This document shows positions 1 through 9,579 of a stretch of DNA of 9,579 nucleotides, in pieces. The stretch is from Candidatus Iainarchaeum sp. Its GTDB lineage: Archaea; Iainarchaeota; Iainarchaeia; Iainarchaeales; CSSED10-239. The position numbers and the translations under genes are program-made. Every line of letters begins with the position of its first letter. Position 1 is the first letter of the stretch. The DNA is taken from the NCBI GenBank assembly GCA_003559395.1, contig PWLL01000038.1, positions 1 through 9,579 on the forward strand. Direction: 5' to 3'. The notes under the pieces were generated by a model, which saw only the letters and a list, made by a program, of their open reading frames with translations, had not been told where the DNA came from and did not search any database.

Positions 1-270
1 AAAACAGAAAAACCAGAAACAAAAGAAGAAACTAAAGAAGAAGCAAAAGAAATGAAAACAGAAAAACCAGAAACAAAAGAAGAAACTAAAGAAGAAACAA
101 AAGAAGAAACTAAAGAAGAAACAAAAGAAGAAGCAAAAGAAATGAAAACAGAAAAACCAGAAACAAAAGAAGAAACTAAAGAAGAAACAAAAGAAGAAGC
201 AAAAGAAATGAAAACAGAAAAACCAGAAACAAAAGAAGCACCATCAGAAAACAAAGAAGAGAAAAAGGAA
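1..270 (+). repeat. Nested in-frame tandem repeat: macro-units starting at 1, 55, 145 and 211 (54, 90, 66 nt, then a degenerate last copy), differing only in the copy number of a 12-nt GAAAC(T/A)AAAGAA (ETKE) micro-repeat
   Basis: Direct reading: each unit starts AAAACAGAAAAACCAGAAACAAAAGAAGAA and ends GAAGCAAAAGAAATG. Unit lengths differ by multiples of 12 nt. Confidence 0.9.
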
Positions 271-273
271 TAA
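1..273 (+). CDS. 3' end of a CDS entering from upstream: K/E/T-rich tandem-repeat C-terminal tail (5'-partial, product unknown)
   Basis: Frame 1 is open from base 1 (KTEKPETKEETKEEAKEM...) to TAA at 271-273. The ATG at 52 used by the ORF track is the Met inside each repeat unit, not a start. The gene upstream of rps28e in archaea is usually rpl7ae, but no globular domain is visible here, so that identity is unverified. Confidence 0.6.
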   Translation, partial: KTEKPETKEETKEEAKEMKTEKPETKEETKEETKEETKEETKEEAKEMKTEKPETKEETKEETKEEAKEMKTEKPETKEAPSENKEEKKE

Positions 274-277
274 TTTT

Positions 278-282
278 GGAGG
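278..282 (+). promoter_or_regulatory. Shine-Dalgarno-like GGAGG upstream of rps28e
   Basis: GGAGG lies 11 nt upstream of the ATG at 294 and is complementary to the archaeal 16S 3' end (..GAUCACCUCC). Confidence 0.55.
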
Positions 283-293
283 ACTGATATAAT

Positions 294-497
294 ATGGCTG
301 AAGAAGGAATTCCTGCAGAGATTGTAAATATTCTTGGAAGAACTGGCTCTAGAGGAGAAGCAACACAAGTACTTTGTAAAATTTTAGATGGTTACGAAAA
401 AGGACGTATAAAAAAAAGAAATGTTAAAGGTTCTGTAAAGATTGGAGACGTATTAATCCTAATGAATCCAGAATCTGAAGCAAGAGATATGAAATAG
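294..497 (+). CDS. rps28e: 30S ribosomal protein S28e
   Basis: 67 aa. 'PAEIVNILGRTGSRGEATQVLCKIL...GRIKKRNVKGSVKIGDVLILMNPESEAR' matches the S28e family signature (PAEV..I.GRTG..G..TQV.V..L.....R...RNV.GPV..GD.L.L.E.EREAR). Confidence 0.95.
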   Translation: MAEEGIPAEIVNILGRTGSRGEATQVLCKILDGYEKGRIKKRNVKGSVKIGDVLILMNPESEARDMK

Positions 498-504
498 GTG
501 ATCC
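496..504 (+). promoter_or_regulatory. Strong Shine-Dalgarno AGGTGATCC for rpl24e, overlapping the rps28e TAG stop
   Basis: 9-nt complement of the 16S 3' tail, 4 nt upstream of the ATG at 509. The TAG stop (495-497) is embedded in it. Confidence 0.7.
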
Positions 505-508
505 TTAT

Positions 509-715
509 ATGAAATGTACTTTTTGTGGAAAAGAGATTCTAGATGGAACAGGAACAATATATGCAAAAAAAGATGGAACAACATATTATTTTTGTACAAG
601 AAAATGCAAAACAAATATGCTTACTAAAAAATACAGAGCACATAAAACAAAATGGACCAACGAATACCATTTAGAAAAACAAAGACACATGAAAAAGAAA
701 ATGCAAAAAAAGTGA
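509..715 (+). CDS. rpl24e: 50S ribosomal protein L24e
   Basis: 68 aa. 'CTFCGKEILDGTGTIYAKKDGTTYYFCTRKC' is the L24e zinc-ribbon-like core (C.FCG..I.PGTG......DG....FC..KC), followed by 'WT'. Sits in the canonical rps28e-rpl24e order. Confidence 0.95.
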   Translation: MKCTFCGKEILDGTGTIYAKKDGTTYYFCTRKCKTNMLTKKYRAHKTKWTNEYHLEKQRHMKKKMQKK

Positions 716-719
716 TGTT

Positions 720-2462
720 TTGTTAAGACAACCAATAATAACAATAATGGGTCATATTGACTCAGGAAAAACAACCTTTTTAGACAAAATCAAAGGAACA
801 AGTATTTGTCAAAAAGAACACGGAAAAATAACACAACATATAGGAGCAACAGAAATAACCTTAGACAACATCAATTGTATCTGTGAAGACATAGTAAATA
901 AATACAAGTTTGATCTAAAGATACCTGGGCTTTTGTTTATAGACACACCAGGCCACAGTGCTTTTGATAATCTAAGAGAAAGAGGTGGAAGTTTAGCTGA
1001 TCTAGTTGTGTTGGTTGTAGATATTAACAAAGGCTTACAAGCACAAGATATAGAAACTTTAGAAATATTAAAAATGTATAAAGTTCCATTTATTATTGCT
1101 GCAAACAAAATAGATCTTATAAACGGATGGTATCAAGAAACACCAAACGTTTCATATAATCTAGAAAAACAAAATAATAAAACTAAAGAAATACTAGACG
1201 AAAAAATATACAAAATAGTTGGACAATTATTTGATAAAGGATTTCAATCAGAAAGATTTGATAGAGTAGATGATTTTAAAAAAACAGTTGCAATTGTTCC
1301 TACCTCAGCAGAAAAAGAATGGGGACTACCAGATTGTATTTTGTTTCTTGCAGGACTAAGTCAAAAATTTTTAGAAAAAAAATTAGAAGTTGATCAAGAA
1401 AAAAAAGCACAAGCAACAGTTTTAGAAGTTTCAGAAATAAAAGGAATTGGTTCTGCAGCAGATATAATCTTATATCAAGGAACCTTAAAGATAAAAGATG
1501 ATATTTTATTTCCAACAAAAGAAGGTCTAGAAAAAACAAAAGTAAAAGCACTTTTAAAACTAAATATGATGACCGCAGTTGATAAAAAAAAACAAACGTT
1601 TGTAAGACAAGAACAAATAACATCAGCATCTGGCTTAAAACTAGTTGCACCAGGAATAAACAAGTGTTTGCCAGGAGGAGTTATTGTCTCTGCAGAAGAT
1701 ATACAAGCTATTGAACATCTTAAAAAAAAATCCTTTAATTGTTTTTCTGAATTGTCAGACCATGGAGCGTTTGTTAAAGCAGACACCTTAGGATCATTAG
1801 AAGCCTTAAGAAAACTTCTTGAAAAAAATAACATCTGCATCGCAAGAGCAGACGTAGGAGAAGTTTGTCAAAAAGATATAACTGAAATAAAAATATTACA
1901 TGACAAAAATAAAAAAGAAGGAGTTTTGTTTTTATTTAACACAAAAATAAATAAAGATTTTGAAGACGAACTAGAAAAACAAAAAATACCTATATTTAAA
2001 AACAATATTATATATAAGTTAATAGAAGACTATCAAGAATGGTATACAAAACAAAATAAAAAAGAAAAAGATAAACTTTTATCAGAAATTATTTATCCTT
2101 GTGTTTTTAAAGTGTTGCCAGACCATATCTTTAGAAGTAGTAAACCAGCAGTCTTTGGAGTACGAATCTTAGAAGGAAGACTCGTTAATGGATCAAAGAT
2201 ACAAAGAAACAATAAAATAATTGGAGAAGTTGTTGAGATACAAGATTCAGGAAAAAAAATAGATGTTGCAGAAAAAGAACAAGAAGTTGCAGTCTCCATA
2301 AAAGGAGCAACTTATCCAAAAGACTTTAAAGAAAAAGAAAAATTGAACGTTTATTTAAATATTGGAAATATAAAAAACTTAGATAAAATAGAAGATGAAC
2401 TAAGTTCAGAAGAACATGAACTTATAAAAGAAATAAAAATAAATTTAAATAAAGAAGAATAA
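720..2462 (+). CDS. infB: Translation initiation factor aIF5B (IF2 homolog), TTG start
   Basis: 580 aa. The GTPase motifs are G1 'GHIDSGKTT', G3 'DTPGH' and G4 'ANKIDL'. Length and C-terminal beta-barrel/helical region are typical of aIF5B. The first in-frame ATG (747) would delete the beta-1 strand 'RQPIITIMGH', so TTG at 720 is the most plausible start. Confidence 0.93.
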   Translation: MLRQPIITIMGHIDSGKTTFLDKIKGTSICQKEHGKITQHIGATEITLDNINCICEDIVNKYKFDLKIPGLLFIDTPGHSAFDNLRERGGSLADLVVLVVDINKGLQAQDIETLEILKMYKVPFIIAANKIDLINGWYQETPNVSYNLEKQNNKTKEILDEKIYKIVGQLFDKGFQSERFDRVDDFKKTVAIVPTSAEKEWGLPDCILFLAGLSQKFLEKKLEVDQEKKAQATVLEVSEIKGIGSAADIILYQGTLKIKDDILFPTKEGLEKTKVKALLKLNMMTAVDKKKQTFVRQEQITSASGLKLVAPGINKCLPGGVIVSAEDIQAIEHLKKKSFNCFSELSDHGAFVKADTLGSLEALRKLLEKNNICIARADVGEVCQKDITEIKILHDKNKKEGVLFLFNTKINKDFEDELEKQKIPIFKNNIIYKLIEDYQEWYTKQNKKEKDKLLSEIIYPCVFKVLPDHIFRSSKPAVFGVRILEGRLVNGSKIQRNNKIIGEVVEIQDSGKKIDVAEKEQEVAVSIKGATYPKDFKEKEKLNVYLNIGNIKNLDKIEDELSSEEHELIKEIKINLNKEE

Positions 2463-2469
2463 AATTATA

Positions 2470-2475
2470 GAGGTG
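2470..2475 (+). promoter_or_regulatory. Shine-Dalgarno GAGGTG for rps6e
   Basis: GAGGTG lies 7 nt upstream of the TTG start at 2483. Confidence 0.6.
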
Positions 2476-2482
2476 TATTATC

Positions 2483-2884
2483 TTGAAAATAAATATTTCA
2501 GTACCAAAAACAAAAAAAACATATAATATAGAAGTAGACGACAAAGTAAGATTGTCTTTTCTTGGAAAAAAAATAAAAGATAAAGTAGATCTTTCTTTTG
2601 TTGATAAAGGACTAGAAGGTGTAATCACTGGAGGTTCAGACAAAGAAGGATTTCCTATGTTGTCATCTTTAGAACACGAAGGTACAAAAAAAGTGTTTAT
2701 TACTAACGGCGTAGGATTTAAAGCTAAAAGAAAAGGACAAAAAACACGAAAAAGAGTAGCAGGAAAAATAGTCACAGAAAACACACAACAAATAAACATA
2801 AAGTTGACAACAGGAGAAGATAAAATACTAGAAGAAAAATATGCAAAAAAAGAAGAAGATAAAAAGAAAGAGGAGTCTAAATAA
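2483..2884 (+). CDS. rps6e: 30S ribosomal protein S6e, TTG start
   Basis: 133 aa. The N-terminus 'MKINISVPKTKKTYNIEVDD' matches the conserved eS6 N-terminus (MKLNIS.P.TG....IEVDD). 'GGSDKEGFPM' matches the family 'GG.D.QGFPM'. Short K/E-rich C-terminal tail. Confidence 0.93.
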   Translation: MKINISVPKTKKTYNIEVDDKVRLSFLGKKIKDKVDLSFVDKGLEGVITGGSDKEGFPMLSSLEHEGTKKVFITNGVGFKAKRKGQKTRKRVAGKIVTENTQQINIKLTTGEDKILEEKYAKKEEDKKKEESK

Positions 2885-4077
2885 TGTCTAAAAAACTGCA
2901 ACCCGAAATAAATATTGGAGTCATCGGACACGTTGATCATGGAAAAACATCCTTAACAACGAAACTAACAAACACAAACACAGACAAACATTCAGACGAG
3001 ATAAAACAAGGAATATCTATCAGACTAGGGTATGCAGATACTTGTTTTTATAAATGTAAAAAATGTTCAGGACTACAAGCATATGGTGTATCAAAGAAAT
3101 GTATTCTTTGTGAAAGTGATTGTGAAATTATTAAAAAAGTCTCTTTTGTAGACGCACCAGGTCATGAAACACTTATGGCTGTTATGTTGTCTGGAGCAAC
3201 TTTGTTTAATGGAGCAATATTAGTTATTGCTGCAAACGAACCTTGTCCACAACCAAGAACACAAGAACACTTTTCTGCACTTAAGATGCATGGTATAAAA
3301 AATATAGTCGTTGCACAAAATAAAATAGACCTAGTAACAAAAGAACAAGCACAAGAAAACTATAAAAACATAAAAAAATTTTTAAAAGATGAAGGATATG
3401 AACACGTTCCAGTAATACCAACCTCAGCACACTTTGATGTGAATATTGATGCTTTAGTTTATGCTTTGTTAGAAACAATAGATACACCAGATTATAAAAC
3501 AAAAGAACCATTAAAGATGAGAGTTGTTAGATCCTTTGATGTTAATAAACCAGGAATAGACATATCAAAGATAAAAGGAGGCGTTCTAGGAGGAGCAATA
3601 CTTCAAGGAACACTTAAAAAAAACCAAGAAGTTTATCTTTATCCAGGAATAAAAAAACCAATCAAATTAAAAGTCACATCACTAAGTTCAGGAAAAGACT
3701 CTTTTGATGAAGTTAGAGTTGGAGGACTTGTGGCAGTTGGTACAGACATTGATCCTGTATGTATGTTTGGAGACAGAATGGCAGGCCAATTGATTTGTGA
3801 TGAAAAATCAAAGCCGTTAGTAGGGTCTAGAATGCAAATAAAATATCATAAGATTGAAAGACTATTAGAATCTAATCAAAAACCACTTGCAATATCAGAA
3901 AATGTTGTGTTGATAATAGGCACTGCTGCAAATATAGGAACAATTACAAAAATAAAAGGAAATGAAATAGATATAGTACTTAAAAAAGAAGCAGTCTATT
4001 ATCCAAAAGAAAAAATTGCAATCAGTAGGTTAATAAACAATAGATGGAGACTTTCTGGATATGGCGAAATTAAATAA
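2884..4077 (+). CDS. eif2g: Translation initiation factor aIF2 gamma subunit
   Basis: 397 aa. Contains 'INIGVIGHVDHGKTSLT' (G1), 'DAPGHE' (G3), 'QNKIDL' (G4) and the zinc knuckle 'CKKC...CILCESDC' between G1 and G3, characteristic of e/aIF2-gamma. The start overlaps the rps6e stop by 1 nt (TAATG). Confidence 0.95.
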   Translation: MSKKLQPEINIGVIGHVDHGKTSLTTKLTNTNTDKHSDEIKQGISIRLGYADTCFYKCKKCSGLQAYGVSKKCILCESDCEIIKKVSFVDAPGHETLMAVMLSGATLFNGAILVIAANEPCPQPRTQEHFSALKMHGIKNIVVAQNKIDLVTKEQAQENYKNIKKFLKDEGYEHVPVIPTSAHFDVNIDALVYALLETIDTPDYKTKEPLKMRVVRSFDVNKPGIDISKIKGGVLGGAILQGTLKKNQEVYLYPGIKKPIKLKVTSLSSGKDSFDEVRVGGLVAVGTDIDPVCMFGDRMAGQLICDEKSKPLVGSRMQIKYHKIERLLESNQKPLAISENVVLIIGTAANIGTITKIKGNEIDIVLKKEAVYYPKEKIAISRLINNRWRLSGYGEIK

Positions 4078-4459
4078 AGTATTGATTGATACAAACGTAT
4101 TAATATATATGTATGAAAATAAAAAAGATATATTTGATTTTGCAGAAATAGTAATACCAGATGCAAAATTTTATATCTTAGATAAAGTATATCAAGAACT
4201 AGAAAAAGTATTTAAAAAAAAACCAATAAAACTAAAAAATATACAAAAATATTTACAAAAACTAGAAAATGTGAAAAAAATACAAGAAATAAAAGTTCCA
4301 GAAGATCTTGCAGAAAAAAATAGAACAGTAGATCGTTTGTTAATCTATTATTCAAAAGAATATTTAGTATATACAAACGATAAAGAACTTAAAAAAAAGA
4401 TTAATGAAAAAAGAAGAAGAGTATTAGTTTTAAGAGAAAAAGGAGTATATTTAAATTAA
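4061..4459 (+). CDS. PIN-domain ribonuclease, Fcf1/Utp24-like housekeeping family (COG1412-type)
   Basis: 132 aa. The four PIN acidic positions are recognisable: 'VLIDTNVL', 'YQELEK', 'TVDRLL' and 'YTNDKEL'. It overlaps the aIF2-gamma 3' end by 17 nt. It occupies the conserved archaeal slot between eif2g and rpoE'. Confidence 0.8.
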   Translation: MAKLNKVLIDTNVLIYMYENKKDIFDFAEIVIPDAKFYILDKVYQELEKVFKKKPIKLKNIQKYLQKLENVKKIQEIKVPEDLAEKNRTVDRLLIYYSKEYLVYTNDKELKKKINEKRRRVLVLREKGVYLN

Positions 4460-4481
4460 TTTTGAAAAAGAGGTTGTATAT

Positions 4482-5093
4482 ATGGGTTATAAAAAATATA
4501 ATATGGAAGCGATTGTTTGTATCTCTCCAATAAATTTAGAAGGAGAACTAGAAGATATTATCTTTGATCAAATATGTAAAGATTTTGAAGGAATAATAAA
4601 TAAAGATATTGGACTGATATTGTCGATAACAGATCTTATAGAATATGATGAAGGAGAAATTGTGCCAGGAGATCCAAATGTTTTTTATAAAGTTAAGTTT
4701 TCATTAGTTTCATATATGCCTAAGTTACATGAAGTTGTGCCAGGAATAATAACACAAGCAACAGACTTTGGAGCATTTATTAAAATTGGACCATTTGAAG
4801 GGTTGTGTCATATATCTCAAATCATGGAAGACTTTAACTCATATAACCCTGAATTGCCTGGATTTGTTGGAAAAGAAAGTAAACAAATGTTAGTTGTAGA
4901 AGACCTTGTAACAGCCAGAATTGCAAGCGTTAGTTTAAAATCAAAACTAGTAGATACAAAAATTGGCTTAACAATGAGACAACTTGGACTAGGAAAAGAA
5001 GACTGGATTGTTGCTGCAGAAAAAGAAAAAGAGAAAAAAGAAAAAACAGCAAAGAAAAAAGCAACAACTAAAAAAACAAAGACGAAAAAGTGA
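4482..5093 (+). CDS. rpoE: DNA-directed RNA polymerase subunit Rpo7 (RpoE') with Lys-rich C-terminal tail
   Basis: 203 aa. 'EGEIVPGDPNVFYKVKF' and the S1 domain 'GIITQATDFGAFIKIGPFEGLCHISQIMEDF...FVGKES' closely follow the Rpo7/RpoE' family pattern. GAGGT (4470-4474) lies 7 nt upstream of the ATG. The last ~26 aa (from ~5013) are an EKEKEKKEKTAKKKATTKKTKTKK tail. Confidence 0.92.
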   Translation: MGYKKYNMEAIVCISPINLEGELEDIIFDQICKDFEGIINKDIGLILSITDLIEYDEGEIVPGDPNVFYKVKFSLVSYMPKLHEVVPGIITQATDFGAFIKIGPFEGLCHISQIMEDFNSYNPELPGFVGKESKQMLVVEDLVTARIASVSLKSKLVDTKIGLTMRQLGLGKEDWIVAAEKEKEKKEKTAKKKATTKKTKTKK

Positions 5094-5099
5094 TGTTGT

Positions 5100-5333
5100 A
5101 TGAATGTAAGAGCATGTAGAAAATGTCGAAAAATAATTGAAGAAGACAATGTAAAAACAACAGCAGAAAAAAAGAAAAGAAGCGTAATAAAAGAATGCCC
5201 TGTTTGTGGGTCATCTTCATTTACAACTTTTTGGAAAGGATATGTTTTGATTATTGATCCAGAAAAATCAGAAGTTGCAAAATCAATGGATGTTAAACTT
5301 CCAGGAAGATATGCTTTAAGATTAAGTAGGTAA
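5100..5333 (+). CDS. spt4: Transcription elongation factor Spt4 (RpoE'')
   Basis: 77 aa. Zinc ribbon 'ACRKC...CPVCGSS' followed by 'W.G.V.IIDPEKSEVAK.....PGRYALR', the archaeal Spt4 signature. Canonical position after rpoE'. Confidence 0.88.
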   Translation: MNVRACRKCRKIIEEDNVKTTAEKKKRSVIKECPVCGSSSFTTFWKGYVLIIDPEKSEVAKSMDVKLPGRYALRLSR

Positions 5334-5355
5334 TTATTAAAAAGAGGTAATTGTT

Positions 5356-5826
5356 ATGAATATAGAACTAAAAAAACAAAGAAATGATTTGCTTAAAAGA
5401 ACAAACGTTTTAGCAAAAGTGTTTGCTGTAAAAACACCAAGTAGAAAAGAAATACTTTCAAAAGTAGCAGCAATGATGGGTACTGAAGAAAAATTAATGG
5501 TGATAGATAATATTGAACAAAACTATGGAACACATAGTTCTGTTGCTTATATAAAAGTTTATGATGATTTTAAAACACTAAATGAATTAGAATCAAAATA
5601 CAAATTAAAAAGAACTGGTTTTGAAGAGAAGAAAGAAGAAGCAAAAGAAGAAGCTAAAGAAGAAGCTAAAGAAGAAGCTAAAGAAGATAAACCAGACGCT
5701 AAAGAAGAAACTAAAGAAGAAGCTAAAGAAGACAAACCAGACGCTAAAGAAGAAGTAAAAGAAGAAGCAAAAGAAGTAAAAGAAGAAACTAAAGAAGAAA
5801 CTAAAGAAGAAGAAAAAAAAGAATAA
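5356..5826 (+). CDS. rps24e: 30S ribosomal protein S24e with ~67-aa K/E-rich repeat tail
   Basis: Residues 1-~88 ('NDLLKRTNV...TPSRKEILSKVAAMMG...LMVIDNIEQNYGTHSSVAYIKVYDD') fit S24e (NPLL.R.E......TPSR.E....LA.......V.....T.FG......G.A.IYD). GAGGT (5344-5348) lies 7 nt upstream of the ATG. Residues 90-156 are low-complexity K/E/A/T. Confidence 0.88.
   Translation: MNIELKKQRNDLLKRTNVLAKVFAVKTPSRKEILSKVAAMMGTEEKLMVIDNIEQNYGTHSSVAYIKVYDDFKTLNELESKYKLKRTGFEEKKEEAKEEAKEEAKEEAKEDKPDAKEETKEEAKEDKPDAKEEVKEEAKEVKEETKEETKEEEKKE
5635..5823 (+). repeat. In-frame tandem repeats coding the S24e tail: 4 x 12 nt GAAGAAGC(A/T)AAA (5635-5682) and 2 x 45 nt (5683-5727, 5728-5772; EDKPDAKEE[T/V]KEEAK), followed by more ETKE/EVKE units
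   Basis: Direct reading of the sequence. The two 45-nt copies differ at only a few positions. Confidence 0.9.
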
Positions 5827-5841
5827 TTTTTATAAAAGATT

Positions 5842-5848
5842 AGGTGAT
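5842..5848 (+). promoter_or_regulatory. Shine-Dalgarno AGGTGAT for rps27ae
   Basis: 7-nt complement of the 16S 3' tail, 4 nt upstream of the ATG at 5853. It overlaps the GTG (5844) that the ORF track used as a start, which argues against that GTG. Confidence 0.65.
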
Positions 5849-5852
5849 AAAT

Positions 5853-6074
5853 ATGGCTAAAAAGAAAGGCGGAGTTAAAAAAGGAAAAAAAACTCCAACA
5901 AAAACAAGAAGAGTAAAAATTAGTAATTTTTATGAAGTAAATGATAATAAAATACAAAGAAAAGGAAAAGATTGCCCAAAATGTGGAACAGGAGTAAAAA
6001 TGGCAGAACACAAAACAAAAGAACAAAAAACAAAATTCACATGCGGTAAATGCGGTATGAACGTTTGGGAATAA
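5853..6074 (+). CDS. rps27ae: 30S ribosomal protein S27ae
   Basis: Begins 'MAKKKGG...'. Zinc ribbon 'CPKCGTGVKMAEH......CGKCG' typical of S27ae, in the canonical position after rps24e. Start placed at ATG 5853 rather than GTG 5844 because of the SD position. Confidence 0.9.
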   Translation: MAKKKGGVKKGKKTPTKTRRVKISNFYEVNDNKIQRKGKDCPKCGTGVKMAEHKTKEQKTKFTCGKCGMNVWE

Positions 6075-6084
6075 GCTATAGAGG

Positions 6085-6612
6085 GTGTTTTTTATTTTTC
6101 AAATTGATTTATTTCTTTTTTTATTACCAATATTATATATATTAATAATAAATCCACAAATAACAATCAAACAACTATTCATATTACAAGGATTTACAAA
6201 AAAAAGTTTTAAAGAAATTTTAAAAAATACCTTAACAATATTTATACTGTTGTTTTTTCTAAGTTTTTTGATTAGTTTTATTTCTAATCTGTTTAACATC
6301 TCAGATTTACATCTAGTTACAGATTTTTTCTCGCAAATCCCTTTTTATTTAATAATTTATTTTTTTATAGTTAGAGTTTTCTTAGAAGAATGGTTCTTTA
6401 GAGCCTTTTTAGTAAAAAAGATAGGCTGTTTATTTTCAAGTATCTTTTTTGCAATCGTACATGCAGGATATGGATCAATAATAGAGGTTATAGGCGCCTT
6501 TGCATTAGGTTTTGTATTAGCTGTATATTATAAAAAAACAAACCATATTTTGCCAGTTTATTTTGCACACCTTATTTATAATTTTTTAGCATTTGTTTTT
6601 ATTTTATTTTAG
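6085..6612 (+). CDS. CPBP-family (CAAX protease / Abi-like) intramembrane glutamic metalloprotease, short form; start codon uncertain
   Basis: 175 aa, polytopic and very hydrophobic. The three CPBP motifs appear in order: 'EEWFFR' (EExxxR), 'FFAIVH' (FxxxH) and 'HLIYN' (HxxxN). The protein has no internal Met. The only classical start is GTG 6085, which lies inside the SD-like GAGGGTG (6081-6087), so the true start is ambiguous. Confidence 0.78.
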   Translation: MFFIFQIDLFLFLLPILYILIINPQITIKQLFILQGFTKKSFKEILKNTLTIFILLFFLSFLISFISNLFNISDLHLVTDFFSQIPFYLIIYFFIVRVFLEEWFFRAFLVKKIGCLFSSIFFAIVHAGYGSIIEVIGAFALGFVLAVYYKKTNHILPVYFAHLIYNFLAFVFILF

Positions 6613-6908
6613 AAGATATAACAATTATGCCGATATAACTTTGTTAAGTTTTTTTTCACAAGTTCTGTTTTTAATGCCTTTTTTAAAAGTGTTTTTTATT
6701 GTGCACATGGTAATTGTTTTAAATGTGCAAAACGAACCTCTAAAAAGACGCAATATATATAAATCTACACTTCCTATATATTAATAGATAAAAGATGTGC
6801 AGAAAGAAAAAGAAAGTAGGAGTTCGAAGAAGTCTTTCTAGGGTTTTTCAGTCTAGGGGGTGTGTATGTGAGGTTTATTAAATGAATTTAGAAAAGACAA
6901 CGGATAGT

Positions 6909-6960
6909 TAGAGGGTTTATGCTCAACATGCAAGAATGTACTTTGTTTTGAAACCCTCTA
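6909..6960. other. Perfect 10-bp inverted repeat TAGAGGGTTT (6909-6918) / AAACCCTCTA (6951-6960) with a 32-nt loop, in the spacer between convergent genes
   Basis: Exact reverse complement read directly. It sits 30 nt downstream of the TraB stop (6990-6992, minus strand). It may be a bidirectional terminator-like hairpin or part of an RNA. A T-run (CTTTGTTTTG) lies inside the loop and TCTTT follows the stem on the + strand. Confidence 0.5.
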
Positions 6961-6989
6961 TCTTTAAAAATATCTTTTAAATATGTATT

Positions 6990-7727
6990 CTATTTCTTAG
7001 AAAGTTTATAAACTGTTAATAATTGTTTAATATTTATATTATTATTATCTATATTTTCAATAATACCATTAAGATGACCAGCCCCAACAACAACAACCAT
7101 ATTAGAAAAATCTGTTTTTTGAATATTATAAGCCATATATTCATCTCTTTCATCAATAAGTATTTTTTTAATTATTTTATAGTTTTTAGAAAGAAACTTC
7201 ATAATTTCTTCAATAGACTCTTCATTTAAAGTCCCTTTTTCTACATCTTCTAATAATTTATTAATATCTACGTTATTTTTCTTAGACTTAAACAAACTAA
7301 CAAAAAACATTTTAAATATTCCAAAAAAACCAATATTTTTAAATAATTTTTTTAAAGTAATATTTATGTTTCTATCTAATAACAAAACCTTTGCATTAAC
7401 TTCTTTAGCAGATCTAACAGCCATCAACATTTCTTCACCAGGCGTTGTTTTAAATTTTTTGCCTATTCTTTTTTGATATTTAGAAAGAAAATAAACAATG
7501 ATATTAAAAATAACATCTTTATTTTTAAGTGCATCTTTAAAAGTAATTTCTTTTTTAGATTTATCTAAAAGACCATGAAGTCTATTTCTATCAAGTTCTA
7601 CACCAACAACATCTGGTTGTTCTCTTAAGATAGTTTCTTTTACTTCCTCTGCACTTTTTTTAGAAACATGTGCAGTTCCAACCAAAGTAATTTTTTTATC
7701 TTCAGAGAGATTTATTGTTTTAATCAT
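6990..7727 (-). CDS. TraB/PrgY/GumN-family protein (TIKI-like putative metalloprotease fold), short soluble form
   Basis: 245 aa. 'ITLVGTAHVSKKSAEEVKETI....PDVVGVELDRNR' and C-terminal 'VVVVGAGHLNGI' are the family's GTAH...VELD..R...GAGH signature. No C-terminal transmembrane region is present in this ORF. Confidence 0.8.
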   Translation of the reverse strand: MIKTINLSEDKKITLVGTAHVSKKSAEEVKETILREQPDVVGVELDRNRLHGLLDKSKKEITFKDALKNKDVIFNIIVYFLSKYQKRIGKKFKTTPGEEMLMAVRSAKEVNAKVLLLDRNINITLKKLFKNIGFFGIFKMFFVSLFKSKKNNVDINKLLEDVEKGTLNEESIEEIMKFLSKNYKIIKKILIDERDEYMAYNIQKTDFSNMVVVVGAGHLNGIIENIDNNNINIKQLLTVYKLSKK

Positions 7728-7869
7728 AAATTTTCTTTTTTTCTGTTTTAAATATTGTTTTTTTGTACTTGTGCTTTAAAAAAAATTATATTCCAAAAAA
7801 AATACATTTAAATATGTTAACTATAATAAATATAATATAAATAGAAGTTTTAAAAAGATGTGTTATTTT
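7728..7869. promoter_or_regulatory. Divergent AT-rich promoter region with TATA-box candidates for TraB (minus) and the surface protein (plus)
   Basis: TTTAAATATT at 7747-7756 reads AATATTTAAA on the minus strand and is centred ~25 nt from the TraB ATG, implying a leaderless or near-leaderless transcript. TATAATATAAATA at 7831-7843 is centred ~32 nt upstream of the ATG at 7870. Neither gene has an SD motif, unlike the operon-internal genes. Confidence 0.5.
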
Positions 7870-9579
7870 ATGTTCAAAAAAGGATTTATAGTATTATTGT
7901 TTATATTGTTTTTAAGTAGTTTTGTGTTTGCATATGAAATTACGGACATAAATATAATTAAATCATATACAAACGACGAAACAATTCCTTATAATGTAGA
8001 AATTTCAACAACAGGAGCAGATCCTACAGAAATATCTATTTCCTTAAACTCCAATAAACAACCAAGTGCAATTGATTTTAATGCAACTAGAGTTTCGGAA
8101 GGAAATTATGAAGCCTCTTTTTATATAGATTTTACGTCAGAAACCAGTGGTTTACAAAATGGTTGGCCAAAGATAATTGTAAATGAATATGATGGGGTCG
8201 TTGTTTCTGGAGGTATTGAATCTGATGAACTTGTTGTTGATAAGATAAAACCAACTATAGGTACTTTTACTTTAGATGCACAAGGAAACAATGTTGGTAA
8301 TTTTTATCAAGGAAATGTACACGCTCTTCCTTCTGGTTATTCTGATGAACATACATATATTGAAAAGTTTGTTGCATATATTGTGCCGATTTTGGACATA
8401 GATGATTTTAAAACAAAATATATAAAAAAAGTTGATGATACTAATATTTCGCCAATAGATTTAAATATTTCAACAAATGTAAATGATGGGAATTATTTTG
8501 TTGTAGTCGATGCAAAAGATATTGCAGGAAATTATGGTGTTGAATCAGATGTTAAAAATAAAAAAGAAATATTATATTTAGATAATACTGCGCCAGAGAT
8601 AACAAGTTTTAATTTGAACAACCAACTTGAACATGAAGAAACCTATTATGTTGGTTCTTCTAATTTTTTAATTGGCATTGGTATTGAAGATAATGGAGTT
8701 GGATTAAATGAAACAGAACCACATACACAGATAACTGTAAGAGATCCAAATGATATGTTATATAATCAATATAGAGATTATAATAGTACATTTGGTGGAT
8801 TTTATGTGCCAATAGATCAAGAATTTAATAGTGGAACATATACTATAAACCTGAAAGCTTTAGATTTATTAGAAAATATTTTAGATGTTAATTTTAATAT
8901 AACTATAGATAGTGTATCACCAGACAAAAACACTTTTACAATCTCAGAAATAGAAATAGATAACGACAGAGACGTCACAATAACCTGGACAGACGCAGAA
9001 GACGATCTCTCAGGCATAAGCCATTATGAAATCTACAGAAGCACATCAAGTTTTTCAGAAATAACAACACAAACAAAACTAGGAGAAACAACAGACACAG
9101 AATATACAGACACTTCTTCAAAATCCATTAACACAAGATATTATTACGGAGTTGTTGCTGTTGATAATGCAGGAAACAAAAGTGAACCAAATGTAGAAAA
9201 TATACACACAGGTCCAAACATATCCATAACAATAGAAGACGGAGATAGATATACAAACAAAACTCACCCAACTCTAGAACTAGAATACTCCTCAGACGTA
9301 AATGCTCTAAGATTCAGTTGTAATGGAACAAACTGGTCTTCACAAGTTGAAGTTTCTGGAACAACACACACATATAATAATTTTAATATGACCTCTGGAA
9401 ATGGATGTGATTCAGAAGAAGAACAAAAAACAATATATGTCCTAGCAATAAGTGAAACCAACTATCCAGATAGAACCTCAGTTGCAACAGATACAATCAC
9501 ATATGATAAAACAGCACCAACAAGACCAACAAACGTAGAAGTTACAGAAACAGAAGGAAAAGTAAGACTTGACTGGACA
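7870..9579 (+). CDS. Large secreted/surface protein, 3'-partial (at least 570 codons): Sec signal peptide plus tandem ~100-110-aa Ig-like modules, including at least one clear fibronectin type III domain
   Basis: Hand translation of frame 1 from ATG 7870 to base 9579 has no stop (in-frame TAA upstream at 7777; alternative in-frame ATG at 7858). The N-terminus 'MFKKGFIVLLFILFLSSFVFA|YE' is a classic signal peptide. Module linkers recur: 'DKIKPT', 'DNTAPEIT', 'DSVSPD' and 'DKTAPTRP'. The FN3 signature is 'VTITWTDAEDDLSGISHYEIYRS...YTDT......YYYGVVAVDNAGNKS' (~8920-9190), and a second FN3 begins 'PTNVEVTETEGKVRLDWT' (9526-9579). There are ~12 N-x-S/T sequons. The gene is missing from the ORF track because it has no stop codon inside the window. 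Confidence 0.88.
   Translation, partial: MFKKGFIVLLFILFLSSFVFAYEITDINIIKSYTNDETIPYNVEISTTGADPTEISISLNSNKQPSAIDFNATRVSEGNYEASFYIDFTSETSGLQNGWPKIIVNEYDGVVVSGGIESDELVVDKIKPTIGTFTLDAQGNNVGNFYQGNVHALPSGYSDEHTYIEKFVAYIVPILDIDDFKTKYIKKVDDTNISPIDLNISTNVNDGNYFVVVDAKDIAGNYGVESDVKNKKEILYLDNTAPEITSFNLNNQLEHEETYYVGSSNFLIGIGIEDNGVGLNETEPHTQITVRDPNDMLYNQYRDYNSTFGGFYVPIDQEFNSGTYTINLKALDLLENILDVNFNITIDSVSPDKNTFTISEIEIDNDRDVTITWTDAEDDLSGISHYEIYRSTSSFSEITTQTKLGETTDTEYTDTSSKSINTRYYYGVVAVDNAGNKSEPNVENIHTGPNISITIEDGDRYTNKTHPTLELEYSSDVNALRFSCNGTNWSSQVEVSGTTHTYNNFNMTSGNGCDSEEEQKTIYVLAISETNYPDRTSVATDTITYDKTAPTRPTNVEVTETEGKVRLDWT

Follow-up and report, generated by a model that had tools for sequence, protein, structure and literature searches.

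The window that we analysed, a whole NCBI contig of 9579 bp from a small-genome DPANN archaeon of the Diapherotrites/Iainarchaeota, ends inside a long open frame (7870-9579, forward strand), and the question that it raises is what kind of protein this is and what it does at the cell surface. A reading made from the letters alone (the sequence-only reading) had described a "giant" modular surface protein in the "accessory part" of a small-genome archaeon and a candidate for cell-cell attachment; it was right about the kind of organism and about the frame, and wrong about the size and the accessory status. The frame is real: its 570 codons contain zero stops, which at the regional base composition (stop probability 0.0855 per codon) would happen by chance with a probability of ~7e-23, and the remaining five frames carry 20-65 stops each over the same stretch. 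It is missing from the program-made ORF list because it runs past the source end, and the coding sequence is cut at 9579 because the contig itself stops there, i.e., the truncation is the end of an assembly. The gene does continue, as had been predicted: the rest of it was recovered from two independent assemblies of the same organism (L001, 3963-7547 on the reverse strand, and L011), both with zero amino-acid differences from the window across the 570 residues. The window thus holds the N-terminal 48% (residues 1-570) of a 1194-aa protein, to all appearances a type I membrane surface glycoprotein. The two listed antisense ORFs (8817-9017, 66 aa, and 9264-9461, 65 aa, both on the reverse strand) lie wholly within this conserved forward-strand coding sequence and are probably its shadows, as had been proposed; two more opposite-strand ORFs (8121-8291 and 8660-8812) lie inside it as well.

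The start codon at 7870 is supported; an upstream ATG at 7858 (MCYF..., the choice of one gene caller) was rejected, as an in-frame stop follows it in the L004 ortholog. A TATA-box candidate (TTTAAATA..TTAACTATAAT, 7807-7827, forward strand) lies ~60 nt upstream of the start codon and is kept in the window, L005 and L007 despite proteins that are only 34-53% identical. It may act as the promoter and, together with the site of the gene beside a ribosomal protein cluster, would be an indirect sign of high abundance.

That site argues against an accessory gene. The locus adjoins the block L7Ae-S28e-L24e-aIF5B-S6e-aIF2g-PIN-RpoE-Spt4-S24e-S27, and in every related genome examined the gene is present as a single copy at this fixed syntenic position. 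Upstream and divergent lies a TraB-family gene (6990-7727, reverse strand; TIGR00261, 187.9 bits), found there in each of the 15 family loci that include upstream flank, whose product is soluble, with no hydrophobic or TM segment; directly downstream in the family loci there is always a gene for a GGR-family reductase. The order TraB(-)/gene/GGR(+), one copy per locus, holds in 15/15 family loci that contain all three genes. A nearby Rce1-like CPBP protease was considered as a sorting enzyme and rejected, given an MrtJ match of 26.5 against a cut-off of 75 bits, the absence of the gene in L007 and a target without the layout of a C-terminal sorting signal.

When homologs of the 570-aa fragment were sought by a word-indexed search, only one weak FN3 match came back, because low-complexity words swamped the matches, and an exhaustive search was used instead; the syntenic ortholog was located via aIF2-gamma. 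Neither a pattern scan with the full protein over GTDB species genomes nor a literature search under the MAG accessions found anything. There are at least 16 full-length orthologs of 1177-1216 aa with an identical domain count, so that "giant" does not describe this protein, and the length of each module varies by only ~12 residues across 16 orthologs. Membership of the family rests on full-length alignments at 33-58% identity plus synteny. The protein is 33-34% identical where its neighbor genes are 52-70% identical and is thus evolving faster than they are; surface proteins typically evolve fast. Distant Diapherotrites have colinear homologs, 1060-1180 aa long and covering the profile up to positions 209-1129. 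These too adjoin GGR homologs (E 1e-70 to 1e-84); two of the loci also have a cis-prenyltransferase close by, and one has nucleotide-sugar genes. TraB is absent beside these distant superfamily members, where PF06695 occupies its position, and their tail ends differ from the end motif of the family.

The full protein begins with a signal peptide and continues with eight beta-sandwich modules, of which two are clear FN3, one is Big_13-like and two carry conserved Cys pairs; a pedestal, one TM helix and a cytoplasmic tail complete it. The full AlphaFold model (mean pLDDT 81) contains eight beta-sandwiches, three long helices, an alpha/beta domain and the TM helix. The signal peptide foreseen in the sequence-only reading (residues 1-21, 7870-7932; MFKKG, a hydrophobic core, then VFA before YE) is borne out by hydrophobicity, with a Kyte-Doolittle window above 2 covering residues 1-27, and by the ortholog alignment, in which the F/H-A-Y/E junction after the hydrophobic core is conserved and a Cys lipobox is absent. 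It is of the Sec type, with a putative cleavage site between VFA and YE; a class III (type IV pilin-like) signal was rejected, since the orthologs do not keep the Gly that follows KK but do keep the A-Y/E junction.

Five complete beta-sandwiches and the start of a sixth follow in the window, all on the forward strand (model, hhalign, Pfam), in keeping with the expected tandem array of at least five Ig-like/FN3 modules. D1 (residues 22-124, 7933-8241) is all-beta by the AlphaFold strands (pLDDT ~90), belongs to no named family and has no Pfam match. D2 (125-239, 8242-8586; Pfam, hhalign and model) is Big_13-like with a DGNY..VDA.D.AGN strand, and matches Pfam PF19077 (Big_13) above threshold (33.4 bits, E 6.8e-8, gathering cut-off 27), the match being partial with its best stretch at profile positions 64-90 of 102 (residues 196-222); hhalign relates it to D6 with 85% probability. 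D3 (240-348, 8587-8913) runs in the model from DNTAP to just before DSVSP as a beta-sandwich of no named family. D4 (349-448, 8914-9213) is FN3-type (hhalign to D6, 98.8% probability). D5 (449-547, 9214-9510; alignment and model) carries the Cys pair that had been singled out, C484/C513 (FSCNG...SGNGC), which is invariant in all orthologs and would form a disulfide; it is the most conserved module (pairwise identity 0.56). D6 (548-644 in the full protein, beginning at 9511-9579) is an FN3 module: the full protein scores 28.5 bits against Pfam PF00041 (cut-off 25) at residues 552-609, mostly past the window, the window fragment alone falls under that threshold, and the family profile matches the chitinase A1 FN3 (1k85) at 2.3e-8. 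Phmmer and profile matches among PDB sequences were to FN3 only (neogenin, chitinase A1) and were set aside. JGI annotates two members as "cell division protein FtsB" and "TPR repeat protein"; we took both names to be spurious, since outside the helical region they have no support. The predicted D..[GE]N strands are present at 217, 332 and 432. The linkers, proposed as D-x-[TVK]-[ASK]-P at about 124, 238, 347 and 550, are found as DKIKP at 124, DNTAP at 238, DSVSP at 347 and DKTAP at 546 and coincide with AlphaFold domain boundaries, but the I of DKIKP falls outside [TVK], the last lies at 546 and not near 550, and the list missed the D4/D5 boundary at ~448 (an invariant G448-P449).

The idea of a cell-cell (host) attachment adhesin, in which an Ig/FN3 rod binds a partner cell with its N-terminal tip and the tail couples contact inward, draws in part on these modules. 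The exhaustive search showed D4 to be common to hundreds of giant repeat proteins, most matches aligning to residues ~320-450 and up to 41 stretches per protein; the FN3-type module (~320-450) and the Cys-pair module (447-553) often occur there in 10-40 copies, and FN3, Big_13 and Cys-pair modules are common in such proteins of 3000-6700 aa. This sharing of modules with adhesin-type giant repeat proteins was counted against the S-layer reading. The host is of a DPANN lineage, D1, the module at the tip, ranks with the least conserved (pairwise identity 0.37), the tail has a conserved short motif, like adhesion receptors, and the best Foldseek matches are eukaryotic adhesion and receptor ectodomains and the bacterial grappling-hook protein GhpA; these matches, however, are to generic Ig/FN3 arrays at TM-scores of ~0.1, uninformative on function. 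The giant repeat proteins (1500-6700 aa) have a variable repeat number and lack the pedestal-TM-tail unit, whereas here the orthologs, at 33-58% identity, keep a fixed domain number and a fixed length, and a single copy sits at a core syntenic site in every family locus examined. Pfam and NCBIfam show no lectin, protease or other effector domain. SPEARE-like giant DPANN adhesins run to several thousand residues and contain protease or nuclease domains, and such an identity was rejected for a protein of only 1194 aa with no enzymatic domain in either database. Some Diapherotrites are also thought to be less host-dependent, which counts against an adhesin. With its constant architecture and its core synteny, the protein is more readily understood as a structural part of the envelope than as a variable, host-specific adhesin, and we consider the attachment role rather unlikely; if the protein were nonetheless one of host contact, its fixed length would set the contact geometry.

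The eight extracellular modules (~810 aa; ectodomain pI 4.3) lead, past the window, to the pedestal, in the model a compact, membrane-proximal three-helix bundle packed on a beta-sandwich (pLDDT 90.6, pTM 0.78 when modelled alone). Foldseek gave no match for it at E<=1e-3 and a phmmer/profile search of PDB sequences gave nothing, so that no convincing PDB match emerged; among ~300 proteins fetched, the pedestal-TM-tail unit (A3 profile) is confined to the family and six Diapherotrites-type proteins. The C-terminal TM anchor that had been suggested as something to look for is present (residues ~1092-1117, giving the protein N- and C-terminal hydrophobic segments, with a Lys-rich stretch past the TM), and the archaeosortase (PGF-CTERM-like) signal is absent: inspection of the alignment found no PGF motif, and the TM is trailed by a disordered, Lys/Glu-rich tail of ~80 aa with an invariant end.

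Such an anchor on a helical stalk would also suit a "pillar" that spaces or tethers to the membrane a lattice formed by some other protein. In the Sulfolobales, SlaB combines beta-sandwich domains, a helical stalk and a C-terminal TM anchor, forms a trimeric coiled coil and is encoded beside slaA. The protein described here is like SlaB (mentioned in 10.1101/2023.10.27.564410) in its beta-sandwiches, helical stalk and C-terminal TM anchor, and like the Nanobdella MJ1_0707-type candidates, whose Ig folds and C-terminal TM led to their being proposed as anchors (10.1101/2023.10.27.564410). Strict length conservation would be explained by such a role, and several DPANN phyla are reported to use MSTP-like S-layer proteins (10.1101/2024.05.28.596244); if one is present in this clade, our protein is not the lattice former. 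Yet the gene adjoins TraB and GGR and no lattice-protein gene, unlike SlaB beside slaA, the model packs its three helices into an intramolecular bundle and not an extended coiled coil, and eight extracellular modules are long for a mere tether. We regard a SlaB-like anchor as distinctly unlikely.

The tail raises one further possibility. It is flexible, 41-78 aa long across the family, and closes with F-x-x-[DN]-Y-x-[YF]-I-x-x-A-x-K-[KR] (C-terminal peptide KKKFDDDYSYIMSAMKKKD). With its type I topology, the protein could be a TM receptor or sensor whose ectodomain binds a ligand and whose invariant end motif recruits an effector, possibly the soluble TraB-family protein that is always adjacent within the family; but the protein contains no signalling domain, the distant superfamily members, with their PF06695 neighbor and different tail ends, lack the pairing with TraB, and the reading is speculative throughout. 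We consider it very improbable.

We put the chances at about even that the protein is a core S-layer-type envelope glycoprotein of the Diapherotrites/Iainarchaeota. Archaeal S-layer proteins usually join tandem Ig-like lattice domains, a stalk and a membrane anchor (10.1101/2024.05.28.596244), and what is predicted here is a secreted, membrane-anchored protein with a multi-domain, beta-rich ectodomain (signal peptide, eight beta-sandwiches, stalk-like pedestal, TM helix), its lattice being a prediction by likeness. It also has everything by which we define the family, D1-D8, pedestal, TM and tail motif between TraB(-)/GGR(+) flanks. The csg glycoprotein of Haloferax volcanii, with six Ig-like domains (PMC8640222), represents a class that shares with our protein a Sec signal peptide, tandem Ig-like beta-sandwiches, an acidic pI, N-glycosylation sequons, C-terminal membrane anchoring and fast sequence divergence under a conserved architecture. 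The two differ in that there is no detectable sequence homology, that csg-type proteins have a PGF-CTERM lipid anchor in place of a true TM helix with an ~80-aa cytoplasmic tail, and that a helical/beta pedestal without PDB match is found here, where the lattice is a prediction. A Diapherotrites S-layer candidate, A0A2G9N319 (1039 aa, predicted hexagonal (6+2) lattice; 10.1101/2024.05.28.596244), belongs to the same phylum and is close in size to the distant superfamily members (1060-1180 aa); the preprint describes no domains for it. Nanobdella aerobiophila MJ1_0299/0309/0707 and the S-layer candidate MJ1_0160 likewise have a signal peptide, 4-5 Ig-like folds and many sequons, the first three also a C-terminal TM helix, and the function of all was deduced from expression (10.1101/2023.10.27.564410); by description they differ in phylum, in having fewer modules, and in that no pedestal or tail motif is described. 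Searches for the curated S-layer families (Pfam S-layer N/C, DUF1608/MSTP-type; NCBIfam) found none at Pfam E<=10 and NCBIfam E<=0.01. A cytoplasmic tail of ~80 aa with a conserved end motif is unusual among S-layer proteins.

The fragment carries 12 sequons, the number given in the sequence-only reading, but "sequon-rich" overstates it: shuffling the same residues yields 9.9 +/- 2.8, so that the count is an effect of composition and not enrichment. This absence of an excess over composition was also counted against the S-layer reading. At six positions, however many residues differ around them, the sequon is kept by at least 13/16 orthologs.

As an S-layer-type protein, it would be exported by Sec and N-glycosylated and kept anchored by its TM helix, with the pedestal as the stalk and the acidic Ig/FN3 array as the outer protein coat (an S-layer-type "canopy") of the cell. 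A plausible task of the adjacent GGR-family reductase is to saturate the polyprenol/dolichol carriers or envelope lipids that the coat requires, and a plausible one of the tail motif is to bind a partner in the cytoplasm or the inner face of the membrane. An H. volcanii GGR deletion mutant makes no saturated dolichol phosphate, the N-glycan carrier. Against the S-layer reading, the GGR partner in the window's own subclade has lost the GxGxxG motif (the L001 copy is degenerate, whereas L005, for one, has the motif intact), and an enzymatic link cannot be essential in that subclade.

We regard the protein as an unnamed new member of an already known kind of envelope protein that no curated family covers. 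It seems improbable that it is instead the founding member of an unnamed, phylum-wide class, an S-layer-type coat on a pedestal of unseen fold, TM-coupled to the cytoplasm by the tail motif and co-evolving as an obligate pair with a dedicated GGR reductase that is a probable pseudoenzyme in the window's subclade. To our knowledge, no envelope protein has been described in any detail for the Diapherotrites/Iainarchaeota, and no DPANN S-layer or envelope protein has been determined experimentally (10.1101/2023.10.27.564410). The family thus offers a concrete envelope candidate that is single-copy, was present in all related genomes examined and can be followed across the phylum, and that could be used as a marker in envelope studies (antibody and cryo-ET targets, lattice prediction). 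It would also be a test case for a surface coat linked to polyprenol/lipid reductases, and could show whether the coat protein of an archaeon communicates with the cytoplasm via a conserved tail motif.

The frame at 7870-9579 on the forward strand translates as 570 codons with zero stops; with A at 0.405 and T at 0.289 in this stretch, stops are expected at a frequency of 0.0855 per codon, so that a frame this long would stay open by chance with a probability of about 7e-23, and the remaining five frames carry 20-65 stops apiece. The unlisted frame picked out by the sequence-only reading is therefore real. The ORF listing has four short antisense ORFs here (including 8817-9017 and 9264-9461) but omits this frame, for the sole reason that it extends past the end of the source sequence; since the window is the whole 9579-bp NCBI contig, the truncation is due to the assembly and has no biological meaning. 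The full gene was reached by searching with the neighboring TraB protein, which led to a Logan contig (L001, SRR490128) overlapping the window by 3786 bases with 6 mismatches. Two of these (9438 and 9441) fall inside the ORF and leave all 570 encoded residues unchanged, and no stop or frameshift was found there; as had been proposed, the frame continues past the window, giving a complete gene of 1194 aa from the window's ATG. Residues 189-1198, in the numbering of the database copy P0002 (that of the window, used below, plus 4), are covered independently by L011 (SL_3KL_010_SED), a JGI contig from soda-lake sediment that shows 2 differences from L001 in 4985 bases. One gene caller chose an upstream ATG at 7858, but 7870 is the better start because the ortholog on contig L004 has an in-frame stop after that ATG. 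Three genomes keep a TTTAAATA..TTAACTATAAT element that precedes the gene by about 60 nt.

The encoded protein begins with a signal peptide (residues 1-21: MFKKG, a hydrophobic core, then VFA before the junction and YE after it), recognized from sequence and ortholog alignment, and the junction behind the core is kept among orthologs. A pilin-type signal was excluded, as the Gly after KK varies. In an AlphaFold model based on 16 orthologs (mean pLDDT 81) there follow eight beta-sandwich modules, D1-D8 (~22-835), three long helices (~840-920), an alpha/beta domain (~925-1076), a TM helix (~1092-1117, also evident in sequence) and a disordered tail (1118-1194) that is rich in Lys, Glu and Ser and has a helix at its C-terminal end. 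Thus both the tandem beta-sandwich modules proposed earlier and the C-terminal TM anchor that was to be looked for are present. The Lys-rich residues behind the TM helix indicate an N-out/C-in topology, and the ectodomain has a pI of 4.3.

Module boundaries lie at 124/125, 239/240, 348/349, 448/449 and 547/548; the D-x-x-x-P linkers noted earlier match them at 124, 238, 347 and 546, but the boundary at 448/449, marked in the ortholog alignment by an invariant Gly-Pro at 448-449, had been overlooked. D4 and D6 are FN3 modules (hhalign probability 98.8%; Pfam fn3, 28.5 bits) and D2 is Big_13-like (33.4 bits), while D1, D3, D5, D7 and D8 are all-beta and matched no named family. The Cys pair in D5 (484/513) is invariant among orthologs, and that in D8 (784/801) is invariant in one ortholog alignment and present in 15 of the 16 full-length orthologs of the other. 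The description "sequon-rich" does not hold: the window part has 12 N-glycosylation sequons and shuffled sequences give 9.9 +/- 2.8 (21 vs. 16.5 +/- 3.5 for the whole protein), which is no enrichment. At six sequon positions, 13 or more of the 16 orthologs keep the site.

Modeled alone, the pedestal (the helices plus the last beta domain before the TM helix) forms a single compact unit (pLDDT 90.6, pTM 0.78), for which neither Foldseek against the PDB (E<=1e-3) nor a profile search of PDB sequences returned a match. The disordered tail is the sole strongly length-variable part of the orthologs (41-78 aa), and behind this variable linker the last 15 residues hold an invariant F..[DN]Y.[YF]I..A.K[KR]; the extended motif, F-x-x-[DN]-Y-x-[YF]-I-[LMI]-x-A-[VIM]-K-[KR], lies in the last 20 codons, outside the window (L001:3963-4022, reverse strand).

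An exhaustive HMMER search with the 570 residues matched 1364 proteins, about a dozen of them colinear full-length orthologs and the others large repeat proteins sharing the FN3 and Cys-pair modules only. A profile search gave 16 full-length members (1177-1216 aa, 34-59% identity), none with a functional name, in which module lengths vary by at most 12 residues. In three genomes with 59-70% aIF2-gamma identity to the window, the surface protein is 33-34% identical and the housekeeping neighbors 52-70%; the protein combines fast sequence evolution with a rigid architecture.

The window's neighboring genes (S28e, L24e, aIF5B, S6e, aIF2-gamma, a PIN protein, RpoE/Rpb7, Spt4, S24e, S27ae, an Rce1-like protease and TraB, in DNA of ~28% G+C) are archaeal, and the nearest labeled aIF2-gamma relatives, "Candidatus Iainarchaeum sp." (59%) and "Candidatus Diapherotrites archaeon" (50-53%), place the organism among the DPANN archaea of the Diapherotrites/Iainarchaeota. 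The PIN-domain gene (4061-4459, forward) overlaps the final 17 bases of aIF2-gamma, an overlap kept in all related loci, distant Diapherotrites included. The Rce1-like CPBP intramembrane protease (6085-6612, forward) is kept in most related loci, is absent in L007, and has a weak, sub-threshold match (26.5 bits, cut-off 75) to the JDVT-CTERM sorting protease MrtJ. Also seen were two tandem arrays of a 12-nt repeat, both Lys/Glu-rich: one at 15-238, an ORF (52-273) of KEETKEE repeats at the relatives' L7Ae position, and one at 5632-5823, a C-terminal extension of S24e (156 aa vs. 100-114 aa in L005, L008 and L009).

The reverse-strand TraB gene, the surface gene and a GGR-family FAD protein occur in this order in 15 of 15 family loci holding all three, with one surface gene per locus, and the trio adjoins the same ribosomal/aIF/RpoE block in the five loci whose wider flanks were read (L004-L008). 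TraB (6990-7727) is the divergent neighbor in every family locus with upstream flank and has no TM segment; that the surface protein is a receptor with TraB as its partner is speculative and highly improbable. The GGR gene (L001:2854-3957, reverse strand, outside the window; also L007:13651-14754) lies directly downstream, abutting or overlapping the surface gene's stop codon. In the window's subclade it has lost the dinucleotide-binding motif GxGxxG (LYGTSISS or LYGDSISS vs. VGAGPTG elsewhere) and matched no NCBIfam model; the product, still 367 aa at the same operon position, may be a pseudoenzyme.

Beyond the family, the pedestal profile matches six proteins, 1060-1180 aa long and encoded in genomes less rich in AT; the annotation of one reads [quoted passage not shown] These proteins align nearly end to end with the family profile (positions 209-1129 for P0043) and share the family's plan, from the signal peptide through the FSC...SGNGC module, the pedestal and the TM to a basic tail. 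A different, aromatic-basic motif (e.g., KPRWKWEGG or GKFSWRPERK) ends the tail, and a small PF06695 membrane protein takes TraB's position, but the gene again adjoins a true homolog of GGR (GxGxxG intact, E 1e-70 to 1e-84). In L055 (13279-13977) and L056 (10860-11558) the pair has a cis-prenyltransferase (PF01255) at a distance of 1.7-4 kb, and in L055 nucleotide-sugar biosynthesis genes form an upstream block (1-5179), which hints at a glycosylation-carrier neighborhood. In a Diapherotrites genome with 52% aIF2-gamma identity the gene was not at the ribosomal-block position, which may reflect relocation rather than absence.

The fixed domain number, single copy, core synteny and presence in every related genome examined, together with the acidic pI, conserved sequons, stalk-like pedestal and TM anchor, make a structural core component of the envelope more likely than a variable accessory adhesin, and the label "accessory" must be dropped. 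The protein shares the generic archaeal S-layer layout of tandem Ig-like lattice domains, stalk and membrane anchor, and we give about even chances that it is an S-layer-type coat protein. A survey of S-layer proteins (10.1101/2024.05.28.596244) includes one of 1039 aa from Diapherotrites, possibly a homolog, for which a hexagonal lattice is predicted. Against this reading, S-layer proteins do not typically have a long cytoplasmic tail that ends in a conserved motif, no curated S-layer family in Pfam or NCBIfam matched, and giant proteins of the adhesin type share these modules. For several further DPANN phyla, the survey reports S-layer proteins that are MSTP-like. For these reasons (tail, family searches, modules and MSTP-like proteins) two other readings keep some weight: an adhesin, which we consider rather doubtful, and an anchor or pillar beneath another lattice protein, which is unlikely. 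Returning to the coat protein, the recurrent GGR partner is suggestive of a possible tie to glycosylation or envelope lipids; an H. volcanii GGR deletion mutant makes no saturated dolichol phosphate, and GGR paralogs have been proposed to act on polyprenols. Coupling of such a coat to a dedicated reductase as well as to the cytoplasm is an improbable reading.

The protein is of an already known kind, an archaeal Ig-like, TM-anchored surface glycoprotein; its family is an unnamed one, covered in Pfam and NCBIfam by generic FN3 and Big_13 matches only, and is unusual in its pedestal fold without a PDB match, its conserved cytoplasmic end motif and its obligate GGR neighbor.
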